A stretch of DNA of 64,000 bases from Octopus bimaculoides (GCF_001194135.2 NC_068984.1:66453950-66517949), one strand, 5' to 3'; shown: positions 1-64,000, counted from the first letter of the stretch. The notes: generated from the sequence alone by a model not told the origin. Numbers and translations: made by a program.

Positions 1-326
1 TATGTAAAAATTTACCTATGGTGTGTCAGATAATAGACTAATCAAGGATTTTGTAGTAAGTTTTATATTTTTATGCACTGTTTTGATAAATAATTTAGTT
101 AAATATATTTGTTTGAAAGAAATTTTTTGTAAACTTTCAGGAGAACATGAAATAAGTCTTCTTTGGAATAGTGGATCTTGAGGCAAAAATAAACCTATAA
201 ATATCAGCAGTCTTCGAATTATGCTATCCCAAATGGTTTTACAATCCAGTATTTACATGCAATTATTTTATAGCTTTATGTGTGCTTCTAGATCCAATAT
301 ATATATTAACTATGTTTTATGGAGCT

Positions 327-953
327 GACCTGGCAAGCCAACTGAGACCATAACCCGTGGCCTATGCCAGTGGTGTAACCAGCCCACTTATGTGTACCTT
401 TCTTTCTTTGGACACTAAACTCTGCTTGCGAAGACCTGTTGAGGCAAGTGAAATCGAAATCAAATTTGCTGACGTGGCTGATGACAGCACTGCATGACTG
501 GCATCCGTGCTAGTGGAACACTAAGAGCACCATCTGGGCTTGATCGTTGTCAGGGCCACTGACTGGCTCCCTTGCCAGTGGCATGTAAACAACACCATTC
601 GAGTGTGATCGTTACCAGCATTGCCTTACTGGCACTTGTGCTGGTGGCACGTGAAAGACAACATTCGAGTGAGGTCACTGCCAGTGCCACTGGACTAGCT
701 CCTGTGCAGGTGGCATGTAAAAACACCACTTGAGCATGGCTGTTGCCAGTACCGCTTGACTGGCCCTCATGCCGGTGGCATGTAAAAGCACCCACTACAC
801 TCTCGGAGTGGTTGGCGTTAGGAAGGGCATCCAGCTGTAGAAACTCTGCCAGATCAGATTGGAGCCTGGTGCAGCCATCTGGCTTGCCAGTCCTCAGTCA
901 AACCGTCCAACCCATGCCAGCATGGAAAGCGCAGTTAGACGATGATGATGATG
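327..953 (+). mobile_element. RTE-clade LINE, 5'-truncated (3' UTR with 5 x ~65-bp internal repeat and (GAT)n tail)
   Basis: Same sequence lies directly 3' of an RTE RT remnant in the copy at 30386-31580; ends ...CCCATGCCAGCATGGAAAGC...GATGATGATGATGA. Confidence 0.85.
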
Positions 954-957
954 AGAT

Positions 958-1112
958 GTGGCTACATAGCTAAGAAGTTTGCTTCATAGCCACAAGGTTT
1001 TGGGTTCAGTCCTATTGTACAACCCCCAAGCTAACCAAAGTACTTTGTGAATGGATTTGATTTAAAGAAACTGAAAGAAGCCCATCACACACACAAACAC
1101 ACAAGTGCAGGA
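958..1112 (+). mobile_element. SINE family A, degraded 5' part
   Basis: Head GTGGCT...AAGAAGTTTGCTTC...GGGTTCAGTCC and GAAACTGAAAGAAGCCC shared with 44075 and 45717 copies. Confidence 0.65.
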
Positions 1113-1400
1113 GGGCTGTACCAGGTTCCAGTTTGATTTGGATTGGTTTCTATGGCTACATGCTATTCCTAACAGCAACAGCTTTAAAGTGTCTACAAGA
1201 TACTTTTATTGTGGCACTGAAAGGAGCACTTTTATCTGGTGCTGGCATGAATCTGTCTTCAATGCTGGCATGGGTTGAAAGGCTTGACAGAATCCAACTC
1301 GTTTGAGGACTTCATGAAGCTTCAATAGAATCTGCTTTGGCATAAATCCTATGATTGAACAACTTTCCTAACACCAACTACTTTATAAAATGTACTGAGT
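1113..1400 (-). mobile_element. Two degraded RTE-tail/SINE-tail fragments
   Basis: Reverse-complement matches to 790-950 (GGCTACATGCTATTCCTAAC, TGCTGGCATGGGTTG, TTTCCTAACACCAAC). Confidence 0.55.
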
Positions 1401-1465
1401 ATTTGTTACAGCACCAGTACAAGACAGGTTGCCAAAGAAATTGCAAACTGGAAAAAGTTTAGGAA

Positions 1466-1597
1466 TGGCATGGTGTGGCTGTGTGGTAGGAGGTTTGCTT
1501 CTCAACCACATTTGCCCAAGATGCCACGCTATGGTACTGAACCTAAAACCATATGGTTTGAAAGCAAACTTCTGACCACACAGCCGTGTCTGTGTCT
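1466..1597. mobile_element. Two SINE family A head fragments in inverted orientation
   Basis: GGCTGTGTGGTAGGAGGTTTGCTTCTCAACCACAT on + and GGCTGTGTGGTCAGAAGTTTGCTTTCAAACCATAT on -. Confidence 0.7.
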
Positions 1598-1599
1598 AC

Positions 1600-2101
1600 A
1601 TACATATGGTGGTTGTCTACTCCCTATGCAGAGTTTGACCACCTCCTGTATCTACATCTTAGAACCATCATTGCCTCTGATGTGGCTTTTTAAACCAGAC
1701 AATGTTCTGAATAGACATCCGCATAGATTGTACATCTGATTTGGACCACCAAGAGCTGCAGATAAATTCTGATTTTTGTGCATTTTAAAATGTCTTTTGA
1801 GACCCCTGTTAGATTTACAAACCTTCTAGCATACACTGCATTCAAAGGTGAGCACAGCCATATAGGCAGAATAGTTGGTGGAGGTTCATTTTCCATGGGT
1901 TTGCAAATGAGATTTCAGCCCAGCAAAAGAAAGGCATGGTCTGTCACAAACTGTGCACACAAAAAGGTCATTGTCATTCACCTTCTCGATCATAACATTC
2001 TTCCTTAAATCTCTTTTGAGTCTTGCATGCATTATCCTGGCCTCTTCAGATGCTTTCACTCTGCTCCACACTTTTGTTCACCATCTAACTCGATCCAAGC
2101 C
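1600..2101 (-). mobile_element. RTE (BovB-like) LINE 3' end; decayed ORF C-terminus with three C2H2 zinc fingers
   Basis: One frame with in-frame stops: LDRVRW*TKVWSRVKASEEARIMHARLKRDLRK...FVCTVCDRPCLSFAGLKSHLQTH GK*...FECSVC*KVCKSNRGLKRHFKMH...YNLCGCLFRTLSGLKSHIRGN...*; upstream end is lost in (TA)n and the gap. Confidence 0.85.
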
Positions 2102-2104
2102 TAC

Positions 2105-2138
<34 letters not shown>

Positions 2139-2758
2139 NNNNNNNNNNNNNNNNNNNNNNNNNNNNNNNNNNNNNNNNNNNNNNNNNNNNNNNNNNNNNN
2201 NNNNNNNNNNNNNNNNNNNNNNNNNNNNNNNNNNNNNNNNNNNNNNNNNNNNNNNNNNNNNNNNNNNNNNNNNNNNNNNNNNNNNNNNNNNNNNNNNNNN
2301 NNNNNNNNNNNNNNNNNNNNNNNNNNNNNNNNNNNNNNNNNNNNNNNNNNNNNNNNNNNNNNNNNNNNNNNNNNNNNNNNNNNNNNNNNNNNNNNNNNNN
2401 NNNNNNNNNNNNNNNNNNNNNNNNNNNNNNNNNNNNNNNNNNNNNNNNNNNNNNNNNNNNNNNNNNNNNNNNNNNNNNNNNNNNNNNNNNNNNNNNNNNN
2501 NNNNNNNNNNNNNNNNNNNNNNNNNNNNNNNNNNNNNNNNNNNNNNNNNNNNNNNNNNNNNNNNNNNNNNNNNNNNNNNNNNNNNNNNNNNNNNNNNNNN
2601 NNNNNNNNNNNNNNNNNNNNNNNNNNNNNNNNNNNNNNNNNNNNNNNNNNNNNNNNNNNNNNNNNNNNNNNNNNNNNNNNNNNNNNNNNNNNNNNNNNNN
2701 NNNNNNNNNNNNNNNNNNNNNNNNNNNNNNNNNNNNNNNNNNNNNNNNNNNNNNNNNN
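2139..2758. other. Assembly gap flanked by (TA)n (other gaps: 21205-21214, 42215-42450, 43202-43211, 45532-45671, 49096-49105, 54050-54074)
   Basis: N runs, all bordered by simple repeats. Confidence 0.99.
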
Positions 2759-2792
<34 letters not shown>

Positions 2793-3109
2793 TCATACAC
2801 ATTCATATATACACACACCACCTACCCAAATTTGTGGCATTAAGTATATATCAAAAGTACATTATTTTATAGGAACATGAGCTTTCTTTCTGTATTTGAT
2901 AGAAACAGAAACAAAATGCTAAAATTTCTCACCAGACTTCTGTCGTTAGATTGTTAAGGTGATGCTGATAAAATACAAAACTAGTGCAGTTCTTAGCACT
3001 GGAGTGCTAACAGAATAAGAAGTAATATGTGCTCTTATGGCTTGAGATGCTGAGAATATTGAAAGAAATTTCTTGAAGGCATATTTTATCTACTTTCCAA
3101 ACCTGTGAA

Positions 3110-3335
3110 TATTATATGTCAATGGAGGTTATGGTGATTGTGGTGGTGGTGGTGGTGGTGATCATGGTTGTGGTTATGGTGGCAGTGATGATGATGATGA
3201 TGAGTAGGAGGATAAAGATGGTGAATGGCAGTGGTGTTTGTGGTGATGATTTTATGATGATGAAGACAATAAAGATGATGTTGATGTTAATGATGGTGAT
3301 TATACTTGTGGTTTATGGTAGAGCTGGTGGTGACT
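3110..3335. repeat. Degenerate (GAT/GGT)n triplet repeat
   Basis: Direct inspection. Confidence 0.9.
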
Positions 3336-3715
3336 AGAGATCATTTCTGGGAGGCAAAAAGAGAAATAAGTAAAAGAACAGAAATTTAAACCATTCTGTA
3401 TTCTCAGATAATACTAAATCTTGGACAATTTGCATAAAATGTAAGCACTGAGATTGCGAAAAATACCATTCAGAAGCAATTTATTGTTACCTAAGGTAAA
3501 AATAATCAAAATGCTATCAGAGTTTGAGTGCTCGGACAGAATCTAAGTAGGGGATTAGATAATACCGGAGCTGTTTGGAGCAAAGTATGAAATAATGGTC
3601 AGCGTGATGATGGCAATTTGTAACCTTGTATGTAGTGGAAAGTTGTGCCAAGAGAATTGGCTGCAATCCATTGCTGTTGTTGGCTACATAACAATGGAAA
3701 ACTAATAACAGATTC

Positions 3716-3785
3716 ATTATTATTATTATTATAATTATTATTATTATTATTATTATTATTATCATTATTATTATTATCATTATTA
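3716..3785. repeat. (TTA)n microsatellite
   Basis: Direct inspection. Confidence 0.95.
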
Positions 3786-4218
3786 CAACTCTTTAAAATT
3801 CAGATATGTGCACTATTTTCTATCAGATGAAATTGCTGGTTAACAGGTAACCTCTATTAAACTATCGGATGTGGTGACCAACAGAGAATCTGTTTGCACT
3901 ATATTTTCTATCTTTTTTTTTTGTTGTTATCTCGAGTTGCATAATAGATAAATAAACAAATCAACATTTCAGCATGTTTGTGCGTGTGCATATGTGTGTG
4001 TTTTTCTTTCTGACAGCAAATTGGAATAAATATTGTTTACTTTTGTTTGTCGCTTACAATGGAATTTAATTCCTCTGTGTTCTACTGAAGAGAAAAATTA
4101 TATGTCTACAGTGAGAACATTCTTACTTTATGTTTTCAGCTGTAACAATTCATAGTTTCTCTCTCATAACTCACAAGTTTCTGTAAGATTTACACATATT
4201 CTTATCTTCCTGTTGCTT

Positions 4219-4255
<37 letters not shown>

Positions 4256-4781
4256 ACACATGTAGTAACTCAATTAAAATGAAATTGCTACCTAACAGAA
4301 ACTGTCTTACAATATTCAGACTTACTGCAGTAGTTCTTCAAGTTCAAATCCCACCAGGATTGACTTGACTCTTTTAATACCAAACCACCTGAGACAGTTC
4401 CGGTTGTATGTTACCAACTTCCTCTTTTAACGTGAACTAAATTATAACTTTCCATCAAAATGTCATCTCAGTTACATTCCATGCACCAATTTAATAAGAG
4501 TTTAAACTTTTATCTTTCTAGCATTAATAAGATAAATGCTAGTAGTGCTTATGATTTTATCAGTGCTTTCTCTGTTCTGTCAAATATTGGCCTTTGTTTG
4601 TCCCATAGGAGATAGAAATCACTGTTAATTAAAGATATAACAGTGGGGAATTTTACTGTGAGAATTGATTACTGTATGATTTCTAGGTCAGCGTCTCACT
4701 GATCTGAATTCCGTTCTTGTAGACATCAATGAAATTATTTGATCTAAAAGTATAATTCTGTGAATTGTTTTTCTTTCTTAA

Positions 4782-5010
4782 CCCTAATTGATACCAACCC
4801 ACCTGGAGCTATTTCTTGTTCTGTTATTGAAATGTTTCTCTTTTAAAGAGACCTAAATTAAAATTCCCCTACCAAAATTTCATGTTAATTGATGTTCTGA
4901 TCATCAGATTAATAACAACTAAGTTATTTAACCACATCCTTTGCTATTTAAAAAAAAAATGAATTAAAATTAAATGGTTGTATTTTAACAGAAATGTGGT
5001 GAGAGAAGAG
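4782..5010. mobile_element. piggyBac-like MITE
   Basis: TTAA|CCCTAATT...AGAAGAG|TTAA; reverse-complement homolog at 16225-16446. Confidence 0.65.
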
Positions 5011-5344
5011 TTAAAAGCAATAGGGTTTTTAAATTTTTTGATTAAGTTTGAGGAGGGAGGACAGTGGCCATGAGTTTATTGCATGGCATTCAAGGCTAGT
5101 GGGTAATTAGGAAGCAAAAAATCACAAAACGTATGGGTTGCTGTGCTAGAAAGCTGAGTAACTCAAGATATTAAGTTATTCTCAGATCTGAAACTTAGTC
5201 TGAATACATCCAACAGAATAAACTCAACTAATGGGCAAGAGTTTTTGCACTTAACCTTGTAATGGATTAAACATACTATCTAAAAACAGACACATTCCAT
5301 CCAATGGCCACCCACACAATTTTCATCAACTAATGACATATAGG

Positions 5345-5470
5345 GCTTGGATTAATTTTGAGGCTATGGTTGAAGACATTGTCCTAAGGTACTGTGCAGT
5401 AGGATTGAAATTAGAAATGTGCAATTGTAAAACAATCTTCTTAATCACTTGACCATGGCTTATACCATGA
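5345..5470 (-). mobile_element. SINE family A fragment
   Basis: GAGGCTATGGTTGAAGACATTGTCCTAAGGTACTGTGCAG matches the reverse complement of the family A head. Confidence 0.55.
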
Positions 5471-5825
5471 ATAAAAACTACCATTAATCCAACTGACATA
5501 AGCACTTTCCTTATCTTCTCATATATGAAGAGGAATATGCTTTCACACATAAACAGAAATGGAGGACCAATCATCATGTGTCAAGTCAATATTGAATCAG
5601 CAATGCAAAATAGGCAGTGCCAAAATGGCTGCACCAAAATGCCTCATACCCATGTTGACCATGCATTTGCACATATATGCTCAGGTCTGAGCTAGGTGGG
5701 TTTTTTTTTTCAGGGAGGACCTGCAGTTTGTCCATGCATGCAAGTTTTGCCTCACCATACCACTTACATTTATTCAACCCAAAATGAGAATTATTAAGAA
5801 CAACAGTACGATGATACACTATATT

Positions 5826-6029
5826 GGTTTCCAATTTTGACTCAAGGCCAGCAATATTGGGGAAGGTGCTATTTGACTACACCAACCCCAGTGCTCAATG
5901 GGTACTTATTTATAAAAGGATGAAAGGAAAAGTCAACCTCAGCAGAATTGAACTCAGAACATAAAGGTGGATGAAATGCTGCTAAGCATTTTGCCCAGCA
6001 TGCTAACAATTCTGCCAGCTCACTGCCCT
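5826..6029 (-). mobile_element. SINE family D (tRNA-headed, ~210 bp)
   Basis: GAGCTGGCAGAATTGTTAGCA head, GAGTTCAATTC B-box, AAGTACC...GGCCTTG...AAAATTGGAAACC tail; many homologs in window. Confidence 0.85.
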
Positions 6030-8949
6030 ATGGGGATACACCATATTACCAAACTATACAGCTCATATTAGCAAAGAACAGTATATATTTCAAGGGTCTA
6101 TTCTGACCTATAGTAGGAACACCTGTCAGCCATTCCAGCTATGGGTTAATTAGCATATTAGGACGTGCCTACTCATGCATGTGAAGACTGAATCTAGTGG
6201 AATCTGCCAAAGAAACCTTCATGATTTAGTGGAGGAGAAGGTGACAGTACCAACACATTGTGGAGTGCAGAGAATGAGATGTGGCAAATAAGGCATCTTG
6301 GTTATCCACTGTATCCATCTCCACCCTAGTTGTCTTGATCTGGTCTTGCTATTCTATTGAAAATGGTCACAGATTAGGGTGAGATTGATGGAGTGTAACT
6401 TTTTCACATTAAACAATGTCACTGCACAAGCCATCAGCCATCCTTAAGGATGCCAAGATGGTCCTCATTGCTCCAACAGTTGAACATAATGTTAAAATTT
6501 AGTGCCAGAGAGGGAGACACAGCATAATTTCTTAAACATATACAAACAGAAACAAATATCCATCAAATTTCACTGTATCATCTTTCAAAATGGAAAAGTG
6601 CATTGGATAATTGCAGATTTAGACACTTTATCTGTGTTGATTTTGGAATAAAGAATAATAATGTCATTAGTGAATATGGTACATGATAAAAGCTCATAAT
6701 CCAGAAATTCTGCATAGAGATGTAATTATTTTTTTTATGTAAGGCATATTAGTTCTTTTGACTTATATCATTTAAATAGAAGTACAATTTACATTTTGAA
6801 ACTGAGAAACAATAGCTGTTACAACAAGAGTTTTAACAGCTATTAATTGGGTTTTCATATGAATAGTAAATAACAAATTCAGAAAATTAACAATTGTACT
6901 AAAAGTGGTGAAGTAGAGAAGAGACAGTACATTGACAACCGATTGGTCGTAATACATTGCTAAGTGAAGACTTTTCTATCAGGTGGATGGCATTTTGTGG
7001 GCAGATATAAAATGTGATGTATGTTTTCTCATAAATAGTTTCTTCTTGATATTTTTTTGAAAAAATAAATGAATTATTTTAAATCACTTTTGTTCACGCT
7101 GATAGCCCCAAGTAATTATAACCTCCTAAGTTAACTCCCTTTGGGATTATTATATGCAGAAACGGTTTTCTAGTTTGAATTAATAACACACATTCTGTCT
7201 GAGTGAAGATTAGTTTTGAATAATTTTTATATCGTTTTATTAAAGCTACAAAATCAAATTCATAAATAGATGTGATAATTTAGTTATCAGTCTTTCATTA
7301 CTGTGTAATTATGATGATATTTTCATTATAACTTTTTTATTATTTTTCAGTTATCACGCCCAAACATTTCTAACCCATTACTTTTATCAAAACATTAACA
7401 ATTTTAGTGTTGATGTTATCTATTTTAGTGAAGATAATTTTGTGGATATTATTTTTCTCTTCTTCTATGCTTAATTGCTTTTGGAAATAAAACATTACTA
7501 TTTAATAAAAAAAAAAAATCAAGCTAAATAATCAGTTCAGTTATGAGAAATTTATGGTCAATGAGTTCAAATTATAATTGAGCCAGAGTGACACAGGAAT
7601 ACCATATCTCATTTTATGGTGTTTAAAGAAAGCAAAGCATTGAAACTACTAAATCTATTAACCTGAAGTAAGATGAATGAAGGCTTATGGTCTTATATTT
7701 ACCATCAAAGTTTGAAAGTGATTATCTCTATTTGATTCTACTAAAATAAATAGTTCCATATTATATAATGGCTAAAATAGTCTCCAGTAGTAAGCAATGA
7801 TAGTGTACTCTTTGGTTAGGTATTAGAGCAATGGCTGTATTCATAATCCAAGGGATGGAGAAAGCTTCCTGAATATCAACTAGTCAGTTGAGATGTCATA
7901 GTTAATTTATAATTTACTAACATTCTGTAACTTGATAAATCTGAGGTGGTTGTGCTTATATACAAGAAATCAATATTCTATGTAGCTAACATCTTATCTA
8001 CAGTCATTTAAGAGTAAGAATTGGTCATGTGTTTCAAAGAACAGCTGTTAATATCTGTATTTTTGAAATGAGTTATTATTGTAACAACTTAAATTCTTTG
8101 AGATATAAACCATATCTTTTGTGTATTTGTCTGTTAAATTGTTTCAGCTGGTTCATTCTGTAATCTTCACTTATCCCATGTTTATATATTTACATTCATG
8201 TACATAAAGCTAAGTGCTTTAGAACATTGAATCCCTTTAATTAGAAACAAAAGTCATAATTTAAACCATTGCTGTGATTTCAAACACAGGTGTATATATA
8301 ACATTGTGATTGTTGGGAATATAGTATTTACTTGTATGAAAAACATACTGGTATTAATAATACATAGCACCACATGGTATACATCATAATTCATTTGAGT
8401 GTAACTAAACATGCTTAGGCTTGCATGTGACTCAACTGATCTGAATGGGAAGCAATTTTAAGAAGAGTCAAACTTGCAAATAGCTTAGTTTCTAAAGATA
8501 TCTGCCGTTAACTTTGGTTTAGTCAAAACGAATTTTGCTGCATGACTAAATAAGATGACACTCTAAGATAAGTTGTAAAACTTGGTAAATTAATTTTTTT
8601 ACCAAAATCAAGCATTTAATCAAACCTCCCAAAGAAGTCCAGGCAATGAACAACTGATGAGCTTGTGAATTCAGATGTTGCTGTTTCTATTCCAGTATAC
8701 CTTTGGACAAAGAATATAACTCTTCTTTCTCTAGTTCATAAATTCTATTTCTATTTCAAGGTTAAAGGGCTTTAGAAGCAATAGAACTCATGAGCTTTTG
8801 GTGTCTTTCAGAGATTTTTGAATTTGATGCTGACAATTTCTTGTTTGAACATTTATAGGGGAAAATGCTCGCAATATAGTATGAACTTTGCAAAGAAAAA
8901 GAGAAGGTGCCCAATGACCAGATGACTACCACAAGGTCCAGTCTTTATG

Positions 8950-9420
8950 GTATGGTGGTTTGAGTGTTCCAATAACTCTGAGAGCTACACCAGTAGAGCA
9001 CCAACACCTGGTAGGACCTCGGGCTGGTCATGCCAAAGGATAGAGGCCAAAGTAGTATAGACCAGCTCTTCTTGCAGGGGAAAATTGATTCATGTAGAGT
9101 AAACACTCCTACCAACAATGTAAAGCAAAGTTGCAGAAATATCTATCACAATTGTAAACTAAAGATATCTGGGAGAGGAAGGCCTTCACTCAGAGTAACA
9201 TATGACATTTCAAGCCCTGATCTGGATGCCACAAAAGAGGACACTTTGAAGATAGCCTTAAAATAGCTGGAGACGAGATACTGAGCGAGAACCAAAAAAA
9301 TGCAGGGATCCAATTTGAGAAAAGTAAAAAAGACAGCCCAATGTTGAGAACAGTGGAAGATGTCATCAATGGCTTATGTTTGGCAGGGAGTGAAGGGTTT
9401 AATAAATAAGAATCCGGTGG
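8950..9420 (+). mobile_element. Internally deleted (bipartite) RTE-like element: 5'-UTR-like part joined to ORF C-terminus/3' end
   Basis: 3' half decodes as QALIWMPQKR...NSWRRDTERE...KKTAQC*EQWK...NGLCLAGSEG, typical of the SR2/Perere-3-like RTE C-terminus; 5' half resembles RTE 5' UTRs as I recall them. Confidence 0.55.
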
Positions 9421-10959
9421 AGGCTTTAAACATAATAGTGTGTTAGTCTCAGGTGCAGTTAAATTATCATCTAGTTGTAAACAAAATATATTTGTTCAAA
9501 TAATATGCCAATATTTGAATTTGCAAATACTGCTTGACTAAATCAGTGGGCAGAAAAATTAAGATGTAAATGTTTTATGTTTTTAACTAGTTCAAGCATA
9601 TAAATTAAATATGCCAAAATACATCTGCAAGGTGGTTTTTCCTTATACAGTAAATGAAAAATGTGTATAAAAAAGGGGTTTTATTATGAATGCATAAAAT
9701 TAGAAATATGTAGTAAATATTTTATTTATTCACCTTTTTTTTCCTATTAATAATTATAATAATAATGGTAATAGTCAATAATGAAAAATTATTGGAAATG
9801 CCTTCTTTACCAACAATCTCTTTTGTATATATCTCCCTGCTTTTTCTTTTCCTTCTTTTTTTTTGTTTTTGGTTTTAGCATTGTGATGGTGGTGGTGGTT
9901 TTGTAATAATACAACCATTAATATCATAACAAACAAAAACAAGAGAAAACTTATCATTTATGATTTGTATTGATTGTTGTTATTCATTTGAATCATGTAG
10001 GAAGATTACTGTTAGGCTTTAAGAAAACATAAAGAGATTTTGATGAAAGAACTCCCATCACATCTCTTACCCTCTCTCTCTCCATCCCTCTCTTCCTCCC
10101 TCCCTCTCTCCCTTTCTATTTTTCTCATCTTCTGTCTCCCTCTAGAAAATTGAACTAACTTTCATATGGACACACAGACTTTCTACAAGTGGTCTACCAT
10201 TGGGACAGATATTTCTAACAGAATTGGTTAACATGAATGAATGAAGAAACAATACTCCTTTTGTCCCATTAAATTCTCTTGAATACTTTGCTTTGGTAAA
10301 TATATAGAAAGAAATTTGGTGCCAAGATTCTCATTGTTTAGGTGCTTCTATAGCTAGACCAACATTAATTCTTTCTAAACAGATACTATCATATTTCATA
10401 AGATATTGTTTCCTCTGTCACCAAAACCATTGACTAAGGATTCAATAGCTTTTCCTTTCACTGCTGTGTATATATTCATGTATATAACTTGTGTGTGTAT
10501 ATGCTTGTACACATATATTACACACACACACACATTCACACATACACACATATATGATGTATGTATCTGTACATGTGTGTAAAGATATATAAGTATATGA
10601 TTATGTTAGTGTTTATTGGTACAGATAGAAATCTTGAAATATTTGTCTGTTCCTAGGGCATAAAACTATTAATAATGGTGATGTTTCAGATTTCTCAACA
10701 AAGCTTTGACCAAGACACAAGCAATTCTCATTTTCATGATAAAAATGACAGGATAGCTTATCTTTTAGTTCTTTAAAGTCAACCTCTTCCATTAATTCGA
10801 TACTGTCAAGTGATTTTTATTTTATTCTCTACTCTATGTGGTAGAATCTCTTCTATTTCAGGGTGACATCTGTTTATACTAATGGAAGATTTTTTTTGTC
10901 TTCTTTCGATTTATTTTGAAGCCTTTCCTAGACATTTATTTCACTTTTGTTACACGCAC

Positions 10960-11030
10960 ATTTAGCCTTCAAATAACAAATTAGATGTCTTGTAAATTGA
11001 CTAGGTTTATCTTTAGCTGTAATCTTTAGA
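10960..11030 (+). repeat. 71-bp segment duplicated at 13755-13825 (70/71 identical)
   Basis: ATTTAGCCTTCAAATAACAAATTAGATRTCTTGTAAATTGACTAGGTTTATCTTTAGCTGTAATCTTTAGA at both sites. Confidence 0.97.
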
Positions 11031-11899
11031 CAGTCACACTCCTTTGCAAATGCTACAGCATTTAATTCTCACTGACAATTTCTTTCATGGAGGTCACTCA
11101 TTAATCATGACTGTTATTGAGGCTGCATTACAAATCTAGGTTTCATCTGGTTCACTCCAGACACCTGCTAACCCTTTATCAAGCCCATATTTATCTTCAG
11201 ATGGTTTACTTTATCATATATTACATAAAATACAGACACACACATGCACATACACACACACACACATGCACTCAAATGGGCATGCACATGTACATACATT
11301 TTAAATCATGTCCAAAGTAAACCAACTGAGTGGATAACAACAGTTTCAGTGTTTCCAAAGACCCAAGTGTATTTTAAGAGCTGCTTCTTAGGTCTGATTT
11401 GATGGTACTAAATGAAAGATATATAAATTAGATACCCAAGATGCATTTGAAGCCTATGCCATAATTAATGCTTTGTAACTCTTTAAAGTACAAAATAGTT
11501 TAGAAATAATGAGCCAGCGTGAACTTTAATAAACATATGATAAATGTATTTCAGAGAATTAAATGATCACATATTCACTGGAATTAATTGAAATCCTCAC
11601 AAGAGACTTTCAAAAGAGTCTTGTTTTACTGAGAGTTATATTTTCTATGCAACTACTTGTGTGGGAAAGAAACAAACAGAGACAACAAAAGGAAGGTGTA
11701 TCTCTCTTTCATCTTGTAAGAGATGAAGCAAATTCTCTAATACCACTTTCGAAACAACTGGAGATAACATGTGGTAGAGAGGACACTTTTTGTTTTGCCA
11801 AGGACAAAGCAACCCCTCTAGTGCAGGTACCATAATGAAATACATCAACTACACACTGTTAAGTAGTTGATGATTGGACTAGCATCCAACAACAGACAC

Positions 11900-12330
11900 T
11901 ATTCCAAAAACTGTAACATATGAGCTCGATCTGATCCTCAACTTGTCTTGGAAGGTAGTAGCTCCTAATAACAACTGGGTCTAAATGAGAGTCTGTCCTA
12001 CCCATACTGACATGAAAAGCTAGATATAAAATTGATAATGATGATGAATGGGAGCCCAATGGAAAATGAAATGAATCATGCTCAGTATCACATTGTGGGA
12101 TAAGAAAATTAATGCCTAGATTTGCCTGGATTTGACAGCACACAAAAGTCGATGACATCATAAGAACCACCAAGGAGAAGAAATATAGATAGAATGGCCA
12201 CATTGTGCGACTGAAAGACAAAAGATGTTGTCAGGGTGATGGAATGGACTCCAAGACAATAGACAAGATGATCTCACCTCTTACCTGGGACCTACATTGT
12301 CACAACTGGTCAGAGACAGATAGTGGTGGA
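11900..12330 (+). mobile_element. Highly decayed RTE-1-like LINE ORF C-terminus
   Basis: Frames give IPKTVTYE and KVDDIIRTTKEKKYR*NGHIVRLKDKR...EWTP, matching the RTE motif KWxWAGHVAR..D.RW...EW.PR. Confidence 0.65.
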
Positions 12331-12374
12331 GGGTGTTGTTCCTCCTTCAGGAGCGACGAAGCCCTGGACATTGG

Positions 12375-12480
12375 ATACTTGAAAAACAGGTAAGGGTTGG
12401 CAACAGGATGAGCATCCAGCCATAAAATACTCTTGCAACTAAAACCCTGTTGAGCACATGCTAGTATGGAAAAATAGATG
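12375..12480 (+). mobile_element. RTE/SINE 3' tail fragment
   Basis: GGGTTGGCAACAGGATGAGCATCCAGCCATAAAA...CATGCTAGTATGGAAAAATAGATGTTAAATGA. Confidence 0.65.
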
Positions 12481-13147
12481 TTAAATGAACAAATGAATTT
12501 TGGTTTTCTACTCGTAATTTGCAATTAAGATTATACTCTGTATGATATTTAAGTTTGGTTCTTCACTATTTTGTGTTTAATTCTTCCCAGAGTTCACTCA
12601 CATTTCTTCTTTTGTCTTTCTTTCCTTGGTCGATAAATGTTGCTGGTGACTCAATCAGCTATACTTCATCAAAAGAAACCATTATGTATGTAATTAAATT
12701 TAATGACAAAATTTTAGTTCTCTACTAATTAGAGTTCAATTTTAACTTGTTGAAATGCAGTAGTAAAAAAAAAAGAAAAAAAGAGCTGAATGCTAACTCG
12801 AAATAAGAAAGCTATTTCTTCATCATCTGAAATTAATTTTGATTAATAAATAATGTTTATACATTTCTCTGCTCAATAAATCATTAGTCATGAATATTGA
12901 ATAGCTAACAATAAAAGTCCTAAAATATAGACTGCAAACTTATGTTGTCTGTTTTCCCTTTATAATTTAAGTTATTCTTTGAGGCAGAATATAACCTAAG
13001 TGCTATTTAAGAAATACTGTAATTCAATGATTTATATAAGCTTTGCAGTCAAAGACAGAAAGATTAAGTGGATGGGGAATTGAACTGTTTACACTTGGCT
13101 GGTGAGTTGTTTAATCTGATGTGCAAAGTGATTGGTGACAGGAAACA

Positions 13148-13530
13148 AATCATCATCATCATCATCATCATCGTCGTGGTCGTCATCATCGTCGTCGTCG
13201 TCATCATCATCATCAATATTTTAACGTCTGCTTTTCCATACTTGCATAGGTGGGACAGAATTTACTGAGGCAAATTTTCTATAGCTGGATGTCTTGCCTG
13301 GTGCCAACCATCACCTGATTCCAAGCAAGGTAATTTTTCCCCCATTGCCAGACATTTTCTCAGAATATTAGAAATAAATGACACTGCTTTATGACAGTGA
13401 CAAACATTTTAGAACTGTCATGTGATGTCAAGACAAGGAAACAGAGCCACACACACATACACACATTTCCACACATGTATTTGGGAAGCAAACTTCTTAC
13501 CGTGCAGCCATACCTGTGCCTATCCCCACC
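13148..13530 (-). mobile_element. SINE family A, RTE-tail variant, with (GAT)n tail
   Basis: Head at 13470-13530, middle CCTTGTCTTGACATCAC, RTE tail, (CAT/CGT)n on + strand. Confidence 0.75.
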
Positions 13531-13689
13531 TGCACCTGTTAACATCATAATTAATAACCAAGTATTGTAGATTTAATTGATGCTTATTTTATTACTCCAA
13601 AACAAATTTGACTCAGAACACAAAGAGACACTGTTAAATATTACAAAGCCTTTATATTTAATATTAGAATATAAAGGGATGTAACTAAA

Positions 13690-13940
13690 TACCACAGATT
13701 TGGAATGAGAGGTTTAGTCTATCGAATCAAACCAAGAATTTCACTGGTATTTCTATTTAGCCTTCAAATAACAAATTAGATATCTTGTAAATTGACTAGG
13801 TTTATCTTTAGCTGTAATCTTTAGATTTAAACATCAGAAGAAAAAAAGCAAAGAAGAAAAGTACAGTTGATCTTGGCACAGTTTAAAATTAGAATGTTAA
13901 GAGCTATGACCAAATATTAATGATTCTGCCAGTCCACAAT
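13690..13940 (-). mobile_element. SINE family D interrupted by the 71-bp local duplicate (13755-13825)
   Basis: Family D motifs on both sides of the insert (CACTGGTATTTCT; AGTTGATCTTGGC...TGATTCTGCCAG). Confidence 0.65.
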
Positions 13941-14861
13941 ATAAGAAAGAATGCCAATCAATCTCACATTATTTAGACATTTCTCAATGAACCAGTATTT
14001 CGGTAGTTAATAATATATTGAGTATTTTGTTTCTTTTCTTTGATTCTCATCTCTACTTTGGTATAATTTCAGTTCTTATTGAATATATTAATGGTATTAT
14101 GTTTATTAACTATAGAAGAACAAAAGACTCCATGCATCATAATGTCTAAAAATGAGACGCATGAATTTCTGGATCTGGTACTTTGCTTCTGAACTTTTCA
14201 CTTCTCCTGGAACAGGCATGAATATCTGTTCCAGGGGTATATATATTCCTGCGTCCAGCCACAGAAAGAAGAAAAGAGAGACGAAGTAGGAGTGAGAGAG
14301 AGAAGGAAAGAGAGAACTTTTATGTATTTCTTTTAATTGCATATAAAAGAGATAATTTCATATAAATGTCCCACGACCTCAAATCCCTCAAATCTTCTTC
14401 AAACAATATTGAAACCTTGCTGTTCATCTATTATTCATTCTTTCTTATTAACATAATGCATTAAGAGGAAGAAAGCCATCCCCATTGCATTCTATTTTTC
14501 TTACTTTTTTCTTGTGTGTGTATGTATGTGTTGGCATGAGTAAGATAAAGACAGGTGTGCAAAACTGCATTTTGCCAGACATAGCTTTTTGTCCTCTCAT
14601 CTATGAGATTTAGCATCCTGAAATCTGACATCACAGCTTGTTTCCCATGGCTTTCACAGCTCTTCCTCTGCTATGAATACTTTCTATTTTCAGTATACAG
14701 CTCTTTTTCATTCACAACTAATTGCCTATATTATATGATCATAGCAGTTCAGTTTCTTTTTGTTCCCTTATAGTCTGCTTTTCATAAAACATAACCTATT
14801 AGTTTAACCTTGTATTCTGTGAATATATTTTTCTGCAGCCAAGAATTGTGCACATAAATCT

Positions 14862-15440
14862 AGCAGACTGCCTGTGTGATTAAGAAGTTTACTGCACAGC
14901 CACGTGGTTTTCAGTGCAGTCTCACTGTATGGTGCCTTGGGCAAGTGTTTTCTACTGTAGCCTCAGGTCAACCACTGCCTTGTGAGTAAATTTGATAGGT
15001 GGAAACTGTATGAAAGCCTATCCTATATGTGTGTGTGTGTATGCACATGAGGAGGTGCTGAAAAGTTCCTGGCTTTGCGTAAAAGAAAATACAGGAGGAT
15101 CAGTTAATTATGATTTTATTAAATGTATCCCCCTCTCAAATTCACACACGTACTGCAGTGGGCCTTCAGTTTTATTAAGCCCTGTAAAAGGACTTGGAAG
15201 GTTAGGCCACTAGTCAGGCCTTTCGCAATACCCTTAAAACCAGGAACTTTCAGCACTCCATCATATATGTATGTGTGTGTGCCTTTGTGTTTGTTCCCAT
15301 TACTGCTTAACAACTGGTGTTGGTTTGTTTACATGCTAGTAACTTAGCAGTTTTGCAAAAGAAACCAATAGAATAAGTACTTCATTTTCAGTACTGGGCG
15401 CTCCACAATGGCTGCACTCTAATGACTGAAATAAGTGAAA
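14862..15440 (+). mobile_element. SINE family A (TAAAAGA-type tail) split by a mariner MITE
   Basis: Head to microsatellite at 14862-15045; body and TGACTGAAATAAGT tail at 15266-15440. Confidence 0.8.
15048..15263. mobile_element. Tc1/mariner-type MITE
   Basis: ~28-bp TIRs TGAGGAGGTGCTGAAAAGTTCCTGGCTTT / AAAACCAGGAACTTTCAGCACTCCATCA; TA on the right, CA (mutated TA) on the left. Confidence 0.85.
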
Positions 15441-16051
15441 AAAATTATAGTTTATTAAAAATATAACTTATATCCTATTCTAATGAGATCATAATTAGAC
15501 TGAAACATTTCTAGCGGAAGAATTTTCTGTACTTAGAAAAAGTAAACATGAAAATTATATTATCATTATTGACTATCCATGGTGGTGCTTGAGCATGAAC
15601 ACAGCTGCATGGTTCAAATGAATTAAAAAAAAGATTTAAAAAATGATGTTGGTTAGCCCCAGACCCCACATCTTACACAACTCACCCTATCACCTTTTTA
15701 ACTCAATCCTTCTCTTTTGTTCAAACCTGTCACTAATCTCTTCCTTCTCTCCTGTTCCCTGCTGCACTTCCCCATCCTCCCTTCTTACTGATCATCCCTC
15801 ATCCAGGATCATTGCCCACTCTCTTCTATTCTGCCTGAGTTATAGGAGTCACTTAAAAACCTTACAAATTATGCGATCATCATTAGAGCTGGTGCCATTA
15901 AAAAAGTCCCTAGTACATTCTATAAAGTGGTTAGCATTAAGAAGGGCATCTTACTATTAAAACCATGCCCAAGTAGAAACTGGTACATGTTGCAGACCAC
16001 TGTCCAGTTAGACACTGTCAAACCATCCAACACATGCCAGCATGGCATTAC

Positions 16052-16222
16052 CAATAAAGATTGCCACAATTGGCCTAGACACCTACCTGAAAAACTCTGA
16101 GGACTGGATGTTAAAATTTGTCTCAAAATATGGAAACAAGAAAGCATCATACTCAGTAACAAAACAGGCAAAGGAATATCTAAGTGAATTCCAAATATCA
16201 CAAATTTCGGAGACCAGACATT
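16052..16222 (+). mobile_element. R4/Dong-clade non-LTR retrotransposon ORF fragment
   Basis: IKIATIGLDTYLKNSEDWMLKFVSKYGNKKASYSVTKQAKEYLSEFQI resembles the post-RT region of R4/Dong ORFs; truncated by the MITE at 16225. Confidence 0.6.
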
Positions 16223-16224
16223 TA

Positions 16225-16446
16225 CCCTTTTGTTACTATATTTCTGTTGAGATGCTCTGTGTTTCTTTCAGTTAATTTTAATTATAACAAAGAATTTAAT
16301 GAAATAACTTAGTTATCATTAAGCAAGTGTTTGGAACATAAATTGTGATTAAGGTTTGGAGGAAGATTTTAATTCAGAACTTTTGAAAACAAGACATTGG
16401 CACTACAGAACCAGAAGCAGTTTCAGATGAGTTAATATCAAAAGGG
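16225..16446. mobile_element. piggyBac-like MITE (same family as 4782-5010, opposite orientation)
   Basis: TTTA|CCCTTTTG...CAAAAGGG|TTAA. Confidence 0.75.
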
Positions 16447-17934
16447 TTAAATGATGGTGATTATATGTTATTTTACTCTTAACTTCATAATTATTTTTAT
16501 TTTAATATTTCCTGCATAAATGTATTAACATGGACTTAATTTGTTTTTGTGTGCTGGATTTAAGTAGCAGATGTATATCAATAAAGAAAAAAACAATTGA
16601 TCTTAATAATAATATAAGTTTATAATCCTCCATACTCATACATTTTACTGGAGCTTATAACATATTTTTAATGAAAACTTATCAATAGAAAATAAATTGA
16701 GCAAACATTTAGAAAATAACGTTTATAAACAATCAGTTGTAGATAATGTAGTTGATAGTGTCACATGAAAATCTTTTAAACTTAGATCAACTCTATTTGA
16801 ACTAACCAGTGATAAAGCGTCTTCCAACAATGATAAGCCTGTTTTTTTCTTTTACTTTTTAGATCTAAATAATGTCTACATGATTATTTTATCCATTGTT
16901 TCCTTCTATTTTTGAGGTCGCAAAGTGTGGTTTGGAGGTGATTTGGCTGCTATTTCTAGCAGATTGAGTGAATCATGTAGAAAATCTCTCAGTATCTGCT
17001 GCTGTTCTATTACTGTCCATTGTGCACTATCTAACTCGGGGTGGGTGGGAAGGAATACTTAATTTTCATTTGTCCAGTTTACCTAGCATTATATCATAAG
17101 TTTGTGTAATTTTACGATATTAGCTTTGAGAAAAATATATCATCTAAATATAGTGTGTAGATAGGGTTATAATCCAGGCTGTGTCTTTGTGAAGCAAATC
17201 TGCATCCAATACACCTAAATTGTATGTAGATATTATAATTGTGTCAGGCATGCATAGGAATTGAAAAATACTAGAAATAGTTTTTGCCATGTAATTACAT
17301 ATGAAAGCAGGACAAAAAATTTTTTCAATGTCCTGTTTTGATATATAATTGAAATATATATGTGGTGTGCTTATTGATAAGCTTTTAGGTGTCATTGTTT
17401 AGCATCAATCTCATGGAGTTGAGTTGATGGTTGTTAAATGACTACAGGAATAGGAAGCCAATCATTGGTTAAAAATTATGTGTAAACTGGCTTTATAAAG
17501 GAATGTGTTCTACTTTCTCCCAAAACAATGAAAAATTTTGGAATAGTTGGATTGGAACTCACAGTCATTTAGTAAGTAGTTGAAAAACTGTACCATTTTT
17601 CTTCTGATATATGTAATCATTATCATTCCTTTCATTATTCAACATTTGTTTTCCATACCGGCAATGGTTGTATACATTGACATGATCTGGCAAGCCACAG
17701 GGCTGCATTGAGCTCCAGTATCGGCTTTTGCATGGTTTCCATGGCTGGATATGGCTTTCCTCTGTGTGTAAGTGTGTGTGTGTACATGTATATAAGTAGA
17801 CACATTCATGTATACAGATACAAGGTGATAGTGTTGTATACATATCGGTTGATTCAAAAGACCCTTTAGCATTTTAATACTGTTTATCATATACATGATA
17901 AAGGGACTTCTGAATCACTGTGTGTGTATTGATA

Positions 17935-18115
17935 TATTGGCAGGGTAGTGAATTGGCAGAATCAACAGAATTATTAAAGTGTCAGATAAAATGCTCTGCG
18001 TTAGTTTCATTTGTTTTTGTTCTGGTTTAAAACCCTGCCAAGGTCAACTTTGCTTTTCATCCTTCCAGGATTGACAAAATACCAAACAAGCAGGAGATCA
18101 ATTTCATTGACTGCT
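17935..18115 (+). mobile_element. SINE family D
   Basis: TGAATTGGCAGAATC...CCAAGGTCAACTTTGCTTTTCATCC. Confidence 0.7.
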
Positions 18116-18467
18116 GACTTCTACCAATAACATGATACAGTTGAGCACAAATCCCAGCTCAATCACTGAGCTTGAACAAGTGAATGAAGCAACACACTTG
18201 ATAGGATACACTGCTGTCACATTAATATTAGATATCTGTAACACATTGCATTGCTACCAACTTAATACAACATGACACAATACAGCACAACACACATATG
18301 CATCATTCTTCCAAACATACACATATTTTCTCTCTCTAAAAGTGGACCCCACTACAAAGAAATAAAATACAAAGGAAGAAAGAGAGTATTCATATTGATG
18401 TACATTTATTTAGGGTTGTTTGTGTGTCCATATATATCTATATATATATATATATATAACTGGCATT

Positions 18468-18795
18468 CTCAGTGTTTAGAGCATTGAGCTTACGATCATG
18501 AGGTTGTGAGTTCGAATCCTAGACTGGGCTGCATGTTGTATTCTTGAGCAAGACACTTTATTTCACGTTGCTCCAGTTCACTCAGCTGTAGAAATGAGTT
18601 GCGACATCACAGGTGCCAAGCTGTATCAGCCTTTGCCTTTCCCTTGGATAACACTGGTGGCATGGAGAGGGGAGGCCGGTATGCATGGGCAATTGCTGTT
18701 CTTCCATAAACATACATACTTTGCCCAGACTTGTGCCTGAGAGGTTAACTTTCTAGGTGCAATCCCATGATCAGTAATGACCGAAGGGGGTCTCA
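18468..18795 (+). mobile_element. tRNA-headed SINE family B
   Basis: A/B boxes (TAGAGCA; GAGTTCGAATCC) followed by TTGAGCAAGACACTTTATTTCACGTTGCTCCAG central domain. Confidence 0.8.
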
Positions 18796-18799
18796 GCAA

Positions 18800-18998
18800 C
18801 TGGCATTCTGTTGCTTATGATGGTGAGGGTTCCAGTTGATCCGATAGATGCAACAGCCTGCTTGTGAAATTGACATGCATGTGGCTGAGCACTCCACATA
18901 CACGTGTCCCCTTAAAATAGTTCTCAGAGGGATTCAGTGTGACACAGATTGTGACAAGGCTGGCCCTTTGAAATACAGGTACTACTAATTTTTACCAG

Positions 18999-19002
<4 letters not shown>
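18800..19002 (-). mobile_element. SINE family C, 3' part
   Basis: Reverse complement of 61090-61285. Confidence 0.8.
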
Positions 19003-19036
<34 letters not shown>

Positions 19037-19817
19037 GGATGCAGGAAAGCAGTTTGCTTCAAAACCACGAGGTCCCAGTTTTGGTGATACTACTTGGTAA
19101 CTTGGGCATGTGTCATCAACATAACATCAAGTCAACATAAATGCACTTTGCTAAAGAAATTGCTTTCATTCACAAACACTCTTATGGCCTGTTTGTGTTG
19201 CATGTATCTAACTTTGAATATCTCATTTTTTTTTACCCAATATAGTTTTGTCAGTTTGTTCCTCTTGCATTATTGTTACGATATACATCATTTCTTTTCT
19301 TAAATATTGATCATGGTTGTGACCCATTAATTTTTAGCTGTGAGTCAAGTATTTCTAAATTTACAGCTATATGTAGCTTGGATGGCATGGTGTGTGTTTC
19401 TTTTGCAGCTGTTATTGGTTTTGCTTAATAGTTTTATCTATGGCTGATTGGGAAGTATTTAGTAATCAATTTTGAGAAGTTTTTATTTTTTTTTTTTTTT
19501 TTGCTACATTTGTCACTATGTTTAGTTTGAAGAGTAGGTTGATTCTGATGACATTTCTTTTTCTAATTCTGTTTGGCCAACGATTTGTTTGCGTGACTTT
19601 TAGTATGTATTCTAATTTTTTTTTTTTCATAATCCCATTTGCTTATAAGGTCTTTGTTGTAGTTATGGTGCTACTTGATAGAGCAGATTTTTTTTTTTTT
19701 GTTAGGAGATATAATGACTTGCATCTTTATTACAGAATGTGGTTGATTAGAATATTTGCTTATATATATAGTGGCGCTTTGTTCAGTTTTCTATAAGAGT
19801 AGTGTTTTCCTGTAGTT

Positions 19818-20456
19818 CAGTGTTTCTCAAACTTTTTACCCTTGCGTAACCCCAAAAATAAATTACATGTCTCAAGAAAACCCTGCACAAAAAAAAAAGT
19901 ATAGACATTAACTTTCTCATATTTTATCATCGTAGTCCATGTAGTAAATTTCATATATATATAATAGACTCTCTTGTTGTTAGACAATGTATGAGAGTTT
20001 GAGAATGTCTTACCGAACAACCACACAGATGATTTGTTTATAGTGATCAAATGTTTGTGTAGACATAAGCTTACTCTTGCCATCAAATCAACATTACCTG
20101 TACAGGTGCAACTGGGTGCCACATGTCAGATGTCAAAATGATTGCAGGGCAATGTGAAATGAAGTGCTTTGCTCAAGAACAGAACACAATCCCTGGTCTG
20201 GGAATTGAACCCACAATCTTGCAATTGTGAGTGCAACACTCTAACCACTAAGCCATGTTATATTTTTTTTGATAACATAATAGGTTAGATAGGATGATGT
20301 CTATATTACAATATTACAATAACCAATAATATGTTGTCCATGTGTAGTAATATTACGATCATGAAATTAGCTTTAGCTTATCTCACTTTCTCATGGAACC
20401 CCTAGGAATCTTTGTGGAACCCTAGGGTTCCAGGAAACCCTAGTTGAGAAATGCTG
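19818..20456. mobile_element. hAT (Charlie-like) non-autonomous element with a nested SINE
   Basis: TIRs CAGTGTTTCTCAA / TTGAGAAATGCTG (11/13); 8-bp TSD CTGTAGTT / CAGTAGAT (6/8). Confidence 0.85.
19985..20258 (-). mobile_element. tRNA-headed SINE family F nested in the hAT element
   Basis: GGCTTAGTGGTTAGAGTG...GGTTCAATTCCC...TTGAGCAAAGCACTTC; homolog at 33960-34135. Confidence 0.75.
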
Positions 20457-21144
20457 CAGTAGATAAGTTTAGTGTCATGTCTATCAAATTTACTATGTGT
20501 AGGTTGTTTTGTTTGGTTATCTTGAAGGTTAACTTTTACATGATATTGTTTTCTCCTTCATGTATGTTATTTATTTATGTCCATCCATCACTTGGAAGAT
20601 GTACATATACACACAAAGATTTATACATATGTGTGTATGTGTATGTGTGTGTATGTGTATGTGTGTGTATGTATACACACAAAAACACTCACATGTATAT
20701 ATAGATAAAATTACATAATTATATATTTATATATAATTACATATGTGTGTGTGTGTATGTATGCATGTATGTATGTATGTGTGTGTGTGTATGGCTATAT
20801 GCATATATTTATTTTGTGTATATCATCTTCATCATCTGTTTTTCTCTGTTGGCACATGCCTTGAATGGATAATGTATAATTATGCATATTTATGTATATG
20901 TATATATGCATATACACATAGATATGCAGTCATGCACATACATATATTTGTAGGAAAGAGAAGGCAATTTGAGAAAGTGTTTCTTGCTGTGCAATTATTC
21001 AGATTTAATGTTTACATTAGATAGAAGATGCTTATACCTCCCTGGATTTGAATTGGAGAGAAAACGGACTCAAATGGAATTGAAATAAAAAATGTACCTA
21101 AAAAAAAAACAATGAACCACAAAACTTTAAAATAAATCTCCAAC

Positions 21145-21192
<48 letters not shown>

Positions 21193-21499
21193 GTGTGTGT
21201 GTGTNNNNNNNNNNGTTATTAATTCAATATTAGAGAAATTTTTAACAGTATATATGTATATTGAGAGAGAGAGAGAGAGAGAGAGAGTTAGCACCTTCTA
21301 ACTCTATTGTCTTCTGGCAGATAAAAGAATAAACAAAAAGTTTGCATTACCTAACTGCAGTTGAAATAAAGGCCTAGGGGGAATAAACAGAAAATATTGC
21401 TGCCAGGAAGGTGGCATAAGCTAATCCAGTAAGTAGTGAGGTGATGGTATGGTGGTGGTGGTAGAAATAGAAGCAGCAGCAGCACCAATAATAATAATC

Positions 21500-21712
21500 T
21501 TTTCTACAATAGGTACAATATCTGAAATTTGGGGGAGGGGACTAGTCGATCACATCGACCCCAGCATTTCACTGGTACTTATTTCATCGACTCCGAAAGG
21601 ATGTTAGACAAAGTCAACCCTGGCAGGATTTGAACTCAGAATTTAGTGATGGGTGAAATACTGCTAGGCATTTTGTCCAGTGTGTTAACGATTCTGCCAG
21701 TTCGACACCTTA
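21500..21712 (-). mobile_element. SINE family D
   Basis: Full-length family D motifs; retains several CpGs. Confidence 0.85.
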
Positions 21713-21768
21713 GCAATTATAATACTAATAATGATAGTAATCATAATAATGATGATAATAATAATAAT

Positions 21769-22397
21769 CATATTGTCTCTGGCTAAGAAGGAATACATTC
21801 ACAGACACGACAGAGTTGAGACCTATATACACTGGAAGCTATACCAACACTATAGAATAACTACAGGAAAAAGATGGTATAGGCACACCCCAGAAAAGGT
21901 CACAGAAAATGTGAAAGCAATCATATTATGGGATATGCCAATTACCATAGATAGAGAAATTAAGGCCAATAGGCTAGCTATTGCTGTCAGAGATCACCAA
22001 GAAAAACATGCTTTCTAATCAATGTATCAATGCGAACAGATGACAATGTTTCTCTAAAAGAAATGGAGAAACTTTCGAAATACAAAGATTTGGAAACAGA
22101 GGTAAGTTAAATATGGAGCTAAAAACAGAAACAATTCCTATTATAGTAGGTGCCTTAGGTATGATAAAAAATCATTCAGAAAATACATAACAAAAACATC
22201 AGGACTTACAAGTATATATAACATACAGAAAATAGCACTACTAGGCACCGCACACATCCTATATAAAACACTTTCAATACGGTGAAAATAAGAGCACCAC
22301 AACAAACCACAGCACATACCAAAGGCATACAGAGCTGCACTCAGTAGTGCAGTGAAAGTACATGATAAAAATAAGACCACTGAATAATAATAATAAT
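21769..22397 (+). mobile_element. R4/Dong-clade retrotransposon 3' end (restriction-like endonuclease) embedded in (TAA)n
   Basis: LAKKEYIHRHDRV...IHWKL...ILWDMPI...IKANR(LA)I...CFLINVS...DDNVSLKEMEKLSKYKDL...IPIIVGALG; (TAA)n on both sides. Confidence 0.92.
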
Positions 22398-22774
22398 ATT
22401 TGGTTGTTCCCGTAATTTGTAATTACATCATTAGTGAGGTGTTTTTTTGAAAGCAACCAGTTGTGTTGTGGTTCAAGAAAACAATTGGATTGGTTTGCAT
22501 TGGATTGGTTTTATCTGAATTGTTGCTTTCTCTATGTACTGAACAGGACTTGAACTTTGTGCTACTGTAAGCTAATGAAAGTACCCACTCTGAATTAGTG
22601 GAACTTGGATTTTGGTAGCAAAATGCCTTAGACACAAATAGAATGGAGGGTAGTGTCAGAATAGAAACCACCATCTTTCTCTTCTTGTTGGCTGCTTTTC
22701 ATTGTTACTGTTTTGCTGTTTGGCTGAATGTAGACCTAAAGGCATAGCTTAGCTTTGATACAAAAAGTCTATGG

Positions 22775-22945
22775 TATTTAGTTACATCTGTTTATGTTCT
22801 ACATTCAAATCCTGATCTGGTTGACTTCTGTTTTTTTTCTTTCTGGGGTTGATAGAAACATTGCCAATTTAGTACTGAAAGATCTGGTGTGATCTAGTAT
22901 ACACTTACCCCACCACCCAAAATTGTGGCCCAGTGTCTAAGAAAT
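22775..22945 (+). mobile_element. SINE family D, decayed
   Basis: TTATGTTCTACATTCAAATCC...GGGGTTGATAG...AGTAC...GTGGCCCAGTG. Confidence 0.55.
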
Positions 22946-22987
22946 CACTGTTACCTGATAGTAGAGCAGGTAAACGAAGAGGGACAG

Positions 22988-23028
<41 letters not shown>

Positions 23029-23334
23029 CAGGGGCTCATGAAAAAATATGCTTGTCTCATACAAAAAACTAAATGTAATTAAATGTTTCTTGAGCTCTGA
23101 TGAGTCCTAGAAAGCTCTTTACATAATGTTGAAAGCTGGCTCCATAATGTAAAGTAAATGTAGTGTAAATCTCTTTAAGTAGAACAACTTGTCTGTCATA
23201 AATGCATTTCATGTTCAAAACTGAAGCAATGTAAAACAAAGTGCCCTGTACCCTGCTGTGAGTTCGAACTCACAATATAGGAGTCCACAGTCTCATATCT
23301 ATTTTTAACTTCTACAATAGAATATACTGGTTTC

Positions 23335-23515
23335 TAAAATTGGTACAAGGTCACAATTTTGTTGGAAGGGTATAATCAATTGCTTTCTGTATTTTATCTG
23401 TTCAACATCATGTTGATGAAAGGTAAAGTCTATCTCAGCAGGATTTGAGCTTAAAATATAAAGAGGTGTAACTAAATGTGGTAATGCATTTTAGTCAATT
23501 GCTCTGACAAATGCT
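23335..23515 (-). mobile_element. SINE family D, decayed
   Basis: GGTACAAGGTCACAATTT...GAAAGGTAAAGTCTATCTCAGCAGGATTTGAGCT. Confidence 0.6.
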
Positions 23516-25594
23516 TGCGAGAACATATTGACAGTAAATCAACCTGTTAGAGTATGGTCTTCACTATGGAGATAAATTCCTCTCACAGAGGCATAGAAGA
23601 AATTGAAGTAATGTTATTGCCTAAAAACTATATTAATGATTGACATGACCTATTTTGGCATTCCACCAGATTTTGTTAGTGATTAGATTAAAAATCAGAC
23701 AAACTATTGTGGTTGAAAGAGTGTTTTTTATTTTTGCTCTGGATTTGGCATGTCTGTATCACTTCTCATATATCTTTGCAGCTACAACAGCCTTTTCTGA
23801 TAAATACTTTCTGTTGTTTACTCTGTCATACCTACTCCTTATCAGTTGACTGTTCTGAACTACTCTAAATATATTTATAAACAAATTTGCCATATATTCC
23901 TATTAGACCTCTTCTTCAAAATCCACACAGTCAAAGTTATCATTCATGTACTAGAATCAATTCAGGCAACTCTGTCTCTCCCTGACAAATTCGCAGCTTT
24001 GTGCCAATTCTAAGAAAATAATCAGAATTATTTTGTTATTGACAGTGTTGGTAGAGAAGCAGACAAGATATTTCTGCTTTGATTAAACCAGTTCTTTTGC
24101 ATTCTGAGGATCAGTTTTTGACTATCTTTCTTGTGGCATAGATAAAATAATTATTTGTCAAGTACCAGGATCAATCTAATTGGTTACAGACAGCTTTAAG
24201 TTTCATGGCCCTATACGTATGTTATTTTGTGTCAATAGATATAATTGATTCTGTAAGTAATTAAATTTATGGGACAAACCTTTTCCCTTGGACAGGATCC
24301 ATTCAACCAAAGAAAGCTTACCGCATGAAAAGTCAAGCACTCAGCACACATAAGCTCATGAAAGCTCTTGACAATTTTTGAAAATACTGACATTGTTTAT
24401 AGTTGTTAAGATAACACCTTGTGGTTTCTGCTTACAGCTATGTTGTATAGCCATTATACTGCAGTAGAAGTAATAAACTGTTGGCCCTCTTTTTACTGGC
24501 TATTGAATACTCTACTGTTGGCCGTCTGCAGCTCTTGGTTATGGATAAATAAACAAAGTTTGTACATTTTTGCAACATTTGATAGTTTTGTACATATTTT
24601 TTACTTCATCTTAAGTCCACTATATCATGCTATTAGATTTCAGGAATATTTTTAACATATAAGGCAGGGCATAATATTATAGGCATGATGCTTTGAGTAA
24701 TTCAATTCCTTTCTGTTTATTTTTATTTAATACTTGTAGGTAATTTTTTCTGATTGGCCAAATTGATAGGTTGCTAAACTATTGGTTAACAGATTATATG
24801 GAATTATATGACATGGAGGAAAGTAACTTATTAGGAACAATGTAAACCGAATAAGCATTTAAGTGAATGAACCTGAAATTGTAGTACCTCCATAGCAGTT
24901 AAAACAAAGTGAAACAATTGATTCTATTTATCCTGCTTAGGCACGATATTATATTGATGTCTGTAAACTGTTAACACATTTAGAAAAAAATTTCTGTTGA
25001 TAAATAAATTCATTCTTTCTTTATTGCTAACAAATCACTCGTGTCAAATAACAATATGATACCTATTTTTCAACCAGGTAAATTGAGTTAAATTATATGT
25101 ATTATCTATTTATTTGAGACTATCAAGCTGTTGGAAGAAGCAAAATTAGGATTCAGAATGTTTGATCGAAAATAAAATAAATTCTAAATGGCATTTTGTT
25201 TATGGAAAGTGTAGGTCTCATTCACTGGTTTTAAACATCAGCAACTGGGACACCTAATAATCATTTTTTTCATTTAATGTTTATAAGTTTATGTCACTCA
25301 ATAATTCACCAGATATATTCAGTCATCAACTTGATGCTAACTATCATATCGTTACTACCCATTGTCGCAAGAACTAGTCGTTAATATTTAATCACATCTT
25401 ACTGTCATGACAACTAAATGTAAGAGTCTCCATTTTTAATGATGAGCTGTAATAAATTTCCCATCATAAACTTTGTTCAGTAAATGAAAGCATAGTTGCT
25501 ACTATTCTCTCCCTACTCACACTCTGCTAGTGTATCTCATTATAACATATTTGAGATCATTTGCAGAGAGTGAAAATATTACTTAATAATGTCC

Positions 25595-25601
25595 TTCCTC
25601 T

Positions 25602-25667
<66 letters not shown>
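25595..25667. repeat. (CT)n microsatellite
   Basis: Direct inspection. Confidence 0.97.
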
Positions 25668-25672
<5 letters not shown>

Positions 25673-26276
25673 CCCTTCTGCTTCACTCTCTCAATGTCTC
25701 ATTCTCTCTCACTAACTCATGCTGATATGAATGCCACTAGGGCTCTCTGAAGGTGTTACAATTATCAAAATAGACATGGTGCCATGTTACCATTATGTCC
25801 TATAATTGTCTAGGATATACTTGATTTCATTCGAGCCACTGTATAATGTTAAATTTAACTCGGGAACTCTTTATCTAATAAGATAAAGCCTATAAGATAT
25901 TTCAACAAGTATGGGTTATCAGTGGTCAAGTCTGCCTAAGCAGATTATTTCCGATGGAGGTGGTGTTAAACCTTGATTAATTCTTCTTCACTGAAAGGCA
26001 GCAATGATAGTTCTAGGAATAAGTTGATTTCAATGCTTCATTAATTTCAATTAATGATTATAAGGAAAACCTTAAGCACTTGGACAATTTATTCATACAT
26101 ACATAGGAACACACGCATATACATGCAATTATGCACATAACAAATATGAATGTATACGTATTAAACTGAAGCTACTGAGTTATGTTTGTCTATAGATTAT
26201 ATTCATAACATTAATTAATGAATACCATATATATCATATATATATCATACACACACACACACACACACATACACAC

Positions 26277-26307
<31 letters not shown>

Positions 26308-26611
26308 ATGTCTGTAGCTGTCACTGCTGTGCCTGCTAACAATGATTAGATTTTCCTCTAAGCATGAAAATTAATAATTTCCTATGAAATTAATTCATTA
26401 TTCCATGAGATTACCGCTACTTGTCTTTGATACTTGTAAACAGTTGCCACTAGGTTTTTGTTTTCTTTCTCTAACAAAGGGGTAAAAATTCATTAAGAAT
26501 GTTTTGTGTTCATCATCTAAGTACATTTCCTCCAATGTGATTTATCTAAATTCATGCCATTTGTCTGTTTGAGCTATTTCTCCTTGATCATCATCATCAT
26601 CATCATTGTGT

Positions 26612-26661
<50 letters not shown>

Positions 26662-27186
26662 AAATGTATGTATGTATATTGTATGTTGTTTATTTGTCTA
26701 TCATCAATTCATAAGAAACTAATTAATTTTCAATGTTAAATTTTAATTGTAACAAGTAATATCTGATAAACTTGATTAGCAAAATTTGCTAGCAAATGTT
26801 ATTTTATCAGCCTATACAAAACAGAGCAGCATCTTCATATTCTCAAAGAAAGTTTGTCAGCTGCATCTCTTTTACATATTGTCATTCTGACAATGTCCAT
26901 CATTTCCAACCATGACAGAGTTATTGATATAGATAACTAGAAACAAATGAAAATGTAATTGTATTATGTATAGCATTACCCATAGAGATAAAAGAAACAC
27001 CCCTCACACACATACAGATTGCTGAGAAACAGGCTCATCTTCATATGCACATAAACATTAATACTCTACTAAAAGTTAAACAGCCAATGAAGTGCCTTTT
27101 ACATTATTGCTCAGAAATAGCAAAGTCTTCATGAAAAAGAAAAAATCATACTTCACTATTTGAAAATTAAGAAACATATTTTAATA

Positions 27187-27636
27187 TAGGCCTAGCTGTG
27201 TGGTTCAGAGGTCTGCTTGTCAGTCATGTAGATTTAGTCCCACTGCAAAGCATCTTGGGTAAGTGTCTTCTAATGTAACCACTTGCCAACCAAAGTCTTG
27301 TGAATGGAGTTGATACCTCTGGGCCAATAAAAGCTTTGTGAGTGGATATGGTTGGTGAAAACTGAAAGAAGCCTGTCATACATATGTATGTGTGTATGTG
27401 AATGCATGTGTGAGTTAGTGTCCCCTTGTCTTGATAGAGGATGAGTGATGTAAACTATCATTACCATTGTACAAATGGTGTTGTTTGTTTCCAATCTACT
27501 ATGAAAGCAGGTCAAATCATGGGGAAAATAAATGAAGTTGAAAACAGGAAGAGTATCTGGCCATAGAAAATATGCCTCAACAAATTCTATCTGAGTTATG
27601 CAAGAATGGAAATTTGGGCATTAAAATGATGATGAT
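27187..27636 (+). mobile_element. SINE family A, RTE-tail variant
   Basis: Head, microsatellite, CCCCTTGTCTTGA middle, RTE tail ending ATGATGATGAT. Confidence 0.8.
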
Positions 27637-27755
27637 ATCAGATAATGGTTCTCCCTAACTAAACCAAACAAGCCAATAGTTAAAATATGTAGACATAAAC
27701 CATATGGTCTCGTAGATGTATTTCATAGAGACAAACACAGATATGTGCAGACAGA

Positions 27756-27797
<42 letters not shown>

Positions 27798-28492
27798 TAC
27801 ATAATATTTTCAATTAAGAAATGTTGAAACAATTTTCCTTTGGTCACTAGTCCCTTTCATATGCTTGAAATGAAAAGATGCTCTGTTTTCTTTCAGTGAT
27901 CCATCAAATACAACAAGCTTTTCTCTTAAACTTCAAATATTGAGAAAATATCTCTTCTTCAAATAAATAAGTTGCTTCTGTTTTAACCTCTATGATGTTT
28001 TATTATTTATTGCTGTGCTACCTTCAAATCTTAAGTACCTTTAAATAACCTACATTTAATTTGTAACAAATATGTTTACCACTGTTTAACTTGCTTCTGG
28101 AATTTGAAATTTAAAGATTTCACTAACATTGATTATTATAAGATTTGATTCTTTAAATAGCAAGTATCTATTCTGGCTTCTGTATAATATATTTAATATA
28201 AAAGAGGTTATCTGGACCAAAGATCAAGGCATTTACTTAATAAAAACCATGAAATTTTAATCACATCATGATAAAGGTTATCAGGATGTAAATTTTGTTT
28301 TTCTTGCAAACATGAACATTTGCTAAACTCCAAGAATGGTGAAAAAGTATCAGAACTATTTCCATGAGATTTAAACTCATAAAAACTATTTTAAGAAAGG
28401 CTATAATCATGTACTTGCCTACAGCAAAAATTCATGTGAAAGGCTGAATGCAAGCACATTGAAAAAGCAGCTGGGTATGAAAGATGTTGATT

Positions 28493-28533
<41 letters not shown>

Positions 28534-28927
28534 AAGCAGTGGCAGCACTAGTATTTTTTAAAATTATTATTTAATCTAAAGAAGAGGATTATGAGAATGA
28601 AGATGCTGAAACCTGAGAATTAGTATAAAAACCTTTTCACCTTTAGGGATTGTCACTAAAGTCTCTCCTGTTGACTGTAACATTTATTCCATTACACCTA
28701 ATAAACCTCTGTTTTGGTTTTCCAAACAAAGCATACAGCATTCAATTTATCACTCCTTAACATATTTTATTCACATTTTGGTTATTGACCTTCTTGATTT
28801 ATTAATACATTTTATTTATTAATTCATTTATTTAATTTAGTTATGTAAATTATACTGATCAAAAATTATTTATAACTCTATATGTAAATGCCTTTGTCTG
28901 CTTATTAAGCAATCTTCTTTAGATTAT

Positions 28928-28969
28928 ACTTTACTGATGAGATCTAAAACTCTGAAACATGTCTGCAGT
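28928..28969 (+). ncRNA. Degenerate minimal type I hammerhead-ribozyme-like motif
   Basis: ACTTTA CTGATGA GA-TCTAAAAC-TC T GAAA C AT GT C TGCAGT; stem I 5/6 pairs, palindromic ACATGT stem III, GUC site. Confidence 0.45.
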
Positions 28970-29274
28970 TGTTTCTTGCCCACAAACACCAATCCTACCT
29001 TCTCCTAAACTTGTAAATGAACCCCAAGAAATTGAATCTTAATTTTTTTAAATTATCTCCCTTTTCCTTGAGTTTTTTTCTTAATATTTGTTAATCATAT
29101 TCAATTAAAAACAGAAATTTCAGTTAAGAGATTTTCTTTCCTTTTCTTTTTTTCTCTCTCTGCATACAACATTCAGTACATCACCTCTTATGATAGAAAT
29201 AGAAATTCTTAAGAATGACTAATAGGCATTGTGATGAAATGGTATCACTCCAAATGATTACTAGTAATAATGGT

Positions 29275-29735
29275 CACCAATATGATATCTGATTTAGGTG
29301 CAAACCCAGCAATTTGCGGGGAAAGGATAGTAATTGATATTTTCAATCCCTCTTCTTAACTGGTACAATGTTATCAACTCTGATGAGATAAAAAGGCAAT
29401 GTTGAATTCACTGGGATATGAACCCAGAATGTGAAGAGCTGGAATGAATGCTACAAATAATTTTTTTCTGATGCTCTAATGATTTTGCCAGTTTGTCACA
29501 ATTATAATTACCATTAATATCAGTTTCCAATTTTGGCACAGGGCCAGCAGTTTCAGGGAAGGGGCTAAGTCGGTTAGATTGACCCCAGTGCTCAACTGGG
29601 ACTTATTTTACCAACCCCCAAAAAATGAAAGGGCAAATTGACTTCAGCATAATTTGAACTCAAAACATCTAGATGAACGAAATTCCATTAAGCATTTTGC
29701 CCTATGTGCCAACGATTCTGCCAGCTTGCTGCTTT
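29275..29735 (-). mobile_element. Two tandem SINE family D copies
   Basis: Units at 29275-29500 and 29522-29735. Confidence 0.8.
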
Positions 29736-29892
29736 ATAAGTACCATTAATATTATAACTTAAAATGTATAATTTATTTTTTTATTTAATTGATTTGATCT
29801 TACTGAAGAGCTTGTGCCCACAACCTTTAGAGCTTCTCTGAGACAGGTAATGATAATAATTCCTAAGTAAATATTCTGCAACATGGCTATAC

Positions 29893-30308
29893 ATGTGATG
29901 TGGATGTGTGGTAAGAGGTTTGCTTCCTAACCACAAGGTTCTGAGTTCAGTTCCACTGCATGGCCCCATGGGTACTGTAGCCCTGAGCCAACCAAAGCCT
30001 TATCAGTAGATTTGGTTGACAGAAACTGAAAGAAGTCCATTGTGTATAAATGTATACATCTATGTGTGTGTGTGTGTGTGTGCGAGCGTGCATGTGTGTG
30101 CCTCTTTATGTTTGTATCTACCACCTATTGGCAAATTGGTGTTGGTTTGTTTTTGTCCCTGTGAATTAACAGTTAGGCAAAAGAGACTGAAAGGATAAGC
30201 ATCAGACTTTCAAATAAGAAACATGTACTGGGGCAGTTTACTTGACTAAACCATTCAAGGCAGTGCTCTAACATGACTGTAGTCCAATGACTAAATCAGG
30301 TAAAAGTT
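29893..30308 (+). mobile_element. SINE family A (TAAAAG-type tail)
   Basis: Head, (TG)n, body, CCAATGACTAAATCAGGTAAAAG. Confidence 0.8.
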
Positions 30309-30383
30309 AACATAATTTGTGCCATGAATAATTTTAGTTTAATTTCTTTTATTTGTTCGGGTATTTTTCTCCTTTTGTCATAA

Positions 30384-30385
<2 letters not shown>

Positions 30386-30422
<37 letters not shown>

Positions 30423-31580
30423 GTTTAATGTCCGCTTTTCATGCTGGCATGGGTCGGACTGTTTGACTGAGGACTGGTGAGCCAGATGGCTGCATCGGCT
30501 CCAATCTAATCTGGCAGAGTTTCTACAGCAGGATGGCCTTCCTAACACCAACCACTCTGAGAGTGTAGTGGGTACGTTTATGTGCCACTGACATGAGGGC
30601 CAGTAAGGCGGCCCTGGCAACGGCCATGGCAACGGCCATGCTCAAAAGATGTTTTCTACGTGCCACCTGCACAGGAGCCAGTCCAGCGGCACTGGCAACG
30701 ACCTCACTCGATGTTGTCTTTCATGTGCCAGTAAGGCAATGCTGGTAATGATAATTCTCAAATGGTGCTTTTTACATGCCACCGGCATGGGAGCCAGTCA
30801 GTGGGCCTGGCAACGATCACACTCAGATGGTGCTCTTAGCGCTCCACTAGCATGGATGCCAGTCAAGTGGTTCTGTCATTGAATTTGATTTCGATTTCAC
30901 TTGCCTCAGCAGGTCTTCGCAAGCAGAGTTTAGCGTCCAATGAAGGAAAGGTACACATAAGTGGGCTGGTTACACCACTAGCATAGGCCACGGGTTATGG
31001 TCTCACTTGGTTTGCCAGGTCTTCCAAAGATCTCAATCACTAGTCATTCCCTCGGTGAGGCCTAATGTTCAAAAGTCGTGCTTCACCACGTCATCCCAGG
31101 TCTTCCTGGGTCTACCTCTTCCACAGGTTCCCTCAACCGCTAGGGTGTGACACTTTTTCACACAGCTATCTTCATCCATTCTCACCACATGACCATACCA
31201 GCACAGTCATCTCTCTTGCACACCATATCTGATGCTTCTTAGGTCCAACTTTTCTCTCAAGGTACTTACACTCTGTCAAGTATGCACACTGACATTACAC
31301 ATCCAGCGGAGCATACTGGCTTTGTTTCTTGCAAGCTTACACATGTCCTCAGCAGTCATGGCCCATGTTTCACTGCCATGAAGCATGGCTGTTCGTACAT
31401 ATGCCTCATACAGTCTACCTGTTACTCTGAGTGAGAGGCCCTTTGTCACCAGAAGAGGTAGTGGCTCTCTGAACTTTGCCCAGGCTATTCTTATTTTAGT
31501 AGCTACACTTTCAGAGCACCCACCCCCGCTACTGACTTGGTCACCTAGGTAATGGAAGCTATCAACTACTTCTAGTTTTG
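30386..31580 (-). mobile_element. RTE LINE, 5'-truncated: RT C-terminal remnant, 3' UTR and (GAT)n tail
   Basis: KLEVVDSFHYLGDQVSSGGGCSES...AWAKFRE.LPLL...GRLYEAYVRTAMLHGSETW...ASMLRWMCNVSV; RGRPRKTWDDVVK further 3'. Confidence 0.95.
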
Positions 31581-32948
31581 AATTAAATATTCTGTTACAC
31601 TTAAATTGCAAAGTAATCATTTTTTCTTTCACCTTATAAAAAATACCACCTTACATAAAAATTCATGTAAGGTCACCAGTATTCATACACACACCACATA
31701 TACAAACATTCATTGACACATTGTTTTAATACCTTTGGTTAATTGGTGGGCTAAGGTTTGTCGATGTAGACAAGAGAAAATTTAATATGCAAATGAAATC
31801 CTGAGAAAATGAAGATAGAGATATCACACCGAACCAAAACCTTGTTGTAACAATAAAAACAAAATATGTTAATTGCCATTACACCTGACTAATTAACTAA
31901 TGCTCAGGTGGGTTTCTCAGACAGTTTTATCTTAGCACCAGTGAAGTCTGACATTATCAATTTTGATAAAAGTGACAAGAACTAATGCTTATGGCACCTA
32001 CCAACACATATACATAGCTCACACTATAATTTATATCCTTTGTTATCATGATTATCTCTGACAGACCTAGCCAACCCATCACAAAACTAAAAGTGTGGGT
32101 GAGTGGATGAGGTATCAATTATTGCATCGATTGCTGCCATCAATATCTTTTGTCATTTCCAAAATGCTTTATTTATAATCATTTTCATTGGCTTTTACAT
32201 CAGTTATTCTTTATCTATAAGCTTTTAAAATAGATGTTGGAATATTGCCCTGCCACCAGGAACATTTGCTTTGCATTTCATGCATGCTGTCATTTGCTCT
32301 TATGAGAGGAAGCTAACTGTAGCTGCTATGCCAAAGCCAATTACATTATTAATGGTAAATATGGCTGCAAAAGTATTGTATACTATGTAGTAACAACAAG
32401 GAATGATCAGTGAAATGAGTTGCATTGAATTATTTAAGAATACCTTTAAAATTTGCCACCTACAACATATCAAAGCCTGATAATACAAACAAGCAATTCT
32501 AGATTGCTACAATGATGATGATGATGGTGATGATGATGATGGATGATAAAACACTTAGTGCAATGCTTTGTTCTTACTGGACTGAGAATGTGACCCAGCT
32601 TTGGTTCTCAATTAGAATTCTTCACTTAGATTCTATCATTAAAATTAAATTCTAGAACACCAGGAATGGTAACAAAAGCATCAACAACAGATCCAATCTT
32701 TACAGCTGCAGTAACATTACCAATAATGTCAATGATGAATGTCTATGTGGTTTATGTTTTCAGAGGATATTTAATAGATATGTTTAGTAGATTACTTAAC
32801 CTACTAGAAATAACAGACAAATCTCCGTAGAAACACCATCTACCATCTTAGAAAGAAAGGCATATGGGACAATTTAGTTACATATATATATATATATATA
32901 TATACATTTTGCTGGCAAGAAAGTAAATTATGAATGCAGTAAAGCTCG

Positions 32949-33013
32949 CAGCTACAGGACTTGAACCTGAACCCCTCAGATACTGGCTGAATGCTCTAGC
33001 CATTAAGCTGAAC
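32949..33013 (-). pseudogene. tRNA-like sequence (anticodon loop CC-AGT-AT)
   Basis: TCAGCTTAATGGCTAGAGC A-box, TCAG/CTGA stem with 7-nt loop, CAGG-TTCAAGT-CCTG T-arm; acceptor stem poor. Confidence 0.5.
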
Positions 33014-33225
33014 AACCCCTACCCCCCAACAACAATTACCATCAAATTTAATACTAAATTGTAGCTTTCAAATGAGACAACAGTTCATTAAAAGACTTTG
33101 GAAGGATCGAATAGGGTTGGGATTTTGCAGACAAGAAAGTAAATTTCAAATGCAATAAAGCTATAAGGACAGCAGAGAATGATTGGGTATTTACCCTAAT
33201 AAGATGGGAAGAAGCTGCCAGAAGG

Positions 33226-33292
33226 CAGCTATGGGACTTGAACCCATAACTGTCAGATGCTGACTGAGTGCTCTAGCCATGAAGCTAAATGG
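33226..33292 (-). pseudogene. tRNA-like sequence (anticodon loop TC-AGC-AT)
   Basis: TTAGCTTCATGGCTAGAGC, TCAG/CTGA stem, ATGGG-TTCAAGT-CCCAT T-arm. Confidence 0.5.
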
Positions 33293-33959
33293 TCTCCTCG
33301 ACAACAATTACCATCAAATTTAATAGTAAATTATAGCTTCAAATCTGACAACATATTACAAACAATGTATCTATATATATTTAAATTTTGTACTGGAAGT
33401 AACTCTATAAGGTAAACATTATCAATGTGAAATACTTAAAGTGCATTGCTAAATTCTTTTAGGCTATGGTGTTTTGTCCAGAGAATGTCCTCTTAAAGAT
33501 GTAGGTGGTTAAGAAGCATAGCATACTACAAAGCCAGACTAAATAAACTGCCCAAGAGGTGAACAATAATGATAGATATCAATATTTCATAGTTATTTCT
33601 GCTTATTGGTGCTGTATACTTGATTCATTCTCAAAGCATATTCAAATTGCTGGCCTAAAGTATGTGCAGATAATGTAAAATATATATGCTGATGTGCAAG
33701 GGCCATTGCACAAGTAAAACAAAATTCAAATTTTGTGTTTGAAACAGCCCCATAATGTAAACATTATCAATGTCACAATTCTGCATGCCATATGAATCAA
33801 GTATATGGCAATGAGAGCAGAAATAACTGAAATATTGATATCTATAGTTCTCATTCACCTCCAGGTTGTTTCTTTTCACTTAGCTTTGTATGATGAGTGA
33901 TTATGATTGACTTTCTTTTCGAAGATGATGTATGAGTGTTCAACCTTTTTGTCAAGTGA

Positions 33960-34135
33960 CCTCCACAAAGGATTTGCTTATAATGATCAAATGTATGTGC
34001 TGTACATTACTTTACTGCCCCCATCAAATCTACATTGCCTGAACAGGTGCACAGTATGATCGCAGAGCAATGTGAGATGAAGTACTTTGCTCAGTAATAA
34101 TGCACCACCTGGTCTAGGAATTGAAACTATAATTT
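33960..34135 (-). mobile_element. SINE family F fragment lying inside the disrupted hammerhead repeat unit
   Basis: Homologous to 20020-20230 (GAGCAATGTGAGATGAAGTACTTTGCTCA...GGAATTGAAAC). Confidence 0.7.
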
Positions 34136-34350
34136 TCCCTCAAAAAAATACTGCAACCTAAAAGCTTTTAACAATATACATACATTAAGCATGTGACATT
34201 GTTAATATTTACATTGTATATCTGCTTCTAACACAAAATTGAATTTGGTTTATTTGTGAGGTACTGTTGCACGTCAAGAGATCGATTTTATAATATCTGT
34301 AAACACTTCAGGCTTGTGATTCAAATTTGTATCAAGGGTGAATTGAGTAT

Positions 34351-34397
34351 ATGACACTGATGAGCAAAAATAACTGTGAAATATCAATATCTGTCAT
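34351..34397 (+). ncRNA. Type I hammerhead ribozyme, copy 1 (intact core)
   Basis: ATGACA CTGATGA GCA-AAAATAAC-TGT GAAA TAT-CA-ATA T C^ TGTCAT; 6-bp stem I, AUC site after 34391. Confidence 0.75.
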
Positions 34398-34578
34398 TTC
34401 TGTTCATCTCCAGGGTAGTTCATTTCTCCCATCTTTAAAGTATTACATGTTTTTCAACACTACATCTTTAATAGCACCTTCTCAGGATGAAATACCATAG
34501 CCTAAAAGTGTTTAACAACACACATACATTGAGTATGTGACATCAGTTAGTATATATGCATATACAAGAATTGAGTAT

Positions 34579-34625
34579 ATGGCACCAATGAGCAGAAATA
34601 ACTGTGAAATGTCAATATCTGTCAT
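34579..34625 (+). ncRNA. Type I hammerhead ribozyme, copy 2 (core mutated to CCAATGA)
   Basis: ATGGCA CCAATGA GCAG-AAATAA-CTGT GAAA TGT-CA-ATA T C^ TGTCAT. Confidence 0.65.
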
Positions 34626-34899
34626 TTTCTTTCATCTGAAGAGTAGTTAATTTCTTCTGATTTTGAAGTGTTACATGTTTTTCAACACACTACATCTTTA
34701 ATGAGACCTTCCCAGGATTAAATACCACACCTTGAAAATGTTCAACAATACACATGCATTGAGTATGTGACATTGGTAATGTATATGTATATAGAAGAAT
34801 TGGTCTTGATGTCTGAATCGCCATTGATCACAGGTCTGCTTAATAAAGGCTGTCTTGCAACTAAACAACAACAAATGAATGAACATGTTTATATGGCTG

Positions 34900-35212
34900 A
34901 TTGTAAATGGCATATATACAAGAATATATCTATGAGTGAATGTGAGTGTAGGTATGTTTGTGTCTCCTGGTCTTGACATTGAGTGATAGTTGTAAATGAA
35001 TTTCACTGTCGTACAAACAGTGTCATTCATTTCTAATATTCTGCAAAAATATCTACTCAGTGAGAAATGTTACCTTGCTTGGAAACAGAGGAGAATTGGT
35101 AACAGGAAGAACACCTGGCTATAGAAAAATCTATCTCAATAAACTCTGTATGACTTTTACACTCTATCTGGCCCTTACAAGAACAGAAAAGTGGACATTA
35201 AAAATGATGATG
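34900..35212 (+). mobile_element. SINE family A RTE-tail variant, 3' part
   Basis: GTCTCCTGGTCTTGACAT...TTACCTTGCTTGGAAACAG...GTGGACATTAAAAATGATGATGAT. Confidence 0.75.
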
Positions 35213-35241
35213 ATCATCATATATATGTGTGTGTGTGTATC

Positions 35242-35798
35242 CATCATCATCATCGTTTAACGTCTGCTTTTCATGCTAGCATGAGTTGGACCATTTGACT
35301 GAGGACTGGCAAACCAGATGGCTGCACCAGGCTCCAATCTGATTTGGCAGATTTTCAACAGCTGGATGCCCTTCCTAACACCAACCACTCTGAGAGTGTA
35401 GTGGGTGCTTTTACGTGCCGCTGGCAACAGCTATGCTCAAATGGTGTTTTTTACGTGCCACCTGCACAGGAGCCAGTTTGGCGGCACTGGCCTTGACCTC
35501 GCTTGAATGTTTTCTCATGTGCCACCGGCACAAGTGCCAGTAAGGCGACGCTGGTAACGATCACACTCAAAAGGTGCTTTTTGCATGCCACTGGCATGGA
35601 AGCCAGACAGCTGCTCTTGCAATGATCACACTAGTATGGTCCTGTTAGTGCTCCACTGGCACGGGTGCCAGTCATCGAATTTGGCTCGATTTCGATTTCG
35701 CTTGCCTCATCAGGTCTTTTGCAAGCAGAGTTTAGTGTCCAATGAAGGAAAGGTATGCATAAGTGGGTTGGTTATACCACTGGCAAAGGCCACGGGTT
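35242..35798 (-). mobile_element. RTE LINE 3' UTR copy
   Basis: Reverse complement of 350-953. Confidence 0.9.
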
Positions 35799-35854
35799 AA
35801 CCAGTATCCCTATACACACATATTAATACATACTAACATATGTAAGTTTATTGG

Positions 35855-36068
35855 TTTCAAATTTTGGCACAAGGCCAGAATGTTCAGAGGAAGGGCTAAG
35901 TCAATTACATCAACTCCAGTACTCAACTGGTACTTATTTTATCGACCTCAAAAGAATGAAAGGCAAAGTCAAACTCAGCAGAATTTGAACTCAGAATGTA
36001 AAAATGGATAGAATGTCGCTAAGCATTTTGTCCAGCATGCTAATGATTCTGCCAGCTTGGCAACTTAC
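35855..36068 (-). mobile_element. SINE family D (partial second copy at 36085-36180)
   Basis: Full family D motifs. Confidence 0.85.
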
Positions 36069-36409
36069 TCTTATAATATCAATTTTAATTTTTGGGGCAA
36101 GGCCAGCCATTTTGGAGGATGGGTTAAGTCAATTTCATGGACCCCAAAAGGATGTAAGGCAAAAAGACAAAAGCAGGAAACGTCAAGGAGTTTCATATAA
36201 ATCAGACCACTGGTTATTGAGATATACGGTTTTTTTCAGGTACCTTTAAAAATAGCCAAACTGGCATATAATGGAAAAAATGCTTTGAAAGTAAGGCAGC
36301 ATTGAAATGTGAATACACACAGAATAACAGAAGTTTCACGTAAATCGGACCAGAGATATGCGGGTTTTTTGGTTATCTTGAACTATTGGTGGCCCAACGG
36401 ATCACGAGT

Positions 36410-36418
36410 AGTCTAGTA

Positions 36419-36459
<41 letters not shown>

Positions 36460-36695
36460 TTATCTGTGTGTGTGTCTTTGTGTCTGTGTTTGTCTCCCTC
36501 TCCCATCATTGCTTGACAACTGGTGCTGGTGTTTTTATACCCCCCATAATTTAGCTCTTCAGCAAAGGAGTCTGATAGAATTAGTGCTAGGCTTTAAAAA
36601 AAGTACTGGGGTCAATTTATTTGTCTAAGAAAATTCTTCAAGGCAGTGCTCCAGCATGGCCACAGCCAAATGACTGAAACAAGTAAAATAATATA
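36410..36695 (+). mobile_element. SINE family A, 3' part
   Basis: Microsatellite, TTGCTTGACAACTGGTGCTGG, GCTCCAGCATGGCCACAG...TGACTGAAACAAGTAAAA. Confidence 0.8.
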
Positions 36696-37147
36696 AACAT
36701 TTAAGAAACATTTTAGTAAAGCTAAATATATATTTATTAGACCTATCCATGTGAATTTATATACAGCCTCTACACACATATGCGCACACACTTATACAAC
36801 ATTCACACCACCTATGTACACATATATGTATGTAGGTGTGTATATTTCTTAGCTGAAGTGTGTGTATAGTGTGTATATTTCTGTTATATTGCATTGGCAT
36901 TGCATTCATGATAGCATCTGTTAAGCCCACAAACCTCTCTGCTGTATGACACAGCATGCAAATAACTGTCTGTACATGCACACATGCTACATATGTTTCT
37001 GTGTATGTGGGTGTATATATTTATGTCTACATGCATGCGTGCATGACAAGTTTGTTGTCAAATACTATAACCATATTCTTAATGGGCTGTTCCTCCGGAA
37101 AATAATTTCTTTAAATGTTCTTCATTATTCATTTATCATTATTATTG

Positions 37148-37185
<38 letters not shown>

Positions 37186-38628
37186 GTCATTTATTTTGTT
37201 ATATTTTTGCTGGGTTTTTTTTATTACCTTCTTAATGTATTTTTTATTTGTTTTTGGCAAATAGCATTAGACAGTGAATTGCTGCTTAATTTAGCTGGAA
37301 TAAAACTTAAAACCAGCTGCCAATCAACATTAGAACTAGATTTATGTATCAATTGTTACTGGTCATAATATCTTAAATAAATGAGTATAAGAGAGAGGTA
37401 AAGAAAGAGAGAAAGAGAGAGAGGAGGGAGTGAAACTGGCGAGGGAGATTATTTTCACCCTACTTGGAGAACCTACTGGTACTTCATAGTAATGATACTT
37501 TTATTAGATTTCTCCTAAATGCATTTTTAACTTTAATACACAATCACACACATACATGTATCCTTGTAGATATATATGTGTGCATACATATATATGTACA
37601 CATACACACACACACATTTAGATGCATACATACATGCATATATATATAGAGAGATATATAGATATATACACACATACATAAATGCATACACAAATATATG
37701 AATGTACATGCATTTGTGAGTGTGTGCATATATATCTATGTATACAGATACATATATACAGATGTGTGTGTGTGATTCAATTTCTATTATCATCCTAATG
37801 CAGTACACTTTCAGCTTCATTTTCATTTTAAACAATGCTGCGAAATTACATGGAGATAAGTCAGCAAGTACAGAGGGTTAAGGATGGCCATTATTTCCTT
37901 CTTCATGAAAAACTCTGTTGTTGTGAAGGAGATTTGTGTGAATGAATTGTTAGAATCCAATGGCCAATAGCAGTTATATCATTATTCAGGTCTTCAGTCT
38001 TTTGAACTACATATCATCCCTGAAGCACTTTAGAGCCTTGCATTAAAATTCAAATTTCATCTTACATTTCAGAGGAACAATGCTCTCGTTGTCAATAAAT
38101 ATGACATACATGCTTTTCATTGTACTCATGCCACGCTTTCCCTGGCACCGTTTCTATGACTGGATGACCTTCTTAATATCAGCCACTTTCTAATACAGTA
38201 CACTGGGTCCTGTTTATTGTGGCACTAGCATTAGAGAAGTTGTCTTTTATTTGCAAGGATAAGAATAAGGATTCTTGACTGAATATTGTCTTTCCTTATT
38301 TGTTTCATTCAGCAAATGCTCAAAGAGCTGTGAATTAAAGGAAATCATAGAAGATGGAGTTAATGAACAAATGGAAATATAACATATAAATTCGAATAAC
38401 TTGTATAAATAAAATGTAAGCAAGCCTTTATTTTTGATGTGGGCAGAGTATTAAGATTGAAATAGGAAAAGAAGCCATTGCTTGCCATATTAGGAATCAA
38501 TAACTGATATTTTGAATAAATTTAAAGTTTTGGTATACTAAAGTGATTTTGAAAAAAGATCTTAAAATGTTGGCAATGGATTTCTTTTTCCAAACACCAG
38601 GGAGGTTTTAAAATGTGAGGGATTATCT

Positions 38629-38977
38629 CAGGGGTTCTCAACCATTTTTTATCTATGAACCCCTTTGATTACTATTTTACTTTGGTGGACCCCCATAGCC
38701 ATTCGATGTTTAAAAACTAGTTTTATAGAAACTTCTTTCAAAATATCTATTTTGTTTTTCATGTGTTAATTTGTGTAGGATGAACCATGCAAAATGTTAG
38801 AGAAAGAAACCTAGCTGTTGTTTTACAGTACATACCAATACATACATCTAAGCAGAAATTTTTCAGGGGCTCTTAAGATACTATTGTGGATCCCTAATTT
38901 ACTATTTTGTTATATGGACCCCAAAATATCATATATGGGCTTTCAGAGGCCATACAGACCCCAGTTGAAAACCGCTG
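38629..38977. mobile_element. hAT (Charlie-like) MITE
   Basis: TIRs CAGGGGTTCTCAAC / GTTGAAAACCGCTG (12/14); subterminal GGACCCC motifs; TSD not recognisable. Confidence 0.8.
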
Positions 38978-39605
38978 TTAAAATTACTTTACCTTACAAT
39001 ATAATTTAATGGAAAAATAATTAGTATCGAAGCGTAATAACACATCATTAAGACAGCATATTTAATGTAAAATTAATTTGAATGGCATACAAAGATCGAA
39101 GAAAGATTTAGAGAACAAGGGAATGCTAAATTTAATAAATAGTTTATATCGAAAAGAAAGTTCGAAGAAGTGAAATGTTAAACTTAGTAAAATATTTAGA
39201 AGTGGAGTATGATAAAGCAGTACGAATTAAATAAATTAGTATATTCAAATTAAGTTAATTTATGTAGTACATGTGATTTAGGAGGAATTTTAGAAAGTGT
39301 AATATTTTTTAAAAGGGAAATGCTAAAATTGATACAATGATGCATGTATTCCTTTCCAATATTCTGTGTTTCCTTTGTCATCAAAGAACATCTCCTGTCT
39401 TTTGATGATGTGTGTTCATAACACATGTGATCCACTAGTGTAAGGGAACTTTCAGATACTGCACTGTTTTGACCTTATTGTGTGTCTCCTTAGTCAAAAA
39501 CTGTCTCACTGCATTGATGTATCTAACAAGAGTACATGTCCTTGTTTATAGAAATCAACAAATATGATATTTCCTGATGCATGCTGATGTCTACCAAATA
39601 AAGAA

Positions 39606-39758
39606 TAATTCAAGGGGTACACACAGAGCAGCAGGAATCCAAACAATAATACATCTATTCATTGTCAATACATTCTGGCAGACTTGAATGTTAATGTTAA
39701 AAATGAATAGATCTGTTATTATCTGGATTCTTGCTGCTCTGCATGCACCTATGAATTA
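39606..39758. repeat. Imperfect ~57-bp inverted repeat with ~38-nt loop (fold-back element or MITE)
   Basis: TAATTCA...CAGAGCAGCAGGAATCC...ATCTATTCATT versus AATGAATAGAT...GGATTCTTGCTGCTCTG...TGAATTA. Confidence 0.85.
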
Positions 39759-40409
39759 CTAAAATTGATCGTTTATATTAAAATATATCCAGATAAAATA
39801 TGTGAAACAAGATGGAATTTAGTATAATGAAAATAATGAACATAAGCTGGGGTTGGATAAAGAAGTGTAAGAAAAGTATATCAGAAAAGTATTGTATGAT
39901 TTTGACATTGAACATATGTAGAGAATAATATTAGAGAGAATAATTGATTAGGAATAAAAGCTAAATATTAGACTGTACTGTTAGATGTAGTTCAAAGAAT
40001 GAGAAAGTATATTTAGGGAATAAATCTGTAGAGATTAGTCTAAGAAACATATAATTAAGCTTAGTGTTCCATTTATGCTTATTTATACATTTCCTCTTCT
40101 ATTTTCCCAATATGAACATTCTCACCAATTCTTCTTATTCTTTTCTCCTGTTTTACCTTTTATCTCTCTTATTCTTCTCTATAATAAATCACACAGTTAT
40201 TCTTTCCTTTTCATCCTCTTTTATTTTTAATTATTAGTGTGTATAAATTGATGCTGTGGTCAACTAATAAAATCTATTAGTTTTAATATTATCCAATCAA
40301 ATCTTGCGGAAATATTAGAATATTTCCACTGCATTTCTCATGTTCCTTTTTTCTTTTTATTATTTATCTAAAACATGGAAGTTATTGGAAGTTAGAAACT
40401 TCAAATGAC

Positions 40410-40618
40410 AGTTTCAAATGTTGGCACTAAGGGAAAGGGCTAGTTGATTTAATCCCTGCCCTTGTGCTTAGGTGGTATTTATTCTATTGATGCTAAGCCT
40501 GAAAGGGTGGAAGGCAAAATTGAACTCTGCAGAATTTGAACTCAGACTCTAAAACTAGAAGAAATGTCACTAAGTATTTTGTCCAGTGTGGTTATGATTT
40601 GGTCAGTTTGTTGCCTTT
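40410..40618 (-). mobile_element. SINE family D
   Basis: GAAGGCAAAATTGAACTCTGCAGAATTTGAACTCAGA and flanking family motifs. Confidence 0.7.
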
Positions 40619-43600
40619 ATAGAAATTTCAAGTAATAATTTGTGAAGTTTCAGCTACCAATAAAACATGGACAACATTCTACCTCTAGTATTGAGTACTC
40701 TGTTGTCCTTCATACTGAAGTGTTCACATTTATCTATCATTATTTTTTATATATGAGCAATGAATAGAAACAGATAAATTCTAGCTGAATATAGAAAAGT
40801 ACTCTTTGAATCTTCCCATCAGAAATATTTCCATTTAAATGGCATTACTTGAAATGTTTAATCAAGAAAATGAAAGACTTTACAAGAAGAATGAGATAGT
40901 AAGCTCGTTATTTTCAACAGAGATACACCTTAGAAAATAAATATGGATTCATATAAAAAAAAGAAAAACACCCCAACAAACAAAGAACTCAAGCCATTTG
41001 AAGCAAACCTTTTCAATCTGATAAAGAGAGTTAGATTCAGGAAAGCACTTTAAACATGAATTTAATAGTTTTATCTACTTCTAAAGAATTTATGTATTGT
41101 CAGATGAAGCCAAAATCTCTTACAGTATAAACAAAATATCAGTTCATCAATATTTTTTTAAAATCTGGCATCAACACACAGAATTCCTTAAATACAGATG
41201 CCAAAGATATAGTCATCAACCTTAAACTGTATGACAGAGTAGAATATTTAGTCCTTGATGCTTCATTTATTTCCCTTAAACATCACAACCCTAATTTTTC
41301 TAGTTACTGTAAATACAAGTTAACTAACTAAGCAAATACCAAATTAGGAATAGTTAGGAATAGTAATAATAAACTTCTTGAATACAATGCTCAGATGGTG
41401 TACTGTAATTTGTCAGAAAAGGCTAAAAAGAGGAGACAGGAGGTAGTAATAAGTCAAATAAAGACAGCAATTATAGCAAGAAGCATATAGAATATATACT
41501 TTTAGTATATATCTGTGTATAGTATATAGAATAAAAAAAAAGACAAAAGTGAACAATAAAAGAACCTTAAAGTGCATGTCAGAGTGCTGTTGGCAAATTT
41601 TGGGGAGCATGGAACTTTCAAAAGACACAGTGCTCTGACAGCTAACAGCCAACACGAAGTTGTTTAGTTCATGTTTCAACAACTCTGAACATGAAAAACA
41701 GGCTGTGCAAGTCGTGGATGCTTCACTGTGTTTTGATTTTATAAGCATTTTATAATCCTAGATTCAGTTTTACTTAAAAAAAAAACAAAAAGACAAAGAA
41801 ATATTTATATCCTTTCCTTTGTGGAAGAAGACTAAATCAGTGGTGAAATGATTTAATAGCATAAGTAACAAACAAGATTGTAAATTTACTCAGTTCCAAA
41901 TTATCTATTTCTAGCTCCTCCACTAATAACCTACTTCTCTTCAAAGGTTTTGCATTTGCATACACCGTTATATCTATGAGAAAATTTGATATTAAAATAT
42001 TTTTGTATTCCATGAAAATCCCTTTTGGTTTTTGACAGTTCATTCTGTGTCCTTAAAGAAGACAGAGAATTATTTATTGTCTGCATGACATATACAATAG
42101 GGACTGAACTATGTGAAACTATTGATATCTTTATTTTAGACTGTTTGCATTAAATATATCAACTGCTTTGATATATATGTATATGTGCATGCACACACAC
42201 ACACACACACACACNNNNNNNNNNNNNNNNNNNNNNNNNNNNNNNNNNNNNNNNNNNNNNNNNNNNNNNNNNNNNNNNNNNNNNNNNNNNNNNNNNNNNN
42301 NNNNNNNNNNNNNNNNNNNNNNNNNNNNNNNNNNNNNNNNNNNNNNNNNNNNNNNNNNNNNNNNNNNNNNNNNNNNNNNNNNNNNNNNNNNNNNNNNNNN
42401 NNNNNNNNNNNNNNNNNNNNNNNNNNNNNNNNNNNNNNNNNNNNNNNNNTATATATATATATGTATTTGTGTGTATGTGTGTTTGTGTTGTACTGAGAAT
42501 ATCGGTTGTACTTTTTTTAAGTTTGTTTAATATATTATTATTAATTTTTTTATTATTGCAGAATGTTCTAAAGAATCATTTTGGTAAATTTTAGTATTCA
42601 AAACAAGATTCTGCTATGATGCTTGAATATATTTTTTGCTTTGTGTTATCTTCTCAACAACAACATCAACAATAACACCACCACCACCACCACTACCACT
42701 ACCACCACCACCGACAGCTATACACACAATCACAGAATATTTGGCTTTGTAAACTTATGAATATCAGCTGTTAAGCTTCTTCAAAATATGCAGTATGTTC
42801 AGTTCATCAAGTGATATGAAATAAAGTTTTATATGGACAACATGATGATAAATATTTAGTACAAAAAGAAAATAAGAAAAGCAGTGAAATTTTATGTCTT
42901 TTTTAATCATATATACATGTATGTATGTGTGTGTGTATGTATATATAAATTTATATATATCCACACACACATACACACATATATATTGTTTGTGTGTGTG
43001 TTTGTGCTTTTCTGTGTGTGCATGTGCCTGTGTGTCAGTGTATGTATTTGGTGGTGGAGTAGTGTAGCTTACCGCATTCACACAGTATAACCTTAATGAT
43101 ACATTTGTGTTTTTACTCAGAAAAACTACTTTGAAGTTGGAATAACTGCATCTGATGTGTCCTCACACTTTGCCTGTACTGGTGCAAACAAAAAAAAAAA
43201 ANNNNNNNNNNAAAAAAAAAAAAAAAAACAAGAAACTTGCATGTCATATCAAGTGAGTTCTGAGGTGGGGTTAAAAAAAATAATTGGTGAAACTCTTTTA
43301 GATGCTGAGGGAGACACACTATCACTACTCATAGCTTACTTACATTCACATAAAAGTTAACATACACCACATATAAACACCTTCACACACATATATAATG
43401 GTGGGTCTCTGATCAGTATATTTTTCTGTTGTTCATTGTATTTGTGGCAAACTGATGAGTATCTGAGTGTCCCACAGAAACTTGCACTCTTAACATTATC
43501 CTCTGCCAGAATCAGCATGATTGGTATGTGACACAAAACATGCCTTTTGAATTATTGGTATAATCTATTCCGTAGACTTTTGCACTGTTGCTGGGGATAT

Positions 43601-44074
43601 GTTTGAAGACACTTTACCAAATGTGTCAAACAGTGAGACTATAGGATTGAGAAGTAGACTTCTTGGCAGAATTCTGATTTAAACACGCCATATAACACTT
43701 CATAACTACTATTTTATTTTTGGGAATTTTCAGAAAATTTTTGTGTCAGGAATTCAAATGAGTATGAAAAACCAATTTTTGAAAAAAATTTTTGGAATTT
43801 TTATTTTTCAAAATCAGACAGTTCGAAATTTTTGGTTAAGTCCCAGCAATAGACTATTAAATGTATTTATGGGGAGAAACATACTGAAAAACATCAATGC
43901 GTCAGAGTGACAAACAAACAAGGATGGTATCAGGTCATCGTTGGGTGTGCTAAAAATAACAGCTAAATAGTCCTTAAATCACATACAAAGAAATCTTTTT
44001 TGTTGGGTGGGGTGAATAATCATATGAATTCCCATGTGCAGAAAACAAATTTACAAAATATTTCTGGAAATTCC

Positions 44075-44232
44075 AGCGCAGGAGAGGCCGTGTGGTAAGT
44101 AGCTTGTTTACCAACCACATTGTTTCGGGTTCATTCTCACTGCGTGGCACCTTGGGCAAGTGTCTTCTACTATAGCTTCGGGCCGACCAAAGCCTTGTGA
44201 GTGGATTTGGTAGACGGAAACTGAAAAGAAGC

Positions 44233-44285
<53 letters not shown>

Positions 44286-44424
44286 GTTTGTGTGTCTGTG
44301 TTTGTCCCTCCAACATCGCTTGACAACCGATGCTGGTATGTTTACGTCCGCGTAACTTAGCGGTGCTCCAGCATGGCCGCAATCAAATGACTGAAACAAG
44401 TAAAAAAGAGTAAAAGAGTAAGAG
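44075..44424 (+). mobile_element. SINE family A, young copy with an internal deletion in the 3' body
   Basis: GCGCAGGAGAGGCCGTGTGGTAAG head, CpG-rich, (TA)n, tail TGACTGAAACAAGTAAAAAAGAGTAAAAGAG. Confidence 0.92.
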
Positions 44425-45019
44425 TATGATAAAAAAGTTATGAGGGTTTATATGGTGTACTTAAAGCAAAATTCCACCCACTTCTTAACTATTCTGTCAT
44501 GCTTGTGTTCACATTGCTCACACATTTACATTGATTTAATTCCAGTATTTTTTAAAGCTCTATCAAAAACTGTGGATTTCCTGAAGGATATATGTTTTGC
44601 TGACAGCATATAAATTACTCTCTGCCACTCATTAACAAAACACATTGAATATGAGAACAGAAAGTTATTTTTGATTGATTTTAAAGTGCTAGACAAATTA
44701 TAATTTATTGTTGCTAAAGAAATGATGAGATGATGAGAAATTAATATCTTACAATATAATTATTGTTTCTTTTAATTTTCTTTGGAGGCTTAATTGATAC
44801 TTATTTTACACAACTTTGTTATGTTGTTATGTTCTACACTTATACACATTGTTGTATCATATATTTATACAACATAACAACTGTTTTACTCTTCTACAAA
44901 TAAATACTAGGGTATCTTTATTTGTAACTTGTGCTGTATCTTATACACCAGACTCTGTCCTAAAATCTATGACTAAATATTTTGCTTCTTAAAACCAAAT
45001 TTTAAACAAAGGCACAAAA

Positions 45020-45492
45020 GTGCCAGTCTGGTAAGAAGTTTGCTTCTCAATCACACTGTTCTGGGTTCTGTCCAACTGTATGGTAACTTGGGCAATTGTC
45101 TTCTACTATTTCCTTGGGCTGACTGAAGCTTTTTGAATGAATTTGGTAGAGAAAAAGTGGAAGAAGCCTGTCATGTATATATCTATATGTATATAACTAT
45201 GTGTGTGTGTCTTTGCTTGCCCTCCAGTTTTTCACTTGGCAACTGGTTTTGGTGTGTTTATGTGCCTGTAAGTTAGTGGTTCAGCAAAAGAGACCAATAG
45301 GCTAAGTACCAGGCTTAAAAATTAAAACAAAAAGCATGTGTATATTGGGTTCTACTCTTCGTTATTAGTCTTACAATGCCTAAGCAATATTGCCAGATCA
45401 GACTGGAGCCTAGTTCAGCTTCCTGGCTTGCCAGTCCCCAGTCAAACCGTCCAACCTTTGCCAGCACGAAAAACGGACATTAAACAATGATG
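45020..45492 (+). mobile_element. SINE family A (45020-45330) followed by an RTE 3' tail (45385-45492)
   Basis: GCCAGATCAGACTGGAGCC...GGACATTAAACAATGATGAT. Confidence 0.75.
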
Positions 45493-45716
45493 ATATATAT
45501 ATATATATATGTATATATGTGTATATATATANNNNNNNNNNNNNNNNNNNNNNNNNNNNNNNNNNNNNNNNNNNNNNNNNNNNNNNNNNNNNNNNNNNNN
45601 NNNNNNNNNNNNNNNNNNNNNNNNNNNNNNNNNNNNNNNNNNNNNNNNNNNNNNNNNNNNNNNNNNNNNNNATATATATATATATATATCAACAATAATA
45701 GTAATAATAATAGTAA

Positions 45717-46103
45717 ACTGGCATGGCTGTGTGGTATGAAGCTTGCTTCCTAATCACATGGTTCAAGGTTCAGTTCCACTGCATGGCATCTTGGGAAAAT
45801 GTCTTCTACTATAGCCTCAGGCCGACCAAAGCCTTGTGAATGGATATAGTAGATGGAAACTGAAAGAAGCCCGTTGTATACATATATATATATGTGTGTA
45901 TATATGTTTGTGTGTCAGTGTTTGTTCCTCCACCATTGCATGACAACCGATGTTGGTGTGTTTATGTCTCCATAACTTAACAGTTCAGCAAAAGAGTACT
46001 AGGATTACAAACAATAAATCCTGGAGTTGATTTGTTCAACTAAAGGCGGTGTTCCAGCATGGATGCAGTCAAATGAGTGAAACCAATAAAAGAATAAAAG
46101 AAT
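45717..46103 (+). mobile_element. SINE family A, full length
   Basis: Head to AAAAGAATAAAAGAA tail. Confidence 0.9.
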
Positions 46104-46112
46104 AATCCATTA

Positions 46113-46150
<38 letters not shown>

Positions 46151-46152
<2 letters not shown>

Positions 46153-46327
46153 GCCATGATAGATCGCTGACCATTACATATATATTTTTTTTCCCCTTGT
46201 TTCTCTATTTCTTTCTGTGTTCTTTTCATTTGAAGAACGTAGCTCGAAACGTCAAAGACTTTCTCTATTCCCGAGCGTTAAACTAATACATCCATTTGTT
46301 GTTTACACCACCTGTCTTTGTCTGTTG
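46151..46327 (+). mobile_element. Penelope-like solo pseudo-LTR with a degenerate hammerhead, inserted in (TA)n
   Basis: TCTTTT CATTTGA A GAAC-GTA-GCTC GAAA CG TC AAAGA at 46221-46258; (TA)n on both sides. Confidence 0.55.
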
Positions 46328-47649
46328 CTTTTTTCGTAAATTCTCCCATATATATATATATACATATACACACACATATACATTACATCTTACTAAGTAT
46401 TTTATTTATTCTATAAGTTTGTTAACATCATTGAAAGAATCATAACTTCTCTATTTCCTGCCAATGTTATTCAGAAGGGTCATTTACTCCTATGGTTAAA
46501 ATATTCCTCTATAACAACAACTAAACCATGTTGTGCTTAAAAAACTGAGACTGAGATATAGTTTCAGTGAGATATTATCTCAAGAATAAAGACTCGGAAG
46601 CTTACTTTTCAGCCTTTTAAACATCTTAGAAAAGCAAACAATAAATCTGTCGCAAGAAATACTTAGAATTTATAAATTAGATTTTAAATTATTGCCTCCA
46701 ATTTTATTTGTATTCAAAGGTAATTATAAAAGATTAAGAGAAACAGATTTCATTTTGAAACTACTTCTTTTCAATTCAGGAGAAAAAAAAGACATTATGA
46801 GAAAAGTGTCATAATAATGTGATTTTATCTTAATGCAAAAAATAATAATAATAATAATAATAATTTTACAATAACTGCCAAAAAAAAAGGGAAAATAAAA
46901 ATGGAAGTGGGGGTGAATTCATAATTTTGTTTTTAATATATCTCAAATTGTTATTCCACCAGCTATGCAATTAAAATTTTCGAACATTAAAAAAGAAATG
47001 GCCAGTAAAATAACAAGAAAAAAAAAAAGAAAAGCAAAATTAAAAGAAACAAGCAAACAAACAAAGAATGGCAAAACATGGAATAACAATAAAAATAAAT
47101 GAATGTTCAATATGTTTGAATGCTTTTTGGCTAAAGCAAACACAATATTCCATTATAAAGTTACTGAGACTATAACATGTACATTAAGTGATTTAAATTC
47201 TTAAATCCTCCCAAGTTTCTGCTTAATGTGCTAAAATATATCATCTTTAGATGACAGCAGTGCATTTTTTTTTTTAAAGAAGTAGTTATTCATGGCATTA
47301 CTAAACCAATTTATGTGACTCTAATAACACTGTTGAGAAGATATGCATGAAAGCTTATTGTCATGCTGCTATAAAAAGAATGCATTACAAGTCAATGAGG
47401 AAGCCTCTATGAGTTTGCTTGATCTAACTACCAAAATCTCCTTCAAATCACATCACTGCACTGTCTTAAAAAAAAAATAATGCATCCAATATTAACACTG
47501 GTTTCTAAGGTAAAAACATGCCTTGAAGAACAAGGATGGAGTGGTGACAGGAAGAAAAACGAAACACAAACACAGAAAAACCTCAAATGTTGAACGAACA
47601 GATGAATATACATATATGTAAGGAATATAATGAAATATAAAATTATATA

Positions 47650-47890
47650 TATGTATGTATTAATACAGGCATACATACATACATACATACATATATACAC
47701 ACATGCATACATACATACATACATACATAAATACATATATACATACATATAAATGCAATGTTCAATATGTATGTGTACATGTATAACTGTAATATAAATT
47801 TACACACGCATGCACACACACACACGCATAAATACACATACATACATACATAGAGGAAGAGAGAGAGAGAGAGAGAGAGATAGAGAGAGG
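47650..47890. repeat. Compound (TACA)n/(CA)n/(GA)n microsatellite
   Basis: Direct inspection. Confidence 0.9.
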
Positions 47891-47959
47891 CAGACAAATT
47901 GATAATAGTTCTCCAATTCTCCAAGCTACAATAGAAGAGTTAAAGATTAGCTGTTCATG

Positions 47960-48895
47960 GAAATCCTGTATACTGATGACGTATGGAAGAGTCAATGAAA
48001 GACTCAGAAGTGAAATTCCAGAGGCAGAAGCAAAACCTAGAATCGAAAGGTCTCAGGGTAGTAAACTTAGTAAACACCACAGTTTCAGTATGAAGTATAG
48101 AAGACAGGACAGTACTGCCATCAAGGAAATGACCATACTTAATACTGAGAAAAAGAGTTGGTAGAAACACCATATGGTGAACTGTGATCACAGACTTGTT
48201 GATGGCAAAATAGATTTTGTGTGCAGCAGATGTACAGGAGAGGTTAGCAGTCAGTGCAGTTGTACTACAAATTCCCTTCGGTGTTCAAGAAGGTCTGTAG
48301 AAGTAATTGATAGCTTCTTTTATCTAAGCAGTGTAATTGGCATTGAAGGAGTGCACTTTGAAAGTATAGTAGACAAAGTTAAAAAGTTCAGTGGGATATT
48401 ACCTCTGCTGGTAGCAAAGGGATTCTGTCTTCTGGCTGAGAGTAGATTGTATGTTACATTGTCATGATGTGGGTACCGACATGCAAAAGTTGGAGGGAAA
48501 TGAAGCAAGCATGCTCCAATGGATGTATAATGTCACTAAGCATGACTGACACAACACAGATGAGCTGATAGATAAACTAGATATAAGAGGAATCAGTTTC
48601 AGTGTGAAAGAATGGAGATTGCACTAATAGGGACGTGATGTATATTGGAAAAAAGAGATGGGTAAATAAGGGCCATGATATCCAAGTGGAAGGACATTGT
48701 GAAAGAGGAAGACTAGGAAGAGATGTGCAAAAGTAGTAAAAGCTGGTTTCAAGAATTTTTTGTTTTTTACCCTCACAAAGGAAATGGCAAAGAACATAAG
48801 AAATAGCAAGAGACTGCTGTGGAAAAGAACCATCCAACCGATACAATCATGGGAAAGTGTATATAAAATATGAGGATGATGACGATAATATATAT
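47960..48895 (+). mobile_element. Decayed RTE LINE 3' part (RT C-terminus, Cys-rich insertion remnant, short GAT tail)
   Basis: RK.VGRN.IW, DFVCSRC, SVEVIDSFFYLS, ILPLLVAKG, EASMLQWMYNV, RGRLGK; ends GAGGATGATGACGAT. Confidence 0.85.
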
Positions 48896-49057
48896 TGACC
48901 ACTGTACCTATTTCATGGAGCTCTATTTACCAAATGTCTTAGGTTTTGTTATCCATTAACTTAAGGAGTCACTACTCTAGTAAGCATTAACTCAGAAACA
49001 AACACACACACACACATATGTATACTCTAAGTATATGTGGGTGGCTGTGTATGTGTG

Positions 49058-49095
<38 letters not shown>

Positions 49096-49105
49096 NNNNN
49101 NNNNN

Positions 49106-49145
<40 letters not shown>

Positions 49146-49792
49146 GTACGTACGTATATATACCTGTATGTATATATGCGCTTTTATGATTATAAATTTT
49201 ACACACACATACATGTATATATTTTTTCCTCCTTTATTTTTGTGTCTTATCCAGGATTTTCCACCTCAAAGAGTTTGTGCTAACATTAATATTGCTTCTA
49301 CTGATAGTCATCTTGTGTCAGTAGTTACAATCATAAACATGCTGATCAGTGTAAAATCTCTGTGATTTATGGCCTTTTCAGCACAGTTCTCATTGTCTAG
49401 AAGCCTCAAAAACACATGAGTGTAAAATCCTACCAACACTTTGCAGGGGAAAAAACACAATACAAAGTAAAATATAATCTATACTTTAGAGGTGAGAATA
49501 GCCTTGAGTTAAATGCTATGATTTCTGCTTAAATGGTCCTATTATTTCAAGCAGCCTGATGCAATTATTGGTAAGCATAGAATAAACTAGATGAAAAAAA
49601 TGGAAGCAAAATTTTTTGTGCACTGAACATGAGAGATTTTTAAAACATTTTCTCATTGGATTTTATTTTGGAAACTAAATTTTATTTTTCAACTTTTTTA
49701 CATTATTGCCATCTTATTTTTTTGCTTGCTTGCTTTCTCTGTTTTTCTTCTATCAGTTACACAGTCTTGAACATATATGCATCCAAACACTT

Positions 49793-49841
<49 letters not shown>

Positions 49842-50489
49842 CGTGCACATACACACATGTGCATACATATATATCAACAAATACATGCATACACATGCCA
49901 ATAGATAATCAATCAATCAGTGACTAATTTAAACTTTTAAAATAAATATATATGAAATCATTCATCATGATTGGAAAGCAGAAAATTGGTAAAGAAATTG
50001 GGATGATCGGGAGTTGCGGACAACACTAACTCAATATACATTTGTTGAAGTCATCTGATAAAAAAAAATTCTGAGTTAATACTTATTTAAAAGTATTTTA
50101 TTCACTTTTATTTATAGATTTTAATATTTTACATGGATAATAAAAAATTAAAAACAAAAAATAAGATGTATTTCAACCCTGCTTTCCATAATATAACAAT
50201 ATATTTATTTTTATCTTCTGTTCTGATTTTTTTTTTTAATTTAAAAGGAAAATTAAGTAAAAAATAATAATGGAATAAAATATAAATAGCTTATAGATCT
50301 GTTTATTTTTAATGTAAAATTTCTTTGAAGAAAAGTGAAATAATAGAATATTGGACTTATGTGAAAACCTGATGCATTGAAGCTGAAAGAAATTGGCTTT
50401 TCATATGTTGAACAGTATTTTTAGAGTGAAGAAGGTATTTGGAACTTTAAAATTATTTGTTAAGGGAAGAAAATAACAGCCCCTTGGAA

Positions 50490-50498
50490 TAATTTGTA

Positions 50499-50548
<50 letters not shown>

Positions 50549-50867
50549 GTGCGTGCATGTGCACACACACTCATATATCATATATATCATATATATAAAT
50601 ATATGTGTGTGTGTGTGTGTATGTAGGTGTGTGTGTGAATATATGTGTGATTATATGTAAATGCATATGTATGCATGTATATACATATGTATATATAAAT
50701 AAATACATACATGTAAATATATACCTAAGTGCATGCATGCATATATATGTGTATATATGAGTGATTATATGTGTAAGTATATATATTCATATATATATAT
50801 GTATGTATACATGCTGGACTATATGTGTGTGCGTATGTTTGTGTGCATGTACATGTATGTGTGTGCG

Positions 50868-50920
<53 letters not shown>

Positions 50921-50944
50921 TTGTGCGCACGCATGCACACACAT

Positions 50945-50980
<36 letters not shown>
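50490..50980. repeat. Compound (TA)n/(CA)n/(TG)n low-complexity block
   Basis: Direct inspection. Confidence 0.9.
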
Positions 50981-51354
50981 CAGAGTAGGTTGAATGACTA
51001 AAACAAAGTGTAGTTTATTGATTTGAGGAGTGTTTAAGTGTTGCCTAATATGTACTGAGGGTAATTCTATAGAAGATATTTGCATGAGTATAGAACAGAT
51101 AACTTTGGTAAACAAGAGTTGCTATTTAGGAATGCGCTACTAAGTGTTCTTGGACAGGAAAATTGCTTGGTGTTGCATAATAAAATATTGATGACCAAAT
51201 AGGATTTAAATTATTATTTCTAAAAGAAGTTATCAATTCTCTTTTTAAAATAATAATGTTTGCCATCAGTTAGGATCATTTCTTATAACTGTTTTTTTTA
51301 TAAACTGAGGAAAATGAATGAAACGGCACAGCTTATAAAATAATATTCAGTTGT

Positions 51355-51374
51355 ATCATCACCACCACCATCGC

Positions 51375-51411
<37 letters not shown>

Positions 51412-51595
51412 GTTGTTGTTTTTATGTCCTCTTCCCTATACATGCATGGGTTGGATGGAATTTTTTTGCAGCAGATTTTCTATGGCTGGATGCCCTACCC
51501 TCACTCATTTTCAAATAAAGGTAATATTTCCCCATGACTAGACACCTTTCTGCAGAGTATTGGAAGTGAAGGACACTGCCTGCATGGTGAGCCAG
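51355..51595 (-). mobile_element. SINE/RTE tail fragment with (GAT)n
   Basis: CATGCATGGGTTGGATGG...GCTGGATGCCCT...AAGGTAATATTTCCCCATG. Confidence 0.7.
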
Positions 51596-51602
51596 AGGTT
51601 GA

Positions 51603-52245
51603 ACCAGGCTCAATCTGATCTAGCAAAGTTTCTATAGCTGGATGCCCTTCCTAATGCCAACCACTCTGAGAGTGTAGTGGGTGCTTCTACATGCCACCAG
51701 CATGAGGGTCAGTCAGGCGGTTCTGGCAACGACCACGCTCAAAAGGTGTTTTCACGTGCTACCTGCATGGGAGCCAGTCCAGTGTCACTGGCAACAACCT
51801 TGCTTGAATATTGATTTTCACATGCCACCAGCACATGTGCTGTAAGGTGACGCTGGCAATGATCACACTCAAATGGTGCTTTTCATGTGTTACTTGCATG
51901 GGAGCCAATCTGTGGCCCTGGCAATGATCATGCTCGGATGTGCTTTTAACATTCCACTGGCACAAGTGTCAATCTAGCAGTACTGACATCGGCCACATCA
52001 GTGATTTTGATTTTGACTTCACTTGCTTCAATAGGTCTTCACAAGCAAAGTTTATTGTCCAATGAATGAGGGGTATTCATAAGTGGGCTGGTTACACCCA
52101 CTGGTATAGGCTATGGTCTCACTTGGCTTGTTGGGTCTTCTCAAGCACAGCATATCTCCAAAGGTCTCAGACACTAGTCATTGCCTCGGTAAGGCCCAAT
52201 GGTTGAAGGTCGGGCTTCACCACCTCCTTCCAGGTTTTCCTGAGT
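51603..52245 (-). mobile_element. RTE LINE 3' end (ORF tip and 3' UTR with 5 internal repeats)
   Basis: Collinear with 30480-31110. Confidence 0.88.
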
Positions 52246-53211
52246 CTGGAAGAATTATCAAAAAGGATTTTAGCATTGACCCTGTCATGTTTTTAGCGTT
52301 TCCTTGGATTACATTATCCATTGTATCTTTCATTTGTTTTAAGTTATTAGGGTGTGATTTGAGGGATATTGAGGTATTTGTTTGCTATGTTTAGTAAGTC
52401 AATGATCATGTAAAGGCTTTCTCTCTCGCTTACATTTTGTTGCTGGTGGAGAAAACAACTACAAATTACAAGTTTTATAGTATTTTGCTCAATGTTTCTT
52501 TGTACTTATTTTAAATCTGACTGAGCCCTGCCTCAATTTTACTTCAACATATCTCTAAAACCATATCTTTAAATATTAGTACAAAATGTGGTGAATGGTT
52601 GGTTGTGACAATTCAATTGCCTATAGCTCTCTTCTAAAAGAATTCCTATTGTTCCTTGTTAAACAATGTCAATATTTGCAATATCTCCATCAATAATGCC
52701 ATTGTTTGCTCAATTTGATAAGAACTAAAAAAAGAAGAAAAGTAATATTTGAAAAAAAGAAACGTTAAGAAAACCAGTCAAAATTTATCAAATTATGTAA
52801 TTTCCGAATTACTGGGTTTGTAAATATTATCTTTAAAATAATCATCAGCTCTTATTACCATTACAAGCTATCTTAATGAGAAGAAGAAAGTGAGAAGGAG
52901 AGACAAAGGGAGAGAGAGAGAGAGAGGGGAGAGGGAGAGGAGAGAGAGAAATGAAAATAAAGTAAAAACAAAACAGAGCAAGGGAAGAATTAGAGTTTTA
53001 ATGTAGAACAGCTGAGTGGTTAAGATATAAGGATTTTAAATATGGTTTCTTGGGTTCAAACTTTAGACTACATTTGAGTATTTATGTAGAAAATTTAAAA
53101 AAGAAAAACAAAATGCATTGTAAAGTCACAAATAATGCCTAAATAGTATTTTAGCTGATATTTTGGATCCAACACTGCACAGAAGGTGTGTTGATATTTA
53201 TAGCTCTAAGA

Positions 53212-53420
53212 CAGTGAGCTGGCAGAAGTGTTAGTGTGTAGTGCAAAATGCTTAGCATTTCATGTGGCTTTATGTTTTGACTTCAAATGCAGCCAGGGTG
53301 GACTTTGCTTTTCATCCTTTTAGGGTCCATGAAATAAGCACGAGCTGAACACTGGGGTCAATGTAATTGACTTACTCCCTTTCCCAATGCTGCTGGCCGT
53401 TTGCCAAATTTTGAAACTGA
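53212..53420 (+). mobile_element. SINE family D
   Basis: GTGAGCTGGCAGAAGTGTTAG...GCTGGCCGTTTGCCAAATTTTGAAA. Confidence 0.85.
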
Positions 53421-53476
53421 TTGTATTTATAACTTTATCTACTTTAAGTTCTACTATTCAAATTAATTTAATTTAA

Positions 53477-53506
<30 letters not shown>

Positions 53507-53510
<4 letters not shown>

Positions 53511-53847
53511 GGAGGTGTTATTCAACGCAGGTGTTATTCAAATTCTTTTACTTCTGACACATGTTTCAAAGATATCACTGGTATTATTCCAAAGGTATAA
53601 AATGGTGTAAAACCATGTAATCTTCTCTTCAGGGAAATGAAGAAAGGAAACTCGTCAATAGGAAAGACATAGGTATGGTTTTATAGTTAAGAAGTGTGTG
53701 ACACATTGGCTAAGTGCTTTCTACCTTAGCTTCAGGTTAATATTGACAAGTTCCATTTTATTCATTTGGAATAATACCAATGATATCTTCGAAACATGTG
53801 TCGGAAGTAAAAGAATTTGAATAACACCTGCATTTAACTCCATTTAT
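53507..53847. mobile_element. Penelope-like inverted pseudo-LTR structure (~85-bp arms) with hammerhead, in (TA)n
   Basis: Arms 53507-53593 and 53765-53847 are reverse complements; minus strand 53636-53552 reads TTCC CTGAAGA GAAGAT...ATCTTT GAAA CA-TG-TG T C AGAA. Confidence 0.75.
53659..53741 (+). repeat. 83-bp inverted copy of local sequence 54979-55063
   Basis: About 5 substitutions and a 2-nt indel; shares the private deletion of that SINE copy and its flank. Confidence 0.92.
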
Positions 53848-54005
53848 TTATTTATATATATTATACAAAATATGTCACGTAAACCCAGAGTTTCTACCAT
53901 TAAAACCAGAAGTTACAACTTTTCACTTGTGTGATTTCTTTACTACCCTGATAACTATTTATCTATTCTTTCCGTGTTAATTGTTAACAAGGGAAAAATA
54001 CACAC

Positions 54006-54049
<44 letters not shown>

Positions 54050-54074
54050 NNNNNNNNNNNNNNNNNNNNNNNNN

Positions 54075-54107
<33 letters not shown>

Positions 54108-54111
<4 letters not shown>

Positions 54112-54315
54112 TACTTGCATAGCAAATGACTTGATCTGAGATCGTGTGCTGAAACAAAAACAATTGCAGCATGAAGTGTTGTCAGTGAACAGGTCGCGGT
54201 TTCAAAGCGATGAAAATATTTAGAGACAAATTAAATTTAAACATTGAAATGAATCTAATGGTTTTTTTGTGAGTTCTTAAATGGCTTATAAACATCTTCC
54301 ATGCTGCAACTGTTT
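54108..54315. mobile_element. Unclassified repeat with ~23-bp internal inverted arms, between (GA)n and (TA)n
   Basis: AAACAATTGCAGCATGAAGTGTT (54158-54180) versus AACATCTTCCATGCTGCAACTGTTT (54291-54315). Confidence 0.45.
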
Positions 54316-54689
54316 TATATATATACACACTTATGCTCACACACACACGTGTATATATACATATATATAAAGAAAAAATCCAGGGGAATAATTACAAGGT
54401 AGCTAAATGTTGCTTAAGTGTCCCAGGATTTATATATATATGCACACAGACACATGCTGTATTAGAGGTGTTCAAGAGTGACAACAGAAACATTTTCTGA
54501 TGAGAGGACAACAAAATTGAGAGCTAAATTTATTATGAAATGTGGGTTGACTCACTTGGACATTAAGCTTTTGCCTTATCCGACCAGGCTGAAAAGGGCA
54601 TCAGGTGAAACTTGAAGTCTCAGACAACACAGATTTTTATACTAAGATATACATGTATATATACACACAAACACATCATCGTTATAGTT

Positions 54690-55060
54690 ATAATGTCCAC
54701 ATTTCAATGCTTGCATGGGTTAGATGGGATTCAAAGGGACAGGTTTTCCTGCTGATAGCCATTGTCTGTTTTCAAGAAATGTAAAATTCTATCCTAGCTG
54801 AATATGTTTTCATCTAAGATTTCTAAGATTGGAAATAGATGGCACTACATGTGTGACAATGATACTCTTTTACAACAATCATGCAAGGTCAAGACAACAC
54901 AACACAAAACAAACACCACTCACTCATATGTTGAGTCGGTTTCAGTTTTCATTTACCAAATCCACTCACAAGGCTTTGATTGGCCTGAAGCTAAAGTAGA
55001 AAGCACTTAGCCAATGTGTCACACACTTCTTAACTATAAAAAACCATGCCTATGCCTTTC
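54690..55060 (-). mobile_element. SINE family A RTE-tail variant with deleted head
   Basis: Tail 54690-54790, middle to 54935, head remnant to 55055. Confidence 0.75.
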
Positions 55061-55779
55061 CTAAAGCCAAACACTATACAGTGTACTGGGTTCTTTTTTC
55101 CATGGTACCAACACTAATGATGTCACTGTGTAACTCACAACATGAAAATGCCTTCTTTATTGAGTGGAAGTATAGATCAAAAGAAAATGGCTTTGTGGTA
55201 AGTATTGAGAGAGAGGTTGACGTATGATAGAAGGGATATAAACAAGTTTGTTGCTATTGAGGAGATACATAGCAACTCTGCATTAGATAATGTTGGGTGA
55301 GAGTAATTGGCATGCAGCTAGAGAGATAAAGATGGTGATGGAAAGGTGTCAGAGAAAATCCTCATGATGTAAGGGAAATAGAAGAGAATGTAGGAAACAA
55401 CCGAGAGATGGAAGTTGAGGTGAATGTGGTGAATGATGAACAAGTGCGGAGGAATAGTCAGTGGTACACATGAGTTGTGGGAAGAGTTATACAAATAAGA
55501 AATTGGTTAATTTTATTTTATTTTAAGCCAATAAATATTTTTCTTTTGAAAATAGGTATTAATTTCAACTTTTTTTTATAGGTACCAAATAACTTCATAA
55601 GAGTTAAATTATAATCATTGTCTTTGTGCTATTGTTTCTTGATGTTACCTATGGTAGAATTGTTTAAACTGGATGGAACCTGGGATGAAGTAGTTAGGGT
55701 GTAGTTAGGGTCAATTACTAGATGTTGAGCCTAATAGAGGAGATGACAGTGCACCAAGGTATGTGATGATATGAAGTTC

Positions 55780-55942
55780 TTGAAGAAATCCATCTACTCA
55801 GCAAAAATAAGTTCTGGAAGCAGTGAAGACTGATCTCAAGATATTGAATGTCACAGAAGATATATAAAAAAAACGAAATGTCTGATGATTTGAAGTTCTT
55901 CAAATCATCTTAAGTTCTTAAGAAGACCCATCCACCTCAGTG
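55780..55942 (+). mobile_element. RTE ORF-end fragment containing an 11-bp perfect hairpin (55884-55909)
   Basis: AVKTDLKILNVTED...VLKKTHPPQ; GATGATTTGAA GTTC TTCAAATCATC. Confidence 0.6.
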
Positions 55943-57454
55943 AGACTGAGTTCTGGAAGTGCTGTGTATTATGTCCTCCACACCCACACATTACATTAAT
56001 CCACTTGCCTCCAATGAACCAAACTACATCTCATTATGCACTACACTTTTCTCTCTCTCTCTCTCTCTATCTCTTTTCCCCCACTCCTTTCTCCTTTATA
56101 CCAATGCCACTTTGTCATCTCTCTTTCTCTCCCCCACCCCAGCCAACTGTATCATTGCTATCTTGTCAATCCCTATCTACTTGTGTTCACCACTCACTGC
56201 ATTTCCTTCTCTTCCACCTCCCTTGTGAACCTCCTACTCTATTACCTTGTCCAATCAATCCGTACCACTCCACTTACATTCAACTCCCTGTAGGTTGAGA
56301 GTATGCCCTCCTATAACTTCACCACCATCTCTCTCACTCCCCCTGTTTCTTTTCCCTCCATTTTCTCTCATTCTGAACAAGGTAACCATGTAGCTCCTCT
56401 ACAACAAGAAAGTTGTTGATGTTAGGAACCATACAAAAGCTAGGCGCAGCCTTCTGGCTTGCTAGCTCCAGTCAAACAAAATGGATATTAAATGATGATG
56501 ATGAAGATGATGATATATATATAGAGAGATAGATATAGATACACACACACAGACACACACACACACACACACAGACACACACACACACACACATGCACTA
56601 TTTAAGTAGATAGATGTTAAAATATAAATAACATCCTAAACCATAGAAAGTTTCTTTAAAATTCGGCATGTCATCAGCAAGATGAAAATAGATATAATGA
56701 CATAATATTCAAGTGTTCCTGTTTCTGTAAGTCATTAGATATCTTATTATTGGAAATCAGTAAGAATTTGAAAATTTTTCAAAGAATTTGAAGGAAAGTT
56801 CCATGTTATAATCATATTTAACATATATCCAGCCAATATCGAGGCATTTTAAAGAATTAATGATGATTTATTCAATTCTGGCTGCTACCATTGGTTTGTA
56901 TAGTTTATATTATTCTGAATCCATAAGAAATTGAAGTAATGTTCCATGTTTTGAAGATAATTTTATGAATATCAAGAACATAGTAATTTCTCATATTATA
57001 TAAACCTACAAATTTCAGCAACCAGAATATGGACCATGCTCAATGTTAAGAAAAAAGAACATAAAACTGTAATATATATTATTATTATCAAATACATTAT
57101 ACATGTATACATATAAATTCTTCAGCACCACCTTAACTCTGTGTATATGTGTGCATTCATACATATTTTTCAGAGATATTAAATTCCTGGAGAGGTTTTA
57201 AATCCAGTAGGTACATGTTGTTTCAGTTCTTCTGTGTTTTTAATGATTTTTTTTTTCTGTTGCCTGGAGAATGGTGGGCTTTGACAGATCATACTCTCCA
57301 TGATACATGTAAAAAAAATGGAGCTTTGTTTGCTGGTTACATGCTTCAGGTTATTATTTATAATGTTACAATGGGATGATTATTAGATATCATATCTGAT
57401 ATGCTATGAAACAAATGCAGATAACTCCCCATATATATCATCATCATCATCATT

Positions 57455-57700
57455 ATTATTTTAACATCCACTTTTCTGAGCTTGAATGGATCAGATGGAA
57501 TTTGTTCAGAGAGATTTTCTATTCCCTTCTTTTTGCCAACCTTCATCTGTTTCCAAGCAAGGTAATATTTCCCTTCGACCAAGCTTGCTTTTCAGGGAAT
57601 ATCAGGAAAGACTGAAAATGAATGATGCCACTTATGTGACAGGTGTGCTCATTTACAGCTATCACATGATGTCAAGGCAAGGATATGCACAAATAAGTAC
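57455..57700 (-). mobile_element. SINE family A RTE-tail variant, 3' part
   Basis: CCAAGCAAGGTAATATTTCCC...TATCACATGATGTCAAGGCAAGGA. Confidence 0.75.
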
Positions 57701-57785
57701 ACCCACATAATACAGTATGGTAGATAAGGCAATTAACTACATTATTTACATTTGATGGATATTTGTCCTCATCTTGTTTGTTGTT

Positions 57786-57828
57786 AACACATTTCGGCTG
57801 ACATACCCACCAGCCTTCATCAGGTGTC
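57786..57828 (-). ncRNA. Degenerate minimal type I hammerhead ribozyme
   Basis: GACAC CTGATGA A GGCTG-GTGGGTATGT-CAGCC GAAA T GTGTT; stem III/cleavage triplet appear deleted. Confidence 0.65.
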
Positions 57829-57883
57829 TTGGGAAAATTTCGAACCTGAGTTCTCATTCCTAAGGTATTTTTTGATGTTGATA

Positions 57884-57939
<56 letters not shown>

Positions 57940-57943
<4 letters not shown>

Positions 57944-58014
57944 TCACTGCTTGGAATCAAACTCGGAATCTTGGGGTTAGTAGCCCATGCTCTTAATCAC
58001 TACACCATATACCC
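57940..58014 (-). pseudogene. tRNA-Ser(GCT)-like module within the Penelope 3' region
   Basis: GGTGTAGTGATTAAGAGCATGGGCTACTAACCCCAAGATTCCGAGTTTGATTCC resembles tRNA-Ser GTGGTTAAGGCGATGGACTGCTAATCCA; A and B boxes present, long variable arm absent. Confidence 0.6.
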
Positions 58015-58599
58015 ATGGGCAATTATGGAGTGAATTTTAGGGCTTATAAATCTAATATTTTCCTATCCTTCCTCAATACCGGTTCCCATATGCTATTCAT
58101 ACCTGCACTCGGTCTGCTTAGGAGGTTGTTGTGTCCTAGCGTATGTGCTGCTTTTTTTAGTTTTCGTATTTTACAGTGGTGTTCTCTGTCTATAATTTTA
58201 CCTTCATCCCACAGTAGGAGGTGGTCTCCATTTTTCCATACATGATCAGCTATACCCGATTTATCAATATCTCCTCATGTCATAGCTTTGCGATGTTCCT
58301 CTACTCTTATTTTGAGGGGGTGGGTAGCATGTTTCGCCTTTGTATGACCTACAACAGCTACATGGGATGGAGCACACACAGTTTTTGGTAAAATTCTCTT
58401 CTACTGGTGGTTTTACTCGGAGGAGATATTTGTGAAGTGTCGTATTACTCTTGAATACTGTCCTGATGTCATATGGGCCGCATATCTTTTGTATCTTTGT
58501 GTAGGTCATACAAAGGTGAAACATGCCGCTGAAATATCTGATGTCAGGCAAAGCCAAATAGGTGGTGACAAAACAGCTGTACCAAAATGTCTCACACTC

Positions 58600-58990
58600 A
58601 TTGACATTTACCTATAAATGGGTAGGTTGTATGTTGTTTGTGTGTGAAGTGTGGTGCTATGTGGTAGACTAGAGATGTCCATTCAATGCAGAAAATGTAT
58701 GAAGGTTGGAAGAAAACGAAGCAAGCATGTCATACACACAGTGGATGTGCAATGTTAGTGTGTATGGGTGATGTGTTACAGAAGAGCTGAATGAAAATCT
58801 AGGTATAAGAAGAAATAAATGTAATGTACAGACAGACAACTGTATGTGGACATACAGCTGATGCATATGGCTGGTAACAGATGGGTAAAGACATGTTTGA
58901 AGATAAGGTGGATGGAAACCAAGATGACAAAGGCAAACATGAACAAAGCTGGGAAAAGCTGATTTTAGGATGTTAAATTTCCCACGGATG
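58600..58990 (+). mobile_element. Decayed RTE LINE ORF fragment
   Basis: SVVLCG...AENV*RLEENEASM...WMCNVSV...ENLGIRR. Confidence 0.7.
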
Positions 58991-59201
58991 ACAAAGGAAC
59001 ACTACAGATAGCAAGACATGAAGCTCACACCTATTTCAGTTACTGATGTAGCTCTCACCTACAGAAACTCTTTTGAAATCATTGTCAGAGCTATTCTTGT
59101 TAAAGGAAGGTAAGCTGTACTCTACAAAAGGTTTTGAGTAGTCTTTCAGTTTAATATAAAAACTGTTTGTGTTATAACATAAGAAAAATAATCATTCACA
59201 T

Positions 59202-59237
<36 letters not shown>

Positions 59238-59679
59238 GTTTTACGTCTTTCCTGTGACGCAAGCTGTAGAAAATGTTTTGACAAATCCAAGTGTTGCATG
59301 CAAGCACAGGAAAGAATGTTATAATGATGATATGAGTGTATATAAACACACACATACACACACACATGCACATGCACACACACATGCACACACATGCACA
59401 CACACACACACATGCATACATATACGAATACACACATATTTTGACAAAATGCTTTGCTTGTGACTGTACTCACTCTACCTCCACAATATAACACATTGAG
59501 ATATGGCTTTTCTCCTGTTTGTATGCAGTGTATATGTAATAAACAGTGTATAATATTTATTTATATGAAGCAGCTGTTGATTTTTCAGTAGATTGTCAAC
59601 TATGATAAAATTAATTGTTGGAATTATCTGTGGTATTTCAGTGCTAGTGATATGCTGAAAGATACCTGCGAAAAATGGA

Positions 59680-60260
59680 TGATGCTTGTACTTGTTGTTG
59701 TAGTGGAGATGATGATGTTGGTGTTTATAGTGATGTTGATAGAGGTATGTGGTGGTGATTCTAGTTATGATAAGCTGGAAGATATGCTTTACACAATTAT
59801 AATGGAAATTTATTAATGCTGATGGTATTAGTCTTGGCTGTGTTGGAGTGATGCATCGATGGAGGGATGGTTGTATTACTTGGTGGTTGTGGTGCTAGTG
59901 TTATTATAATGATTAGTAACTGCAGCAAATGTTGTAGTAGTAACTGCTATTGCGATGGTAGTGGATGTAATGATGATGATGATGATGATGAGATGTGAAT
60001 TATTTCATTGTATAGTTAAGGTGATAGTACTAAGTGTTGTATATGATAATAATGATGATGGTGGTGGTGGTAGTGGTGCAGAGGATGAGGACAATGATGG
60101 TGATGATTGTGGAAGTGGTGGTGGTGAGAGCACTGGTCGTGATATAAAAAATATTTCCTTGTAAAGTTAAGGTAATAGTACTAGCAGGCATGTCTGATGA
60201 TGGTGATGATGTTGATAGTGGTGGTAAGGTTGATTATGAAGATGATAATGAAGATAGTGG

Positions 60261-60291
<31 letters not shown>

Positions 60292-60560
60292 GGTAGTTTT
60301 GGTGGTGCCAGTGGCAATGATGATGTGAATGGTGATAATGATGATGACGATGATTAGAAGAATAGGAAGAAACTGAGTGAAGATTGAGGTACTGATAATG
60401 AAAGTGTATCAGCTGTAGTATGTAGTAGATGTAGTGGTTTATGAATATCATCATTATCATATTCTTCATAATCATTATCATCATCATCATTGTCAAAAGG
60501 TGGTGGTGATTGTTGTTGTTACTGCTGTTGTTGTTGTCATCATTACCATTGTGAATAATG
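59680..60560. repeat. Long degenerate (GAT/GGT/GTT)n triplet block
   Basis: Direct inspection. Confidence 0.9.
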
Positions 60561-60783
60561 TGTAATTAAATCAAAATAAAATTTGCTTTCGATAATCTCA
60601 AAGATTATAGTTTAGACTCACAAAATGTCATCATATCTCAATTTTATTTATTTCATTTCATGCCTACTCACACCTTGGCAATTACATTATTGAGTTTTAA
60701 TTCAAGGGGCACCAGATAAATTTTAAAATAAAGATATTTATATTAAAAGCAAAAAACAAAAAAAAAAACAAAAGTATATCTAT

Positions 60784-60935
60784 AGGCACAGGCATGGCTG
60801 TGTGGTAAGAAGTCTGCTTCCCAACCACATAGTTCCAGGTTCACTCCCACTGTGTGGCACCTTGAACAAGTGTCTTCTGCTATAGCCTCAGGCTGACCAA
60901 AGCCTTGTGAGTGGATACTGAAAGAAGTGCATCAT
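60784..60935 (+). mobile_element. SINE family A, 5' part
   Basis: GGCACAGGCATGGCTGTGTGGTAAG...GCCTTGTGAGTGGAT. Confidence 0.85.
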
Positions 60936-60983
60936 ATATATATATATAAATATATCCATGTGTGTATATCTGTATATAAAATT

Positions 60984-61285
60984 TGCATGGCTTAGTGGTT
61001 AGGGCATTCAACTCACGATTGTAACGTCATGAGTTCAATTCCCAGCAACATGCTGTGTCCTTATTTCACGTAGCTCTATCCCACTCAGCTGGCAAAAGTG
61101 AGTTGTATCTGTATTTCAAAGGGCCAGCCATGTCACACTCTGTGTCATACTGAATCTCCGTGAGAACTACATTAGAGGTACATGTAACTGTGGATTGCTC
61201 AGCCATTTGCCTGTTAATTTCATGAACAAGCTGTTCCATTGATCGTATCAGCTGGGACCCTCATCATTGTAACCAACAGAGTGCT
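60984..61285 (+). mobile_element. tRNA-headed SINE family C
   Basis: GGCTTAGTGGTTAGGG...GAGTTCAATTCCC...TTTCAAAGGGCCAGCC...GATCGTATCAGCTGGGACCC. Confidence 0.85.
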
Positions 61286-62083
61286 CCTATATCAATATAC
61301 ACATCTCTCTTGCTCTCACTGATTCATCAGCCCCTACTACCACTTTAGCTAGTACAATAAATACCTATGTCTTTTTTAAGAAACTTGACCGTTATATCCT
61401 ATACTTCCTACCTTTTTGAGGTTTACTACTCACTTTAGTACACTCCACGTACAATTTTCTTTACCTATCTCCTCACCTTAGTGCCTCTTCCACCTCCCAC
61501 TTCTCACACATATTCCTTCCTTACTTCTTTATTTCTTCCTTCTATCCCCACCCCTGCTATTCCTTTTATCCTGATAGCCCTCCTCTCCCATCTCCCTCTC
61601 AATATATTGACCACACAGCCATACTTGTGCCATTGTCTTTTAGAAATAGATATTGTTGCTATTATGTTAAACTGTTGTATGTCCAAATTCAGCCAAATGC
61701 ATTTTTTCAATATTGATTTTTGCTTGCAATAGCCAGTTCTTTTGGTCAAACCATCATATCTCCAGCTGCTTCAGATGCCAAAATATCAAACATTGTCAAA
61801 GTGTAGTACAACAGTTTTGTTATAGAATGGCGAAGTTATTTTTTTGTTTTCTTAAAAAGCAACGTTTTGGACTTACGGCACTTTTGCATAATAGCAACGA
61901 TATATAAGTACAACTAGCTAGATGGTCATGAAGTGAGTCTCTTTGATCTTAGTACAGTTGAATCAAAACTAATGAGGAAACAATACTAAAAACAATGATC
62001 AAAGAAGGATAGTTCATCGTAGTTTGTATGAAATACTTGGAGTACAGAAATCCAATATATTTACAGATGGATAATATTTGTGA

Positions 62084-62737
62084 CTAGCTGGCACCATGCC
62101 ATCAAAAACGATGGCTAATTGCAGTATTTTATATATAAATAAGGTACAAAACCAAGTTTTTAGTTCAATAATCCTTTTATTACCAAATATTTTGTGGAAA
62201 ATCTCTCCGCAACTAACATCCCTTGACTGCTCGTTTCCTTCAAAAAAGTTTTAAAGTTTTCCTTCTTTCTTGTATGACTTAAGGCCACATAAAGCTGGCC
62301 ATGATTAAATACGGGATAGAATATTGATGGTAAATCAAATTAAAAGACTTGTCAATGTTATCTGGTCGTTGTCTTTTGAGATGTGACAGTGATCATCATT
62401 TGTTACTGATAGAATGCTAATTCACACATACAAACATTCACATACTTCCCTTGCACACACACACACACACACACTTACATAAAGTTGAAATGCTGTTTGA
62501 CTTTTGTTTTCAGCATTGACTGTTCACCATCCCACTTCCATTGCATAGACACACGCACACACACTCACACATACCTCCCTTTTACATACACATGCGCTGT
62601 TTGATATTTTTTCACCGTAGAGTTTCCATCATCCCACTACCAAGTTTGCCATCACCCCTTCCTTCCTTATTCATTTATCACCCCTTCCTTTCTCATTGTT
62701 GTGACAGAGAAAAACACAAGAGTATTATTATAGTAGA
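62084..62737 (-). mobile_element. Complete non-autonomous Helitron retaining the PIF1 helicase C-terminus
   Basis: A|TCTACTATAATAAT 5' end; FDLPSIFYPVFNHGQLYVALSHTRKKENFKTFLKETSSQGMLVAERFSTKYLVIKGLLN* (62339-62160); hairpin GCCATC-N6-GATGGC; CTAG|T 3' end. Confidence 0.88.
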
Positions 62738-62754
62738 TTATTAGCATCAATAAT

Positions 62755-63320
62755 GTAGGCAGCTGGAAGAAATACCTCAATTTATGTTATGAGTTCAAAT
62801 ACAGCTGAGAGCAACATTGCATTTTCACCTGTTTTAGGGTTGGTAAAAAATAAAAGTACCAGTAAAGTACTGGGATCACAGTAATTGACTCCTTTTTTTC
62901 CCCTCAAAACTGCTAACCTTGCACCAAAATTAGCATGCCAGACAAATTCCTTAGCAGTATTTCATCTGTTTTTGTGTTCCGAGGTCAAATTCTACCAAGA
63001 TAGACTTTGCCTTTCATCCTTACAGAGTCAATAAAATAAGTACCAGATGAATCAACTAACCCTGGCCCTTAAAATTTCAGGCCTTATTAAGATAGAGAGC
63101 TGGCAGAGTCATTAAGCATGTTGGGCAAAATGTTTACAGTATTTCTTCCAAGTCATTAAGATCTGAGTTCAAATTCTGCCAAAGTCAATTTCATCTTTCA
63201 TCCATTCAGAGTCAGTAAAAATAAGTACCAGTTGAACAACAGAGCATGGGAGGGGTCAATTTAATTGACTATCCACCTCCCACAACATTTCAGACCTTGT
63301 GCCTATAGTAGAAAGAAATG
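62755..63320 (+). mobile_element. Three head-to-tail SINE family D copies
   Basis: Units at about 62755-62935, 62935-63090 and 63093-63320. Confidence 0.8.
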
Positions 63321-63334
63321 TTATTACTATTAAA

Positions 63335-63935
63335 TGGTTTCTAATTTTGGTGCTAGGTCAGTAATATTGGTTGGAGCAGGGTTAGTTGATCACATTGAGC
63401 CCAATACTTAAATGTCCCTTTATTTTATTGATCCTCAAAGGATGGAAAGTAAAGTTGACCCCGACCAGTTTGGAGCTCAGAATGCCACTAATCATTTTGT
63501 CTGGCATGCTAACATTCTGCCAGCTTGCCCCCTTTATAATAATTTTAGCTCAAGGCCAGCAATTTCAGAGGTGATGGTTAAGTTGGTTACACCGATCCCA
63601 GAGATCAATTGGTACTTATTTTATCGACCCTAAAATGTGGAAAGGCAAAGTTAACCTCGGTGGCATTTGAACTCTGTATATAAAGCTGGAAGAAATGCAT
63701 GCTAACATTTCTGTAATCTTGTCACCTTAATAGTAATAATAGTGGTTTCAAATTTTTGGCACAAGGCCAGCAATTTGGGGGAGGGGTAAGTCAATTATAT
63801 TGACCCTGGTACTCAACTGGTATGTATTTTATCGACCCTGAAAGGATGAAAGGCAAATTCAACCTTATAGACATAGATGAAATGCCACAAAGCATTCTGC
63901 CTAGCATGCTAATAATTTTGCCAGTTTGCTGCCTT

Positions 63936-63937
<2 letters not shown>
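63335..63937 (-). mobile_element. Three head-to-tail SINE family D copies (followed on + by (TAA)n at 63938-63979)
   Basis: Units at about 63335-63532, 63540-63730 and 63745-63937. Confidence 0.85.
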
Positions 63938-63978
<41 letters not shown>

Positions 63979-64000
63979 GCCTCAAGGTCACAGTTTTAAA

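Follow-up and report, generated by a model that had tools for sequence, protein, structure and literature searches.

Non-LTR retrozymes, which have been described from, for example, coral (Amil224), mussel (Mg353), and axolotl (Ax330 and Ax353) by Cervera and de la Pena (2020; PMC7229834), are the described elements closest to the locus reported here. The members of this class are tandem, non-coding units of 150-450 bp, arranged as dimers to multimers, with a low GC content and one type I hammerhead ribozyme each but lacking an LTR, PBS, and PPT, and they range from molluscs to arthropods. The published retrozymes have highly self-paired monomers and co-exist with Penelope-like elements. Insertions of Penelope-like elements typically consist of partial direct tandems that are preceded, on their upstream side, by a 5'-truncated copy in inverted orientation (PMC8557442). 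The canonical layout of metazoan type I hammerheads has been described in PMC4209133, where it was also reported that metazoan Penelope hammerheads are mostly 'minimal', with helix II being long and helix I short. In newt satellite 2 and HHR_Amex1 of axolotl, helix III is weak and palindromic, from which it has been deduced that the multimers are cleaved by double hammerheads. A literature search for hammerheads and retrozymes in cephalopods found no description beyond a survey of Penelope-like elements.

A stretch of 64,000 nucleotides from Octopus bimaculoides (GCF_001194135.2, NC_068984.1:66453950-66517949) was analysed and is referred to below as the window; positions are counted from its first letter. 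An initial annotation had proposed that tandem repeats of about 228 nt in the window, each carrying a type I hammerhead ribozyme, form a retrozyme-like system that is probably mobilised by Penelope-type machinery. The results described below make it fairly likely that a short retroelement, non-coding but equipped with a type I hammerhead, was once inserted here and that the repeat cluster is its fossil; the element would belong to the class that comprises the metazoan non-LTR retrozymes and the Penelope-associated hammerhead repeats.

The repeat unit was mapped by repeat finding and by BLAST of the unit against the 64-kb window, and no copy was detected within the window outside positions 33381-34803. 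The direct array is arranged on the plus strand in the order copy 3, spacer, copy 1, and copy 2. Copy 1 (u1, 34340-34567) contains the hammerhead-like motif at 34351-34397, with cleavage predicted after C34391. Copy 2 (u2, 34568-34803) contains a motif relic at 34579-34625 with the core CCAATGA, and at its end the array stops approximately 7 nt into a further unit. The identity between u1 and u2 was 82-83% over 228 nt. Copy 3, which is separated from copy 1 by a 117-nt spacer (34223-34339, plus strand) that is conserved in the inverted copy, is split into a head corresponding to the 5' part of the unit (33794-33877, plus strand) and a tail corresponding to the 3' part (34146-34222, plus strand). 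The head includes a motif relic at 33805-33848, which has the core A-TGA-GA with one deletion and a broken helix I. A foreign insert of 268 nt (33878-34145, minus strand) separates the two parts and includes a tRNA-derived SINE-like repeat (approximately 33964-34140, minus orientation) with the B-box-like sequence GGTTCAATTCC. A relative of this repeat is located at approximately 20010-20240 in the window (69% over 20024-20220). When the insert sequence was aligned to the middle of the unit, the match was no better than that of shuffled sequences, and the middle of copy 3 was not recoverable. The left flank of the cluster contains further tRNA-like SINE heads.

The initial annotation had noticed the decayed third copy split by a SINE, and the coordinates of the head and the tail bear this out; it had missed a fourth copy, which is inverted and 5'-truncated (33381-33777, minus strand). 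There is a 16-nt gap between this copy and the upstream end of the direct array (33794). Read along the minus strand, the inverted copy consists of a unit tail (33777-33729), a spacer (33728-33627), a full unit (33626-33399), and about 20 nt of the start of another spacer, and its motif relic at 33615-33569 has the core CCAATAA. The block 33777-33446 (minus strand) aligned in one piece with 34192-34518 (plus strand) at 72%. This single-block alignment between the inverted copy and the direct array indicates that tail, spacer, and unit constitute a conserved composite. The period of 228 nt that had been assigned to the tandem holds for u1 and u2, which are adjacent at that distance, but the native period may be approximately 346 nt (unit plus spacer) instead. 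TRF reported no array at the cluster, which is unsurprising because there are only two adjacent and diverged units (ca. 82% identity). No target-site duplication was recognisable at 33381 and 34803.

The two strands of helix I in the motif of copy 1, ATGACA and TGTCAT, form 6 bp, as in the validated ribozymes. They enclose the core CTGATGA, the helix II strands GCAA and CTGT with the loop AAATAA between them, the GAAA sequence, helix III (ATAT-CA-ATAT), and a C residue at 34391, which corresponds to C17. The predicted cleavage triplet of copy 1 is AUC, and the predicted C17 of copy 2 is located 228 nt further on, at 34619. Both cleavage sites and their distance are in accordance with the initial annotation, whose coordinates and motif strings were all present in the sequence. 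Its description of copy 1 as having an intact core, a 6-bp stem I, and an AUC site also stands, but a full stem II does not, since helix II consists of only three pairs and an A/C mismatch with a 6-nt loop, compared with 4 bp in the validated ribozymes. The stems of copy 2 have been kept as claimed, with 6 bp in helix I and 4 bp in helix II (GCAG/CUGU), and its core was correctly given as CCAATGA. In all four copies, helix II is closed by a G.U pair (alignment column 25 with column 38), the usual pair being G10.1-C11.1. Helix III is a 10-nt palindrome whose ancestral form would be AUAUCGAUAU, compared with ACAGUACUGU in coral, and the palindrome of copies 1 and 2 is AUAUCAAUAU. An ancestral CG in loop III had been postulated, and the CpG-decay columns described below agree with it. 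Position 17 is C, as it is in the validated ribozymes with the exception of axolotl Ax353, which has A. Judged by its sequence, the layout of copy 1 is that of the validated coral, mussel, axolotl, and Schistosoma ribozymes.

The motif and the Sm-alpha/Sm1 ribozyme of Schistosoma mansoni (N79; PMC12550524) agree exactly in their element lengths (4+6+7+4+6+4+4 nt) over the stretch that starts with the bulge of helix I and ends with GAAA. In both, GUAY is found directly 5' of helix I (GUAU here and GUAC in Sm1), and an A-rich loop 2 contains AAAUA (AAAUAA here and CAAAUA in Sm1). With regard to loop 1/loop 2 tertiary contacts, these similarities amount to a resemblance in sequence. On the other hand, the stems are AU-rich here, helix I has no bulge in its 3' strand, and the score obtained with a model of Sm1 only was 16.7 bits. 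Furthermore, Sm-alpha is SINE-like, whereas the unit contains no pol III B box and only a loose A-box-like match. The unit has in common with the non-LTR retrozymes a non-coding, low-GC tandem organisation (units of 170-400 bp there) with one type I hammerhead each, a 6-bp helix I, a 4-bp helix II with a loop of 5-6 nt, and a palindromic helix III. It differs from them in that just two units are adjacent, accompanied by scattered and inverted relics; that only one of the four cores is intact, the ancestor probably having had C at position 4; and that helix II is closed by G.U and the monomer is not highly self-paired. Beyond the conserved core, the unit has no sequence similarity to the published retrozymes. 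Newt satellite 2 and HHR_Amex1 are likewise tandem, satellite-like units with a type I hammerhead, but they are vertebrate repeats of approximately 330 bp that are GC-richer, present in 10^4-10^5 copies, and transcribed.

Both strands of the window were scanned with a type I descriptor that required CUGANGA, a helix II of at least 3 bp, GAA, a helix III of at least 3 bp closed by A15.1-U16.1, a residue other than G at H17, and at least five of six pairs in helix I. The sole match in the 64 kb was 34351-34397, compared with 0.02 matches expected per window under a first-order Markov null. Two models independent of the window sequence were also used. Model R1 was derived from Schistosoma Sm1/N79 (PMC12550524) and the Sm-alpha crystal construct. 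With this Sm1-only model, copy 1 was the top-ranked match and was covered over its full length (16.7 bits, E of approximately 0.04), and copy 2 was ranked fourth. Covariance model R2 was built from N79, coral Amil224, mussel Mg353, and axolotl Ax353 and Ax330, with all sequences taken from papers (N79 from PMC12550524 and the retrozyme constructs from the supplement of PMC7229834). The inner engineered part of helix III of N79 was left out of R2. Copy 1 scored 24.3 bits with R2 (E of approximately 7e-6 by a rough calibration), and copy 2 scored 10.3 bits.

The ordinary background of R2 did not exceed 14.5 bits in approximately 274 kb of real sequence, counting both strands of the window and of four loci, L001-L004, which comprise 73 kb around homologues of an endonuclease relic of the window and come from ENA assembly ERZ21867824 of a different organism. 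Only three matches in this sequence were above 14.5 bits, namely copy 1, a solitary relic at 28924-28973 of the window (26.2 bits), and a hammerhead at 2161-2213 of L003 (34.5 bits), which follows a Penelope-type endonuclease ORF at a distance of 560 nt. The finding of this Penelope-associated ribozyme indicates that R2 detects real hammerheads. In contrast to the scores from the published ribozymes, which uphold the claim that the motif is hammerhead-like beyond chance, the Infernal scan that had been suggested as a check gave no support: the Rfam hammerhead models reported nothing at the gathering threshold on the window, nor at E<=10 on 1.6 kb or 101 nt around the motif. From the descriptor and the R2 scores taken with the layout, we conclude that the motif probably descended from a hammerhead.

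With an inverted, 5'-truncated copy placed next to the direct array on its upstream side, the locus has an architecture of the Penelope type. In addition, a relic of a Penelope-type endonuclease was found at 58062-58611 on the minus strand, 23 kb from the cluster, and was confirmed by tblastn; its eight homologues were all from one ENA assembly. The homologue in L001 follows an RVT_1 ORF, and that in L003 precedes the 34.5-bit hammerhead. Pfam searches gave nothing significant, either for the homologues or for those ORFs of the window that resemble endonucleases or RTs, and two ORFs of the window had no record in protein collections. The GIY-YIG/Penelope label of the relic was inferred from the RVT_1 neighbour, the downstream hammerhead, and a motif read by eye (...VYSIPCSCGKVYKGET...EH...). 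No RT-EN (GIY-YIG) ORF or coding relic was found in the cluster or adjoining it. The earlier suggestion of Penelope-type mobilisation is thus favoured by the inverted-copy architecture and the endonuclease relic in the window, but not by the coding content of the cluster itself.

These observations also bear on the alternative that the cluster is a fragment of a Penelope-like element, either its pseudo-LTRs or an internally deleted, non-autonomous derivative, with the hammerhead being the element's own pLTR ribozyme. The tandem-plus-inverted architecture is a hallmark of Penelope elements (direct partial tandems with an inverted, 5'-truncated upstream copy; PMC8557442), and Penelope-type relics are present in the window. 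The hammerhead of L003, from the related assembly, shares the layout of 6 bp, 4 bp, and a near-palindromic helix III, and the short palindromic helix III of the octopus motif is, like that of the Penelope pLTR hammerheads (PMC4209133, PMC8557442), suited to dimeric action. The unit-spacer-unit arrangement could, moreover, belong to a larger repeat. However, no reverse transcriptase or endonuclease remnant accompanies the cluster, and the unit showed no similarity to L001-L004 or to the flanks of the window's endonuclease relic. The helix lengths are canonical, and this 6/4 layout is typical of retrozymes, in contrast to the 'minimal' Penelope hammerheads (PMC4209133). An origin as a Penelope fragment is therefore unlikely on the present evidence, and the canonical 6/4 helices together with the lack of a coding relic at this one locus lead us tentatively to favour a stand-alone retrozyme over a derivative of Penelope pseudo-LTRs.

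The properties of the unit are consistent with such a retrozyme as far as size and coding content are concerned. The unit is 228 bp long, lies within the range of 150-450 bp, and carries one hammerhead motif, with copies 1 and 2 being adjacent and copies 3 and 4 being nearby. Its GC content of 33% is not discriminating, as that of the whole window is 33.6%. The unit is non-coding, with a longest ORF of 49 aa, and the six-frame translation of u1 plus u2 (937 aa concatenated) had no match at E<=0.01 among 5.8 billion proteins, in keeping with the earlier statement that no ORF or transposon protein explains the repeat. No copy of the unit was found in loci L001-L006. Of two pattern scans of metagenomes, the first gave no match, and the second gave two, which matched just the 21-mer itself.

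The canonical core CUGAUGA...GAAA was present in one of the four copies only (copy 1), the others having CCAATGA, CCAATAA, and A-TGA-GA. In the alignment of the units, there were eight dinucleotide columns in which the copies fell into just two states, separated by a transition at each position, and seven of these eight were CA/TG, the pattern left by CpG decay. No CpG has survived in any of the four copies. Positions 4 and 5 of the core form one of the seven CA/TG columns, where copies 1 and 3 have TG and the other two, copy 2 and the inverted one, have CA. The K2P distance between u1 and u2 was 0.20, and the distances among this pair, copy 3, and the inverted copy were 0.28-0.38, a pattern corresponding to a star of three lineages plus the younger u1/u2 pair. 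Since the TG/CA split cuts across this tree, the common ancestor and the ancestor of u1 and u2 would each have had CG, which leads to a founder with CCGAUGA. The CpG reasoning that the initial annotation had used for loop III, when applied to the core, therefore gives CCGAUGA as the most likely local ancestral core and suggests that the sole intact core is probably a decay product; that is, the CUGAUGA of copy 1 would have arisen by a chance reversion from CpG to TpG and would not be a survivor. The inserted template probably already carried the T-to-C change at position 4, and hence a dead core. The additional proposal that TGAAA was derived from CGAAA is not borne out, because all four copies have TGAAA and the CA state seen in real CpG-decay columns is absent. 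The three mutated cores and the decay of all CpGs fit the earlier view that the copies are aged and may be inactive; from their cores, the copies look dead today, as relics.

When the four copies were examined in register, 86% of the cells were paired, compared with 27-54% when the partners were slid. No compensatory changes were found among the four copies, and the covariation check that had been recommended for the unit alignment accordingly came out negative. For copy 1 alone, the energy of the hammerhead fold was +0.3 kcal/mol, whereas a competing hairpin reached an MFE of -4.6. The MFE of the circular 228-nt monomer was -37.8, compared with -34.3 +/- 3.8 for shuffles (z = -0.9), and the monomer is thus not unusually self-paired. 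Decay of the old copies could explain this weak fold. The notion of a retrozyme-like system is consequently upheld with respect to the non-coding unit of the right size, but not with respect to the state of the cores, three of four being mutated, or the self-pairing of the monomer.

The mutated cores and the weak fold have to be weighed against the possibility that the motif is a chance look-alike. Under this explanation, anonymous AT-rich DNA underwent local tandem and inverted duplication, a near-motif, CCGATGA...GAAA, had fortuitous short AU-rich stems, and CpG decay perfected the core in one of the copies. The inferred ancestor CCGAUGA is indeed non-canonical, the Rfam hammerhead models were silent, covariation was absent among the four copies, and the fold was weak. 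In addition, the family was not seen in the other sequence collections searched, the Sm1-only model gave an E of just approximately 0.04, and the site was picked from a screen of an unstated number of windows, which is the main reason for allowing for chance. However, the score of 24.3 bits with the five-species model is approximately 10 bits above the background, and an estimated 18-20 bits or so would remain if position 4 were disregarded. Individual features, namely the lengths of the helices and loops, the bulge GUAU, and the palindrome of helix III, agree one by one with those of the validated ribozymes. Moreover, the motif occurs in a repeat of the right size with a Penelope-like architecture, a context that makes up approximately 2% of the window. 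A chance origin is quite improbable in the light of these matches, and descent from the hammerhead of a retroelement is the reading adopted here.

The inferred ancestral core also admits the reading that CCGAUGA itself was functional in a retrozyme family specific to the lineage; this natural hammerhead would have C at position 4 and would be processed nonetheless. The ribozyme would then perhaps be slow, dependent on dimers, or assisted by protein, and its motif, rich in CpG (at least 4-5 CpGs in 60 nt), would persist in the active masters and be erased only in the dead genomic copies. To our knowledge, U4 is invariant in natural hammerheads, and every published descriptor requires CUGANGA. 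In the 1990 mutagenesis of Ruffner et al., the change of U4 to C reportedly impaired cleavage strongly. A functional C4 hammerhead is very improbable, and a template with a dead core remains the preferred explanation. Finally, there is practically no chance that 34351-34397 is a C/D box snoRNA-like gene or its relic, since the only weak Rfam matches in this interval, those to snoZ169, SNORD109A, and snoU54 (12-15 bits, E of 2-5), stem from UGAUGA and the terminal stem and are far under the gathering scores of 35-55 bits, and no D box (CUGA) precedes the 3' stem strand, where CUGU is found instead, so that the hammerhead core is simply read as a C box.

The mode of propagation established for the class may be extended to this element as follows. 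A multimeric transcript would fold into one hammerhead per unit, and the short palindromic helix III suggests that two neighbouring motifs probably paired as a double hammerhead. The RNA would then cut itself after the AUC triplet, and the resulting monomers would be circularised by a tRNA-type ligase. A reverse transcriptase acting in trans, most plausibly that of a Penelope-like element, would copy the circles into DNA. For the history of the locus itself, the arrangement of the copies is consistent with a single, old integration event of the Penelope type, in which an RNA of several units (unit-spacer-unit) would have given rise to the direct and inverted copies together. A later duplication of copy 1 at the DNA level would have generated the spacer-less 228-nt tandem of u1 and u2, the SINE would have been inserted into copy 3 after that, and the subsequent continued decay would have led to the loss of every CpG.

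The class to which the element is assigned is already well described, and what the locus preserves is a fossil of this known type, now inactive, not a new system. The cluster nevertheless shows why care is needed when motifs are sought in genomes that are methylated and depleted of CpG: where T is replaced by C at position 4 of the core, a CpG arises, and in about half of the cases its decay leads back to TG, so that one intact core in the midst of decayed copies is not necessarily a survivor. Should the family be confirmed genome-wide, the unit would serve as a probe for the expression of small circular RNAs made by ribozymes, and the octopus lineage would join the animals with hammerhead-bearing tandem retroelements.

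In copy 1 of the decayed 228-nt hammerhead-bearing repeats, the core UGAUG is able to pair with UAUCA, the 5' half of helix III (34358–34386), and the resulting alternative hairpin exceeds the hammerhead fold in stability. Both partners of this hairpin are CpG sites (CGAUG/UAUCG) in the inferred ancestor, a reconstruction of the unit based on CpG decay. The pairing between the core and helix III is kept in three of the four copies, which is the expectation under random CpG decay. CpG is strongly depleted throughout the window (observed/expected, 0.22; GC content, 33.6%), where (TA)n, (CA)n, and (CT)n microsatellites are plentiful and three N runs sum to about 1,050 N.

Immediately left of the cluster, two tRNA-derived SINE-like copies lie on the minus strand (32946–33082 and 33225–33353), 277 nt apart, and the Rfam tRNA score of 32946–33017 was 29 bits, exactly the gathering score. 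A third such copy (33964–34140, minus strand) is inserted into copy 3, and another was found at 20010–20240. Three stop-free stretches, at 31279–31650 (minus strand), 48165–48464 (plus strand), and 21689–22015 (plus strand), resemble by eye the C-terminal pieces of non-LTR retrotransposon reverse transcriptases. A Pfam search of the first and the last of these gave no significant match.

The stretch 58062–58611 on the minus strand is the relic of a C-terminal endonuclease domain of Penelope type. Its homologues (P0001–P0008), all from ENA assembly ERZ21867824, are preceded by an RVT_1 ORF, and Pfam did not recognize the domain in the relic or in any of the homologues. In L003, one of the loci around them, a strong type I hammerhead (2161–2213, 34.5 bits) comes after the endonuclease homologue, and a (TA)n microsatellite comes next. 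The window's minus strand also carries a weak hammerhead-like match (56629–56687, 14.5 bits, E about 0.02), roughly 1.4 kb downstream of the endonuclease relic, in which both CUGAUGA and GAAAC are present. This match may be the decayed pLTR ribozyme of the element to which the relic belongs, or may have arisen by chance.

A hammerhead-like relic at 28924–28973 on the plus strand scored 26.2 bits with R2, a covariance model built from five published metazoan type I hammerheads. CUGAUGA, GAAAC, and C17 are all present, helix III is palindromic (ACAUGU), helix I pairs at five of six positions, and helix II is absent. This relic stands outside any tandem repeat and has no sequence kinship with the 228-nt unit. 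Its presence suggests that hammerhead relics from more than one family are dispersed across the genome.
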